Assembly: GCA_951406725.2 (NCBI GenBank)
Contig: OX597825.1
Coordinates: forward strand, 13,392,001-13,456,000
Source: Octopus vulgaris
Taxonomy: Eukaryota
DNA length: 64,000 bases
Direction of reading: 5' to 3'
How positions within the stretch are numbered: position 1 is the stretch's first letter; each line of letters opens with the position of its first letter. The position numbers were made by a program, and so were the translations under genes. This document shows, piece by piece, positions 1-64,000 of the stretch. The notes below the pieces were generated by a model. It was given only the letters and a program-made list of their open reading frames with translations. It was not told the DNA's origin and ran no database searches.

Positions 1-512
1 ATCAAAGTGGCACTTGGGTACAATTATACGAAGCCCAATGTACCCAACATGACTACCGGTCTGATAAGGGTACACCGGGTACATACATCGCAACCATATG
101 TGCGCGACATGGTGATCAAGATAAACAGCGCATGACCTTGCAGGTAGGGCCCAGTTAGAATTTTCCTGACGTTGAGTAGCCCAACCCGCTCAAAAGGTCC
201 CTGAATAAGGTTGTTTAAAACCCGTGTTTCCAAGGGCTGAATTATTCAAACCCCAAAGAAATCCTCTAAACACATGGTTATGATGCTACCCTACTAATTC
301 TACTCGTGATCAGAGATGCACATATCGTCAGCCACTAAGGAACATGCTCAACTGGTTAAGGTCAAACAAATGACAAGCAAATATGTGGTATTGAGCAGAA
401 TATTTTCTGTAGCCCATCTTTTATACCAAGACAAAACAATGTACATGATAACACTTCCAATCGGTTAAGATCAGAAGCCACGAGAGCCACTGTCTAGTAC
501 TGCATCAGAGCA
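1..512. mobile_element. Unclassified ~545-bp interspersed repeat (truncated by window start), followed by (TTA)n
   Basis: Aligns by eye over its whole length with 61631-62175 (e.g. atcaaagt..cactgggg, gcccagttagaatttt, gtagcccatcttttataccaagacaaaacaatgtacatgataacacttccaatc); both copies end in gcat + (TTA)n. Confidence 0.85.
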
Positions 513-515
513 TTT

Positions 516-607
<92 letters not shown>

Positions 608-999
608 GCTACTAAAGAAAAGAACTTAATTTATTATTGCAATGACGAACCAACGAAAGATCGTACGATCGTATTTCATTGCACACCTGTTAAATTTTGC
701 ATCGGAAGGGCGGAGAAACACTTCACTTGAATACACAGCTATGAAAAAGTTATATTGATTTACATGCACGCATTTATATATTCTTTTCTGGCTCTTAATG
801 TGGCTACACTCGGGTATCTGACTTCAAAGCGCTTTTTTTTTTAAATCGTTTATATCGACCCAAGTAGCCATATACATTTTATCGATCTGTATTCATCTTT
901 GCACAAGGACGAAAAGCTCAGCAAGGCAATTTTCTCCGTCGAACTGACACACATTCGTTTACGTGATAAGTATGTATGCATGCGCATGCGTGTGTATGC

Positions 1000-1465
1000 T
1001 CTTTACTCTCTTACTTGCTTCAGTCATTTGACTGCGGCCATGCTGGAGCACCGCCTTTAGTCGAGCAAATCGACGCCGGGGCTTATTCTTTGTAACCCTA
1101 GTACTAATTCTATCGGTCTCTATTTGCCGAACCGCTAAGTTACGGGTACGTAAATACACTAGCATCGGTTGTCAAGCGATGTTGAGGGTGGGGTACACTT
1201 GCCCAAGGTGCCACTGCGTGGCACCTTGGGCAAGTGTCTTCTGCAATAGCTTCGGGCCGGCCAAAGCCTTGTGAGTGGATTTGGTAGACAGAAACTGAAA
1301 GAAACCCGTCGTATATATGTACATATATATATATATATATAAAAATATATAGAATAAGTACTAGGCTTACAACGAATAAGTCCTTCGGTCGATTTGCTCG
1401 ACTAAAGGCGGTGCTCCAGCATAGCCACAGTCAAAATTATTGAAACAAGTAAAAGAGTAAAAGAT
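1000..1465. mobile_element. Two truncated family-B (CORE-like) SINEs fused head-to-head: - strand 1000-1214, + strand 1218-1465
   Basis: The tail motif ctctttactc..ttcagtcatttgactgcggccatgctggagcaccgcc is on the left and its reverse complement at 1400-1465; the junction palindrome is acacttgcccaaggtgccac-tgc-gtggcaccttgggcaagtgt (1195-1237). Confidence 0.85.
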
Positions 1466-1752
1466 ATATATAATTGTAATGACTGAGGAACTTATAGTCC
1501 TCAGCTCTGAGTGCACAGGTTCTTATAGCAGAAACTGATGTAAGCTAAAGAAGTTGAATATCGAAATCCTATTTTTTTTTGTCATTCATCAATATTACAC
1601 ATTGTTCTCGATTAGCACTATATTCTAAAGCACATATATATTGAGCTGTGACAGCCGGTTATTAGTATCGCGAGGCCTACAGCAAAATCACAGTACACAC
1701 GCATCCTTAGAGACACACACACACGCACACACATATATATATACATACGCAT

Positions 1753-1784
<32 letters not shown>

Positions 1785-2247
1785 CTTTTATTCTTTTGAA
1801 TAAGTATCAGCGGAATTTTCGAAACATATGTAGAAAGTAAAATATTTGTTTAAACCTGCGTTAACTCCATTTTTTATTCATATTATTCAAAATATTCAAC
1901 GTAAACACGAAGTTTCAAACTTTATAAACAAGGAGTTACAACATCTTTACTTGTGAGATTTTTGCTGCCCTGGTAACTATTTATTTATTTTTCCGTGTTA
2001 ATTGTTAACAAGGTAAAATACACTCATCTATTTATATATATATACATGGACTTATATTAAATTCTGTTGGACTTTTGGATTTTACTCAAAGGATATTGGA
2101 ATATTACACATATATACCATTATGCCTATAAAACGGATTTACAAATTCAATACCCATACATATCTTACATCTATTTTCTTTCCTCCACCTCACTCTCTAT
2201 TTGTATCACATCGAAACTAACTATGACTTAATTTTTCCTCTCACACC

Positions 2248-2302
2248 GTCTCCGATGCAGGGATATTATTATTAATTAATATCCTAGAAACAGCTGTAAA
2301 AC
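2248..2302 (+). ncRNA. Degenerate type I hammerhead motif in a probable Penelope-like remnant (~1790-2520)
   Basis: gtct-CCGATGC-ag-ggatatta..taatatcc-ta-GAAAC-agct-GTA-aaac: stem II and the palindromic stem III (acagctgt) are intact, but the core and stem I are mutated. Confidence 0.5.
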
Positions 2303-2892
2303 CTTCTATCTATAAATGCTCCAATATCTATACAGCCTTGGTTTTTTTTATCTCATTACGCAAAAATTCATATACACACATGCTGATATAGAACCAACGT
2401 TGAACCCTTTATTCGCAATATTACGGAACCTGGAACTTAACTATGGTCTGTCTATAGCACTTATTCAGCTTTACCTGACACCTTTGGGTCTCAATGACAC
2501 CATTATCTCTTATATACATACATATATATGAGAGTATGTGTGTGTGTTCGTGTTAGCAAAAAGACCGCCCGCCAGCGGTTCTCTGCCAGCCACTTGGTAA
2601 TATTTCCACATTTGTTTCCCGATTCTAGTAATTCTTATGATATTTTAAGTTTAATTATTTCTTTGTATAATAGTGCTCACTCGCTTAGTAAATATTGCTT
2701 TCGTTATTTTATCACAGTCTTAATCTCTCTATTTTAAACAAACATCAAGGTAGACGTACAACGTGTAGAGTGAAAAAAAAGCCAAAAAACAGCGGCGATC
2801 ACATAAAGATATTTTAATAGTTATGGCGTATAAAACAGCCATAGCAACAGATTCATTTGATAATTCTTAGATAACGACAGAAAGGAAATAAA

Positions 2893-3846
2893 GTCGGCGA
2901 GCTGGCCGAAGCGTGAGCACGCCGGACGAAGTGCTTAGCGGTATTTCGTCTGTCGCTATGTTCTGAGTTCAAATTTCGCCGAGGTCGACTTTGCCTTTCA
3001 TCCTTTCACGGTCGAGAAATTAAGTACCAGTTACGCACTGGGGTCGATGTAATCGACTTAATCCGTTTGTCTGTCCTTTGTTTGTCCCCTCTGTGTTTAG
3101 CCCCTTGTAGGTAGTAAAGAAATGGAATTAGACATTTCGTTTGTCTTTACGTTCTGAGTTCAAATACCACGGAGGTCGACTTTGCCTTTCATCCTTTCGG
3201 GGTCGATTAAATAAGTACCAGTTACGCACTGGTGTCGAAGTAATCGACTTAATCCGTTTGTCTGTCCTTGTTTGTCCCCTCTGTGTTTAGCCCCTTGTAG
3301 GTAGTAAAGAAATAGAAATAGGTATTTCATCTGTCTTTACGTTCTGAGTTCAAATTCCGCCGAGGTCGACTTTGCCTTTCATCCTTTCGGGGTCAATTAA
3401 ATAAGTAACAGTTACGCACTGGTGTCGATGTAATCGACTTAATCCGTTTGTTTGTCCTCTCTGTGTTTAGCTCGTTGTGGGTAGTAAAGAAATAGGTATT
3501 TCGTCTGCCATTACGTTCTGAGTTCAAATTCCGCCGAGGTATACTTTGGCTTTCATCCTTTCATGGTCGATTAAATAAGTACCAGTTACGCACTGGGGTC
3601 GATGTAATCGACTTAATCCGTTTGTCTGTCCTTGTTTGTCCCCTCTGTGTTTAGTCCCTTGTGGGTAATAACGGAATAAGTATTTCGTCTGCCGTTACGT
3701 TCTGAGTTTAAATTCCGCCGAGGTCGACTTTGCCTTTCATCCTTTCGGGGTCGATAAATTTAGTACCAGTTGCGTGCTGGGGTCGATGTAGTCGACTGGC
3801 CCCCTCCCATAAAATTTCGGGCCTTGTGCCTAGAGTAGAAAAGAAT
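2893..3846 (+). mobile_element. Family-A tRNA-derived SINE tandem multimer: head + four ~165-190-bp core/tail-1 units + terminal core/tail-2 unit
   Basis: Head is ggcgagctggccgaagcgtgagcacgccgg. Each unit has a B-box-like gagttcaaattcc, the core gaggtcgactttgcctttcatcctttcggggtcgat..aagtaccagt and the tail ttgtcccctctgtgtttagccccttgt.ggtagtaaagaaat. The last unit ends in aaaatttcgggccttgtgcctagagtagaaaag. Confidence 0.9.
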
Positions 3847-4118
3847 ATATACGAGTATGTTTATGCAGATGCTTGTGTTTAATGATGAAATATATAACTC
3901 ACGTAAACTTTTTTGCGGGTGTGTATACACACACATACACGCATATACATACATACATACATACATACATACATACATACATACATAGATATACATACAT
4001 ACATTCATGCATGCATACATACATAATACATACATACATACATATACATACATACATACATAAACATACATACATACATACATACATACATACATACATA
4101 CATACATACATACATACA

Positions 4119-4151
<33 letters not shown>

Positions 4152-4370
4152 TAATAAATTTTAGGGTAGCAAAAAATTCTAGAAAAATTCTCCGCTACCA
4201 GCAGTCAAGTGAGAAAGAAAAAATAGTCAATAGACAATATAATATACATTCAAACATATAAGGGATGGTTATAATAGGATATCCGACTCACTAGAAAGAG
4301 CAGCTAAACTCCAAACCACTAATAGTTGTAATTCTGAAATGGAAAGAGAAATAAAAACGTTTACCCTCTC

Positions 4371-4466
4371 CTCTCTGGACTATGCATAGTTTCGGCAATC
4401 TTTTTGCAAATAAATTAAATTAAATTAAATTTATTTACCACTGGCGTTGCACTCATCAGCAGAAAA
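4371..4466 (-). ncRNA. Type I hammerhead ribozyme motif (intact core)
   Basis: Minus strand reads ttttctg-CTGATGA-gtgcaa..(AT-rich hairpin)..ttgcc-GAAAC-tatgcata-GTC-cagagag. Stem I is 7 bp with G:U pairs, stem III is the palindrome actatgcatagt, and the cleavage triplet is GUC. Confidence 0.8.
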
Positions 4467-4491
4467 GCCAAGGACTACCATATATTCACGA

Positions 4492-4718
4492 GGCGAGCTG
4501 GCAGAAACTTTAGCGCGCCGGGCGAAATGCTTAGCGGTATTTCGTCTGTCGTTACGTTCTGAGTTCAAATTCCGCCGAGGTCGACTTTGCCTTTCATCTT
4601 TTCGGGGTCGATAAATTAAGTACCAGTTACCCACTGGGGTCGATGTAATCGACTTAATCCGTTTGTATGTCCTTGTTTGACCCCTCTGTGTTTAGCCCCT
4701 TGTGATTAGTAAAGAAAT
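4492..4718 (+). mobile_element. Family-A SINE monomer with 17-bp target-site duplication
   Basis: Full head-core-tail-1 ending in aaagaaat; flanked by atatattcacgaggcga at 4480-4496 and 4719-4735. Confidence 0.92.
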
Positions 4719-5283
4719 ATATATTCACGAGGCGATAACGAGTATGCCTCGAGTCTATATGCTATAAATTTTCAAAATCCACCGCATTCGGTGTACATAC
4801 ATACATACAGACAGACAGACAGACAGACAGAAAAGTAGACAGACAGGTATGCAGACAACCAGATATACATACAGACGGACAGATACATAAAGAAACAAAC
4901 AGACGGGCAGACAACCAAACAGACAGACAGACAGACTGATAGACGGATAGATAGCTGGACATATATAATAGTATATGGTTGGTTTCTTCGACTGACTGTT
5001 TACATAGATTGATAAATAAGTCGGCAGAGAAGACAGATGGTTGCGAGAATAGATGATAAATAGATAGGTAAATATATATTGGAAGGTAGGTGGATATTTC
5101 GGTAGATTCCTTCGAGACAGCTTATCTAAATGCATTGATAAGTAGACAATGAATAGTCATATATATATAAAGATGTATATATATATGTATATCTATATAT
5201 GTGTGTGTGGGTGACAGAGAGAGAGAGAGAGAGAGTGTGTGTGTGTGTGTCTACGTGAGTATGTGCACGTATATATATCTGCA

Positions 5284-5321
<38 letters not shown>

Positions 5322-5398
5322 AATGCGTGTGTGGGGGTATCTATATATATCTACATCTAGATTCATATCTATCTATCTATCTATCTATCTATCTTCCA

Positions 5399-5529
<131 letters not shown>

Positions 5530-5568
5530 TGATTGATAGACATAGACATTCGAGTGTGTATGTGTGTA

Positions 5569-5612
<44 letters not shown>

Positions 5613-5769
5613 GACATACCTATTATATGCATATGCAATGAGCATGCGAATATTCATCCATCCATCCATCCATATATTGCATACTTTAGTACCGCGAGCT
5701 CCAATGTGTCCAAACTTTTTTTACAGCTGATAACACAATTTTTTTTTTATTATTTAATTTTAGATCAAA

Positions 5770-7100
5770 TTCTGAAGCGTTGTCAACGGGAAACTTATAT
5801 TCCAAGACTAAACCAGACTCTCAGTGAAGATTATTGAAATCGAAGAGTGCAGATGGGAATGATACTTGTTAAGAAATGTAGAAGATTCGTACTTTCTAGA
5901 AAAGATTGACTGGAGTGACGAAACCACATTGAAATCAAATAGCTCAATTAGCCACCATAATTGCACCTTCTAGAGTGCTGAGAATTTCAGAGGGCCGCCA
6001 TGTTAAGTTACCATTCTGTAGTTTATCATCAAAACGATTGACTGGTGATTTTATTTATTTATTTTTTTTTTTACTGTAATCTGACCAGCTCCGTTTACTT
6101 GAAGTTGCTGCGACATTGTGTCATGCTGACCATTCAAGAGAATTCGAAGATGTGGAGTTTTATTTCCAGCAAGTTCGGGCAACTCCACAGTACCCTGCAA
6201 ACATATGAGGCTACAAAGGCGGCGAACTGGCAGAAACGTTAGCACGCCGGGCGAAATGCGTAGCCGTATTTCGTCTGCCGCTAACGTCCTGAGTTCAAAT
6301 TCCGCCGAGGTCGACTTTGCCTTTTATCCTTTCGGGGGACCATTAAATAAGTACCAGTTACGCACTGGGGTCGATGTAATCGACTTAATCCGTTTGTCTG
6401 TCTTTGTTTGTCCCCTCTGTGTTTAGCCCCTTGTGGGTAGTAGAGAAATAGGTATTTCGTCTGCCGTTACGTTCTGAGTTCAAATTCCGCCGATGTCGAC
6501 TTTGCCTTTCATCCTTTCGGGGTCGATAAATTAAGTACCATTTACGCACTGGGGTCGATATAATCGGCTTAATCCATTTGTCTGTCCTTGTTTGTCCCCT
6601 CTATGCTTAGCCCCTTGTGGGCAATAAAGAAATAAGAAATGTTTACACGCCGGACGAAATGCTTAGCAGTATTTCGTCTGTCTTTACGTTCTGAGTTAAA
6701 ATTCCGCCGAGGTCGACTTTGCCTTTCATTCTTTCGTTTCGGGGCCAATAAATAAATACCGGTTTCGTACTAGGGTCGATCTAATCGACTGGTTCCCTCT
6801 CCAAAAATTTCGGACCTTGTGCCTAGGTTAGAAAGAATATTTGAGACTACATTCATGATATTTTTTTGTCAAACAAGGTGAACTGAATGAAGAAATTCAG
6901 TAGAATCCCCACCGCGTGCATATACCTCACACCACTAGGCTTTTGTTTTTAGATTTAAGGAATCTAAAACGATGAATTATACGACATAAACCGGCAAGTT
7001 TCGATGAAGTGAAACCATTATTGATTCGATGTTTCGATGAATTGAAACCATTCGATCAATTGAAAGCCATTAAAAACGAACGCACACAAATACTGAACAA
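5770..7100 (+). pseudogene. Decayed Tc1/mariner-superfamily transposase, interrupted by the SINE array at 6218-6838
   Basis: Broken translation: LKRCQRETYIPRLNQTLSED*NRRVQ..FLEKIDWSDETTLKSNSSISHHNCTF (WSDE first catalytic-Asp motif). After the SINE, tcagtagaatcccccaccgcgtgcatatacctcacaccactaggcttttg resembles the PPRSPDLTPLDF motif. Confidence 0.7.
6218..6838 (+). mobile_element. Family-A SINE trimer
   Basis: Head ggcggcgaactggcagaaacgttagcacgccgggcg, two tail-1 units, final unit with tail-2 (aaaatttcggaccttgtgcctaggttagaaag). Confidence 0.9.
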
Positions 7101-7193
7101 AATGCTTACGATTCCATTGTTTGAAGTTATTAGCAGCGCCTCCAATCAGAACAGTCATCGGTTTAAAATCAGGAGTTCATTACTATAATTAAT

Positions 7194-7634
7194 GGATCTT
7201 TTCGATTTGAACGGCAGTTTTTAAAAAATAATTTCCACGTAACTAAACACTTTTAAACTTCGTATACTGGTAAAATGTGTTTATAAAACATCTTTTTCTC
7301 TTGGCTTTTTTGAGAAAATTCTATAGTTTGTAAGATATTTGTTCTTGTTTTTCTTCAATTTCTGCAATTTCAACCAATCAATGTCGTCTATTGAGGTAAA
7401 AAAAAACATTCTGTGCCGTATGAATATGTCCCTCGTTTAAGAAACAGATTGGGTTTATTTACATTTGTGAAGAAAAAAAGATACCCTTCCCCCACCCCTA
7501 ACCCTAACTAACTCTAACCAACCCTAACCTTAAAACAGATTGAAATGCAATAGATCGATACTAGGGTCATAATTATGGGTGACAATTTCATATGACACCG
7601 CTAGAAAAAACTGCCGTTCAAACCGAAAAGATCC
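7194..7634. mobile_element. MITE with ~28-bp TIRs (GGATCTTTTCG..), probable 8-bp TSD, internal (CCCTAA)-like repeats
   Basis: ggatcttttcgatttgaacggcagttttt at 7194 and aaaaaactgccgttcaaaccgaaaagatcc ending at 7634; flanks are taattaat / taattaaa; a second partial copy lies at 42116-42255. Confidence 0.9.
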
Positions 7635-7946
7635 TAATTAAATTTTGTCTGTACATTCTATTAGACTTTGAAAAGAAAAGGTATTTGAATAAACATTCAA
7701 TACATGTCTACATATGTTTGGTAGACTCGTCTCCTAACGTCTGATGTAAAAGGATGTGTCCAACACGCCTAGGAAACTTTCAGTCAAGTGGAGATAAGCC
7801 AAGAGTGTTATTATAAATATACGTAATTCCGACCAAATGTGTTGAATGCTACTTTCTTTCGTTTGTCCACACACTCAAGAATACGAGTGTATGTGTGTGT
7901 GTGTTTGTGTATGTTATATATACATACATGTACATACACACGTATA

Positions 7947-8148
7947 CAGAGTTCGCTAAAATAACGTATACACACTTTAGGAAAGGAAAAAATCTGTATA
8001 AATATTTTAATTCAGTGTTATTGCAATATATTCAGTGCTGATAAAACATGGAAAGCGGTGTCTATATTTATAGAGGTATCTACACAAGTTAAATATTTAC
8101 ACAGATTTTTTCCTTTCCTCAAGTGTGTATACACTTTTGGCGTGGACT
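7947..8148. mobile_element. Tc1/mariner-type MITE with ~55-bp imperfect TIRs in TA context
   Basis: gtatacacactttaggaaaggaaaaaatctgtataaatatttt versus aaatatttacacagattttttcctttcctcaagtgtgtatac; TA flanks. Confidence 0.7.
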
Positions 8149-8165
8149 ATATATATATATATATA

Positions 8166-8321
8166 TGGATCTTTCCTTTTCCTATGTTTCTGATGAAGAG
8201 CTCCGCTCGAAACGTTAAACTCTCCTTCTTCCCTTCCTTCCTGAGCGTCCAATAACACTATACTTGTTCCACGTCCTCGCATTGTTGTGTTTTCTCTTTG
8301 TGTTTTCATGTTCGGATTAAC

Positions 8322-8322
<1 letters not shown>
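8166..8322 (+). mobile_element. Short hammerhead-bearing element (Penelope-like solo terminal repeat, family P1) in (TA)n
   Basis: Near-identical to 40954-41107; contains the hammerhead at 8186-8220; ends in ggattaac+(TA)n. Confidence 0.75.
8186..8220 (+). ncRNA. Minimal type I hammerhead ribozyme motif
   Basis: gttt-CTGATGA-a-gagc-tcc-gctc-GAAAC-GTT-aaac: canonical core, 4-bp stems I and II, stem III reduced to the palindrome ACGT as described for Penelope-associated hammerheads. Confidence 0.75.
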
Positions 8323-8401
<79 letters not shown>

Positions 8402-8477
8402 TATAATTAAGGAGAGGAGAAAGCAAATTCGATTTCAGTAATCTTCACTGAGAGTCTGGTTTAGTCTTGGAATATAG

Positions 8478-8918
8478 GAACGTAAAGACAGACAAAATAC
8501 CCATTTCTTTACTACCCGCAAGGAGGCTAAACACAGAGAGGACAAACAAGGACAGACAAAGGGATTAAGTCGATTACATCGACCCCAGTGCGTAACTGGT
8601 ACTTATTTAATCGACCCCGAAAGGATGAAAGGCAAAGTCGACCTCAGCGGAATTTGAACTCAGAACATAAGGACAGACGAAATGCCTATTTCTTTACTAC
8701 CCACAAGGGGCTAAACACAGAGAGGACAAACAAGGACAGACAAACTGATTAAGTCGATTATATCGACCCCAGTGCTTAACTGGTACTTAACTTATCGACC
8801 CCGAAAGGATGAAAGGCAAAGTCGACCTCGGCGGAATTTGAACTCAGAACGTAACGGCAGACGAAATACTGCTAAGCATTTTCGCCCGGCGTGCTGACGA
8901 TTCTGCCAGCTCGCCGTC
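8478..8918 (-). mobile_element. Family-A SINE dimer plus partial third unit
   Basis: Reverse complement of the head (ctgccagctcgcc) at ~8903-8915 and two core/tail-1 units. Confidence 0.9.
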
Positions 8919-9057
8919 TTATATTTCTCTGCAGTCCCACATAATCCAAAACCGTAACGTGTCATTCACACCCAATTGTACCTCAACGACAATTCCACCG
9001 CCAACACATTACACCATGCCGCCTTCTCATGGCATTCCACTATGACACACCCTACAC

Positions 9058-9113
<56 letters not shown>

Positions 9114-9292
9114 GCGCGCGCGCATTTACCATCCTGTACCATCGTAACCATCCCATATCGTCCCACACTGTAATACATCGTAATTTCCTGGCATTTTGTA
9201 AGAATCAGTTTTGAACTCTGAGAATGGGAGAGGTGATGCAGCAATGTCGCCACAACCAGAACAGCACGACGATGACGAAGAAAACGATGCTA

Positions 9293-9324
<32 letters not shown>

Positions 9325-9919
9325 GGTTTTGGTGGTGGTGATAGGTGGCATGCGGAATCGCGAAACTGTGAATGACAACGAAGGATTCTCCCGTCTTAAA
9401 TAAACATATAAGATTCCTTCATATTGAATACCGTTTCCTTCTTCCGTAACTTTAAACTCATGTAGACACGCACACGCGCGCTCACTCAAACTCATTCCTA
9501 TATATCTATGGGCCAAAAGTATTGAATCAAAAACATCTAACCCTTTTAATTCAATCTTTTTCTCTTGTCGCCACATAAACTCTATATTTTTAATGGGGGG
9601 GGGGGGGAGATAACACAATTTTTTAATGGGAATATTTTAATGGGGCTGAGATAACTAAAAAGCAACCAACACTTTCACTAACAACGCGGATTCACCAACA
9701 TCAGCCTCCAATCATGCATATTATCAATATCAGGGAAACTGCCGCCACCGACATCAGCATCATCGCCAACGTTGCAGCCAACATTAGCACCGCCACCACC
9801 ACCATTGCCACCGCCGACACCACCATAGTCATCATCATCATCATCATCATCATTCTCACAACTTAAGCCTTTCAAATGGCATCGATTCAGGGCCTCGGGT
9901 ATCATCATCCATTTGCAAA

Positions 9920-10320
9920 ACAAACACGTACACACGCACCTACACACACGTACTCTCACACACACATACGTACTCACACACATACGTACTCACACACACA
10001 CGTACTCATACCCATGCACACACACATACACACGCACACACGTACTCACACACGTGCACATACGTACTCACACACACACATGTACTCACACACGCACACA
10101 CACACACACACCTACACACACGTACTCACACACACACACGTACCCCCACACACGCACACACACACACACGTGCAGATACGTACTCACACACACACACGTG
10201 CAGATACGTACTCACACACACACACGTGCAGATACGTACTCACACACACACATGTACTCACACACTCACACACACACACACACCTACACACACGTACTCA
10301 CACACACACACACACACACG
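9920..10320. repeat. CA-derived minisatellite (cacacacgtactcacac / gtgcagatacgtactc variants)
   Basis: Repeated cgtactca motif separated by (CA)n runs. Confidence 0.85.
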
Positions 10321-10384
10321 AAAAATGCAGGAAACACGTTCAGAAAAAATTTTTAAATGCGTCAAAATTTTACTTTTTAATATT

Positions 10385-10789
10385 CTCTTTTACTCTTTTA
10401 CTTGTTTCAGTCATTTGACTGCGGCCATGCTGGAGCACCGCCTTTAGTCGAGCAAATCGACCCCGGGACTTATTCTTTGTAAGCCCAGTACTTATTCTAT
10501 CGGTCTCTTTTGCCGAACCGCCAAGTAACGGGGACATAAACACACCAGCATCGGTTGTCAAGCAATGCTAGGGGGACAAACACAGACACACAAACACACA
10601 CACACACACATACATATATATATATACGACAGGCTTCTTTCAATTTCTGTCTACCAAATCCACTCACAAGGCATTGGTCGGCCCGGGGCTATAGCAGAAG
10701 ACACTTGCCCAAGATGCCACGCAGTGGGACTGAACCCGGAACCATGTGGTTGTTTAGCAAGCTACTTACCACACAGCCACTCCTGCGCC
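10385..10789 (-). mobile_element. Full-length family-B SINE (tRNA head, CORE-like gcaccttgggcaagtgtc, internal microsatellite, tail)
   Basis: Reverse complement of ggcgcaggagtggctgtgtggtaagtagcttgc..ggttccgggttcagtccc; internal (TA)/(TG) tract; tail ..gactgaaacaagtaaaagag. Confidence 0.92.
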
Positions 10790-10900
10790 TATATATACAA
10801 ATAATTATGAGGAATTAAAACGAATTTAACTTCCAAGCATAATTGAAGAATAATTTTATTCTGTGCGTTTATAAGAACGGAAAATTAAAATATAAAGATA

Positions 10901-11255
10901 TAGGTGTAGGAGTGGCTGTGTGTTAAGTAGCTTGCTTACGAACCACATGGTTCCGGGTTCATTCCCACTGCATAGCACCTTGGGCAACTGTCTTCTACTA
11001 TAGCCTAGGCCGGCCAAAGACTTGTGAGTGGATTTGGGAGACGGAAACTGAAAGAAGCCTGTTGTATATATGTATATATATATTATGCGTGTGTGTATGT
11101 GTGTCTGTGTGTCTGTGTTTGTCCCTCCAATATCGCTTGACAACCGATGCTGGTGTGTTTACGTCTCCTAACGTAACGGTTCGGCAAAAGCGACGGGTAG
11201 AATAAATACTAGGCTTACAAACAATACGTCTGAAACAAGTAAAAGACTAAAAGTG
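10901..11255 (+). mobile_element. Family-B SINE, head-to-head with 10385-10789
   Basis: ggtgtaggagtggctgtgtgttaagtagcttgc..ggttccgggttcattccc..; tail partly deleted. Confidence 0.9.
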
Positions 11256-11274
11256 TGTATATATATATATATAT

Positions 11275-11890
<616 letters not shown>

Positions 11891-12090
11891 TATCGTTATT
11901 ATTTAAAAAAGTTTGATTTGGTTCAAGGCGACTTAAAGTATCCTAGCAGAAACCGAGCTCCTCCTTCAGGGTCAGATTACCGGAGCCCGCGATACTTTAA
12001 GTTGCATAGAGCCGAATATGATTACTTTAAATAATAATAGACGTAACTCCTTGAAAATGAGTCGAGTATTTTTTCCTTCCCACTTGTCCA

Positions 12091-12246
12091 AGGCGTAGCT
12101 GAGTGGTAAGAAGCTTGCTCCCCAACCACATGGTTCCGAGTTCAGTCCCACTGCATGGCACCTTGGGCAAGTGCCTTCTTCTATAGCCTCTGGCCAAACA
12201 AGGCTTGTAAGTGGATTTGGAAGACAGAAACTGAAAGAAGCCCGTC

Positions 12247-12341
<95 letters not shown>

Positions 12342-12357
12342 TGTATGTATGTATGTA

Positions 12358-12394
<37 letters not shown>

Positions 12395-12619
12395 TTGTGT
12401 GTCTGATTTTTGCCCCCACCATCGTTTGACAACAGATGCTGGTGTGTTTATGTCCCCGTAATCCAGCGGTTCGAAAAAAGACACACCCGATATAATAAGT
12501 ACTAGGCTTACAAAGAATAAGTCCTGGTGGGGTGGGGTTCTAGTTATTCCACTAAAAGGCGGACATACTCCAGCATGGCCGTAGTCAAATGACTGAAGCA
12601 TGTAAAAGCGTATAAAGGA

Positions 12620-12620
<1 letters not shown>
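12091..12620 (+). mobile_element. Family-B SINE with expanded internal (TA)n(TATG)n(TG)n
   Basis: Head ggcgtagctgagtggtaagaagcttgc..; internal microsatellite 12248-12400; tail ..ccagcatggccgtagtcaaatgactgaagc. Confidence 0.9.
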
Positions 12621-12677
<57 letters not shown>

Positions 12678-12708
12678 CCATATATATATATATATATATA
12701 AGCACATG

Positions 12709-12751
<43 letters not shown>

Positions 12752-14178
12752 TTACATATTCATGCGCTCACACACGCACATACACATATACATACATATT
12801 TACATATGTATATATATATACGTACGTAAGTCTACATAACCCTTAGTGTTGTCAAGTACTGTAAACCGAAAAATGACTGAAAAATCACCGCCGCTCTATC
12901 TACTACCACCACTACTACTACTACATAAACTATTGCTGCTGCTGCTACTGTTCTGCTCCTGCAGCTGATGATGTTGATTCTGCTGCTTACTGGTGCTGCT
13001 GCTGTTGCTTTTACAACTGCTGCTGCCGTGGCTGGCTTTTATTGTTGCTTGTTATTATTACTACTTCTCGTCTGTGGGGAAACTGCCTTCGCCTCGCCTT
13101 CGCCTTCGCCTCGCCTCGCTTTCGCCTCTCGCCTTCGCCTCGCCTTCGCCTTCGCCTCGGCACTCCCGCCGCCATCATCGAACATCAACTGCTATTGACA
13201 CCACTACCAATAACAACAACAACAACAACAACTACTACTACTACTTCTACAATTACTAGTAGCAGCATTAGTCGCCGCAGCAGCAGCAGTGCCAACAACA
13301 GCAGCAATATTAAACTGCATTTAGCAGACATCGGCAGTCACAATAACCATTGCCGTCGTCCAGAAACGAGCATAGTTCCACGTGGTCGCTCCAGTTTCCT
13401 AGAAATAGTAGCTACATCTGCTTCGAATAACTCAGATTGTGTTGTAATTAAATAAAGAATTGACTTGTTACAATTAGAATGATCACAGAAATATGCCTTA
13501 AAATGTTGGAATAGTCATGGCTGGAGTGCCTTTCAGTTAAGAGTTCTGCTTTAGCTTTCGTAAATTTGGACTAAGCGACAATAACAAACAACAAGGTTAA
13601 TTTCTGCGGCCCGTGGCCCCACAGTCTCTAATACCACCACCACCACCACAACAAAAACCACAACCACAACCAACAACAACAATAAGCCTGCTACCACCAA
13701 TACCACAATTATTACCATCACCAATACCACCACCACAACCATCGCCACCACCACAACCACCACCACCACAACCATCACCACCACCACAACCACAACCACC
13801 ACCATCACCATCACCACCACCACTACAACCACCACCACCACCATCACCACTACAACACCACCACAAACATCCCCACCGCATATACTGTTACCGCCCCGGG
13901 GCAACCAGCATTATCATCAACACTACCGCCAACCTCCATCTCCGTCCATGCCATCTCCCACGAAACCGAAATCAATTGAAACAGACCACACCCTATCCCT
14001 CATCATACCCACACTAACAAGCTGCACACCATCCCCCCACCTCAGGATACCCTCATATATAAAACATGTATGCAGACACGAGCGCGCTTTTACAAGCATG
14101 TATACACACACACAAACACAACGACACACACACACACTCACACACACGTAAATATATATATATATATATATATACACA

Positions 14179-14221
<43 letters not shown>

Positions 14222-14360
14222 GGAGAGAGAGACGGAGAGAGAGACGGAGAGAGAGACGGAGAGAGAGGGAAAGAGAGAGGGAGAGAGAGGGAGAGAGAGA
14301 GACAGACAGACAAGATAGATAAATAGATAGATAGATAGATAGATAAACAGATAGATAGAC

Positions 14361-14401
<41 letters not shown>

Positions 14402-14608
14402 CATACATACATACGTACATACATACATACATACATACATACATACATACATACATACATACATACATACATACATACATACATACATACATACATACAT
14501 ACATACATACATACATACATACATACGTACATACATAGTGGTAAGAAACCCAACAGGGCTGATTATAGAGAATATATAGACATATCTATCCATACACATA
14601 TATATGAT

Positions 14609-14642
<34 letters not shown>

Positions 14643-14719
14643 CATGCATATATATAGATATACAAATGTAGATATGTACCTATATATACATATGTACATA
14701 TATACATATACCTATATAC

Positions 14720-14759
<40 letters not shown>

Positions 14760-14765
<6 letters not shown>

Positions 14766-15206
14766 AATATAAGAGAGTGGTCACTATATGGCTCACTCTA
14801 GCACCAGTTAATCCAAAAGGTTTCAACCACAAAAATACATGTTTCCCATGAAAGTCAGTACGATTGTTAGCTCACACGGACAGGGCAAATAAAAAATAAC
14901 AAAAATACAGATTATTTTGGGACAATTGTTTCGCTATTAATGAATTAAATGTAATATTACTTACAAAAAATCCACTTGTAGCTCCTCAGCCAAAACTATC
15001 AGGATGAAATCCACTCAATCACACGCCAGACTTTACCATAACGATAAATACACGTGTGGTTCAATTGATTACATCCGTTGCCCTGTCCGTGTGAGCTAAC
15101 AATCGTACTGACTTTCATGGGAAACATGTATTTTTGTGGTTGAAACCTTTTGGATTAACTGGTGCTAGAGTGAGCCATATAGTGACCACTCTCTTATATT
15201 TATTTT
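14760..15206 (-). mobile_element. Foldback element: perfect 129-bp inverted repeats around a 189-bp spacer carrying a hammerhead; Penelope-like inverted terminal-repeat structure in (TA)n
   Basis: 14760-14888 is the exact reverse complement of 15078-15206; (TA)n on both sides. Confidence 0.8.
14915..14995 (-). ncRNA. Type I hammerhead ribozyme motif (intact)
   Basis: Minus strand reads ttttgg-CTGAGGA-gcta..(42-nt loop)..tagc-GAAAC-aatt-GTC-ccaaaa. Stem I is 6 bp, stem II is 4 bp, stem III is the palindrome acaattgt, triplet GUC. Confidence 0.85.
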
Positions 15207-15430
15207 ATATATATATATATATATATGCATATATACATATATATATATACATGCATATTTATAAATACATAAAATATGTTTGTGTGTATATATATATATA
15301 TACGTAAGTTCAGCAAAAATTTAGATTCAAATGAATATGGTACTTAATTTAGATGCACCAGAATTTTGAATGGTGTTATCCATAAAGATCGTGGGGTGAT
15401 TATTTTGAATATATATATATATATATATAC

Positions 15431-15499
<69 letters not shown>

Positions 15500-15654
15500 A
15501 TGTTGCTTATTTTGAATATATATATATACATATGCATATATATAATGTATGTGTGTGCATATATATATATATGTATATATATATGTGTATATAAATATGC
15601 ACAAATATGAATACATGGATATGTAACATGTATATAGATTTTAAAAAATTTGTG

Positions 15655-15805
15655 CTCTTTTACTCTTTTACTCTTTCACTTGTTTCAGTCATTTGACTGC
15701 GGCCATGCTGAAGCACCGCCTTTAATCGAGCAACTCGACCCCGGGACTTATTCTTTTGTAAGCCCAATACTTATTTTATTGGTCTCTTTTGCCGAACCGC
15801 TAGGT
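15655..15805 (-). mobile_element. Family-B SINE 3' fragment
   Basis: ctctttactcttttactc..cagtcatttgactgcggccatgctgaagcaccgcc..gccgaaccgctagg. Confidence 0.85.
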
Positions 15806-15975
15806 ACTGTATATATACATTTTTTAATTATTTTTTTTATATAGTTTCAGCTCACGAGCTGTGGCCATGCTGGGGCACCGCCATTTATATACATATATAT
15901 ATATATATATATAATATATATTTACAAATATATAAAAAATATCATTATGTGTGTATATATAAAGGTACACACACT

Positions 15976-16021
<46 letters not shown>

Positions 16022-16027
16022 TATTTG

Positions 16028-16101
<74 letters not shown>

Positions 16102-16459
16102 GTATGTATGAGAAGGAGCTATCAATACCAATTGATAGATTTTTAAATTGATTGACAATCAGAACGGTAGAGAAATAACAGATCGATGATTATGACTACC
16201 ACCACCACTAATACTACCACCGTTACTATAGCAATACCACAATATTATACCAGACTCCTGTTATACTACTACAACACTATCACCAATACTACCACAATTT
16301 CGTATCTGATGAACACCACTTCTACTAGCACCTGTACTAGATTTGTCACTCTTAATTACACTGTGACCCACACTATAGCTTTTTTTTAAAACTGCACTGC
16401 TACCCCTACCGCCTTTACTTCAACCACTACAACACTAGCTACCCCAACACAAGTGCTAA

Positions 16460-16524
<65 letters not shown>

Positions 16525-17113
16525 GTACTACCACCGCCATAGCTGCTGCTACTACTACTACTACGCCAACAACAACAACACCACTACTACCAGCACTGCC
16601 ACCACCCCAACTACCACCACAACTACCACCACCTCAACCATCGCCACCACCACTACCACCCCACAAACACCACTACCACCACCATCACAACCATGACCAC
16701 TACTCAAACCCCCACCCCAGCTCAAAGTTCCACGACCATCACCATAGAATGCAGAGCGAGGCCGTTTTTAACCGCTAAATACCGGGTGCAACTATCACCA
16801 CTACCACCATACTACTACTACTACTACTACTACTACAACAATTACTCTTACTACCACCACCACCACCGCTACCACCGCCACCACCATCGCTACTACAATT
16901 GTAACCGCCATTATCTTCCCAACTGTCGCTACCCCAGTCCTACTATCAAGATTAACACAGATACCCAGCCACCCTTCTACCCCCTCCCGCCATCATCATC
17001 AGCCAAGCACGACCACCACCACCGACACGAGTCGCCGCTACAATCGCCAACATCAATCAAAGCGCTATCATCATCATCATCACCATCACGATCATCATCA
17101 TCACCAACACCAC

Positions 17114-17163
<50 letters not shown>

Positions 17164-17814
17164 CCAACACAACCATCATCATCGTCATCATCACCATCAC
17201 AATCACCATCACCATCATCATCGTCATTATCACCACCACCACCACCATCATTATCACCACCATCATCATCACCAACACCATCACCGTTTTATCATCGCCG
17301 ATGTCACCACCACCACCACCACCGCCTCCGCCGACATCGTTGAAGCATTGTCACAATTACCGCCGCGCCCCCACCACCACCACCACCACTATATCCATCT
17401 TTTTACAGTAATAACAGCCACAACGGCAGCATCATCAGCATCCGTAGCATCAATGCCGTGGTGGTAGAGACCGCCGCGACTGTCAGCAGCAGCAGCAACA
17501 GTACCACCACCACCACAATCATCATTAACACCAGTCTCTCCATCACCACTGCCACCACCATCACTTCTGTCATTAACACCGCGTTCGCCACCGCCGCTAT
17601 CATAACGACGCTCTCGTCAGCACCACCGCCACTATTATCAGAGTGGGTTCCCCCCTTCACTCCTGTCTTGAGTCTCACCACTGCGCCCACCACTACTCTC
17701 ACCACCAGCACCATCACTATCATAACTCTTACCCCTCCCCCCCACTATCAACGTATCTTCCCTTGTTTCATCTCCACTCCCACCATCACTGCTATAATCA
17801 GCAGCGAAGTGAAG

Positions 17815-17868
17815 AAGTGAAGAAAGGAAAGAAGAAAAGAAAGAAGATAAACAGAAGAAGAAAAAGAG

Positions 17869-17902
<34 letters not shown>

Positions 17903-18555
17903 GACAGAAAGGAAGGAAGAAGAGAGAGAGAGAGGGAGAAAAGACAGAAAGTAAGGAAGAAGAGAGAGAGAGAGAAAAGGCAGAAAGGAAGGAAGAAGAG
18001 ATAGAGAAAATAGATAGAAAGGAAGGAAGAAGAGAAAGCGAGAGGGAGAGAGAAAAGACAGAAAGGAAGGTAGAAGAGAGAGAGGAAAGACAGAAAGGAA
18101 GTAAGAACAGAGAGAGGGAAAAGACAGAAAGGAAGGAAGTAGAGAGGGAGAGAGAGAGAGAAAAGAAGAACGACAGACGAAGAAGAGAACGAAGAGAAAA
18201 GGGAAAAAGAAGAGGAAGGAGAAGTAAGAACTTGCACGTTGAAGAGGATGTCGATGGTGTCGACGGCGGCGACAACGACGACGGCGGTGGAAGTGTCGGC
18301 TACAACAACAGCAGCAGTGGTGGTGTCGGTAGCGGCGGCAGCGGCATCGTTACAAGCGACGGTGGTGGTGGCGACGGCGGCTTCGGCTTCGTCTACGGCG
18401 GCGGCGGCGGCGGCTTCGTCTTCGGCGGCGGCGGCGGCGTGCTGCCTGTAGTATATACTACTAGTGTGTTGTATATGTGAAAGCTTTATTATACTGTGTA
18501 TAGCGATCATCGTCTAAAACCGCCACCAACAGCCGACCGGACTCATATTGCCAAG
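17815..18555 (+). promoter_or_regulatory. Putative promoter/5' UTR: ~410-bp polypurine tract followed by a CpG- and GGC-rich leader
   Basis: GA-only tract 17815-18228; CpG-dense segment 18235-18445 with (GGC)n runs, unlike the AT-rich surroundings; lies directly upstream of the signal-peptide exon. Confidence 0.55.
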
Positions 18556-18640
18556 ATGAAGTGTACCGTTGAGTTTACTTGTTGGATTTTGTACTACCTG
18601 ACAATTTTACAGGCCTTACTTCTTACTTTTGCACATGCAG
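18556..18640 (+). CDS. First coding exon of a secreted or membrane protein (signal peptide MKCTVEFTCWILYYLTILQALLLTFAHA, phase-1 intron follows)
   Basis: ATG in gccaagATG context (A at -3); basic n-region, hydrophobic h-region and A-H-A cleavage motif; ends at CAG|GTAAAT after 28 codons + 1 nt, a common layout for signal-peptide exons; unique, non-repetitive sequence. Confidence 0.75.
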
Positions 18641-18905
18641 GTAAATTGATTAACTTTTCGAAACAAAAAAAAAAAAAATAACAAAAAAGAAAAAGAAATG
18701 AAATAACGAAAAGCCTAAAAAAAAAAGAAAATAATAATAGTAATAACAAAAAAAAAGATACAAAACAAGGAAAATAACGAAACGGGGTGTAAGCATTTTG
18801 AGGGTGAAACGGGTGTTTTGTTTGGAGGTGCCGAGGGTTGTATGTATATAAATATATACATAGATACATACATATATATATATGTGTACACACATACATA
18901 CATAC

Positions 18906-18952
<47 letters not shown>

Positions 18953-19098
18953 GTATGTATTATGTATGCATGCATGTATGTATATATGTATATACGCATG
19001 TGTATATATGATATGCAATACATATGCATACATACACACATAATACAACGTACATACATAAGTACGTAAGTATATATACATATATATATGTATGTATG

Positions 19099-19132
<34 letters not shown>

Positions 19133-19538
19133 TATTGGAGTGCTGGAAATCGGTGCCTTTCAATGAATTATAAGCATGTATACATACATACATACATATA
19201 TACATACATACATACATACATACATACATACATACATACATACATACATACATGCATAAATACATACATATACATACGCATATAGTATGTATGTATAACG
19301 TGTCGGGGTGTCGGTAGGGGGTTTTGAAATGTAAACAAGAACGATTAAATTTTTAAACTTGCAAAAAAAAAAAGGTCCCTAGGCGTAAACTTTTGATTTT
19401 GGGAAGGGTGTATAATATATATGTATAATTTATTTTCGAGATTAAAATATAGTTTTTTTTAAATTTTCGATTCTGTGTGTGTGTGTGTATGTGTATAAGT
19501 GTGCTAGTGTTGTCACTGTTATGTTCTATATTATTTTA

Positions 19539-19607
<69 letters not shown>

Positions 19608-19746
19608 TGTGTGTACGCCGCGGGTATTCAATTTTTTCTCACGTTTGTAATCTCTGTATGTAATAAGAATTCGTTTCACATACGTACACGCATGTGCGTA
19701 CGTATGTATGTATATATAAATGTATGTATATATGCATATATGTATG

Positions 19747-19777
<31 letters not shown>

Positions 19778-20003
19778 GAATACATATATGTGTGTGTACG
19801 TACACGACTTTTGTGGGGTCCTCGTACGTGATAGAATGTTAAGGGCGTAGTGTCTTTGAAAATTTAAAATCAGGTGGATCCCTTCAGCTTCCATACTTAT
19901 ATATATACATACAGATATATGTGTATACATACATGCATACATACATACACACACACACATATATACACACATACATACATACATACATACATACATACAT
20001 ACA

Positions 20004-20039
<36 letters not shown>

Positions 20040-20189
20040 TATATATATTTGCATATTTATATACATGTGTATATACATATACATATACGAATACATATAT
20101 ATGTATATATTGATGTATGTATGTATGTATTATGTATGTATGCATGTATGTATCTATGTATATTCATATGTGAAATTAAAAATGTTTTA

Positions 20190-21243
20190 CTTTGCATTGA
20201 AATAACGCATATTCATCGAATGAAGGACTCAATACATGTGCAAGGCTGATAAAATTCTAAGTGAGTGTACGTACGCGTGTTTGTTAATTGGATAACTACA
20301 TAAGCATGCGTACGTACATAACGTTGATATATACATAAGCGTAACGAATAATATACAACACCGTCTGTCTATCTTTTTATCTTTCTTAGCATGTGTGTGT
20401 GTGTGTTTATATGTGTGTGTGTATGTGTACGTGTGTAATGTGTGTATGTGTGTGCGCTTGTGTACATATGTGTCACTGCGTAAGTTCGTGTGAGTGTGTT
20501 TGTGTCGGTGTGTGTGTCTGTGTGTGTGTGTTAGAATGATTGTCAATCCATCGTAGTGTATTTCTTGCTGTTTTGTTTCTCTATCCTCTTTTCACCAGAA
20601 TATGTGTGTATACACACACATACATACACACACACAGACGTATACACACACATGATGTTAAGTTTATGCGTGTGTGTACATGTGTGTGTGTGTATGTACG
20701 TATAGATAGATAGATACAGAGATAAATAGATAGATATAGATGTATACATATATATGTATGTTTATAGATAGATAGATAGATAGATAGATAGACACGTATA
20801 TGATGTGTATATATATACATATCTGTCTGTCTATCTATCTATCTATCTATCTATTTATTTATATGCATGTATATATCGAAATATATAATATATGTATATA
20901 TATATATATACATGTAAATATGTATATATATATATATATATGTAAATATGAATATATATATATATATGCATATTTATGTATACATATAAATATATATATA
21001 TATTATATTATATTATATGTATATTATACATGTATATACATATATATACACACACATTTATTTCATGAAACACACATGTATTTATAGATGTGTGTGATTA
21101 CGGAGAGATATACATGCATACAAACATACATGCATCTAGACACACTGTCTCTCTCTCACACACACACAAACACACACACATATAAGTATATATATGATAT
21201 ATAGTATGTACAATATCCAAATATACTGTGTATACACGTACAA

Positions 21244-21309
<66 letters not shown>

Positions 21310-21400
21310 TTGCATTCAAATAACGCATATTCATCGAATGAAGGACTCAATACATGTGCAAGGCTGATAAAATTCTAAGTGAGTGTACGTACGCGTGTTT
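20190..21400 (+). repeat. 93-bp direct duplication (20190-20282 and 21308-21400)
   Basis: ctttgcatt(g/c)aaataacgcatattcatcgaatgaaggactcaatacatgtgcaaggctgataaaattctaagtgagtgtacgtacgcgtgttt, one mismatch. Confidence 0.95.
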
Positions 21401-21522
21401 ACAGGGTAAATGTTTTTTAATTTTCTCCTGGTTTACGGAATTAATGTTATTTTGCGGTTGAAGCTTTGGCTGTTATTTCTAGTGGGTGAATGGCCTATTA
21501 TGGCCGTTCCTTGATTGTGATG

Positions 21523-21556
<34 letters not shown>

Positions 21557-21917
21557 ATGTACATATAAATATATATATATATGTATATATGTATATGTAT
21601 GTATATATATATATATATGTGTGTGTGTGTATATATATATATATACCCACGCATTTATTTATGCAATCATATTTATATTTATATATATATATATTTATTT
21701 ATCTGCCTGTTTATCAATCATCAATCGAAGTGTATCAATATACTCGCGACCAATAAACACACACACACTCACTCATACACACACATACACACACACACGC
21801 ATACAAGCACGCGCGCACGCGCACGCACATGTGTGTGAAAGAGACAACGAGAAAGGAAGAGACAGAGGAACGTTTTATGTGCAAGCGACCAGGACTCGAT
21901 AAAAACAATCCAAAAAC

Positions 21918-21961
<44 letters not shown>

Positions 21962-22223
21962 GCTACTACTACTACTAAGTAATAACTGAAGAATTTGTTT
22001 TGTTTTGTTTTATTTTATTTTATTTTATTTCCTTCTCATTTTGTTTCGTGTTTCCCCCCCCCTCTTTACATTAAACGTATCCTTTATTATTTTTTTTTTT
22101 TTTTTGCGTGACCCCCACGTTGAAAAAGATCCCTTTGGAAAACAATACACGCCGTTATGTGCCTCCACTCCCACCCTACTCCTCCCCCACCCCAATGTTA
22201 ATCATTTCCCTACGTTACAAACG

Positions 22224-22286
<63 letters not shown>

Positions 22287-22586
22287 TCTATTATTATTTT
22301 TGTTCTGGGGTTCAAATCCTGCTTAAGGCCAACTTTGCGTTTCATTTTGTCGGAAGTGTATGTGTGTGTGTGTGGGGGGGGTCGATAAAATAATAATGAG
22401 ATCGATGATATCGATTAAGTGACTCTCTCTCTCTCTCTCCGTCTCTCTCTCTCCCTCCCACCCCCTCTCTCTCTCTCTTCCTCTCTCTCTCTCTCTCTTC
22501 TCAAAATTCACAAGGTTTTTTTGTTTGTTTATTCCTCTTGTCATTGAAATCGTTGTTTTGCCATTTATCTAAATGTTGTCATCGTT

Positions 22587-24070
<1,484 letters not shown>

Positions 24071-24554
24071 TCAGCATCAGCACCGCCGCCGCCACCACCA
24101 TCAGCAGTAACAACACATAAACTACAACATCGCCTAATCAATCGTTTTTGTTGTTGTTGTTATTTATTACTGAAGGTCGATCTGATTGAACCCTCACCAC
24201 CACCACCACCAACACCACCGCCACCACGACCACCACCAACACCACCACTACCTCCCCTCAGTAATTACTGGACAGGAGCCAAAATCGTAAAGATGTTACT
24301 ATTATTGTTATTCATCTGATGTCCCTGTGGCAAATACACAAAAAAAAAATTAAACAAAAATACAAAAAATAAACATAGCCACAGCATCATCGTTATTTAT
24401 TTATTTATATTTTGGCTGAGATCGATTTTTGACTTTCATTATATTCGGGAGGTGGGGGGGGGGTCGATAAAATAAGTACCACCCAGGGATCGAAGTAATT
24501 CATTAATTTTTGTCCCCGCTAAAATTGCTGGTCTTGTGCCTGCAGTAGAAAGGA

Positions 24555-24598
<44 letters not shown>

Positions 24599-24669
24599 TA
24601 TTATCATTATTATCATTATTACTTGCTTCGGCAGTACAAATACTAAAATTGGAATTATTATTATTATCA

Positions 24670-24733
<64 letters not shown>

Positions 24734-24776
24734 CATTATTATTATTATGAAAAAATATTTTATTATTATCATTATT

Positions 24777-24942
24777 AGTGGCAGAATCGTTAGCAAGCCG
24801 GACAAAATGTTTAGTGGTTATTTCGTCTATCGTTACGTTCTGATTTCAAATTTCGCCGAGGTCGACCTTTACCTTTCATCATCTCAGGGTCGATAAACGA
24901 AATACCAGTTTAACACTGACTTTGTGCCAAAATTTGAAACCA

Positions 24943-24996
<54 letters not shown>

Positions 24997-25325
24997 GTGG
25001 CGGAGTCGTTAGCAACGTCGGGCGAAAATGCTTTACGTTCTGAGTTCAAATTCTGCCGAGGTCGATCGACCTTTGCCTTTCATCCTTTACGGAGATCGAT
25101 AAATTAAGTACCAGTGAAACACTGGGGGGAAGTCGATGTGATTGATCGACTAGTCCACCCCCCCACACACACACACACACACACAAACACACACATCCTC
25201 CCATCAAATTTCAAGGCCCTGTGCTTTTCGGTAGAAAGGACCAGTTACGTACGCACCTGAGGCGGGGGTGTCGATGTAATCGACTTAATCCCTTCCCACC
25301 AAGTTGCCCTTGTGGCAAAAATTTG
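24777..25325 (+). mobile_element. Cluster of diverged family-A SINE copies interleaved with (ATT)n
   Basis: gtggcagaatcgttagcaagccggac..gaggtcgacctttacctttcatc and a second copy from 24997. Confidence 0.8.
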
Positions 25326-25327
25326 AA

Positions 25328-25401
25328 ATCATCATCATCATCATCACCATCACCATCACCATCACCATCATCATCATCATCACCATCACCATCACCATCA
25401 C

Positions 25402-25436
<35 letters not shown>

Positions 25437-25455
25437 CCATCACCATCACCATCAC

Positions 25456-25491
<36 letters not shown>

Positions 25492-25518
25492 TACCATCAC
25501 CATCATCATCACCATCAC

Positions 25519-25565
<47 letters not shown>

Positions 25566-25620
25566 CCATCACCATCATCATCATCATCATCATCATCACC
25601 ATCACCATCATCATCTTCAC

Positions 25621-25653
<33 letters not shown>

Positions 25654-26150
25654 TATTATTATTATTATTATTACCCCCTGCCATCCACTTTACTGCATAT
25701 GTCCAAGTTCTAGTCGTTGTTGTTCTTGTTCTTATCGTTGTTGTTGTTGTTGTTGTTGTTTTTGATGTTCAGCACCAGGTCAGGATTAATTAAGGACCTA
25801 TAGTAAAAAAAACCCAAAAAACCCCGAAAAAAGACGTTCCACTTGTGACTAAGTCGTCTGAATTGTATACCTTGAACAACTCTAGAGTGTCCATTGTGTT
25901 ACTCCTTTGTTTTTTGGGGGTTTTTTTGTATTTTTGTAAATTTTTTTTTGTTAAGTGTGCGATTTGAGGGAGATTTGCTTGCTATTTTTAACAGCACGAA
26001 GTATCACGTAAAGGTTCTGCTGTCAATTGCTGCTGTTGTTGTTGTTAGTGGTGGTGGTTGTGGGGGTCAACGTGGTGGTGGTTTTATCGACATTGCTGTC
26101 ACAATTGTGGACGACGACGATGATGATGATGATGATGATGATGGTAGTGG

Positions 26151-26210
<60 letters not shown>

Positions 26211-26224
26211 CGACGATGATGATG

Positions 26225-26287
<63 letters not shown>

Positions 26288-26324
26288 GTGATGACGATGA
26301 TGATGATGATGATGGTGATGACGA

Positions 26325-26358
<34 letters not shown>

Positions 26359-26397
26359 GGTGGTGATGATAATGATGATGATGATGATGATGATGGT
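25328..26397. repeat. (CAT/CAC)n 25328-25652 and opposite-orientation (GAT/GGT)n 26110-26397
   Basis: Direct reading. Confidence 0.95.
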
Positions 26398-27035
26398 CGA
26401 GTGTTGTAGAGAGGAATATAAGATGGAAAATGTGATGTTGTCGGTCCCACCCCAGCTCCTCCACCCACTCCTTTCCGCCTGTACTTTGTCGACTGGACAA
26501 CGGGTGGACTCTTTTCTATCTACATAGACATCAAAGAGAGACAGAGAGAGAAAGAGAGAGAGAGAGAGAGAAAGGGGGTGGGAGAAGCGAGGATGAAGGC
26601 AAGAAGGAAAGAAAAATAAATAAACCAGCGAGGAAGAAGAATGGAAGAAAGATCGAAAAGGAACGAAAAAAGGAATGAAAAGAACAGATCAATCAATTGA
26701 TTGAGGTAGATCGATAGATAGATAAATAAACATTGACATAAATATATATATATATATATATGCAAACACAGAAAAATATACATACATGTGGTTCACAAAT
26801 AGGAGAAAATGAACTCATTACAGAATGTAGAGTATAGTTAAGTAGTTATAAGCTTAGAAACTTGAGGGGTTACGCAAGAATATGGAGTTTCAGGATAAAC
26901 TCCACATACGAAACTATGGGGCCACGAGTAACTGGTATCATTTTTCTCTGTTAATAATAAAAATAATTAGGTTCTTCTTTTTTCATTACAAAATAAAAAT
27001 TGGTATTTTTATTTTTTTTGATAAGTAGATAGAAT

Positions 27036-27148
<113 letters not shown>

Positions 27149-27310
27149 GAGGAGGGAACGAGAGAAGAAAAATGAAGGAGAAAAAGAAAAGTAAGAACAT
27201 AAAAGGTGATTTCAAGTTCGTGCCGGCAGAAGAACCGAGAATTTCGTCATAAACCACACAGGAAACTTAGTGGGGGCCATGAGTTACTCCTGTGATATTC
27301 ATAATTAAGA

Positions 27311-27376
<66 letters not shown>

Positions 27377-27791
27377 TAAATTAGATCTTGTTTTCCCATA
27401 TAAATATAGGTCGTTTCTCCTGCTACATACGATAGAACGATAGCTATATACAGATACACACATAAATAAATATATATATACGTACGAATATACATATATA
27501 TTTGTGCATGTGTGCGTGTGTATTTGTGTATATACATATATATATATATATACATATATACACACACACGCTCGTATAGGAGAGGAGAAAGAAGATGGAG
27601 AGGAAAGAAAGATGGTGGTGTGTTTGAATGGATTTATGATTGTATGTTAGGTGCCGTCATCAAACCGTACACTTCAAACAACATTGTTATGTTCATTTAT
27701 CAGATGAGAAGTAAATAATGTGACACCGAAAAATCACTGATAGATTTTCAGACACAAACAACTACCTTTCTCACATCTTTTCCTCTGCATA

Positions 27792-27839
<48 letters not shown>

Positions 27840-28099
27840 TGTATATATAAATATATATATATGTGTATGTGTCTGTGTGTGTGTATAAGACGACGGTCAG
27901 TGTGTCGTTGTGTCGTTGTTGTTTCTTGTCTTTCTATCTGTGTTTTTGTCGTTCTGTCTGTCGGCTGCTTTTGACCGAGTGTCTTCCATTTCTCTGTCTA
28001 TCTTATATAGTTATATTTCTCATTTAATGTTCGTATGTACGTTCGTATCTTAAGCCCTCTGTCTGTCTATCTATCAACCTATCTATCTTTCTATCTATA

Positions 28100-28164
<65 letters not shown>

Positions 28165-28165
<1 letters not shown>

Positions 28166-28350
28166 ATCTTTTTTTTTTAAGTGTTTCTGTGATACACGAT
28201 TCCTTTTTTTATTTTATTTTCTTCTTCTCTCGATCCCTTTTGATCGAAATCTTACATTTATTTTCCTTTTTCTTCCACCCTCGAAAAGAAAAGCTCTACA
28301 TTTGTATTTGTCCCCTCTGTATTCAGCCCTGTGTGGCTAATAAAAGAAAG
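28165..28350 (+). mobile_element. 5'-truncated Tx1-like LINE 3' UTR inserted in (TCTA)n
   Basis: cgatcccttttgatcgaaa..gaaaagaaaagctctacatttgtatttgtcccctctgtattcagccctgtgtggctaataaaagaaag matches 62940-63113; (TCTA)n on both sides. Confidence 0.85.
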
Positions 28351-28415
<65 letters not shown>

Positions 28416-28675
28416 CTGCTAGCTATCTATATATCTGGCTATCTATCTATCTGTCTTTCTATCTATCTAGCTATCTATCTATACACACACAGACACACAC
28501 GTACACACACACATATATATATAGGTATCTGTGAGTCTAGTTACACATTTATTTAGCTTTACGTATGTGAGTGTATGTAAAAAGAAAAAACTCATTACAT
28601 AATTTAGAGTAGAAAAATAATTCATTGGCACGAACCGCTAATCAGAGGAGTCACTGCAACTCGTCGCTGAATATC

Positions 28676-28732
<57 letters not shown>

Positions 28733-28828
28733 TCAGACATATACTACATATGTATGTGTCGATTTCCCTCCGTCTGTCAATCTCAATTCGTTGTTCTCAC
28801 TATACGTATGTCTGTCTATCCATTTATG

Positions 28829-28861
<33 letters not shown>

Positions 28862-28973
28862 CTGTCTATCAATTTGCTTATCTAATCTATCTGTCTATCT
28901 CTCCGTCTGTCAGACTGTCTGTCTGACTGTCTGTATTGTCCCCTCTGTGTTCGGCCCTGCGTGGTTAAAAAAG

Positions 28974-29008
<35 letters not shown>

Positions 29009-29069
29009 GTACATATATATATATATATATCTGTCTGTCTATCTATCTTTCAATCTATCTTTCAGTCTC

Positions 29070-29100
<31 letters not shown>

Positions 29101-29123
29101 TTCTATCTATCTATCTATCTATC

Positions 29124-29287
29124 TTTTGCTTCTTTTCCCTTTTTTTCTTTTTTTTCTTTTTTCCCTTTTACGATCCCTTTTGATCGAAAACCTACGCCAC
29201 TTTTTTTTTTCTTCATCCCCCAAAAGAAAAGCTCTACCTTGTAATTTGTCCCATCTGTGTGCAGCCCTGTGTGGCCAATAAAGAAAC
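29124..29287 (+). mobile_element. 5'-truncated Tx1-like LINE 3' UTR inserted in (TCTA)n
   Basis: Same 3' UTR motifs ending gccctgtgtggccaataaagaaac; (TCTA)n on both sides; a ~40-bp tail-only copy also lies at 28933-28975. Confidence 0.85.
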
Positions 29288-29775
29288 TTATCTATCTATC
29301 TATCCATCCATCCATCCATCTATCTACCTATTAACATATGTGACTCTCAATGTACCCCAATTTTGGTACTATTTCACGAGTACGTCAGCACGGTTATGCA
29401 TGAAACTATACACGCACACACACCTACATACACACATGCACACGAACACTCACACAAACACACACACACATACACACAAATACACACACACACTGGCACA
29501 TGGCGTGTGTGGTTCTGGAATCGCACATGTGCAACATACGATGCTGCACATCGTATGTTGCACGTCTCTTAGTACGATTTAAGTAATTCCTACAACCATA
29601 CACACGTACAACGATGCACAACCTATATATATATATATATATATACATGTGTGTTAAAACATACATACTTATAAACAAGTGCGCGCGAGCACACACACGC
29701 GTACACACACGCATATACGCTCAGTTCACATATATACGTAGGTATATGCTAATATGTGGTGTATATATGTATGTG

Positions 29776-29806
<31 letters not shown>

Positions 29807-30120
29807 ATGTGTGTAATTATAAAGTCTGTTTGTTTATATATCGGTGAATGACCACATTGAGTCTTTTATTTTTGTGCGTATGTGTGTGAGGGAGAGAGAG
29901 AGAAAATCAAACAGAGAGAGAGAGTGAGAGAGAAAGTCAAACAGAGAGAGAGAGAGTGAGAGAGAAAGTCAAACAGAGAGAGAGAGAGTGTGTGTGCGTG
30001 TGTGTGTCTTCCTATGTATATAAGCAGCTATTTCTGTCTCTCTCTCTCTCCTCTCATGCGCACATACACAAATACATATACATATATACATACTCACAGA
30101 TATATATGAATGTATGTATG

Positions 30121-30151
<31 letters not shown>

Positions 30152-30172
30152 GTATGTATGTATGTATATATG

Positions 30173-30203
<31 letters not shown>

Positions 30204-30204
30204 G

Positions 30205-30265
<61 letters not shown>

Positions 30266-31194
30266 TTATATATACGTATGAATGCATATATAAGAAAGGA
30301 AAAATAAAAAATGTATGAATATATATGTGTGCGTATGTGTGTATGTGTGCGTATGTATTATATTATATATATATTATATATATATGAGCGTGTGTGTGTC
30401 TGTGTATACTTGGAAAAGGATGCGTGGCGTTCGATCATATAATAATATTAATAATATATAAATATATAAATAATATATATACACACACACACAACATTCA
30501 TATATGTGTGTATGTGTTTATATATATATATATGCATGCGTTCATTCTTTAGCAGATTTCCCATTAATTGAACGACGGCCTAGATGGAGCTTCATCAATC
30601 ATTAATATCCGAATGTTTTATCGATTAAAACGATGCAAGTTCCTATATTAATCATAATTATTTCATCGATCTTGCAAGTTTGTTGGATCGCTAAGTTACG
30701 CAACCTTAAGGAACACAATGTGTGCACATACAACACACACACACACACACACGTGCACATATGCATATACGTACACACACACCATCGCGCTTGCACGTGT
30801 TGGTGGGGGGAGGAAAAGGGGTTTTGTCAACAAAATTTTACAGTAGGAAACATGTGACTTCGTTGCCCTGTATTTTGGGATCGAACTAGAAAAAAATACG
30901 AAGTTCCCATTTGTACGTCTAAGCTACACGGCTATATCCGTACATCTATCTATCTATATCTGTCTATCTATCTTTATGTATGTATGTATGTATGTATGTA
31001 TGTATGTATGTATGTATGTATGTATGTATGTATGTCTGGCTGTCTGTCTATCTATCTATCCATCTGTCTGTCTGTCTATCTATCTATCCATCTGTTTGTC
31101 TATCTATCTATCCATCTGTCTGTCTGTCTGTCTATCTATCTATCCATCTGTCTGTCTGTCTATCTATCCATCTGTCTGTCTGTCTATCTATCTA

Positions 31195-31226
<32 letters not shown>

Positions 31227-32029
31227 TCTATTTGTCTGTCTGTATGTCTGTCGATCTAAATATCTGTCTGTCTATACATCTATCTATTAATCTTGCTCTA
31301 TAGATGTACGTACGTACGAATGCATGTATGTACGTACGAATGTATGTATGTATGTACGTACGAATGTATGTATATGTACGTACGAATGTATGTATATACG
31401 TACGTATGTATATTTGTATGTATGTATGTACGTACGAATGAATGTATATGTATGTATGTATGTATATGTACGTACGTATGTATGTATGTATGTACGTACG
31501 TACGAATGTATGTATGCATATTACGTATATATCTATGTATAAACTACGTACGTACGTACGAATGATATGTACGTATTATGTACGTACGGAGAGGAATGAG
31601 AGAAGAAGAAAGAGAGAGAGAGGCAAAAGAAGACAAAAGCATCGGATCGACATGCGTGTGTGCATGTGTAAAAGAACATACACAGACACACGTGTTGGTA
31701 AGTGTGTGTGTGTGACAGTCGACATTTGTTTGCAGGCTTGTCTGTCTTCTGTAGTAAATACACACACGGCTAAGTGTATGCATGTGTGTGTGTGTGTGTG
31801 TGTGTGTATACATGCGTACATATATATATACATATATATATATTTGTATATATGCGAGTGTGTATTGTATGTACACATACATACATGTCTTTTTTTCGTC
31901 AATACCTATATTATTTATTGACATCCATCTTCCTACGCCCCATTTTCTCTGTCACACCTGCATACAGACAAACAGACAGAAAACTTTGTTGGTAGGTAGG
32001 TAGGTAGGTAGGTGGATAAGTAGACAGAC

Positions 32030-32100
<71 letters not shown>

Positions 32101-32198
32101 CATACATTTAAATATGCATATACACACACACACATACATCGACACAGGTACACATATTCAAAATATGTGTTTATGCAAGAGATCTATGTATGCATATA

Positions 32199-32304
<106 letters not shown>

Positions 32305-32534
32305 TATGTATATGCACATACATACACAAGGTAGTGCAAATACAGGTGCAAAGTTACCTGAAAAGAAAATACGAACAATACACATTTATTTTTATCAAAA
32401 AAATTAAAAGTTACGATAAAAGTTTTATAATTAATGACGCTGACAATATCAAAAATGAGGCTAACTAATCTAATGTGCAAAATAATTTTAACGCTGATAA
32501 GATCCCTGCTGTATACCTACTGTACACACACCCT

Positions 32535-32578
<44 letters not shown>

Positions 32579-32974
32579 GCATATATATAAAGCAAATGAG
32601 GAGGAACTCATGTTCCATGCATACTGGTGCACAGATATGTAAAATAATTTATTGTGCACTGAAAGTATTATTATATGATGAAAGCTACGAAACGGCTGTC
32701 ATCCTACGGTTATATCAAATGGTGAAACAAATATTTTCATCTGTCATTCCTTCCGACTTTTTATATTCAATATATATTCCTCGTGAAGCAATTTCATATA
32801 TTGGATCAAGTGGTATATCAACGGCATAAGATTCAGCATCACACTCTTCCGTATTGGGTTACCATGTCGTATGGTACCTGGGTCGTCTGAAGGAACTTTT
32901 CTGTGATTACCATTGGATTCTACGAATCCATATATTGCACTGCAAATATATATATATATATATATGCATATATA

Positions 32975-33352
32975 TTCTTTTATTTGTTTCAGTCATTTGA
33001 CTGCGGCCATGTTGGAGCACTGCCTTTGGTCGAACAAATCGACCCCAGGACTTAATCTTTGTAAGCCTGGTACTAATTCTATTGGTCTATTTTGCCGAAC
33101 CGTTAAGTTACGGGGACGTAAACACGCCAGCATCGGTTGTGAAGCGATGTTAGAGTGACAAACACAGACATTCAAACATATATATGCATATATACGACGG
33201 GGTTCTTTCAGTTTCCATCAACCAAATCCACTCACAAAGCTTTGGTCGGCCCGAGGCTATAATAGAAAACACTTGCCCAGGGTGCCACGCAGTGGAACTG
33301 AACCTGTAACCATGTGGTTGGTAAACAAGCTACTCACCACACAGCCATTCCT
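32975..33352 (-). mobile_element. Family-B SINE
   Basis: Tail cagtcatttgactgcggccatgttggagcac through head ..aagctactcaccacacagccattcc. Confidence 0.9.
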
Positions 33353-33566
33353 ACTTAGATAAACTTAGATATTTTTCGACCAAAGATTGGTCCAGACCAT
33401 GTCCAACTTAATAGCACCACCTGATAGGATTATCTAAATTTTGTTTAAGTCAAGTTTTGCGGTATCGTGTTCCATTCAAGTAGGGAGTTCTTGTTGAGTG
33501 AGTTGTGTCCAGGTATGGCAAAAATGTCATTCGTAACTCGCTGGAACCTACGAATGACATTTTTGA

Positions 33567-33710
33567 GGACGACTTTGCCTTTCATCCTTTCGGGGTCGAT
33601 AAATTAAGTACCAGTTACGCACTGGGGTCGATATAATCGACTTAATTCGTTTGTCTGTCCTTGTTTGTCCTCTCTGTGTTTAGCCCCTTGTGGGTAGTAA
33701 AGAAATAGGT
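33567..33710 (+). mobile_element. 5'-truncated family-A SINE (core + tail-1)
   Basis: gactttgcctttcatcctttcggggtcgataaattaagtacc..gccccttgtgggtagtaaagaaat. Confidence 0.9.
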
Positions 33711-34274
33711 ATGGGTGGCTTATCTGGTATTCCTTGAAGAAATATATATACACACACACATATGAATGCATTATGTACAAGCATACACGCATACGTAATA
33801 CATACATAAATACACACACACATGCACACATACACACACACGTGTATGTCGAATCCGCTGCGTGGAAACTTAGATAACAATCGCGTTTCGTAACCTCAGA
33901 TCGATTTAATCACTCTATAAGTGAATTTGGTTTGTCGGAATTTTAGCTGTCATTCAAAGAACCATCCTAATGCTTATAACATTGCGGAAAATGGAATCAT
34001 CGTTGGGAAAGTACATGAAGGTTGTCTGTGAAAATACTCAACGGCTTCGACTAAAACTGGTCGATTGGTTGAATGACACAGGGATATTCTTCGTTGTTGG
34101 AAATCTACGGGGTTCCATGCGTATGTGTGTGTGTGTGTGTGTTTGATGTATTTTCATTTTGGTTTAGCAGAATCATAATACACACGCACAGACACACACA
34201 CAAACACATACAGGCACATACATACACACGTGCAGAAAGATAAACTGACAGACAAGATAGATAGACAGACAGAT

Positions 34275-34347
<73 letters not shown>

Positions 34348-34348
<1 letters not shown>

Positions 34349-34510
34349 TTTTTTTATTGCCCACAAAGGGCTAAACATAGGACAAAGACAGACAAAGGGA
34401 TTAAGTCGATTACATCGACCCCAGTGCGTAACTGATACTTTATTTATCGACCCCGAAAGGATGAAAGGCAAAGTCGACCTCGGCGGAATTCAAACTCAGA
34501 ACGTAGCGGC

Positions 34511-34512
<2 letters not shown>
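34348..34512 (-). mobile_element. Family-A SINE with tail-1 abutting (GATA)n
   Basis: (GATA)n-tttttattgcccacaaagggctaaaca..gaaaggatgaaaggcaaagtcgacctcggcgg..-(GACA)n(GATA)n. Confidence 0.9.
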
Positions 34513-34549
<37 letters not shown>

Positions 34550-34688
34550 TAGATAAATAGATAGATAGATAGATAGATAGATATATGAATTCGTATATCT
34601 GCGTGTGTATAACCGTGTGCTCATGTATGTGTGTTTGTATGTGTATGCGTGCGTCGCGTATGTGTGAGCGTGTGCGTGCGTTTATGCG

Positions 34689-34728
<40 letters not shown>

Positions 34729-35393
34729 CGCGCGCGTGGTTGTGCGCGTGCGCGTTTATTTACATTCGTAATCTGTATTACTGCAAATAAAACATTTCCC
34801 TTTAGTTTTCACTGGAAAGGTTGAGTGTGAATGCCAGTATTTTCGAACGCTATACTCTTTCATTCTTTCATTCCCTCATTCCTTCATTCACTTATTCTTT
34901 CATTCATTCATTTATTATATTTTCTTCCTCCATTCACATCTTACTTCCCTCCTTTCATTTATCCATTTTTCCCAACGCCTCGATTCTGCTTTTGGTGCCA
35001 AGCAAGCCTCGTAACAACCAAAGCGAAATCCAAATAAATATTGTTTGCTGTATTCGAGAAATCCTTTGGGATTTTTTTCGTTATTTCCATCTAAATAAAC
35101 GAAATAACAAAAAGAAAAAAATACTAATTCAAACAATATTCTAAGAAATAAAACACAGCGTTGTGTGCTCCAGCATGACCATTTCCTAGTTGCTGGAACC
35201 AGTAGAAAGAGTGAAGATTTTCTTCTTCTAACCGCTTTAGTGCTGCACACTGGCCACTGTCCACCCGGTGGAGCACATTACGCTTGTTTTTATTATTTTC
35301 TTTCTCAATCGAACACGGTTTGCGGGAGAACCTCTACGTGGTTGCTTGGATAACTCGAAAGAGCAGTCAAATCCCCGATTTACAAACCCAATG

Positions 35394-35440
<47 letters not shown>

Positions 35441-35519
35441 GTCCGTCCGTCTGTCTGTCTGTCTGTCTGTCTGTCTCCCTATCTATCTGTCTGTCTGTCT
35501 GTGTGTCTGTCTCTGTGTG

Positions 35520-35561
<42 letters not shown>

Positions 35562-35829
35562 TCTATCTTGTCTGTCTGTCTCTCTATATGTCTATATATC
35601 TCTCTCTCTCACTCACTGTCTATATATGTGTGTGTGTGTGTGTGCGTGTGAAAGCCACTAGAAAATGTTCCACATTACTTTCAAAAAGAATGGATAGGCA
35701 CGACAGGAACGGCCTTAATCACAGGCTTGTGCAGGACCTTTAAAGAAAGCATAAATATGCACGACTCTGCGAGGGAGGTGGCGATGATGGTGATGGTGAT
35801 GAAAATGGAGATGGTAATGATATTTGTCG

Positions 35830-35903
<74 letters not shown>

Positions 35904-36201
35904 GTGATGAAGAGAGTGTGAAACGAAATAGGGGGGAAGTAACAGGAATAACCACAACATCAACAACAACAATATCAACAACGAACATGTTTAACACACA
36001 ATAACGACTCCAACAGTAACAAGAACAACGAAATACACACACACACACACACATACACGTATATGTATGTACGAAACATAAACCTCACCTCGAGGGAGAT
36101 ACGAGCTGAATGTCTAATATGTAAGAAATAGCAGCCAAATGTCCCTGAAAACCATCCCAAAATAAGGAGCGTAAACATTAGATATATTTTCTTTTAGCCA
36201 C

Positions 36202-36380
36202 AGGCGAAGGAGTGGCTGTGTGGTAAGTAGTTTGCTTACCAACCACATGGTTCCGGGTTCAGTCCTACTGTGTGGCACCTTGGGCGAGTGTCTTCTACTA
36301 TAGCCTCGGGCCGACCAAAGCCTTGTGAGTGGATTTGGTAGACGGAAACTGAAAGAAGCCCGTCATATATATATGTATAC

Positions 36381-36475
<95 letters not shown>

Positions 36476-36685
36476 GTGTATCTGTGTTTGTCCCCCCAAC
36501 ATCGCTTGATAACCGATGCTGGTGTTTTTACGTCCCCGTAACTTAGCGGTTCGGCAGAAAGAGGCTCGATAGAATAAGGACTAGGCTTACAACGAAGAAT
36601 AAGTCCTGGGGGTCTATTTGATTCGGCTAAAGGCCTGTGCTCCAGCATGGCCGCGGTCAAATGACCTGAAACAACTAAAAGAGAA
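36202..36685 (+). mobile_element. Full-length family-B SINE with internal (TG)n
   Basis: ggcgaaggagtggctgtgtggtaagtagtttgc.. to ..ccagcatggccgcggtcaaatgacctgaaac. Confidence 0.92.
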
Positions 36686-37178
36686 CAGATGTCTCTGGAA
36701 AAACATGGCTATGTCATGCGGGTGAATGATTTTCGATCATGGATTTGTGCCACTGCGATCGACCCGGGGTTAAATGATGACAGCGACGATGACAACGATG
36801 ACGATATCACTAACAACAATAACAATTAACGATGACAGAATTCTCGCTGTTACCAATTTTTGTGTTGTAGAATAGATTATCACACATGTTCTTTCGTGGT
36901 CTCCGCTCCAAATAAATACTCGGCCGTGTACGAAGGAAGGAAACCAGCGCGCAAGCGCTCACTGAGATACACACGCACTCAGGTACGCACGCACGCACGC
37001 AGACACACATGCATATAGGCGTTTGTGTGTGTGTTTGTGTGTGAGTGCGCTGTGTTTTCATATCTGTTTAATACGTGATGCTGTGAGTACATGTATGTGT
37101 ATGCATATATTTATGATTCTATATTGTATCCGAGGAGCGTATGTACGTATGCATCTAGTTTATCGATCGATACATATT

Positions 37179-37240
<62 letters not shown>

Positions 37241-37282
37241 CTGTATGTTATATACACACATGTAATATATACTTATGCAAAT

Positions 37283-37332
<50 letters not shown>

Positions 37333-37368
37333 GTATATATTTCGTAAACTTTCCCTTTATATATATAT

Positions 37369-37744
37369 ACTAGCAGTATCGCCCGGCGTTGCTCAGGTTT
37401 GTAAGGGAAATAACTATAAAGCATTTTTAGAGAGTTATAGCCCAAAAATATAAAAAAAAATGGAAAAAAAATGATGGTAAATTTTTTTGAGAGTAAAAAA
37501 AGGTGGAGTTGCGTCCCCTAGACAGTTTACGGTTTGTGTTTCTAATTCTCGACCCCATGTCGAATTTATCGATTTTGTTCAGAACTGGGGGAACTTTTCA
37601 AAATTTTCGCTGCGTTAGTTTTGAATTATGACATTGGGCTATGTGTGTGTCAAGTTTCATCAGAATCGGTTGAAAGCCGTGGTCAGGGTGAGGGTACAAG
37701 CAAACAGACACACAGAAACACGCACAGACAAACTGCCGTTTATA

Positions 37745-37748
<4 letters not shown>
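37369..37748 (+). mobile_element. Non-autonomous Helentron/HINE-like element in (TA)n
   Basis: Same 5' end as 11275; different interior; ends acagacaaactgccgtttatatagat. Confidence 0.65.
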
Positions 37749-37782
<34 letters not shown>

Positions 37783-37795
37783 TATACAAAATTAT

Positions 37796-37887
37796 AATAG
37801 CAGTCAAAACTTGACTCTAAAACCACATTAAATGTTCATATATATGAACATTTAATGTGGTTTTAGAGTCAAGTTTTGACTGCTATT
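37796..37887. repeat. Perfect 92-bp spacerless palindrome
   Basis: 37796-37841 is the exact reverse complement of 37842-37887, centred on catatatatg. Confidence 0.97.
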
Positions 37888-38016
37888 TCCAGCGTGGAGG
37901 TATCTCTTAGATACCCTAAATTATAATTTTAAATAATTATTACCTTTGAAAGGTTTTTATTCTCATGCTGTCATGCTGACCACCTTATAAGATCGGTATT
38001 TAAATACTGATTGTAT

Positions 38017-38080
<64 letters not shown>

Positions 38081-38084
38081 CTAA

Positions 38085-38171
<87 letters not shown>

Positions 38172-38914
38172 TATTTTCAAAAATATATACACATGTATGC
38201 TTATATGTATTATATGCTTATATACATACATACATACATACATACATATTTGTATATATATATATACATACATACACACACATATATAAACATGCATGTG
38301 TACCTATACGTATATTGACATTATTTACGTATTTATATATACAAATGTACTCATACATAAACATATATGAACATATACATATATAAACACTTACATACAT
38401 GTGTGTACATACATATACACATATGTACGTGTGTGTCTGTATGTATGTACATACACGTGTGTATGTGTGTATGTACGTACATGTGTGTATGTGTGTGTGT
38501 ATGTATGTGTAGATAGCAGAGAAAGCAAGACGAAGCAGCCACCAATCCAATTGGTAAGCGATTCGTTAATTTACAAAATCAATCCGGTTTACATCGTTAG
38601 ACAGATCGATAGGTTCCAAAGTTGAAATAAAGACAATTCAGACTGCAGTGATTGGAATGTAGAGAGAAGAACAGACAGATCGATGATACGCAGAGTATAT
38701 ATGTAAGCATGTTTGTCTTCGTTTGCATATGTGTACAAACATGCATACATACATATATATATATATGCATGTATGTATGTGTGTGTGTGTGTGCATGTGA
38801 ATATTAAGAATACGTCTGAAACAGCTGTAGTGAACTCGAGCTCATCTGTGTGAGATATATATTATACATATATAGGAAGCTAGCTAGATCAAATAATCTA
38901 CATATATCTGCAAA

Positions 38915-38964
<50 letters not shown>

Positions 38965-39037
38965 CATTCTCTCTCTCTCTTTCTATATATATATATTTCC
39001 ATTTATACACCCCCACACACACACACACATATATATA

Positions 39038-39232
39038 TAGGGAGAATTCACAAAAACCAAAAGGTGAAGACAGGTGGTGTAGACAACAAACAGATGTATT
39101 GGTATAACGCTCGGGAAGCGAAAAAGTCTTTAACGTTTCGAGCCTACGCTCTTCCACAGAAAGGAACACAGAAAGAAACAAATATAGAAAAGAATGTGTA
39201 GTGGCTAGCGATCTATCGTGGCGAATGCCGGA
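39038..39232 (-). mobile_element. Short hammerhead-like element (family P2) between (TA)n and (TATG)n
   Basis: Minus-strand motif at 39128-39163: cttt-CTGTGGA-a-gagc-gtag-gctc-GAAAC-GTT-aaag (non-canonical core); homologous to 44403-44612. Confidence 0.7.
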
Positions 39233-39265
<33 letters not shown>

Positions 39266-39450
39266 TGTATGTATGTATGTATGTATGTATGTATGTATGT
39301 ATGCACGTACGTACGTATGTATGTATGTATGCATGTATGTATGTATGTATGTATGTATGTATGTATGTATGTATGTATGTATATCTATGTATATGTATAT
39401 ATATGCATATATATACATATATATATGCACACATACACACATATGAACTG

Positions 39451-39511
<61 letters not shown>

Positions 39512-40555
39512 ATGTATATGTGTGTTCGTGTATGCGTTTGTTTCACTCATTCACCCACCTCTTGACAGCCAGTGTTAGTTTGTTTACGGTTCCGTAACTT
39601 TGCGGTTCACCAAAAAAAAAAAAGAAACACAGATCGAGTAAGTACCAGAAGCTTAAATAAAATCTTTTTTTTTTCTTTTATAAATAAGTACTGAACTCAA
39701 TTCATTCAACTAAAATCATTCCAGACGTTGCCCCAGCAGGGCCGCAGTCCAAAGAATGAAACAAGTAAGAGAATCAAAGAACAAACAGCTAGTTGCCTAA
39801 TAATGTCTAGACAGACGACGCTTTTTTAAGGAATATGGAACACGATTAGTCTTATTAGCGCCATCATTGAAATAAACGTGTGAGTGTGTGCGCATGCGTC
39901 GTCAAGTCTCTTACGCCATGTCCTACATTTGTCGTCTTTTCTGGGCTACGCCAAACGAAATTTTTTTGCGAAAAGTTATCTCTCCCGTTTTAATATCTCG
40001 TTTATAGTATATCGAGTCTATGTTTCGTCTCTGTAGGTTTCTTACCTGTCTGCGTATCTTCCGGCCTAACTACCTACCCACGTCACAATCTATCTAACTT
40101 CTCACTTACCCACCTATCTACCTACACAAACATACCTTCTTAAACTACCACCCGTCTTTCTATCCATCTTTATACCTGCCAGTCTGTCTTTTTTTTTCTT
40201 TTCGTTATTATTATTATTTACCTGTTACCTGTCTTTAAAACTAGTTGGCAATCTGCCCACCTTTCCCCGACGACCTACCTTTCACTATTTCATGCAATTA
40301 TTTTGACCTTCTTTTCTTACGTGATTTGTTTTACAGATGCGAACTGGTTATCATCATCATCATCATCATCATCACCATCACCACTACCATCATCCTCATC
40401 AACATCATCATCATCATCATAGAATTCACCGTCATCATCATCATTGTCGTCGCCATAATCTTCCTGATCGTCGTGTTTGTCGTCGTCATCATCATTTTCA
40501 TCACCAACATCATCAGCCTATCACATTTGTCGTTATTTTTATCGTCACTGTAATC

Positions 40556-40604
<49 letters not shown>

Positions 40605-40669
40605 CACAGCACAACACACATACTACAAATATATATATATATACAGTTGAAACATTTCTGTCACAACCT

Positions 40670-40713
40670 GGGACCTTGAAGACTGCTTAAATGCAAGAAA
40701 GTATACTAGTCCC
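40670..40713 (+). ncRNA. Variant type I hammerhead motif (CUUGAAGA core, CUA triplet)
   Basis: gggac-CTTGAAGA-c-tgc-ttaaat-gca-a-GAAAG-tata-CTA-gtccc; 5-bp stem I, palindromic stem III agtatact. Confidence 0.65.
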
Positions 40714-40914
40714 TTAATATTTGATATTCAACATTTCATCCATTCAATAAGACAATCAATACTTCATTTCATTATACTATATATACTATCTATACTATAT
40801 ATTCTATATTCTGTATTAATATTGTAAGAATATAAATAAAACATAAAAAACAGACAGAGTTGGAATTCTTTTGAATAATATATATCCCTCAATACACAAT
40901 CATACAAACTCCTG

Positions 40915-41107
40915 TACCGTTGGCGAATTTTTTTCCTCTGTCTTCCCTTCTCTGGATCTTTCCTTCTCCTATGTTTCCGACGAAGAGCTCCGCTCGAAAC
41001 GTTAAACCCTCCTTCTTTCCTTCATTCCTGAGCGTCCAATAATACTACATTTGTTCTACGTCCTCGCGTTGTTGTGTTTTTTTTGTGCTTTCATGTTTGG
41101 ATTAACT
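40915..41107 (+). mobile_element. Family-P1 hammerhead-bearing element (core mutated to CCGACGA at 40977)
   Basis: Near-identical to 8166-8322 but with a longer 5' end; ends in ggattaac+(TA)n. Confidence 0.75.
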
Positions 41108-41125
41108 ATATATATATATATATAT

Positions 41126-41203
<78 letters not shown>

Positions 41204-41454
41204 GTCTGAAGATCGCAGTGTCGTGAAACGCGAATCACAAAGGGAAAAAGTTTAAGTTTAAATAAAAATGATATATATTAAAATAATACATAGGCACACA
41301 CACACAGACACGTTCAAAATACATTTATAGATAGAATTAAACATATATAAATACAAACATCTATACAAACGTTGAAGACTAATAAAACGAAGTGGTAAGA
41401 AAACAGTTGAGAATTTCTCTCGTGTGTAACCGTTTTATGTTTATCTTCTTTGTG

Positions 41455-41778
41455 GTGAGGGCGCGTGGCTTAGTGGTTAGGGCATTCGGCTCATGATCGT
41501 AAGGTTGTGAGTTCGATTCCCGGCGACGCGTTGTGTCCTTGAGCAAGACACTTTATTTCACGTTGCTCCAGTCCACTCAGCTGGCAAAAATGAGTTGTAC
41601 TTGTATTTCAAAGGGTCCCTTGTCACTCTCTGTGTCACGCTGATTATCCCCGAGAACTACGTTAAGGGTACACGTGTCTGTGGAATGCTCAGCCATTTGC
41701 ACGTTAATTTCACGAGCAAGCTGTTCCGTTGATCGTATCAGCTGGGACCCTCGTCGTCGTAACCGGCAGAGTCTTTGA
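41455..41778 (+). mobile_element. Family-D tRNA-derived CORE-type SINE (resembles octopus OR2 as recalled) with 12-bp TSD
   Basis: A-box tggcttagtgg, B-box gagttcgattcc, CORE-like gtgtccttgagcaagacact; TSD atcttctttgtg at 41443-41454 and 41779-41790. Confidence 0.9.
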
Positions 41779-42115
41779 ATCTTCTTTGTGACACCTTGGT
41801 GCTACCGTAACTTATCGTAACCTTTATTTCATCTTGTAACTCGGATGTGAAGGTCGACTCGTTGTAGTTACTGTTAGAACTTTAGTGTGACTGCATCAAA
41901 CAAACCTAGAATTGCCAGTCTTTCAGTCAGTAATACACTGATCTTTTTATATATATCTAGGCTTACATTGTTCAGTATGTCCTTCATTTTTTTAAGACAA
42001 TAGAAGTGTGATTTGTAGGTGATTAGGTTTTTATTTCTAGCAGTTCAAACAAACATATAGAACTGCCTTCTTTGCTTACAGACGTAATGCCTTAAACAAA
42101 AACATTAAAAAAGTG

Positions 42116-42345
42116 GGATCTTTTCGGTTTGAACGGCAGTTTTTAAAAATAATTTCTAGTTAACTAAGCACTTTTAAACTTCGTATACTGGTAGAATGTG
42201 TTTATAAAACATCTTTTTCTCTTGGCTTTCTTGAGAAAATTCTATAGTTTGTAAGGACTTATTCTATCGCTTTCTTTTGCCGAACCTCTAAGTTACGGGG
42301 ACGTAAACACACCAGCATCGGGTATCAAACACAGACACACAAAGA
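42116..42345. mobile_element. Left end of the GGATCTTTTCG MITE fused to a - strand family-B SINE fragment
   Basis: 42116-42255 matches 7194-7335, then switches to gacttattctatcg..gccgaacctctaagttacggggacgtaaacacacc. Confidence 0.85.
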
Positions 42346-42441
42346 TATACATATATACATACACACACACACATACATACATACATACATGCATACATAC
42401 ATACATACATACATACATACATACATACATACATACATACA

Positions 42442-42475
<34 letters not shown>

Positions 42476-42477
42476 GG

Positions 42478-42705
42478 AGCACTCCGTCGGTTACGACGAC
42501 GAGAGTCCCAACTGATACGATCTGCGGAACAGCTTGCTCGTGAAATTAACGTGCAAGTGGCTGAGCACTCCACAGACACGTGTACTCTTGATGTAGTTCT
42601 CAGGGAGATTCAGCGTGACACAGAATGTGACAAGGCCGGCTCTTTGAAGTACAGGTACAACTGCTTTTTGCCACCTGAGTGGACTGGATCAACGTGAAAT
42701 AAAGT
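42478..42705 (-). mobile_element. Family-D SINE 3' part
   Basis: gcactccgtcggttacgacgacgag..gagtggactggatcaacgtgaaataaagtg is the reverse complement of 41550-41770. Confidence 0.88.
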
Positions 42706-43051
42706 GAAATCAACGCTGAAAAGTTCCGTTATATTTAAGGATTATGATGAAAACCTCCATCTTCATTGCTGGATACGTCTCTTGTGGAGAATTAACCAAG
42801 AATATGTCAATCAGGGGTATAAACCTTGCAGGTTACAGATACTTCAAATAGCTTCTCAGAATTAGTTCCGGATTAAAAGAGTTGCTTCGACACAAAATTC
42901 TAGAAAAATAGTTGTGTATTATCGTTGCCTTATAATGTAACAAGAATATGAGAGAACAGAGAATTACGTGCTTTGGAGATTTCAAGAATTACGAAGAAAA
43001 AGACCTGAAGTTTTCCTCATAAAATTATGCTTACATAGAATTAATAATTTA

Positions 43052-43338
43052 CAGCATGGATTCTCAACTAGGTTCCATATGACCCTAAAGAGGTCTATGT
43101 GGTCTTTGGGCGGTCCATGTGGCCTTTAGGGATCTGTATGGCCCCCTAGGAGTTTATTTATAAGGTTTTGTTGTTAAGATTTATGTTTAAGAAATTGGTT
43201 ATAAGTCTATAATGGACAAAATATTTCTACAACTTGTTTTAATACAGTTCCTAATGATGCTTAATTATAAAAATAGGGTCTACCATGTAAAATAGGAACC
43301 AGGGGCTCCATAGATAAAAAATAATAATTTAGAAACTG
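43052..43338. mobile_element. Decayed hAT-like MITE
   Basis: Begins cagcatggattctcaac and ends ..tttagaaactg, resembling CAGTGGTTCTCAAC-type termini; internal ggtccat/gaccc repeats. Confidence 0.4.
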
Positions 43339-43522
43339 GTTTACACTATTTAATTCTGTGTCTCTGAATCAGGAGAACAAATCCCTCTCTGGTCGTCTTT
43401 ACTCTTCAATTTCCCTGGGATCCATTAAATAAGGAACTTCCCTTCAAGTGTTAGGAATTGATGAAATCGATTTTGCTTCCACAACCTCCCTGTAAATGCA
43501 TTCGTTGTCTTCTGTATATATT

Positions 43523-43655
43523 CATCATCATTGTTCGACCGCGGTCGAAACAATGGAATTTACTATGCTACGCCAGACTTCACGGTCCATCATAGCATTA
43601 CGGAAGTCCTGTTGCTGGATGCCTGTATCTGGAGATTACATCAGGGTAGGAGATT
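43523..43655 (-). mobile_element. 3' end of an RTE-like LINE with (ATG)n tail
   Basis: Minus-strand translation with one frameshift: SYPDVIS/DTGIQQQDFRNAMMDREVWRSIVNSIVSTAVEQ*, an RTE-type C-terminal DR..WR motif. Confidence 0.7.
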
Positions 43656-43759
43656 TTGAGCTCTGTATATATTAGAAACCATTGTTCTTTTGCTATCGTT
43701 GTTTCATTTATCGTTTCTGTTTGTGCAATTGTATTTTTGGCATCAATCAAGGACTCATA

Positions 43760-43875
43760 ACGTACACAAAATGGATTACAAAAACACAAACGCATACAAA
43801 GGAAGGGAATTTACGAAAAATAGCGTTGCTTGAAACTGCACCAATTCTCCGAAGAGTTCCAGAAATCTCAATGAA
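43760..43875 (+). mobile_element. C-terminal remnant of an R4/Dong-like (restriction-like endonuclease) LINE
   Basis: Translation NLRKIALLETAPILRRVPEIS resembles the LQKxALLGTAxILRKVL terminus recalled for this clade. Confidence 0.55.
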
Positions 43876-43969
43876 GAATTTTACCTTTCTCCAAACTTTT
43901 TCGACAGCTAACACTTTCTTACAATACACCATTTCCCGCAGCGAAGGTATTGTGCTAAGCAAGTCTTTT

Positions 43970-44366
43970 GCTCTTTTACTCTTTTACTTGTTTCGGTCAT
44001 TTGACTGTGGCCATGCTGGAGCACCGCTTTTAGTCGAGCATATCGACCCCAGGACTTATTCTTTGTAAGCCTAGTACTTATTTTATTGGTCTCTATTGCC
44101 GAACCTTTAAGTTACGGGGTCGTAAACACACCAGCATCGGTTGTCAAGTGATTGGGGGGGGACAAACACAGAAAGACAAACATACACACACACACAGAAC
44201 CCCTTAAAATTTTAACTTGCAAGAATTTAGATTATGAAAAAGAGAACAATAGAATAAGTAATAGGCTTACAAAGAATAAGTCCTGGGGTCAATTTGCTCG
44301 ACTAAAGACGGTCGGTTCTCCAGCATGGCCGCAGTCAAAATGACTGAAACAAATAAACGAATAAAA

Positions 44367-44370
<4 letters not shown>
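43970..44370. mobile_element. Two family-B SINE tail fragments in inverted orientation (- 43970-44195, + 44250-44370)
   Basis: Tail motifs on both strands. Confidence 0.85.
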
Positions 44371-44402
<32 letters not shown>

Positions 44403-44403
<1 letters not shown>

Positions 44404-44612
44404 AAGGGAAAGTTAACGAAAATAAACAAAAGACGAAGGCAGGTGGAGTACAAACAAACAAATGTATTAGTATAGCGCTCAGGAATAGAAATAGAAAAAA
44501 TCTTTTACGTTTCGAGCCTACGCTCTTCGGCAGAAAGATACTCAGAAAAAAAAAAAAAAAACAAGGAGAGAAAAAAATGCTTGTAGGAGCTAACGATCTA
44601 TCATGGCGTCCT
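44403..44612 (-). mobile_element. Family-P2 hammerhead-like element in (TA)n
   Basis: Minus-strand motif at 44500-44539: atcttt-CTGCCGA-a-gagc-gtag-gctc-GAAAC-GTA-aaagat; (TA)n on both sides. Confidence 0.7.
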
Positions 44613-45026
44613 GATATATATATACATACACACACATACTTTGTTAACGAACAGGGAAAACCTACTCGTAAGGTTATTATTAAACAGGTACCTTTGTACG
44701 TACATGCGTGTACGTACACTTTGTAAGTGCATGCGTGTATGTATATGTCTGTGTGTCCATATACTCATACTCGCACACAGGAGAGAGAGAGAAAATGACG
44801 TCAGGTGAATGAAAAAAAAACGTGCTACGTATGTGTAGGAGGAAATCTCTAAGCATACAGACACACACACGCGCGCTCAGCTTATTCATTTAAGCTCTAT
44901 AGTGAAGATGGTCCGGTGATATTCACCTGACTCGTTATATATTTGTCTCTCTTTGTCTCTCGCTCTCACTCTCCCTGTCTGTATATATGTATGGATGTGT
45001 GTATGCATGCATTGTATCTATGTGGA

Positions 45027-45135
<109 letters not shown>

Positions 45136-45274
45136 ATATACACATGCGCACGTACATATTGATATGTTATGTAAATGCATGCCTGTAATACTTATTTATA
45201 TACATAGGCACGTGCATATGTATACACACACATATTACACACACACATATATATAGGTAGATAGATAGACAAAC

Positions 45275-45380
<106 letters not shown>

Positions 45381-45459
45381 GTAGATAGATAGGTGCAATG
45401 AGTACTTTTCGGATTTACCGACACTAATGGTATAACTAGTGATACCTATACTAATTGCT

Positions 45460-45505
<46 letters not shown>

Positions 45506-47808
45506 GCATCAACGTTATGATTATGATCATCACCAGAACGAAAAAGTGTAACTTTCACCAACATTTTTTTTTCACTCTCGTCCCCACTCTCACTCTTCCC
45601 CTCTCTTTTTTTTCACATCAATACTTGTTTAATCCAGATTACTCCCACTTACCTTTCTCTCTCTTTCTCTCTCTCTCTTCCTCTCTTTCTCTCTCTCTAT
45701 TTATCTCTCCTTTTATCTCACTATATCTCTTACTCTCATTTCTCCTTCCCTCCGTATTTCATCCACTTCTCCACTACTTCTCTCCCGCTTTGCCTCAGAA
45801 CCCTCTCCCAACCAATGGATTTCATCTCCTCCTTTTTCCCGCCTTTTTTCCCGCCTGTTTATAAATCCCCCAACCTTCTACCCCTTTTCTTTATTACACC
45901 CTTTCCCTTTAATTCACTTCTCTTCTCCCTCCTTCTCTCCCTCTTTCTCTCTCTCTCTTCTCTTTCTCCCTCTCCCCCACCCCTCTCACTTCCTTCCTCT
46001 CTTACTGTTTTTGTAACCATTCAACCACTCAGGCCCTTATTTTCTATCCTCTCCTGTCCGACTTTATTCAATTTTATTCACCGAGTCCTCCTTGCTTCCA
46101 ATCTACCCATCCGCACTACCCATCCGCACTACCCCTAACACCCGTCCACATCAACGGCAACCGTCAACGTATCCCACCCGCCTGTCTCTTCTATCATCCA
46201 CCCAGAATTACAGCTGTCCTTTCTATTCTTCCAGTTTCTTCTTTTTCTCCCTCTTTCTTTTCTTTTCTCTCTTCTTCTCCCAAATCAGTCAATCAGTCAA
46301 TCCTTGCTCGGTGAAAGGACACAGCAGAAGGTCATCCAATCGTATCTTAGATCCAACCAACGGTCAAGTTATCCATCAATTCGTTTTATAATTTTTCAAC
46401 TGTCTCTCTGTTTCTCTCATTCCCTCTCTCTCTCTCCTCTCTTTCTCTCTCTCTTTCTCTCTCCGTTATACTTCGGTACCAACATGATTGAGTTAGTTGT
46501 CCATCTTGAAAGTTCTGAACTGCGCCTGCCACTGGATGTGTGTGTCTGTGTTTGTATATATATATGAATATATGTATATGTATAAAGGACACGTATATGT
46601 GTGTGTTTGTGTGTGTATGATCACAAATATATAGATACATGTATACTTGCAAACATATATAAATACAGCACACACACACATATACATGTATATATATACA
46701 TATATTTATGCATGCGTGTGTATGTATGTTTGTGCGTATTTATACATCCATTCATCTATACACAGAATTACACACATGCATACTATATCATCAGCATCAC
46801 CACCACCACCACCACCACCACTACCACCACCACTATCACCATCATCGTTATCATCATCATCATCATCATCATCATCATTACTATCATCACGTTCATCGCC
46901 ACTACGAACAATAGCAGTAACGTCCTCCAAAATCGCTTCTGTCTCATTGTCACTTACGTCTTGAAAGTCCAAACGAAAGAGGGAAGACAAGAATATTTCT
47001 GATGCCGGCACAGATAAAGTCACTCTGCATTTTAGTGGGGGTGGGATCCACATAATTATTAATAGACCCAAAACAAGGACGTGTACGCAGAGCTCGACTT
47101 ACTAGAAATCGTCACCAATACTCTCTCAACTTAGAGCTAACATTCGTACAAAAAAAAGAAAGAAAAGAAAAAGTAAAATGGAAAACGAAGGACCTATCGT
47201 CCACTCTGGTCCTAGAATGGTCACACTTTGAAGGCCTTTCTTTTTTACTGATCAATCTATTTACTGTTCAATCAGCATCAACCAAGAAACAAACAATGAC
47301 TGGTATTTATTTTATCGATCTCAGGTGAATGAAAGAATGAAATGAAGGAATTGAACTTAGAATATGTGAACGCATCTATTGTGATTCGAGTGCATCGAAA
47401 CAAAAATACAGCGAACCACAACAACAACAACAACAACAACACCAACGACATCAGAACTATTCGATAATTAATCGGTATCACGCACTCAAAAGAAATCCTT
47501 TCATGTTAAGGATTTTCCCCGCTAACCATTTTCATTCCAGAAGAAAAGAAAAAACGGAAACGAACCCAGTTTTTGTCACGTTGCAATAAGTCTCTTGAGG
47601 TGTGGAATACATTTCTACTGTTAGACATACCCAATTATTAAAGAATACCAGTTTTCTAAACGATATATAATGCAGTACATTGTCTCTTCGCTTCGCACAA
47701 TACACTCGTGTGTAAAAGAGAGATTCTAAGAAAAATGTTTTCTCATAAATTACTTTAGAAAAGAGAACCTACATACATACACAACACATATATACGTATA
47801 TACGTACA

Positions 47809-47896
<88 letters not shown>

Positions 47897-47929
47897 GTAT
47901 GTATATATATACATATATATATATGTATG

Positions 47930-47974
<45 letters not shown>

Positions 47975-48051
47975 GTATATATAAATACATATATACATGC
48001 ATGCATATATATATATATATATATATATATACGTATATATACATACATGAA

Positions 48052-48147
<96 letters not shown>

Positions 48148-48149
<2 letters not shown>

Positions 48150-49000
48150 CTTGCATTTCAATGCACTCCGTGCATATAGAATTGATTCAGTCATTCGAAG
48201 CAGTTCCAGAGCACGTTTCTTGTACATTCTTCGTGTCACAGAGTACCATTTTTACTAATTTTACCATTCCCTTAAAAATTTATTGTCTCGGTTGTCGCGA
48301 TATTATGGCATCGCATTTGGCGCTCCTTCCAAACGTTGTCTCGTGATTGGTATTCATTGGAAAGAGGATACCGCCATCGCTGTGTCGTTATTCGAGTCTC
48401 TTGTCGTAGTCCACGTAACACACTCTGGGATTTCACACAGGTGAATAGAAATATCCAAGTATTGTTTGAACACGATAACATCTATTTCATGGAGAGCTGC
48501 TTTCATGTTTTATCTTTCTGAAGTAGAACTGTTTAGAATCTGTTCCGATTTAATCGATTTTAGTCCTCTTCTTCAAATAATGAGCATCTCTCTCTGTGTC
48601 GACACAAGAAATAGTTTTGCCTTTCCAGTTTCCTTTTTGTTTTCGCCACCAGTTGGCACGAAATTACTTTCGCTTTCGTCTTTTTCTCCCGCTACGACAA
48701 AGTCTTTTCCTCCTCGGTGTTAGCTGGCTGGTTACGTGCCATCCTGTTTCAAACACACCCGACTCGCCTTTCTCTTTTCCTCTCATTCTCCAAATTGTGT
48801 TCAAGCACCAAATCAAAGCCCCTATACTAACCACTGTATTCAGCCCAGTTCAGTCCTTCCCCAGGACCACTCCCTACAGGAATTTTCTCTCTGCATATAT
48901 GTCATTTGCAGCTATTGCCTTGCACTTGATAAAAATGTTATCAGCATGCATCTCAGCATTCGCAGCAGAACTTTGACGCCCTTAGAATTTAGCAAAGCAT
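48148..49000 (-). mobile_element. Possible decayed LINE ORF1-like remnant
   Basis: Complex, non-microsatellite block with broken minus-strand frames, including [11 protein letters not shown] (possible zinc-knuckle lead-in); no intact ORF. Confidence 0.3.
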
Positions 49001-49029
49001 GACGAAACAATTCTTAAAATCTACAGACA

Positions 49030-49710
49030 AAGCTGTGTGGTTAAGAAGCCCATTTTGCAACCACGTGTTTGCAGGTTCAGTCCCACTGTGTGGCACCTTG
49101 GGCAAGTGTTTTCTACTATAATCTTGAGCACAGCAATAACTTGTAAGTGAATTTAACAGACGGAAACTGTATCGAAGCTCATCACATTTATAGTTGTGTA
49201 TGTGTAGGTGTGTGTGTGTGTGTGTTTCCCTACCCTACTTGACAATCGGTGTTGGTTTGGTTATGTCCATGTAACTATTAATTTCGGCAAAAGAATCCGA
49301 TACATAAGTACCAGACTTAAATAAAAAATAAAATAAAATAACAAAGAGTGGTTGTATACTGTCAACATAACGTGACAGTCCCGTAAAGGGAATTACACCA
49401 CCGCTATTTAGCCCTAGGAAGCATCGACGACGCTTCCTGTCGGCTTTGACACATTTCCTGTGTCCTTATATTTGCGAAGGGGAGGCAAGCAGCGCCACCA
49501 GCTAGGACTAGCAACCTGAAGACATGCATGTTTCTGGGTCTTGCCCGTCATCAGTCCAGGTTAGTAAGGCCCGCTAGCGAAGATACCTGCTAAACCTTCA
49601 TAAAATAAATTAAATTAAATAAATGCCGGGGATGATCTGTTCGGCTAAAAACCTTGAAGGATGTAACCCCATAATGGATACCATCCTACGACTAAAATAC
49701 GTGAGAGATA
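49030..49710 (+). mobile_element. Diverged family-B SINE interrupted at an (AAAAT)n linker by a ~260-bp structured element (49342-49600)
   Basis: SINE head/body 49030-49320 resumes at ~49620 (ggggatgatctgttcggctaaaa). Confidence 0.75.
49513..49562 (-). ncRNA. Type I hammerhead ribozyme motif (intact core)
   Basis: Minus strand reads aacctgga-CTGATGA-c-ggg-caaga-ccc-a-GAAAC-atgcat-GTC-ttcaggtt. Stem I is 8 bp (one G:U), stem III is the palindrome acatgcatgt, triplet GUC. Confidence 0.85.
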
Positions 49711-50023
49711 AAAAGGCTTCCATTATGTGTTGGAACGGGTTAACGAAATGTTGCACTTGCGTGTAACCCGAGCTATTGCACTATCTAACCGTAATCCTTT
49801 AATCCAAGAGAGGCAGATGGAAAATTTTTTGAACTCTGCAGCAGAGCTCGTACGCAGCATTTGTACTCCATTCAGTGCCAATTTTTCTAAGACCATCCAG
49901 ATAAAAATCACCGCATATCACGCTTCCTCGCTGCAAAGATTAGTGTTTTAAAGCGTTTGACTTCTGCCAATTTAGTTCAGAGAGTGCACAGGAGCGATTT
50001 GGTTGCTGTTGTTGTTTTATTTC

Positions 50024-50221
50024 CTCTTCTTCTTCTTCTTCTTCTTCTTCTTCTTCTTCCCTTCTTCTTCTTCTTCTTCTTCTTCTTCTTCTTCTTCTTC
50101 CTCACCTCTCACCTTCTTCTTCTTCTTCTTCTTCTTCTTCTTCTTCTTCTTCTTCTTCTTCTTCTTCTTCTTCTTCTTCTTCTTCTTCTTCTTCTTCTTC
50201 TTCTTCTTCTTCTTCTTCTTT
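50024..50221. repeat. (CTT)n microsatellite
   Basis: Direct reading. Confidence 0.97.
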
Positions 50222-50441
50222 CAGTTTTGATCAAACATCCCATAACCAAAAATGTTCCATTCGTGACATTCTCGAAATTTTTATCATATGTCCTTCCTAT
50301 TTTAAGACTGTGAATTGTCGTTTGAGTAAAATTTGGCTGTTATTTCTTGAGAGCATTAAACAAACAAGCAGACAAATATTTATATACATATGTATACACA
50401 CACACACACATACACACGCAAACACACATAGACAGACAGAA

Positions 50442-51093
<652 letters not shown>

Positions 51094-51629
51094 AGATAGA
51101 TAGATAGATAGATTGATTGATAGATAGATTTGAAAAACTAATGGCACCGTAAAATTAAGAGCGTTAAAGTCGAACTACATCATGATCGAATTCTTGTCGG
51201 CGTTCAAACAAAATATGGATATATATTCTGTATGATAAGCTATCTGTTATAGCATATACAGTGTAATATAACTATTTACATCATAGCTATATATCCACAG
51301 GTATAAGAGAGTTTCATTATGCTACGCGTCTTTGAGGGGTTTTTTTTTTTTAGGTGGTGGGGGTCTTTTGTGTTTTTTTTTGTTCTTTACTTCTCTTGTT
51401 TGTTTGATTCTTATTTCTGACAAGTAATTGGAGACGGAAACAGAAATATATATTTTCTGCTGCTGTCTAAAGTTACTTTGTGTAGCTACGAAGCACAGAT
51501 ACGAATAATATAAAAGAGCAAAAGACATTTGGTAAAACTGCATACATATATATATTCTTTCTGGCGTTAGCTCTAAATTACACACACACACACAGACACA
51601 CACACAGACACACACACACACACACACAT

Positions 51630-51671
<42 letters not shown>

Positions 51672-52024
51672 GCACATATGTATTATATAAGACACCGTGA
51701 AACAGAATGCCGACTGATGCATCTTCGAAACTTGTTTGTTACAGTATTCTTCACATTACATTCAGATTAGGTTTCAGTCCCGACACGTGTTTCTAGTGCA
51801 TAAATATCCCGATGTCCCTCGATATAGCGTTTATATGCGTTCAGATGTTCCAGCTGTAGGATATGTTCATCCAGTATACACCTATCTATGACAGTTTTAT
51901 CGAAGGCTGTACCTGTTCGGGTTGCTGGAACGTGAGTATATACATATACATACACACATACATACATACATACATACATACATACATACATTGAATACAT
52001 ACATACATGAATACATACATACAT

Positions 52025-52400
52025 GACTGTGTGGTAAGTAGCTTGCTTACCAACCACATGGTTCCGAGTTCAGTCCCACTGCGTGGCATCTTGGGCAACT
52101 ATCTTCTACTATAGTCTCGGGCCTACCAAAGCCTTGTGAGTGGATTTGGTAGACGGAAACTGAAAGAAACCCGTCGTATATATACATATATGCATGTGCA
52201 TGTATATGTTTCTATGTGTGTGTGCCCCAACATCGCTTGGCAACCGATGCTGGTGTGTTTACGTCCCCGTAACTTAGCGGTTCAGCAAAATAATAGAATA
52301 AGTACTAGGCTTACAAACAATAAGTCCTGGGGTCGACTTGCTCGACTAAAGGCAGTGCTCCAGCATGGCCACAGTCAAAATGACTGAAACAAGTAAAGAG
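52025..52400 (+). mobile_element. Family-B SINE
   Basis: ctgtgtggtaagtagcttgcttaccaaccacatgg.. to ..gactgaaacaagtaaagag. Confidence 0.92.
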
Positions 52401-52451
<51 letters not shown>

Positions 52452-52619
52452 GTGGGTGGCAGGGTGCTTCTGCGCATGTGTAGTTTTACTGAAAGAACAT
52501 CAATGTTCGTGTTTAATTAATTTCTCAAGGGTTTTCTTTTCTTTTCGCTTCATCATATTCCCTTACGTTTATAACTAAACGATTTAGTATCGTCTCGGCC
52601 ACTTAAAGAATATAGCGTC

Positions 52620-52898
52620 GCCCTTTTCAAGCCTAGCCAGGTTCATGGGCCCGGTTTCCCGGTTTCTGTGGCATATGTGTTCCCCCCAGCTGGACGGGAC
52701 GCTAGTCCATCGAAGCGTTAAGAAACAGGAAGAGAGAGTGAGAGAAAGTTGGGGCGAAAGAGTACAACAGGGGCCACCACCACCCCCTGTCGGAACCTCG
52801 TGGAGCTTTTAGGTGTTTTTGCTCAATAAACACAGACAACGCCCGAGCAACTGGGAATCGAAACCGCAAGTCCGCTGACCTAACCACTCTCGGCCACG
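52620..52898 (-). mobile_element. Family-C tRNA-derived SINE (resembles octopus OR1 as recalled), tail type iii
   Basis: Reverse complement of the head ..gtggttaggtcagcggacttgcggtttcgattcccag; tail has gatggactagcgtcccgtccag..gaaaccgggaaaccgggcccatga. Confidence 0.85.
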
Positions 52899-53574
52899 TA
52901 TTCTGCATAAAGTCGTGGTCGTGGTAAGTTGTCCAGAGAGTTTCGTGTTAAGCAGCAAGTGCTCACAGAAATAACGTATAAACAAAATAACCATCATCGC
53001 CAGAGTTAAAATTCTTTAACGATCGACTCTATATTACTTACTTATTTAGTTGCAAGTGTGTTGTGTTTCTGTGTTTCATATTTTGGCTTGAATTTTGCTA
53101 TAAATAATGCTTCCATATCTAGTCTAATAGCTTGTGTATATATATATTAGTGTGCGTGTATGTGTGTATATATATATATGTGTTTGTGTGTCTGTACGTG
53201 TGTAATACTATATAAGGTATTAATAGCTGCCACATTTTCAAAGTCAGCAATACAGACAGTTAGAGTCGCCTACGGCTATACAATAATGCTTCACATTATC
53301 TCTTTTAAATGTGTGTGTGTATATATGTATATATATATATATATATATACATACATACATACATACATACATACATGCGTACATACATACATACATACAT
53401 ACATGCGTACATACATACATATATATATAATGTTTTATAAGTCGAAAGTTTCTGTAATTACATTATTTTAGTTATTCACCACTTCACTTCCAAACTATCA
53501 CTACTTTCATATCATGTGCGCTTTTTTCCTTCTTATTCCATGTATATACGCGTGTGTGTACATGTAGATATGCA

Positions 53575-53614
<40 letters not shown>

Positions 53615-54282
53615 CACTTCATGTTAAGCGGTGACGAAGCTGTAAGATGTTATACGTGCACTCAATTTTGAGTATACATGCACCCAACTCCGAAACGGCT
53701 GTAAAGCTAATGAAGGCGACCATAAACACCTATTTTTTTAAAGGAGTTAAGCAAAAATATCATCATCATCATCGTCGTCATCCTCATCGTCATCAACATC
53801 ATCGTCATCAACAACATCATCATCATCATCATCATCATCATGATCGTCGACGTCGTCATCCTCTCTAATCACTTCTAAGGCCACTTTCATCCGTATTATC
53901 ATATTTATCGACATCGCACCGACCTTTGTCAACATCACATCCCACGCAGTCATTACGTTTATTAACACGGTTGTCATCGTTATTATCGGCAAATATGTTA
54001 TTGTCACCACCGATGCCGTCCCTAGCTACTTAAATTTCGTAAATCCTACGAATGAAGATATGAGACACGCTTTCCCCACCCCAAAAAATGTGCCTAGAAG
54101 TAAAAACAATAACAAATACAGAAAACTTCGGGTCCTATACCCAAAATTAATTTTGTCTCTGACGTTCAATTTTCCTGAATATTCGATGCTGAAATTAGGG
54201 TACATCGAATATACCCGAACGTTTTTTATGCCATCAAACAGGATAATTAAAATCGTGGTAAGAAGCTTGGTACCCAGCCACA

Positions 54283-54321
<39 letters not shown>

Positions 54322-54322
<1 letters not shown>

Positions 54323-54955
54323 GGCGCAGGTGTGGGTTTGTAGTAAGAGGCTTGCTTTCCAACCACAAGGTTCCGGGTTCAGTCCCATTGCGTGGCACCT
54401 TGGTCAAATGTCTTCTTCTATAGCCTCAGACCGACCAATGCCTTGTGAGTGGATTTGGTAGACGGAAACTGAAAGAAGCCTGTCATATATATACATATAT
54501 ATGTGCGTGTGCGTGTGTGTGTTTGTGTTTGTGTGTCTGTGTTGTCTCCTACCATCACTTGACAATCAATGTTGGTGTGTTTACGTACCCGTAACATAGC
54601 GGTTCAGCAAAAGAAACCCGGTAGAATAAGTACTAGGCTTACAAAGAATAAGTCCTGGGATCGATTTGTTCGACTAAAAGCGGTGCTCCAGCATGGCCGC
54701 ATCCAAATGACTGAAACAAATAAAAGAATATACGGGATATGTGTGTGTCTTTCTATGTTTGTCTCACTAGACCTTTTGACAACCGGTGTTGGTGTGTTTA
54801 CGTCTCCGTAACTTAGCGGTTCGACCAAAGAGATCGATAGAGTAAGTACCATGCTTTAAAAAAAAATATTGGGGTCGTTTCATTCGGTTAAAATCAATCT
54901 TCAAGCTGGTGCGCCAGCATGGCCGAAGTGTAATGACTGAAACAAGTAAAAGATA
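54322..54955 (+). mobile_element. Family-B SINE with duplicated tail segment
   Basis: Full copy 54322-54728, second tail 54770-54955. Confidence 0.88.
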
Positions 54956-55007
54956 AACGGTTAAATACACAAGTATAAAACATCAGCAATAACAACACCA
55001 CCACCAT

Positions 55008-55042
<35 letters not shown>

Positions 55043-55513
55043 GTAACAACAGCAGCAACAGCATAAATAGTTACAGTGGTTGTGTCTAGTTCCTCACTGC
55101 GTCTCAAGGGAAGAATTTCTCTTCTTGAAGTCTGTGAAAATTAAGTTTAACTGAATAGCGAAAACCCATAACGCAAGAAGAAGTCAGAATTGTCTCGAGT
55201 TCCCATAGGGGCTGTTATCCAGTTTCCATGGCATGTAAGTGACCGAAATCACAACACTCCCCTTGAACGGAACGCCTGTTCGTCGTATTGTCGCATAGGA
55301 GCAACATGAAACGATGTGTTTTTCTCGAGAACACCACCCACCACACGGTCTGGGAATTGAAACTACAATCTTGTAATGGGTGAATGCATTCACCTTAACC
55401 TCTATGCCACACACCTTCACTAAAAAAAAAAAAGAACAACCCAGAAAAACTACACTTTCTGTGGGAATCGAACTCGTAAAGGAAAATTTACACTACGATG
55501 TTTATACTTATGA

Positions 55514-55892
55514 GTGGAGGCGCAATACCCCAGTTGTTAAGGCAGCGGACTCGCGGCAGTGGGATTGCGGTTTCGATTTCCAGGCCGGGCGTTGTGAGCT
55601 TTTACTGAGCGAAAACACTTAAAGCCCCGCGGGGCTCCGGCAGGGGGTGGTAACGAATCCTGCTGTACTCCTTCACCACAACTTTCGATCTTTCTTCCTC
55701 TTTCTCTTGTACCTGTATTTCGAAGGGCCAGCCTTGTCACACTCTGTGTCCCACTGAATCTCCCCGAGAACTACGTTAATGGCACGTGTGTCTGTGGAAT
55801 ACTCAGCCACTTGCTCGATTAATTTCACGAGCTGGCTGTTCCGTTGATCAAATCAACTGGAACCCTCGTCGTCGTAACCGACGGAGTGCCAC
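55514..55892 (+). mobile_element. Family-C SINE carrying the family-D tail (tail i)
   Basis: Head gtggaggcgcaatacccc..gcagcggactcgcgg..tttcgatttcc; tail aagggccagccttgtcacactctgtgtc..cgtcgtcgtaaccgacggagtgcc is shared with 41610-41770. Confidence 0.9.
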
Positions 55893-55930
55893 AGTATACT
55901 TACGTATACGGAGCCGTATATTAAATATAT

Positions 55931-56249
55931 TCACCGTCACCGTGATCATCGTGACCGACCAGGCTATCAGATGTTGTTACACATCGCTGGTCACAATGCG
56001 CTTCGCATTGTTTTAGCCTTCAAATGACGCCACCCCGCTGGCTAAGCGAGCAGGCCAACAGAAGAAAGAGTGAGAGAAATTTGTGGCGAAAGAGTACAGC
56101 AGGGATCGCCACCACCCCGCTGCCGGAGCCTCGTGGAGCTTTAGGTGTTTTCGCTCAATAAACACTCACAACGCCCGGTCTGGGAATCGAAACCGCGATC
56201 CTACGACCGCGAGTCCGCTGCCCTAACCACTGGGCCATTGCGCCTCCAC
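55931..56249 (-). mobile_element. Young family-C SINE, tail ii, 13-bp TSD
   Basis: Intact head gtggaggcgcaatggcccagtggttagggcagcggactcgcgg (minus strand); TSD atattaaatatat at 55918-55930 and 56250-56262. Confidence 0.93.
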
Positions 56250-56475
56250 ATATTAAATATATTACAATGCTAATATTAGAGACGCTAATAAGTTGTTTAA
56301 TTTAAGAAACTATTTAAACAGAAATCAATATTGTTAAGACAGGACTTCTCTTTATGTAATCACGGCACGAAAATCTAATTAAAATGTAATTGTGAGATTT
56401 TATTGCGACTACAATGATGTCTGTAGGAACTACAATGTTGTCTAGTGACTGTTTGGTTTGTATTCAAATTAAACT

Positions 56476-57035
56476 CTTTTCTGCTCTAGGCACAAAGCCC
56501 GAAATTTTTTGGGGGAAGGGGGCCAGTCGATCAGATCGACCCCAGAACGCATCTGGTACTTAATTTATCGAGGTCGAAAAAATAAAAAGCAAAGTCGACC
56601 TCAGCGGAATTCGAACTCAGAACGTAAAGACAGATGAAACTGGAAGAAGCCTGGCGTATATATATTTGTGTGTGTGTGTGTGTGTTTGTCCTCCCAGCTA
56701 CCGTCACTTAACAACCGATGCTGGTGTGTTTTTGTTCCCGTACCTAGCGGTTTGGCATAAGTGACCGTTAGAATAAGTACTAGGCTTCTTCGACTGACAT
56801 CCTTTGAGGCGGTGTTCCAGCATGGCCGCAGTCAAATGACTGAAACGCATAAAAGAACACGCACGCACACACATACATACACACACGACGAGTTTCCACT
56901 AAATTCACTTACAAAGCATTTGGCTTGGCCATAGACTCTGGTAGAAGACACTTGCCAAAGTTGCCGCGCAATGGGTTGAACCCGAAACCCCATGGCTGCA
57001 AATCGTGCTTCTTAACCGCGCGGCTATGCCTGCTC
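56476..57035. mobile_element. Nest of SINE fragments: family A (- 56476-56640), family B (+ 56640-56860; - 56890-57035)
   Basis: Diagnostic motifs of each family. Confidence 0.8.
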
Positions 57036-58000
57036 CTGAAACATTAGTTTATCTAACAATAAATAAACATTTGAATATCCTGTATCTACATTTTAGTCTT
57101 TCTTCTTTTACATTATTAAAGGTTAGGCGAAATAGTTTTTTTTGCCTTTAGTAGTGCAATATGTTTCACATTTACTTGTGTCTATCGCAACAGTTTTAAT
57201 CATTATTATTATTATTATTATTATTGTTGTTAATTATATTTATTTTAGTTACTAATGTAATTGCAACGAACGGTTATCATTTGATATCGTAATATTTTCA
57301 AATCTGCTTTCTCTGGTTCCGCCTTTCGCTCTTTATCTATCTGAGCTAAGATGTTTTCTTATTGGAAACCCACCCTGTGTTGTGCACCATCTTCTAAGAG
57401 ATATTTTCCTTTTTCCCTTGAGAAGACCGACATAATAACCACTTCTTTTATTTACTTTTACGCAACAATAATAATAATATTCAGTCAACGACATGTTATT
57501 CGCTGAAGTGTAACCGTTCTAGTAGACCTAACGCGCTGTCTGGTTTAACACCACAACCACCGCTCGTATGAGCCTCATTACCGAAGTTCACTTTTACAAT
57601 TCTGCAAACATTTGAACGCCATCTTCCTTTTCCGTCATCACAACTTAGTTCCTTCCTAACACATATTCCCCGCCAACATTGACCTGCAGATGTTCAGGCT
57701 ATACATACATTGTCAGCATTAATTTTTCTAGTCCGGCAGGCCTGTACAGGTCACCGTCACTGCTCACATTAACCCTCGTACACGTCTGACTAACTCTTTA
57801 ACAAATGATATATCGCTAACATGCATGCCGAACAACGATAATCATGTATAACTTATTAACATAAAATATAATTTAGGGGCAGACGTGGCTGCGAGGTAAC
57901 GTATTTGTTTCCCAACCACATGGTTCCGGGTTCAGTCCCATTGCGGGGCAACCAGGATACATGTCTTCTATTAAATAAAAACCAGTTATTCCTCAAATCG

Positions 58001-58290
58001 GTGGAGGCACATGGCATAGTGGTTAGAGCAGCGGACTCGCGGTCGAGGGATCGCGGGTTCGAATCTCAGACCGGGTGATGTGTGTGTTTATGAGCGAAAC
58101 ACCTAAGCTCCACACGGTTCCAGCAGAAGGTAATGGCGAACTTCTGCTGACTCTTTCACCACAGTTTTCTCCCACTGCCTCTAGCAGCTCACCTGCGACA
58201 GATCGGCGTCCCGTCCAGGTAGGGGAAACTATGCGCCAAGGAAACCGGGGAAACTGGCCCTATGAGCCAGGCGTGGCTCGATAAGGAACA
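58001..58290 (+). mobile_element. Family-C SINE, tail iii, (AAAC)n end
   Basis: gtggaggcacatggcatagtggttagagcagcggactcgcgg..ggttcgaatctc; tail gatcggcgtcccgtccagg..gaaaccgggga. Confidence 0.9.
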
Positions 58291-58354
58291 AACAAACAAA
58301 CAAACAAACAAAAAATCCCTCAAATCACAACTGAGATACATTGGATTGCGTAAA

Positions 58355-58582
58355 AGGCGCTTGGGTTAGTGGTTAGGGCATTCGATAGGTCGTGAGTTCG
58401 ATTCCCAGGAGTTGTATCTGTAATTCAAAGGGCCAGTCTTTTCACATACTGAGTCACGCAGAATCTCCCTGAGAACTAATCTGACGGTAAACGTATCTGT
58501 GGAATACTCAGCACGATAATTTCACGAGCAGGCTGTTCCGTTGATCAACCGGAACCCTCGTCATCGTAACCGACGGAATGCC
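58355..58582 (+). mobile_element. Internally deleted family-D SINE
   Basis: ggcgcttgggttagtggttagggcattcg..gagttcgattccc then the tail ..cgtcatcgtaaccgacggaatgcc. Confidence 0.8.
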
Positions 58583-58691
58583 AAGAAAAGAAGATATCAG
58601 ATTACGCAATCGTAGATGTAGAAGGCCGGTGCTGAAACAGCCAGACTATCATACGCGCCTATCTACAAATACTGCTTTCAAAGATTATATT

Positions 58692-58723
<32 letters not shown>

Positions 58724-58868
58724 CACACATATAGGAAACATGCTGTCAACTAATGTGTCATAATGTTACAGTAGCGTCTGTTATAATTACGTGTTTAGTT
58801 AATGACTACTTACAGAAAGAAGTAATTAGTCGCTAACTGGTGTAATGTTATCGTTTACAAATGCAGGC

Positions 58869-58913
<45 letters not shown>

Positions 58914-58948
58914 TGCGTGTAAATTATATATGTTTATTGCTTAGAAAT

Positions 58949-58988
<40 letters not shown>

Positions 58989-59007
58989 TATATATATATA
59001 TATATAT

Positions 59008-59114
59008 CACGTGATCATGTGACCGACCTGGCTATCAGATGTTGCTATACATCGCTGGTCACGATGCGCTTCGTATTGTTTTAGCCTTCAAATTACGCCA
59101 CCCCGCTGGCTAAG

Positions 59115-59116
<2 letters not shown>
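59008..59116 (-). mobile_element. Family-C tail-ii fragment in (TA)n
   Basis: Matches 55938-56048. Confidence 0.85.
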
Positions 59117-59161
<45 letters not shown>

Positions 59162-61368
59162 CATGCGAGTCTGTGCGTGCGTGCGTGTGGTGTGGTGTGG
59201 TGTGGTGGTGGTGATGTTGGTGATGGTGGTGGTGGTGGTGGTGGTGGTGGTATGTGTGTGTGATAAGCAATACAAACTGCAGATATTCCATCGTGGCGAG
59301 AAATAGTTTCGTACGCGTTGGGACAATCTCCAGACTAAATCCTTTATTTGCAACATCTTTTACAGCATGTTATTTGCGAAAAACTGAACCATTTCCGTTT
59401 TTGCCATAATGAATAAGAGAGCTATTTTATCTTAATCGAACAATGCACCACCAGACCTACCGTAAAAATATATATACGTCAACGACAGATGAGAATAAAC
59501 GAAAGCAACAATAAAAACCAAAGAGATATGTAAAATAAAATCGATGCCTGGGTCCGCATATATGTGTGAGTTTTTGTGTCTTTTTAAGGATGATGCTAAA
59601 GATGGTATTCCAATTGTTGTAACAGACGCGCATTAAAATTACTGAATTTTCTGAAAATATTATACCCGGTTTTCAGATAGAGGAAATGGTTACGCATGTT
59701 TTTCAGGATAAGTTTTTCTCTGCTGTACAAAGATTACGTCTTTCATTTCCGTTTTTGTAAGGGATTTAATCTATCAATAATGTTACATTTGGTATTATGA
59801 TTGGCGGCTTTTTTCTTTTAATTTCCAGATGGAACCGACTAATTTTGTCATAAGTCACTTTTCACTTTTAAATGTATCTTTAAAAAGCAAAAGACGTATT
59901 ATTGTAAATTGTAACAACTTCGCTCAGTCATGCCTGTATAGCTTTTACGTAGTACTTAGTGTTTTACTGTTATAATTGATAGCGTTTGGGTTACGAGACT
60001 CTCTTTTAGTGGTTATATGTTAGTGCTTCTCTTTGGAGCATAGGGCCTCAATTTCTAGCAGCAGCATCAATTTTCTCATGAGAAGAAGATGCTAGCCCCG
60101 CACTCAGCCTTTTTTCATTTCTAGAGAAAAGAATGTTGTCGTAGATTTCAACTCAGACTGCAAGAGATAGTAAAAGATAGGCTAAGGCATTTTATCCGAC
60201 GCTGTAACAATTTTACAATTGCGCCATATTTAAAGCATATCTTGGTAGATTATGGATGGAAAATAACGATTGATTATTGACCTGTCTGGTCTGTGACCCA
60301 AAACTATTTAAGTCTAAATAATAACTATTAAAACATCATCAATATTAAAGGCAGTGAGCTTAGTGAAGGCAGGGCCGGTTCGCAAAGGATGACATTTTTA
60401 TAAGAACATCTTATGTATAAACCTGCATAGGCACGGCGGGGCCCGGAATAGGGGAATCGTTAGAGCGTCGGACAAACGGCATTTCTACCTGCTTATTATG
60501 TTCTGAGTTCAATTTAAGGTAAGGCCGACATTGACTTGCATTTCTTTTTTATTTTTTGCGATGTTGATGAAATAAACACCAGTGAAATACTGCTGGCCTT
60601 GTGCCAAAATTAAAAAGTATTATTTTTTAACGAAACAAAATAATACAAATTTTGTGGAATAGAACGGTAGAGAGTAACAAAAAAAAAAGGAAATTATACC
60701 CAAATATGTATCTGGTACAGTATGTTATCGACCCAACCACCAACCATCCCTATCAGATTTCTCAGGCTTAGGAAAATAGGTCAAATTTCTTGTATTTCAT
60801 TCTTCTAGTGTCAATAAACGAAGCACTAATCATTTGTACTAAGAAGCTGTCGATCGAATCGACTCTTACCTGCAAACGCAACGAATTTGTTTCTGGCCGC
60901 ACGCCAATACGAAAACAAAAAACTCATTATATTATGGAAGATACTTATCTCAACACATGTAAACCTGTGTTTACATGACACCCTTTACACTCAACACACA
61001 TTTCAACCAGTTGTCATTTTTATCCCGTACAGAACACTCGTCATTAAACACTTCCCTGTCATCGTTGTTCGAGACGAACACGCACGTTTGCTTGTTACAT
61101 ATAGTTACATAGTCACTTTACATAAAATGTGTCCGTGTGTGTGTACATTCGGCATTCAACGTACATTAAGAGAACCGAAAGACTTATAAAGCACGCTGCT
61201 GAACACGTGTCACCATCTGTTGCATGCATTTAATAACGCATGTTAACCTCTATCACAAAGATTTAGACATACTTCAACATATGTCGCCAAGTTAGCTACA
61301 TAGACAATACGCTAGTAAAGCAAGTGCCGTTGTTTGCTCGCCGTTGCTTTATATCATTATTATTATTA

Positions 61369-61450
<82 letters not shown>

Positions 61451-61510
61451 CATTCTTCTGCTTCTTCTTCTTATTATTATTATTATCATTCTTCTTCTTC
61501 TTTTTTTCTT

Positions 61511-61593
<83 letters not shown>

Positions 61594-61630
61594 CATCATC
61601 GTCATTATTGAGAGAGAGAGAGAGAGAGAG

Positions 61631-62175
61631 TAGTGCATGCCATCAAAGTGACACTGGGGTAAAATATATGAAGCCCAGTATACCCATCATGACTACCCGT
61701 CTGATAAGAGTACACTAGACACATGCATCACAACCATATGTGTGTGACATGGTGATCTCATATCAAGATAAACAGTGCATGACCTTGCAGGTGAGGCCCA
61801 GTTAGAATTTTCTTCAGGTCGAGTAACCCATCCCACTCAAAAGGTCCTTGAATAAGGGTTGTTTAAGGATGTTGAACGAAACATCCATGTTTCCTTAGGT
61901 GAATTATCCAAACTCCAAAGAATCCCTCTCAACACATGGCTATGATGCTCCCCCACTACTTCTCCTCGTGATCAGAGATGCACATATCGTCAGCCGCTAA
62001 GGGACATGCTCAACTGGTTAAGGTCAAACAACTGACAAGCAAATCTGTGGTATTGAGCAGAATATTTGCTGTAGCCCATCTTTTATACCAAGACAAAACA
62101 ATGTACATGATAACACTTCCAATCAGTGAAGATCAGAAGCCACGAGAGCCACTGCCTGGTACTGCATCAGGGCAT
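61631..62175. mobile_element. Unclassified ~545-bp interspersed repeat between (GA)n and (TTA)n
   Basis: Second copy of 1-512. Confidence 0.85.
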
Positions 62176-62188
62176 TATATGATTATTA

Positions 62189-62232
<44 letters not shown>

Positions 62233-62258
62233 TATTATTATTATTATTATTATTATAA

Positions 62259-62471
62259 GGCGGCAAACTGGCAGAATCGTTAGTACGCCAAGCAAAGTGC
62301 TTAGTGGCATGTCATCCGTCGCTACGCTCTTGACTTCAAATTCCGCCGAGGTCGACTTTGCCTTTCATCCTTCGGGGATGATAGATTAAGTACCAGCTGC
62401 GTACTGGGTTCGATCTAATCGACTGTCCCCTATCCCCCAAAATTTCGGGCCTTGTGCCTAGAGTAGAAAAG
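62259..62471 (+). mobile_element. Family-A SINE monomer with tail-2, inserted in (ATT)n
   Basis: ggcggcaaactggcagaatcgttag..aaaatttcgggccttgtgcctagagtagaaaag; (ATT)n on both sides. Confidence 0.9.
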
Positions 62472-62547
62472 ATTATTATTATTATTATTATTATTATGTG
62501 TGTGCGCATGCGTGTTGTCTGTCTATCTATCATCTATCTATCTATCT

Positions 62548-63113
62548 CAACCGGGAAGGCAAGGCAGTTTTCATCGTACTTGTGGCCATGGTGAAAGAAT
62601 GTGTGTGGTGGACTCGAGCGAAAGGATTAGAGACAAACACTTACCTCTCTGGCCAATCGCTCATCAACTTTTTCAAGTACCACTTGAAAAGGAAGGTGAG
62701 AATGGAGAGGCAGGTTTTGTCTCGGGAAAGTTTCAAAAAAAGGTGGGTGAATGTAGCAAAGATGGTGCGTGCGAGTCACGAAACCACTTTGAACATGCTC
62801 CTGTAAATCGTAAAAGAGACAGAGAGAGCACTTTGCTCTCATGTGTTTATTTTTCTCCCTGCCTGAGGTTACCGTGGTATTTTCTATAGGCTTTTCTTTC
62901 CACGAATGAACCTAATCTTGTTTCTTACTTTTCTAAAAAATTTATTTTTGTGATACAGGATCCCTTTTGAACGCCTTTTTTTTCGATCTCTTTTGATCGA
63001 AATTTTACATTTCTTTCTTTTTTTCCCTTTTTCTTTTTCCATCTTCGAAAAGAAAAGCTCTACATTTGTATTTGTCCCTTCTGTGTTCAACCCTGTGTGG
63101 CCAATAAAGAAAG
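62548..63113 (+). mobile_element. 5'-truncated Tx1-like (L1-clade) LINE: ORF2 C-terminus (62548-62806) + 3' UTR, inserted in (TCTA)n
   Basis: Open frame NREGKAVFIVLVAMVKECVWWTRAKGLETNTYLSGQSLINFFKYHLKRKVRMERQVLSRESFKKRWVNVAKMV..* with the K..(I/V)W..R and F...W motifs typical of Tx1/L1 ORF2 ends; the 3' UTR matches five other copies; (TCTA)n on both sides. Confidence 0.8.
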
Positions 63114-63247
63114 TTATCTATCTATCTATCTATTTATCCATCCATCTAACTATCTATCTGTTTATCTATCTATCTATATGTTTATCTATCCATCTATCTA
63201 TCTATTTATCCATCCATCCATCTATCTATTTATCCATCCATCCATCC

Positions 63248-63363
<116 letters not shown>

Positions 63364-64000
63364 TATACTGAACCCGTAACCACAAGGGTTGCAAAGCGGG
63401 CTTATCCATTCTCTTTGTATATTCACGACAACACTGTTCTTGTTTATTAACAACCGTTCTCAAGCATATCATTATCAATAAATTAATCAGGGAAAATGAA
63501 AAGCTATAAAAACGTAGATGGGGCGGGTTAGAGAGCAGAAGAACATGAAAGCTTATATATTCTAGAGGGAAAACATATACAAACATCAAGTTGATAGCTT
63601 CTTTTTTTCTTTTACGATATTATGTTCTATGAAAATACAGTTTTATTTCTTTTATAAACAGTGTGAAATATATCATAGTATATTTAATTTTAATTTATTT
63701 AGGTAGTATTTAATTCCATTAATTATACGAATTATAAACTATTTCTTGACAACATTTATGTATACGCGTTGAGTAATAAAGTAAAATAAAATATCTTCTA
63801 TATTCGGTTTATGGGAATTTATATTTCATTAAAAATTTCGTTGATGATTTGATCATAGTCATCTCGAAGTTACTGAATCGCATTTTAGCGATTTTATTCA
63901 CTAAATTTAGTATGTCCATAGGAATAAAAGGTGGTCTCTTTACAGTATAATATTTTGGTGTCTTTACGATAGAAAATGTTTGTGCGCAGACGTTAGAAAA

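What the first reader, a model, noticed from the sequence alone, without database searches (positions are those of the whole stretch)
4480..4735. Family-A SINE shares its 3' tail with the Tx1-like LINE: candidate LINE/SINE partnership
Seen: SINE tail-1 ttgtttgtcccctctgtgtttagccccttgtgggcaataaagaaat closely matches the LINE terminus ttgtatttgtccc(c/t)tctgt(g/a)ttca(g/a)ccctgtgtggccaataaagaaa. The monomer here ends exactly at that terminus with a 17-bp TSD, and the copy at 34348-34512 has this tail running into (GATA)n like the LINE. Known: stringent-type SINEs borrow the 3' end of their partner LINE; the usual partners are CR1/L2/RTE/I clades. Inference: this SINE is mobilised by a Tx1-clade LINE, an uncommon pairing, apparently with relaxed target specificity.
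Basis: partly seen in the sequence, partly recalled or inferred. Interest (0 to 1): 0.75.

Follow-up and report, generated by a model that had tools for sequence, protein, structure and literature searches.

The report
Octopus SINE borrows Tx1-like LINE tails
A short parasitic repeat in octopus-like DNA ends in the same 42-base signal as a microsatellite-targeting retrotransposon of the L1/Tx1 group, and its alternative tail matches a sister retrotransposon, suggesting these elements recognise a specific RNA hairpin rather than a poly(A) tail.

Summary
The shared tail is real. A profile of the window's LINE ends hits 6 LINE copies and all 11 tail-1 SINE units (E<=3e-4), and nothing else below E 1.5; identity is 32-35/42. 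The 17-bp TSD is real but overlaps the SINE head by 5 bases. The LINE's 86-aa remnant is 70% identical to a full APE-RT-zf ORF2 of the L1/Tx1 group; 5 of 6 copies run into (TCTA)n against 1.2% background. Tx1 membership is likely but was not tested against a named reference. Corrections: the quoted tail is a minority variant (2 of 11), and only 2 of 11 tail-1 units are clean 3' ends, so 'relaxed specificity' is barely testable. New here: the SINE's other tail (tail-2/3) matches the 3' terminus of a sister LINE lineage in both directions, and a 4-bp stem with a 5-base loop covaries across SINE and LINE tails. Best reading: a tRNA-like SINE swapping tails between related Tx1-like partners. I found no tail-sharing SINE/Tx1 pair in print; Repbase and Dfam were unavailable. 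Mobilisation itself is inferred.

The parts
4492..4718 (+). Family-A SINE monomer: tRNA-like head, conserved core, tail-1
4480..4496 (+). 5' copy of the 17-bp target-site duplication (last 5 nt shared with the SINE head)
4719..4735 (+). 3' copy of the target-site duplication
4676..4717 (+). Tail-1, 42 nt, 32/42 identical to the LINE terminus; 2 of 4 hairpin pairs broken in this copy
2896..3845 (+). Array A: head, four core+tail-1 units, last unit core+tail-2
6221..6838 (+). Array B: head, two core+tail-1 units, then a 5'-clipped tail-2 SINE
8478..8915 (-). Array C: head, two core+tail-1 units, about 25 nt of a third unit
33565..33712 (+). Tail-1 SINE fragment ending a few bases into the next unit's start
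34349..34510 (-). 5'-truncated tail-1 SINE inside a (TCTG)n/(TCTA)n tract, same orientation as the LINE copies
62546..63112 (+). Longest LINE remnant: 86-aa ORF2 C-terminus (62546-62806), 3' UTR and terminus, flanked by (TCTA)n on both sides
28170..28349 (+). LINE 3' fragment in (TCTA)n
28932..28975 (+). 44-nt LINE 3' fragment between (TCTG)-like and (TC)n repeats
29125..29286 (+). LINE 3' fragment in (TCTA)n
50549..50770 (-). LINE 3' fragment running into (TCTA)n
50800..51090 (-). LINE 3' fragment, head-to-tail with the previous copy; 5' limit approximate
62256..62472 (+). Full tail-2 SINE between (ATT)n tracts; its tail is the best hit of the sister-LINE terminus profile
56477..56639 (-). 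5'-truncated tail-2 SINE
24411..25330 (+). Cluster of older family-A SINEs with tail-2/tail-3 ends among (ATT)n/(ATC)n
60498..60612 (+). Old family-A SINE with a tail-3 hairpin

Best explanation
Family A is a tRNA-like SINE of an octopod genome that parasitises a lineage of Tx1-like LINEs through a stringent-type 3' signal. SHOWN: tail-1 is homologous to the last 42 nt of a (TCTA)n-associated LINE whose ORF2 belongs to the L1/Tx1 group; tail-2/3 resemble the 3' terminus of a sister lineage; all carry a C-rich run followed by a 4-bp stem and 5-base loop, whose pairs change in compensation. INFERRED: an older tail-2/3 SINE replaced its tail with a short 5'-truncated piece of the (TCTA)n LINE or of a sister subfamily, by template switching or nested insertion. 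The LINE ORF2 then bound the hairpin in SINE RNA and inserted copies by target-primed reverse transcription, leaving 11-17 bp duplications and sometimes using (TCTA)n. Many tail-1 units were multiplied afterwards, or carried passively, as head-to-tail arrays, so unit number overstates independent tail-1 insertions.
For: Tail-1/LINE identity and profile specificity. ORF2 remnant 70% identical over 71 aa to P0141, which has APE, RT and zf-RVT domains; P0141 is 73% identical in the RT to an Argonauta hians protein. P0141 scores 326 bits against a fish element with a ZCCHC3-type/CCHC ORF1 and 175 bits against human L1 ORF2. LINE copies: 5 of 6 followed by (TCTA)n against 1.2% background, with tracts also on the 5' side of differently truncated copies. 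A long TSD on the monomer. One SINE copy inside the LINE's microsatellite, in its orientation. An HMM made only from 21 distinct termini of fetched sister LINEs hits 7 tail-2/3 ends at 6.8-19.5 bits; 20 shuffles reach at most 5.9. Seven upstream control slices give no hit below E 0.84. In reverse, 86 of 86 tail-2 HMM hits in the fetched loci lie on the LINE terminus. The two LINE lineages are sisters at 100/99 support. Hairpin: 88.8% of 116 cells paired, 21 cells with two-sided change, 0 of 500 shuffles as high, slid controls 27-52%; RNAalifold predicts the same stem.
Against: Only 2 of 11 tail-1 units are clean 3' ends, and arrays A and B end in tail-2. SINE-LINE tail identity (76-83%) is below LINE-LINE identity (86-93%). 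Single tails fold no better than shuffles: z from -1.9 to +1.4 in 12 of 12. The window LINE breaks one of the four pairs in the common register (all 6 unpaired cells at pair 10-20 are C-C or C-U, five of them the window LINE rows), and the monomer breaks two. The hairpin alignment was cut around a motif I had seen by eye, and its rows are related. The sister-LINE termini come from one assembly, and no body of that lineage was found in the window. The sister-LINE profile does not hit tail-1, and the window-LINE profile does not hit the sister termini significantly (E>=2.8). Tail-2/3 ends lie by (ATT)n/(ATC)n in 4 of 9 cases against 3.1% background, which could point to another LINE clade. No named Tx1 reference was in the tree.
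Confidence: 0.65

Rival explanations
1. Passenger tail. A short 5'-truncated LINE fragment once landed in or behind a family-A SINE and was then spread as an internal module of tandem arrays, by unequal recombination or as part of transcripts ending in tail-2. The (TCTA)n LINE rarely or never mobilises tail-1 SINEs.
For: 8 of 11 tail-1 units are followed by more SINE sequence, mostly at one fixed junction, and arrays A and B end in tail-2. 44-nt solo LINE fragments exist (28932-28975). Similar SINE arrays are described in bivalves and attributed to recombination (PMC11481361, passages).
Against: The monomer ends at the shared terminus with a long TSD, and a truncated copy sits in (TCTA)n in the LINE's orientation. 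Tail-1 keeps a pairing stem with compensatory changes relative to tail-2, which a neutral passenger need not do.
Confidence: 0.2
2. Tail-1 is from the Tx1-like LINE, but tail-2/3 belong to another clade such as Dong/R4; their match to the sister LINE ends is convergence on a C-rich run plus a short hairpin, or the LINE captured a SINE end. This rival concerns tail-2 only and is compatible with the tail-1 pairing.
For: 4 of 9 tail-2/3 ends run into (ATT)n/(ATC)n. Dong-R4 is the most numerous recently active LINE in O. vulgaris (PMC13282606 Table 1); its (TAA)n targeting is recalled, not checked. The match covers about 33 nt at 82-85% and stops about 20 nt short of the LINE's AATAAA; L001 alone is not significant against tail-2.
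Against: Reciprocal profile specificity, negative control slices, and the motif's fixed place 18-22 nt before AATAAA in 8 of 8 sister LINE copies checked.
Confidence: 0.3
3. The LINE is an L1-superclade element outside Tx1 proper, so the pairing is SINE/L1-group rather than SINE/Tx1.
For: No named Tx1 in the tree. No RRM or ZCCHC3 domain was detected in sister ORF1s, and BLASTP against the fish ORF1 is not significant.
Against: Microsatellite preference, CCHC-knuckle ORF1 in sister families, a U1 snRNA-inserted element at 37% RT identity just outside the clade, and the bit-score contrast with human L1.
Confidence: 0.12
4. Chance similarity of two pyrimidine-rich, microsatellite-like ends.
For: The tail is short and low in complexity, and the monomer's local score (34-37) is not far above the shuffle maximum (29-31).
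Against:: 0 of 5000 shuffles in each test, a clean gap between real and background hits in a microsatellite-rich window, and coincident termini.
Confidence: 0.02

Closest known systems
SINEU / Tx1-Mar of crocodilians (PMC4494074; parts 1-4 of 5 of the main text read)
   Same: A SINE thought to be mobilised by Tx1-clade LINEs, with weaker target preference in some SINE families (23% and 13%, against 90% for SINEU-3), tandem insertions and TSDs.
   Different: SINEU has snRNA heads and poly(A) tails, and no LINE sharing the SINEU-1 3' terminus was found; the link rests on shared targets. Here the link is a shared 42-nt terminus and the head is tRNA-like.
Stringent-type SINE/LINE pairs (Table 1 of PMC3747384, read; ZfL2 stem-loop work, PMC4176376, passages)
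   Same: A short LINE-derived 3' tail with a stem-loop in which the loop is conserved and the stem can vary.
   Different: Listed partners are L2, CR1, RTE, I, Vingi, Crack, Rex1, Tad1, R4, RandI and L1. No Tx1 is in the table, and only 3 SINEs with L1-clade tails were found, all in plants or a green alga.
Kibi, Koshi and crocodilian microsatellite-targeting Tx1 families (PMC4494074)
   Same: L1/Tx1-group LINE inserted in a microsatellite.
   Different: Reported targets are (TC)n, (TTC)n, (TTCC)n and (TTTC)n; here (TCTA)n. No SINE partner is described for them in the text read.
Bivalve HCD SINEs with several LINE partners and tandem arrays (PMC11481361; section 13 and passages)
   Same: Mosaic tail exchange, tail homology of 35-61 bp at 72-95% identity, and arrays with a full head only on the first unit.
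   Different: Partners are CR1-Zenon, Nimb, L2 and CR1; the word Tx1 does not occur in that paper. In those arrays the inner units have truncated tails, whereas here they carry a complete different tail.
Octopus tRNA-derived SINEs OK/OR1/OR2 (Ohshima and Okada 1994; seen only as a citation in PMC3531059 and PMC4758252; the names OK and OR1 are recalled) and the tRNA-Deu class (PMC8967140 passages; PMC13282606 supplement rows)
   Same: An abundant tRNA-like SINE in octopus; family A is probably one of these.
   Different: The passages read assign no LINE partner.

Membership tests
Tx1 clade LINE | ORF2 with APE endonuclease, RT and C-terminal zinc-binding domain (L1 group layout) | tested here: met
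   By proxy: P0141, 70% identical over 71 aa to the window remnant, has Exo_endo_phos, RVT_1 and zf-RVT. The window itself holds only the last 86 aa.
Tx1 clade LINE | RT groups with reference Tx1 elements and apart from L1 in a phylogeny | tested here: inconclusive
   The tree of 48 of 49 RT regions has no named Tx1 or L1 reference. 326 bits to a fish ZCCHC3-type element against 175 bits to human L1 ORF2 favours Tx1 but is not a placement.
Tx1 clade LINE | ORF1 with RRM and CCHC knuckle (type I variant) | tested here: inconclusive
   Sister families only: zf-CCHC 21.3 bits in L007 (cut-off 20.8) and 18.6 in L001; no RRM detected; BLASTP to the fish ORF1 not significant. PMC5203782 (passages) calls such ORF1 variants consistent with Tx1.
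Tx1 clade LINE | Target-sequence preference | tested here: met
   5 of 6 copies followed by (TCTA)n, background 1.2%, binomial 1.5e-9 (two of the copies are adjacent, so not fully independent). 4 of 6 passed the 5' tract test at my boundaries; a fifth has the tract 14 nt further out.
tRNA-derived SINE | Head with Pol III A and B boxes derived from a tRNA | tested here: inconclusive
   A-box pattern in 4 of 5 heads (not in the monomer); strict B-box pattern in 0 of 5, though a one-base variant is visible. No ARAGORN or Rfam tRNA hit.
tRNA-derived SINE | Short, non-coding, interspersed, multi-copy | tested here: met
   About 230-nt monomer. The core HMM gives 26 hits at E<=0.01, of which about 20 are followed by a recognisable tail.
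tRNA-derived SINE | Target-site duplication | tested here: met
   1 of 8 SINE loci tested has a complex TSD (the monomer); one more is flanked by (ATT)n on both sides; 6 have none above 5 bp.
tRNA-derived SINE | Transcription by RNA polymerase III | not testable with these tools
   Needs RNA data or an assay.
Stringent-type SINE/LINE pair | Shared 3'-terminal sequence ending at the same point | tested here: met
Stringent-type SINE/LINE pair | Conserved stem-loop in the shared tail | tested here: inconclusive
   Covariation supports a 4-bp stem; single-sequence folding does not beat shuffles; the window LINE needs a bulge or a 6-base loop.
Stringent-type SINE/LINE pair | Overlapping periods of activity | tested here: inconclusive
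   Divergence ranges overlap (2.6-9.1% for 11 SINE cores; 4.1-17.8% for 5 LINE ends; a sixth, 30.4%, included flank columns), but on about 75 columns each.
Stringent-type SINE/LINE pair | Tail required for mobilisation by the cognate ORF2 | not testable with these tools
   Needs a retrotransposition assay.
Octopus OK/OR1/OR2 SINEs | Sequence identity to the published consensus | not testable with these tools
   SINEBase supplements could not be read.

The most novel reading that the evidence does not exclude
A major octopus SINE family depends wholly on one Tx1-like LINE lineage and has swapped tails between sister LINEs with different targets, (TCTA)n for tail-1 and (ATT)n/(ATC)n for tail-2/3, keeping one hairpin with a conserved 5-base loop. 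This would be an animal L1-superclade LINE using stringent 3' recognition, supporting the idea that poly(A)-only recognition by mammalian L1 is derived, and would make Tx1-like elements a main engine of the octopus SINE expansion.
Probability: 0.4. Interest if true: 0.75.

Novelty: new variant of a known kind. Interest (0 to 1): 0.55.

Why it matters
L1-group LINEs are the exception among LINEs: over 800 families but only 3 SINEs with L1-derived tails, all in plants or algae (PMC3747384). Whether the ancestral L1-group element was stringent or relaxed is an open proposal in that paper. A tail-sharing SINE and a conserved terminal hairpin in an animal Tx1-like lineage give a direct test of it. 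SINEs make up 11.6% of the O. vulgaris genome (PMC13282606), and the octopus papers I read name no mobiliser. Tail exchange between sister LINEs with different microsatellite contexts would also show how a SINE changes where it inserts.

Tried and rejected
(1) The idea that the array junction inside the SINE is a degenerate (TCTA)n target: rejected; it ranked 6th, 16th and 17th of about 215 positions in three copies. (2) A DNA motif scan of genome contigs for the shared tail found 0 matches. (3) Rfam: only simple-repeat noise in 2800-9000 and nothing in 4470-4740; ARAGORN found 0 genes. (4) Pfam: 0 families for the 86-aa remnant. (5) Names for relatives: cluster look-ups and homolog searches returned no 'Tx1' label. 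(6) Sister ORF1 against the fish ORF1: not significant. (7) Single-strand folding of 12 tails: none clearly better than shuffles. (8) Family-A SINE bodies or the window LINE's 3' UTR in the 66 fetched loci: none beyond T-rich runs. Loci against the window gave 85 rows; the 40 printed were simple repeats. (9) The (ATT)n-ending 550-bp repeat as tail-2 donor: no open frame on the plus strand and no tail-2 HMM hit. (10) Monomer flanks are not part of another repeat in the window. (11) Literature: 10 searches listed no paper whose title or abstract reports a tail-sharing SINE/Tx1 pair. Most hits were seen only as listings. Subscription papers, Repbase, Dfam, the viral and metagenome contig collections, bioRxiv supplements and the SINEBase supplements were not searched. 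PMC5786205, PMC5753468, PMC3472496, PMC4758252, PMC8967140 and PMC3531059 were seen as passages; PMC10702118 as abstract only; PMC13282606 as part 1 of 3 plus supplement rows.

Full report
SOURCE. The window is microsatellite-rich animal DNA at about 37% GC. The one coding remnant of interest matches an Octopus bimaculoides protein at 92% over 43% of its length, and its full-length relative is 73% identical in the RT to an Argonauta hians protein. The source is therefore most likely an octopod (inference).

THE SINE. The element at 4492-4718 belongs to a family with 26 core-profile hits in the window. Its head has an A-box-like motif in 4 of 5 copies and a near-canonical B box; neither ARAGORN nor Rfam calls a tRNA. 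After the core come alternative tails. Tail-1 occurs in 11 units at 6 loci. Eight run directly into more SINE sequence, one is ambiguous, and two are clean ends: the monomer and the copy at 34349-34510. Arrays A (2896-3845) and B (6221-6838) start with a full head, repeat core plus tail-1, and end in a unit with tail-2 and tail-2-type core bases. The monomer is flanked by a 17-bp repeat at 4480-4496 and 4719-4735. Five of those bases are also the SINE head, so the duplication is 11-17 bp; 2 of 3000 control pairs reach 17. It is the only complex TSD among 8 SINE loci tested.

THE LINE. Six 3' fragments are present, of 44 to 567 nt. Only the longest keeps coding sequence, 86 aa, which has no Pfam hit. 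It found 136 relatives. The best cluster contains P0141, 1111 aa with APE, RT and zf-RVT domains, 70% identical over 71 aa. P0141 scores 326 bits against a fish element with ZCCHC3-type and CCHC ORF1 domains, 175 against human L1 ORF2, and 81 or less against R2. Sister families have a CCHC-knuckle ORF1, but no RRM was detected. An element at 37% RT identity just outside the clade sits between two U1 snRNA copies. Five of 6 window copies run into (TCTA)n against a background of 1.2%, and differently truncated copies have the tract on the 5' side too, which argues for a target rather than a tail repeat. Target preference is a Tx1 hallmark (PMC4494074). It therefore works like a Tx1 element; formal membership is untested because no named reference was available.

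THE SHARED TAIL. Over 42 gap-free bases, SINE and LINE ends are 32-35/42 identical; the background maximum in the window is 25. No shuffle of 5000 reached the observed local score in any of 4 tests. A profile of LINE ends separates 17 true ends (E<=3e-4) from the rest (E>=1.5). The match stops at the same last base in both elements. LINE copies resemble each other more (36-39/42) than they resemble the SINE, so the true donor may be an unsampled sister subfamily, or the tail is older than these copies. Divergence ranges overlap, on small numbers.

TARGETING. One of 6 tail-1 loci, or 1 of 2 clean ends, lies in (TCTA)n in the LINE's orientation; chance is 0.07 or 0.024. This is modest support for a shared endonuclease. 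It cannot establish relaxed specificity, because most units are array-internal. The array junction does not resemble the LINE target.

BEYOND THE FINDING. A scan of genome contigs returned 66 loci, 62 of them head-to-tail LINE arrays in contigs CAXXMW01. Their ORF2s are sister to the P0141 branch at 100/99 support. Their 3' ends carry a C-rich run, a short hairpin and, 18-22 nt later, AATAAA. I noticed by eye that this resembles tail-2 and then tested it. An HMM of the 21 distinct termini gave 9 window hits at E<=10; the top 7 are all tail-2/3 ends of family-A SINEs (6.8-19.5 bits; shuffles at most 5.9; reversed window 3.5). Seven upstream slices of the same UTRs gave no hit below E 0.84. In reverse, 86 of 86 hits of a tail-2 HMM in the fetched loci fall on the LINE terminus, in 50 loci. 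The limits: the test was post hoc, the termini come from one assembly and mostly one family, the match stops short of the LINE's end, L001 alone is not significant, and no body of this lineage lies in the window. Tail-2/3 ends also adjoin (ATT)n/(ATC)n in 4 of 9 cases against 3.1%, so a different partner clade remains possible.

HAIRPIN. Across 30 ends (29 distinct) from tail-1, tail-2/3 and both LINE lineages, a 4-bp stem with a 5-base loop pairs in 88.8% of cells, and three of four pairs show two-sided changes. None of 500 shuffles scored as high, and slid controls pair at 27-52%. RNAalifold finds the same stem. Against this, single tails fold no better than shuffles, the rows are related, and the window LINE fits only with a bulge or longer loop. 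In stringent L2 elements the loop gives specificity and the stem can be exchanged (PMC4176376, passages), which is the pattern seen here.

MECHANISM. Shown: homology of tail-1 to the LINE end; a target-site duplication; microsatellite preference of the LINE; resemblance of tail-2/3 to a sister lineage's end. Inferred: capture of the tail by template switching or nested insertion, recognition of the hairpin by ORF2, target-primed insertion of SINE RNA, and later multiplication of units into arrays. Confidence is about 0.95 that tail-1 is LINE-derived, 0.85 that the LINE is Tx1 proper, 0.65 that this lineage mobilised tail-1 SINEs, and 0.55-0.6 that tail-2/3 come from the same lineage.

WHAT IS KNOWN. 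Tail sharing between SINEs and LINEs is textbook, as are tail exchange and tandem SINEs in molluscs (PMC11481361). Tx1-driven SINEs are proposed for crocodilian SINEU, without a shared tail (PMC4494074). The table of pairs in PMC3747384 has no Tx1 entry. Ten searches of the held library showed no report of a tail-sharing SINE/Tx1 pair. Repbase, Dfam, the 1994 octopus SINE paper and the SINEBase supplements could not be seen and may already record the family or the pairing.

VERDICT. A real feature and a new variant of a known kind. Interest 0.55; 0.75 if the whole family proves to depend on stringent Tx1-like partners.

Noticed in passing
L001-L060, L063, L065 (contigs CAXXMW010000002-18): Contigs titled as a bacterial MAG consist of head-to-tail arrays of near-intact Tx1-like LINEs with about 6.4-6.8 kb period, up to about 10 retrieved copies per contig. 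This is probably eukaryote contamination in a species-representative genome, and an unusual tandem organisation.
   Followed up: partly
L062:897-1060 and 7822-7998: A Tx1-like element lies between a full U1 snRNA gene and a 5'-truncated U1 copy, suggesting a U1-targeting family; also in a record titled as a bacterial MAG.
   Followed up: partly
window 2896-3845, 6221-6838, 8478-8915: SINE arrays with a fixed junction about 45 nt into the head; two end in a different tail and one ends about 25 nt into a further unit. Origin unexplained.
   Followed up: partly
window 24411-25330, 62256-62472: Tail-2/3 SINEs cluster in (ATT)n/(ATC)n tracts (4 of 9 ends against 3.1% background).
   Followed up: partly
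window 1-512 and 61642-62195: A 550-bp repeat ending in (ATT)n with no open frame on the plus strand; possibly a LINE 3' UTR or non-autonomous element.
   Followed up: partly
window 10385-10790, 10905-11230, 36203-36690, 52016-52400, 54309-54735 and others: A second abundant SINE-like family (about 15 copies) with an internal (TA)n/(TG)n tract; a CORE-like motif is recalled, not tested.
   Followed up: no
window 7194-7625 (partial copy near 42116): MITE-like element with terminal inverted repeats of about 30 bp.
   Followed up: no
window 37796-37887: A near-perfect palindrome of about 90 bp.
   Followed up: no
window about 14770-14890 and 15078-15200: An inverted duplication of about 120 bp of otherwise unique sequence.
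   Followed up: no
window 5796-5844 and 8428-8476: A 49-bp sequence present twice in opposite orientation, one copy close to the end of array C.
   Followed up: no
window 50549-51090: Two LINE 3' fragments head-to-tail, separated by a short (TCTA) tract and about 20 nt, consistent with repeated insertion at one target.
   Followed up: partly

Follow-up and report, generated by a model that had tools for sequence, protein, structure and literature searches.

A probable truncated Penelope-like insertion with an inverted second copy and a long-stem-II hammerhead motif in Octopus vulgaris

The analysed window, a 64-kb stretch of Octopus vulgaris DNA (contig OX597825.1 of assembly GCA_951406725.2, positions 13,392,001 to 13,456,000), is rich in microsatellites and contains no N. 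Within it, positions 14760–14888 are the reverse complement of 15078–15206 over 129 of 129 bases, and the two arms enclose a loop of 189 bases, giving a foldback of 447 bases in total. TA tracts lie at both outer sides of the foldback, one at 14572–14759 and the other at 15207–15302. When the 20 bases of flanking TA are included, the exact arm match extends to 149 bases, beyond which the flanks diverge, and the outer ends of both arms fall on the same element base, each on (TA)n. No ORF was found at the locus, nor any ATG-led frame open up to the 3' end of the element, which was sought as a Penelope/Poseidon-like ORF start. The 318 bases at 14760–15077 are absent from the rest of the 64-kb window as a second copy. 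An earlier note on this DNA, made from the letters alone, had described two identical inverted 129-bp arms enclosing 189 bp, embedded in (TA)n and without an ORF, and this description was borne out in each respect.

The loop carries a type I hammerhead motif on the minus strand (14914–14996), detected by descriptor, Rfam and fold, with C3 at 14989 (CUGAGGA), G12 at 14932 (GAAA) and C17 at 14921 (GUC). Stem I pairs 14996–14990 with 14920–14914 through six Watson-Crick pairs and one G-U, the stem II region spans 50 bases (14982–14933), and stem III is an 8-base palindrome (14929–14922). The predicted cut between 14921 and 14920 lies 161 bases from the 3' end of the element, and C3 lies 229 bases from it. 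In the predicted fold, the long stem II consists of a four-pair base helix with G10.1-C11.1, an internal loop, an eight-pair helix, a second internal loop and a five-pair hairpin. According to the computed energies, stem III would form two pairs and a tetraloop in a monomer and eight pairs between two copies. Immediately 5' of the ribozyme, an imperfect hairpin of 75 bases (15002–15076, minus strand) begins at the inner end of the right arm; its folding energy is -27.1 kcal/mol (z -3.57), with 0 of 200 shuffles equally stable, and the plus strand of this region also folds (z -3.06). The complete type I hammerhead claimed for the minus strand therefore stands as a motif, with the core, the GUC site and stems I to III in type I order. 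The word "intact" is, on sequence grounds, applicable to the hammerhead motif alone and not to cleavage activity. The 50-base stem II had gone unmentioned in the earlier note.

The strict hammerhead descriptor gave one match in the real window and none in 5000 shuffled loops or in 30 shuffled windows. Compared with shuffles, folding of the ribozyme region gave a z of -2.83 on the minus strand and -1.00 on the plus strand. A scan with Rfam Hammerhead_1 (RF00163), proposed earlier as a check, gave a divided answer: the expected interval, 14915–14995 on the minus strand, was matched at E 2e-5 with all 45 model positions covered and a 38-base insertion in loop II, but the 28.6 bits fall below the gathering score of 34, and the match appeared only when the search was restricted to 186 bases. 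At the Rfam gathering level, no hammerhead was matched in the whole 64-kb window, and a 561-base search, allowing E up to 10, likewise gave no hammerhead among its 23 Rfam matches. The microRNA and pestivirus matches of that 561-base search arise from the TA tracts and were discarded. The sub-gathering score is probably due to the long stem II. In addition, a strong splice-donor-like motif was observed in loop II on the minus strand (14964–14934), with an AG 31 bases on in the 3' strand of stem II; PLEs retain introns near their ribozymes (PMC4209133), and this GT-donor/AG pair was rejected as an intron, 31 bases being judged too short.

The motif shares with the hammerheads of Penelope-like element (PLE) pseudo-LTRs the CUGANGA and GAAA core, the G10.1-C11.1 pair and the palindromic stem III (PMC4209133), and it differs from PLE hammerheads in having no unpaired base between A9 and G10.1 (PMC4209133; PMC8557442 File S2). 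PLE hammerheads mostly occur as single motifs within truncated copies, some as opposite-strand pairs, and have a palindromic helix III and low activity (PMC4209133). The closest in layout are the entries of the Hydra-clade table (PMC8557442 File S2), which have the same place near the 3' end and the same (TA)n neighbourhood: the hammerhead lies in sense about 100–430 bases from the 3' end in most rows, and (TA)n is given in 20 of 21. The stem II region, with its 50 bases and nested fold, differs from the roughly 10–25 bases of most rows in that table. PMC8557442 describes two spike-moss elements whose ribozymes have long loops, together with eight Naiad "half cores" at 35–50 bases, and a long stem II is thus uncommon, not unprecedented.

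Public sequencing runs were compared with 28 words sampled from 14760–15077, and at least half of the words were found in 20 of the 24 runs listed (10 studies, 7 organism labels), none of these being recorded as RNA. Four of the 24 runs were aligned to 14889–15206, namely X2 and X5 (DNA contigs, two organism labels), X18 (contigs, guessed to be RNA) and X23 (raw reads). Matching contigs numbered 1360 in X2, 722 in X5 and 64 in X18. By identity, the X2 contigs comprise 551 at 99% or above, 570 at 95–99%, 214 at 90–95% and 25 lower. Summed contig depth, which reaches 1.5 million in X2, was read as a sign of abundance and not as a copy number. The repeat family is abundant, fairly young and common to several organism labels. 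The foldback had been called very recent from its zero arm divergence; this remains unshown, because 0 of 129 differences only bounds the divergence below 2.3% at 95%, a bound that resembles the spread of the family itself (1121 of the 1360 X2 contigs at 95% identity or above). One X2 contig extends 35 letters past the element end. In the raw-read run X23, 0 of 12.9 million reads fell on this abundant repeat despite its carrying the species label of the best holders, and the run is no test of the presence of the family.

Searches elsewhere for a longer copy yielded no homologue in two viral-contig scans or in two prokaryote-genome scans. Three metagenome loci were considered as homologues and rejected as chance, having only 22–31 bases in common with the element, in unrelated coding DNA. 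The published literature searched contained no paper on this repeat family, which may be held in Repbase, Dfam or the O. vulgaris repeat library, collections outside that search. In the published material searched, no identity was found with octopus PLE families or with the Naiad, Chlamys or Hydra consensus, and the Hydra-1_Obim ribozyme is a different sequence. Nine short element motifs were compared with the PMC8557442 supplement; eight were absent from it and one matched in an unlike context. By eye, the 3' ends of Naiad_Ovul and Naiad_Obim given there look unlike the element. The O. vulgaris genome is composed of PLEs to 6.83%, in 190 families, 31 of them recently active (PMC13282606).

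The family contigs reveal how the pieces of the foldback belong together. At the inner end of the arm (before 15078), ribozyme-side letters as at 14889 onward stand in at least 11 X2 and at least 8 X5 contigs (agreement 0.95 and 0.97), and ribozyme followed by arm is therefore the natural order of the family (14888|14889). Past 15077, non-arm sequence is present in at least 9 X2, at least 9 X5 and at least 4 X18 contigs, so that the join at 15077|15078 in the window is a break in the family sequence. Since the left arm naturally continues the ribozyme and the family runs past 15077, the locus consists of two truncated pieces. The main copy (14760–15077, minus strand, read from 15077 to 14760) is the 5'-truncated, 318-base 3' end, or pseudo-LTR region, of the repeat family, and its ribozyme-side letters adjoin the arm inner end in the family contigs. 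The second copy (15078–15206, plus strand) is the exact inverse of 14760–14888 and corresponds to the last 129 bases of the element, truncated shorter and placed head to head with the main copy; its orientation is taken from the family contigs. The proposal that the foldback is itself the unit of an ORF-less, non-autonomous element finds no support, since the family runs past 15077, and "ORF-less" describes the stub only.

These contigs also bear on another reading, suggested by the long perfect inverted ends in TA and the lack of an ORF: a DNA transposon of foldback or MITE type that has inverted repeats of 129 bases at its ends and has captured a hammerhead. Contigs leaving the inner end of the arm go to the ribozyme side at the agreement given above; the second class expected from a terminal repeat on the right is missing among the rows listed, and the loop sequence continues elsewhere at 15077. 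Terminal inverted repeats are not a feature of the family; the transposon reading is largely refuted, and we consider it highly improbable.

A separate concern is whether the right arm could be an artefact of assembly or library preparation, produced by a chimeric join at a high-copy repeat. None of the 24 pieces listed, out of a set with 2157 more, bridges 15077|15078; in addition, the identity between the arms is complete, the repeat occurs at very high abundance, and structures of this kind trouble assemblies (PMC8557442). A private junction is, however, expected to be rare among many copies, and its remaining unbridged is expected; moreover, the flanks are unmirrored beyond the 20 bases of TA, the outer ends of both arms coincide at one base and lie on (TA)n, the window is free of N, and the layout matches that of real PLE insertions. 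We therefore allow only a small chance that the right arm is artefactual.

Taken together, the locus is probably a truncated Penelope-like 3' end with an inverted copy of the same end, a real feature well above chance. The hammerhead has the sense orientation and lies close to the element's 3' end, as in pseudo-LTRs, with the element direction given by the family contigs, and the insertion lies in (TA)n at both ends at this one locus, as in Neptune, Hydra and Naiad. PLE insertions show strong 5' truncation, often with an inverted 5'-truncated copy beside the 5' end, and their targets are (TA)n for Naiad and Hydra, with a microsatellite bias for Neptune (PMC8557442). The locus shares with truncated insertions of endonuclease-bearing (EN+) PLEs the head-to-head inverted copy with 3' ends outward, the strong 5' truncation and the microsatellite target that would hide any duplication (PMC8557442; PMC3846280). 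It differs from them in the lack of an ORF and in its junction, where the imperfect 75-base hairpin takes the place of a perfect palindrome (PMC8557442; PMC3846280). In comparison with EN+ PLEs, for which a 30–40-base tail and a partial tandem arrangement are optional, no tail is definable here, both arms ending at the same base. Both the Penelope-like terminal repeat with a type I hammerhead and palindromic stem III and the inverted partial repeat, as suggested in the earlier note, thus find support, the former in motif and layout and the latter in the 129-base inverted copy.

The (TA)n target and the complete hammerhead make a clade of Neptune or Hydra type likely. Canonical hammerheads are found in all PLE clades except Naiad and most Chlamys, and the complete motif here contrasts with the lack of a canonical hammerhead in Naiad (PMC8557442). 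The PLE assignment is made by layout: for the RT and GIY-YIG domains by which strict membership is defined, no Pfam match was found in the 148 of 187 filtered window ORFs that were scanned, where three weak, unrelated matches fell below the cut-off, nor in the three short frames of the element. An arm frame read inward had appeared GIY-YIG-like; it was discarded, matching no Pfam family at E up to 10 and running antisense to the ribozyme.

The lack of an ORF is also compatible with a non-autonomous family in which every copy is ORF-less and depends on borrowed PLE enzymes. Such a retrozyme-like or pLTR-only element would exceed about 350 bases, and the locus would be a truncated inverted insertion of it. 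Animal retrozymes are type I hammerhead repeats of 150–450 bases (PMC7229834), many of them monomers, and they derive from pLTRs (bioRxiv 10.64898/2026.07.22.740005). The element resembles the animal non-LTR retrozymes of both papers in being ORF-less, low in GC and a few hundred bases long with a type I hammerhead, and the family sequence is visible for only 30 bases past the break. In contrast to these retrozymes, the locus has one hammerhead and an inverted layout, with no head-to-tail tandem at the locus or elsewhere in the 64 kb. A head-to-head truncated copy is known for PLE insertions, whereas the word "inverted" does not occur in the excerpt of PMC7229834. A non-autonomous family is accordingly regarded as unlikely.

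We consider the locus likely to be a dead, doubly truncated insertion of an endonuclease-bearing PLE, with pieces of 318 and 129 bases head to head. In such an insertion, the GIY-YIG nuclease of the element would nick both strands of the (TA)n tract, and each free end would prime reverse transcription from one start site at the 3' end of the element. Both cDNAs would stop early, at 318 and 129 bases, and end repair would join them. This end joining would yield identical arms and no visible target duplication: the tract at 14572–14759, at the 3' end of the main copy, is the likely target site, and in the tract at 15207–15302, where the inverted copy has its 3' end, the repeat would mask any target duplication. 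A purified PLE protein cuts AT-rich DNA on both strands and extends both of them, using the same internal start sites (PMC11167929). Priming on both nicked strands, with two short cDNAs and an end join, is the route that we favour by a narrow lead over even chances, and a foldback or template switch by one polymerase is an appreciably less probable alternative. PMC3846280 favours self-priming at junction palindromes. At 15077|15078, no clear microhomology was found, and for a self-priming reading none is present unless a 3-base deletion is assumed.

Variation within the family was compared with the predicted fold. Nine variable substitution sites are listed for 14905–15003, of which five are unpaired (N7 included), three keep the pair and one breaks it. 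The free core position N7 is changed at 58% of depth in X2, 37% in X5 and 74% in X18, and is the only varying core site in the two DNA runs. The conserved core base A15.1, counted among the three pair-keeping sites, is changed at 4% and in X18 only. In stem II, the family variants are unpaired or pair-preserving, the compatible changes being one-sided; a G-U to A-U change in the extension, which keeps the pair, reaches 41% in X2, 6% in X5 and 27% in X18. The pair-breaking change lies at 14994 in stem I (6% in X2, 4% in X5 and 40% in X18), and the variant table lists no compensating partner for it. The compensating letter is seen at the end of one X18 contig, the two changes not being on one molecule. 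At 15001, the letter of the window differs from nearly all the depth of the family. This pattern, which is not a covariation test, would fit selection acting on the ribozyme of the parent element.

The energy of stem III was computed as +2.4 kcal/mol for the monomer hairpin and -6.4 kcal/mol for the self-duplex. Stems I and II pair with a probability of at least 0.95 in the isolated 99 bases and about 0.7 in the loop; in the 318-base unit, the probabilities are 0.05 for stem I and 0.58 for stem II, and in the full foldback about 0.15. Because the monomer stem III is predicted to be unstable, the lone copy would be expected to cut poorly. The suggestion that a transcript could self-cleave is consequently not favoured by the model, given a monomer stem III at +2.4 kcal/mol and stems I and II at about 0.15 in the full foldback. 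Among published PLE hammerheads, a minimal one on its own showed no cutting and dimers cut at a low level (PMC4209133), and in another study PLE hammerhead cutting occurred only with protein and was dispensable for insertion in vitro (PMC11167929). In the parent element, the hammerhead would cut the tandem precursor RNA as a dimer, with two palindromic stem IIIs paired, or with the help of protein.

Beyond this locus, a relaxed descriptor identified four hammerhead-type motifs with a palindromic stem III in the window, with C3 at 4459 (minus), 8190 (plus), 14989 (minus) and 49554 (minus). The expectation from shuffled windows is 0.01 per window, with a motif in 1 of 100 shuffles, and the motifs at 4459, 8190 and 49554 have no Rfam match. 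The motif at 4459 (4367–4467, minus strand) is a long-stem-II type I hammerhead of an unrelated family. Its stem I has eight pairs, its stem II region of 58 bases contains an AT-rich inner hairpin, its stem III is a 12-base palindrome and its site is GUC; upstream, the sequence is interrupted by a SINE-like repeat at 4492. The motif at 8190 is a minimal PLE-type hammerhead of another family, which sequence comparison revealed in two 90%-identical copies on the plus strand (8166–8342 and 40953–41127), the second with one core base changed. Both copies begin close to the motif and terminate on (TA)n some 110 bases beyond it. The motif at 49554 (49509–49563, minus strand), found by the descriptor in a single window copy, is of type I, with a 10-base palindromic stem III and a stem I of up to nine pairs.

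Further features were observed around these motifs. Just upstream of the motif at 8190 lies an imperfect inverted repeat of 167 bases (7966–8132) whose 42-base outer arms are 95% identical. A short motif at 14820–14813 (minus), about 50 bases before the end of the present element, recurs at 8314–8321 (plus), where it precedes the (TA)n end of the 8190 family; it may reflect chance, or a start site plus tail. The SINE-like repeat of 184–190 bases, which we take to resemble octopus SINEs, forms tandem arrays of 2 to 4.6 units at 2940–3797, 6266–6634 and 8478–8869 and has many dispersed copies; no tRNA was found in it by ARAGORN. On the plus strand, an ATG-led, hydrophobic, signal-peptide-like stretch of 28 codons followed by a GT donor (18556–18640) represents a candidate exon. 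Its ATG at 18556 lies 3350 bases past the right arm, in agreement with the earlier placing of the foldback about 3.3 kb upstream of a first exon, which is an exon candidate only. Pfam identified no further exon among the window ORFs scanned (148 of 187). The ribozyme is on the minus strand and the candidate exon on the plus strand, and the ribozyme therefore would not cut the RNA of the candidate gene.

The locus itself is ordinary, a retroelement stub of an already described shape. The family, young and abundant and showing here identical arms and a sharp junction, nevertheless offers material for the study of how PLEs form head-to-head inversions, whose origin, by priming on both strands or by foldback, is named as unresolved in PMC8557442. 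A transcript reading through either strand would give a 129-pair duplex; situated 3.3 kb from a candidate exon, it could, if transcribed, become a substrate for RNA editing or for silencing by small RNAs. What sets the locus apart, as far as sequence can tell, is its long stem II, which also occurs in the unrelated motif at 4459 (58 bases) and is thus present in two unrelated families within the 64-kb window (14989 and 4459). With a stem II of 50 bases, short-loop descriptors or Rfam thresholds would undercount hammerhead motifs. As a speculative and rather doubtful extension, the lineage may hide a class of long-stem-II hammerheads, with structured insertions of 50–60 bases under selection that are missed by standard descriptors and Rfam and are carried by a young, high-copy family across several species. 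Cleavage could then be licensed by the nested helix, acting as a protein-binding or switching module, and a class of this kind may underlie the "half-core" motifs of supposedly hammerhead-less PLE clades.

Follow-up and report, generated by a model that had tools for sequence, protein, structure and literature searches.

A hammerhead repeat copy inserted into the A-rich tract of a SINE, most likely the pseudo-LTR end of a Penelope-like element

The window analysed here, a 64-kb stretch of microsatellite-rich animal DNA with a GC content of 37.3%, contains a SINE, presumably akin to octopod repeats, that is interrupted within its A-rich tract by a 258-nt insert (Table 1). The insert displays a GC content of 50.2% (measured on 49342-49600) compared with 38-40% in its flanks, and alignment to six other copies in the window discloses that the two flanks are consecutive parts of one SINE, the right flank taking the element up again directly past the A-rich tract; the earlier note's description of a GC-rich insert between AAAAT-type tracts inside a SINE is thereby borne out. 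The A-rich tract comprises 23 nt on each side of the insert, against about 10 nt in uninterrupted SINE copies. The best candidate duplication matches at 13 of 14 nt (49328-49341 versus 49600-49613) and the whole tract at 18 of 23, which is weak evidence because the tract is of low complexity. The insertion site, at this single locus, is of the AT-rich or microsatellite type targeted by Penelope-like elements. The insert is present only once in the 64-kb window and, as the earlier note held, contains no open reading frame, none of its frames reaching 50 codons. In addition, ARAGORN found no tRNA in the window. Elsewhere, at 54330-55000 (+), a complete SINE copy runs straight into the 3′ half of another SINE subfamily, which carries a longer segment also present in the interrupted copy.

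Table 1. Features of the interrupted SINE and of the inserted repeat (positions in the 64-kb window; X1 and X2 are public sequencing runs)
Feature	Positions	Strand	Basis
Host SINE, 5′ part, with internal GT microsatellite	49030..49318	+	70-74% identical to at least 7 other window copies; alignment
Left A-rich (AAAAT-type) tract, likely target site, possible duplication	49319..49341	.	Sequence; 13/14 match with right tract
Inserted non-coding repeat copy, 258 nt; 5′ end right, 3′ end left	49342..49599	-	GC; single copy in window; related contigs
3′ structured module, highest-depth part of the family; likely RT binding/start region (function inferred from PMC11167929)	49342..49470	-	z -4.93; variants; depth
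Type I hammerhead motif	49513..49562	-	Descriptor scan, shuffles; most family variants preserve or restore its pairing
GUC triplet, predicted cut between 49521 and 49520	49520..49523	-	Motif; GUA variant accounting for 5-9% of the depth in X1 and X2
10-nt palindrome forming helix III, with predicted pairing across two ribozymes	49522..49531	-	Self-duplex -13.3 kcal/mol
Right A-rich tract	49600..49622	.	Sequence; match to left tract
Host SINE, 3′ part	49623..49714	+	Aligned to 6 other copies

The hammerhead lies on the minus strand, which the earlier note had left unstated, and comprises the elements of a type I motif: (i) a CUGANGA and GAAA core, (ii) an NUH cleavage site, and (iii) three helices, with the motif ending in helix I. 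Helix I (49562-49555 paired with 49520-49513) contains 8 bp, including one G·U pair, and continues past an internal loop; the core reads CUGAUGA at 49554-49548 and GAAA at 49534-49531; helix II (49547-49535) is formed by three G-C pairs and a 5-nt loop, with a non-standard C·A closing pair; and helix III is palindromic, as in Penelope-like pseudo-LTRs. To judge from the sequence, the helix sizes are closer to the canonical hammerheads of retrozymes than to the minimal type usual in animal Penelope-like elements, with a long helix I, a helix II of four positions, a real helix III, and no extra base after A9. A first descriptor, blind to minimal hammerheads with an extra base, gave this single match in the window, and a relaxed one added motifs at 8190 and 40977, each with a 4-bp helix I, so that the insert still holds the best-paired hammerhead. 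None of 200 dinucleotide-shuffled windows contained a motif with at least 8, 2, and 3 pairs in helices I, III, and II, respectively, and the earlier claim of the best-paired hammerhead of the window, with an 8-bp helix I and a 10-nt palindromic helix III, is confirmed by the descriptor scans and these shuffles; looser hammerhead motifs occurred in the shuffles at 0.085 per window. In Rfam, nothing in the window reaches the gathering score and no hammerhead model matches up to E=10, the only two matches on 49000-49900 being chance ones (E 2.5 and 7.6); pattern scans returned 0 matches in metagenome contigs, viral contigs, and prokaryote genomes.

Animal type I hammerheads are described as following a dimer mode of cleavage (Cervera and de la Pena 2014, PMC4209133). 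This mode fits the motif of the insert, since helix III has a probability of 0.0 in the monomer ensemble, whereas the palindrome forms a duplex of the stability given in Table 1; the catalytic fold of the monomer lies 3.4 kcal/mol above the minimum. In a study on Xenopus, 8 of 9 dimers tested displayed no cleavage (Li, Clavereau and Pollet 2026, 10.64898/2026.07.22.740005), and therefore the motif alone is no proof of activity.

Several other repeats in the window carry hammerhead-like sequences. The copies at 8166-8333 (+) and 40953-41120 (+), 90% identical to each other and unrelated in sequence to the insert, belong to a minimal-hammerhead repeat whose ribozymes (8190 and 40977) comprise an extra base after A9 and an ACGT palindrome in addition to the short helix I, with the core intact at 8190 and altered at 40977; both copies are typical of solo Penelope-type fragments. 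A related repeat, with 74-75%-identical copies at 39036-39240 (-) and 44401-44608 (-), displays decayed minimal hammerhead cores, around which some 34 nt match the 8190 family. Finally, a hammerhead-like core follows a GT microsatellite at 41206-41245 (+), with a 4-bp helix I and broken helices II and III, and the sequence downstream of it has weak copies near 30154-30383 and 36365-36423.

The insert, whole or in part, occurs in 20 of the 24 public runs listed, 8 of them with half or more of its words, under four organism labels and 11 studies. None of the listed runs that contain it is an RNA run, as far as RNA status can be guessed, and no circle junction shows up among the listed runs guessed to be RNA, a blank that carries no weight for or against circles. 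Comparison of all contigs of four runs (X1, X2, X9, and X17) with the insert discloses an abundant family, with 2649 related contigs in X1 and 2437 in X2. In the latter run, depth summed over the 3′ module is about 15,600 times that of the contig of the insert locus, which suggests thousands of copies and no finer figure, because summed depth is no copy number. Along the unit, mean summed depth over 49354-49472 exceeds that over 49507-49557 by 12-fold in X1 and 20-fold in X2, and that over 49575-49591 by about 620-fold and 1430-fold, respectively. This fall is partly due to subfamily divergence, since many copies run on, as loose ends, past 49471 and past 49556-49564 into sequence that is diverged but homologous. 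Few family copies align at the 5′ end of the unit.

The shapes of individual copies were read from the best 24 of 224 loose ends and the best 32 of 5292 pieces. Record 10 of X17 (241 nt) contains only 49350-49430, an 80-nt copy devoid of the ribozyme, between 135 and 26 other letters, whereas in record 17 of X2 and record 26 of X9 the 3′ end runs into about 1970 and 1140 letters of other sequence, respectively. Dispersed, 5′-truncated copies with a common 3′ end are thus seen in three single records and in a depth profile confounded by divergence. Strand inversion occurs in 7 of 8 joints, among the joints listed, and the family contigs include inverted, 5′-truncated copies joined at their 5′ ends: in the two cases in which the direction of inversion was read, record 3 of X1 and a loose end of X17, it is the RNA 5′ sides of the pieces that abut. 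The insert locus itself contains no inversion. Two short go-back joints fall inside the 3′ module, among the joints listed, and none of the 10 joints listed connects the 5′ end of a unit to a 3′ end, although such a joint could be hidden because the A-rich end repeats, within which the 3′ boundary falls, were skipped in the comparison. The locus itself is recovered with its flank at 0 differences in record 32 of X9, from which it follows that this run contains DNA or unspliced RNA; coverage of the right flank is 0 in X1, and that of the left flank is 0 in all four runs. Record 24 of X2 (49539-49740), from the insert-locus contig, has a depth of 24.5, about half that of the other X2 records listed (37-59), which could reflect a heterozygous insertion or a split haplotype.

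Among the variants listed (best 40 of 59), four fall inside the ribozyme: the G·U pair of helix I becomes G-C, the GUC triplet becomes GUA, the C·A closing pair of helix II becomes U-A, and a fourth, rare variant breaks a helix II pair; none alters the core. The helix II mismatch is not peculiar to the insert copy, since C at 49547 is the majority state by depth (80% in X1, 98% in X2). In addition, an X17 contig inferred from two loose ends, the only stretch with a depth of 4.49, displays two double-sided changes in helix I, a further helix I change from G·U to G-C, and a restored helix II base pair. On account of these changes the family ribozyme looks selected, the contig being a single inferred case.

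The structure of the insert RNA is concentrated in its 3′ part. On the minus strand, none of 200 shuffles folds as well as 49342-49470, whereas 48 of 200 fold as well as the hammerhead half (49480-49600, z -0.53); for the whole insert, z is -3.82 on the minus and -2.07 on the plus strand. The earlier note had called the element highly structured, which applies to the 3′ half and fails for the hammerhead half; the hairpins it had named (49416-49438 and 49448-49464) are real, and the minus-strand fold of the 3′ module comprises hairpins at 49448-49464 and 49410-49445. A three-way junction at about 49347-49402 (-), formed with hairpins 49380-49390 and 49358-49379, has no Rfam match, falls within the highest-depth part of the family, and retains its pairs among the variants; as modelled, it is a candidate start structure for reverse transcription. 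Of the 14 variants in the module that reach at least 5% in X1 or X2, again among the best 40 of 59, 10 lie in loops of the minus-strand fold, 3 keep a pair, and 1 breaks one (P=0.035 against random transitions), whereas 3 break a pair in the plus-strand fold (P=0.47). This pattern suggests selection on the minus-strand RNA structure of the 3′ module and is counted in favour of the explanation set out below.

The insert is a dispersed copy of this high-copy hammerhead repeat, most likely representing the pseudo-LTR end of a Penelope-like element that a Penelope-type reverse transcriptase/endonuclease placed in the AT-rich tract of an older SINE. Penelope-like insertions are described as inverted, 5′-truncated arrangements with a common 3′ end and an AT-rich target (10.1101/2021.04.23.441226), and most Penelope-like hammerheads as isolated motifs that probably belong to truncated copies (PMC4209133). 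In the Poseidon element of the anole, reverse transcription is reported to start internally, at an AC-rich stem-loop downstream of the hammerhead, after cleavage of AT-rich DNA and with unprocessed RNA as the main template (Frangieh et al. 2024, PMC11167929). The insert is laid out alike, with 80 nt preceding the cut site, 179 nt following it, and an AC-rich 3′ end. Other repeats with minimal hammerheads, present as fragments in the same window, also count for a Penelope-like origin; the ribozyme itself, which by its sequence looks canonical, and thus retrozyme-like, more than minimal, counts against it.

According to this model, an uncut RNA reading through the hammerhead would be bound by the element's protein at the 3′ hairpin module, and a Penelope-type endonuclease would nick AT-rich DNA. 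Copying would set out from a fixed internal point near 49342, which lies about 180 nt from the cut site in the downstream direction, mostly stopping early and sometimes restarting to produce a second, head-to-head inverted piece. The early stops would explain why many copies have no ribozyme; the insert copy would have extended some 80 nt past the cut site, with a stop near 49599. Cleavage is predicted to take place chiefly in dimers held together by the palindrome, in tandem transcripts of the parent element; the insert copy, which has only one ribozyme and a mismatch in helix II, would cleave poorly and no more than once. No unit-length or circular RNA would be expected from the insert copy, because it has only one hammerhead.

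A coding partner was sought on both the DNA and the protein level. No reverse transcriptase frame is linked to the repeat and no copy was seen at the terminus of a long Penelope-like frame, the arrangement that the earlier note had named as refuting its reading, nothing upstream of 49600 being readable in other copies. Searched against proteins, the longest two ATG frames yielded 4 candidates for 49551-49417 and 1 for 49529-49407, none of them scored, which makes for two weak blanks. Two matches among protein cluster representatives were discarded as artefacts, consisting of translated tandem repeats in which many weak stretches are summed; the first of them gave a pairwise BLASTP E=0.038, on another stretch, and Pfam showed neither RT nor GIY-YIG. 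The frame 49551-49417 (-) opens at an ATG inside the hammerhead core and closes after 45 codons, and the variant at 49547 would create a further ATG in this frame where helix II begins, similar to the ORF of anole Poseidon.

The principal alternative is that the insert is a near-unit-length monomer of a non-autonomous, non-LTR retrozyme, whose arrays elsewhere in the genome would produce linear and circular RNAs and would be copied by Penelope-type enzymes, from a fixed start, into dispersed monomers and truncated pieces. This is possible, if rather doubtful. At 258 nt, the length of this copy, the insert is a non-coding unit with a type I hammerhead within the approximate 170-400 nt of such elements, and its near-canonical ribozyme agrees with them (Cervera and de la Pena 2020, PMC7229834; PMC4209133); the frequent indels of the family fall in loops, the family ribozyme looks selected in the X17 contig with its double-sided helix I changes, and retrozyme families can consist mostly of dispersed monomers and derive from pseudo-LTRs (10.64898/2026.07.22.740005). 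The same study takes two consecutive units as the mark of an active retrozyme, whereas the insert locus presents one hammerhead, in a single copy flanked by SINE sequence. Moreover, the end-to-end joint is missing from the 10 joints listed, the count for fitting two places is 0, 1, 0, and 0 in the four runs, depth varies strongly along the unit, and there are inverted copies as well as short ones devoid of the ribozyme. The retrozyme-like monomer proposed by the earlier note accordingly survives as regards its non-coding nature, its size, and its type I, fairly canonical ribozyme, but is not supported as a circle-yielding unit, in view of the one hammerhead, the copy without ribozyme, the 3′ run-ons, the inversions, and the missing joint. 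A bolder version, in which an undescribed, very abundant retrozyme family of one probable octopod has no autonomous copy, its conserved 130-nt 3′ module recruiting and starting a Penelope-type reverse transcriptase to yield both circles and truncated or inverted insertions, is likewise put forward only tentatively.

Two further readings carry far less weight. A SINE-like hammerhead repeat moved by an ordinary LINE, as for schistosome elements, would account for a short, non-coding copy with a fixed 3′ end, 5′ truncation, and an A/T-rich boundary, and hammerhead-bearing SINE-like elements are described in a review (PMC6765202); it is nonetheless improbable, given that head-to-head pieces both keeping the 3′ part are a Penelope-type trait, that the RNA-sense 3′ end adjoins a T-rich tract of the host SINE instead of a poly(A) tail, and that the window contains no tRNA. 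That the hammerhead is a chance match in an unrelated structured repeat is more improbable still: the blank Rfam result, the ordinary folding of the hammerhead half, and the energy of the catalytic fold above the minimum agree with it, whereas the absence of such a motif from all shuffled windows, the unaltered core among the variants listed, and the fact that 3 of the 4 listed motif variants leave the triplet cleavable or restore a pair argue against it.

Penelope-like elements of Octopus vulgaris have been recently active, with 31 families and 336 recent insertions, ribozymes and retrozymes going unmentioned in the available part of that report (PMC13282606). Among the literature records listed, titles and abstract openings describe no cephalopod retrozyme or hammerhead repeat; Repbase and Dfam, which lay outside this search, may annotate the family. 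As a truncated Penelope-type end piece the insert would be ordinary, since many animal genomes contain such hammerhead fragments by the thousand; its importance would rise if the parent were a short non-autonomous unit. The mobilisation of animal retrozymes by Penelope-like enzymes has been proposed and is undemonstrated; if that reading were true, a family combining a fixed start with a conserved 3′ RNA module and with inversions of the Penelope type would offer a direct test substrate.

Compared with known systems, the insert shares with the pseudo-LTRs of endonuclease-positive Penelope-like elements (PMC4209133; PMC11167929; Craig et al. 2021) (i) a type I hammerhead with a palindromic helix III, (ii) motifs that are single and dispersed, copies that are short or inverted head to head, and an AT-rich target, and (iii) a copy that spans the cut site and that, from the ribozyme to the 3′ end, is structured and AC-rich. 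It differs from them by having no linked ORF, and the distance from the start of helix II to its 3′ end is about 207 nt, compared with 111-118 nt plus an optional 30-40-nt tail in anole Poseidon. Minimal motifs combine a long helix II, a short helix I, and an extra base, none of which is displayed by the ribozyme of the insert. Schistosome hammerhead SINE-like repeats (review PMC6765202) are likewise short, non-coding, and hammerhead-bearing, whereas the insert has no identified promoter-plus-ribozyme layout and the inversions point to Penelope-type insertion. Animal non-LTR retrozymes (PMC7229834; 10.64898/2026.07.22.740005) are alike in their non-coding units of 170-400 nt, a near-canonical, self-paired type I hammerhead, thousands of related contigs, and a likely dependence on Penelope-like enzymes, and their GC content is described as below 50%, so that the insert, at 50%, stands at the upper limit; on the other hand, the insert family includes ribozyme-less copies, and no second ribozyme, tandem array, or circular RNA was seen in it. 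Retrozymes and pseudo-LTRs appear to be related, retrozymes deriving from pseudo-LTRs (10.64898/2026.07.22.740005).
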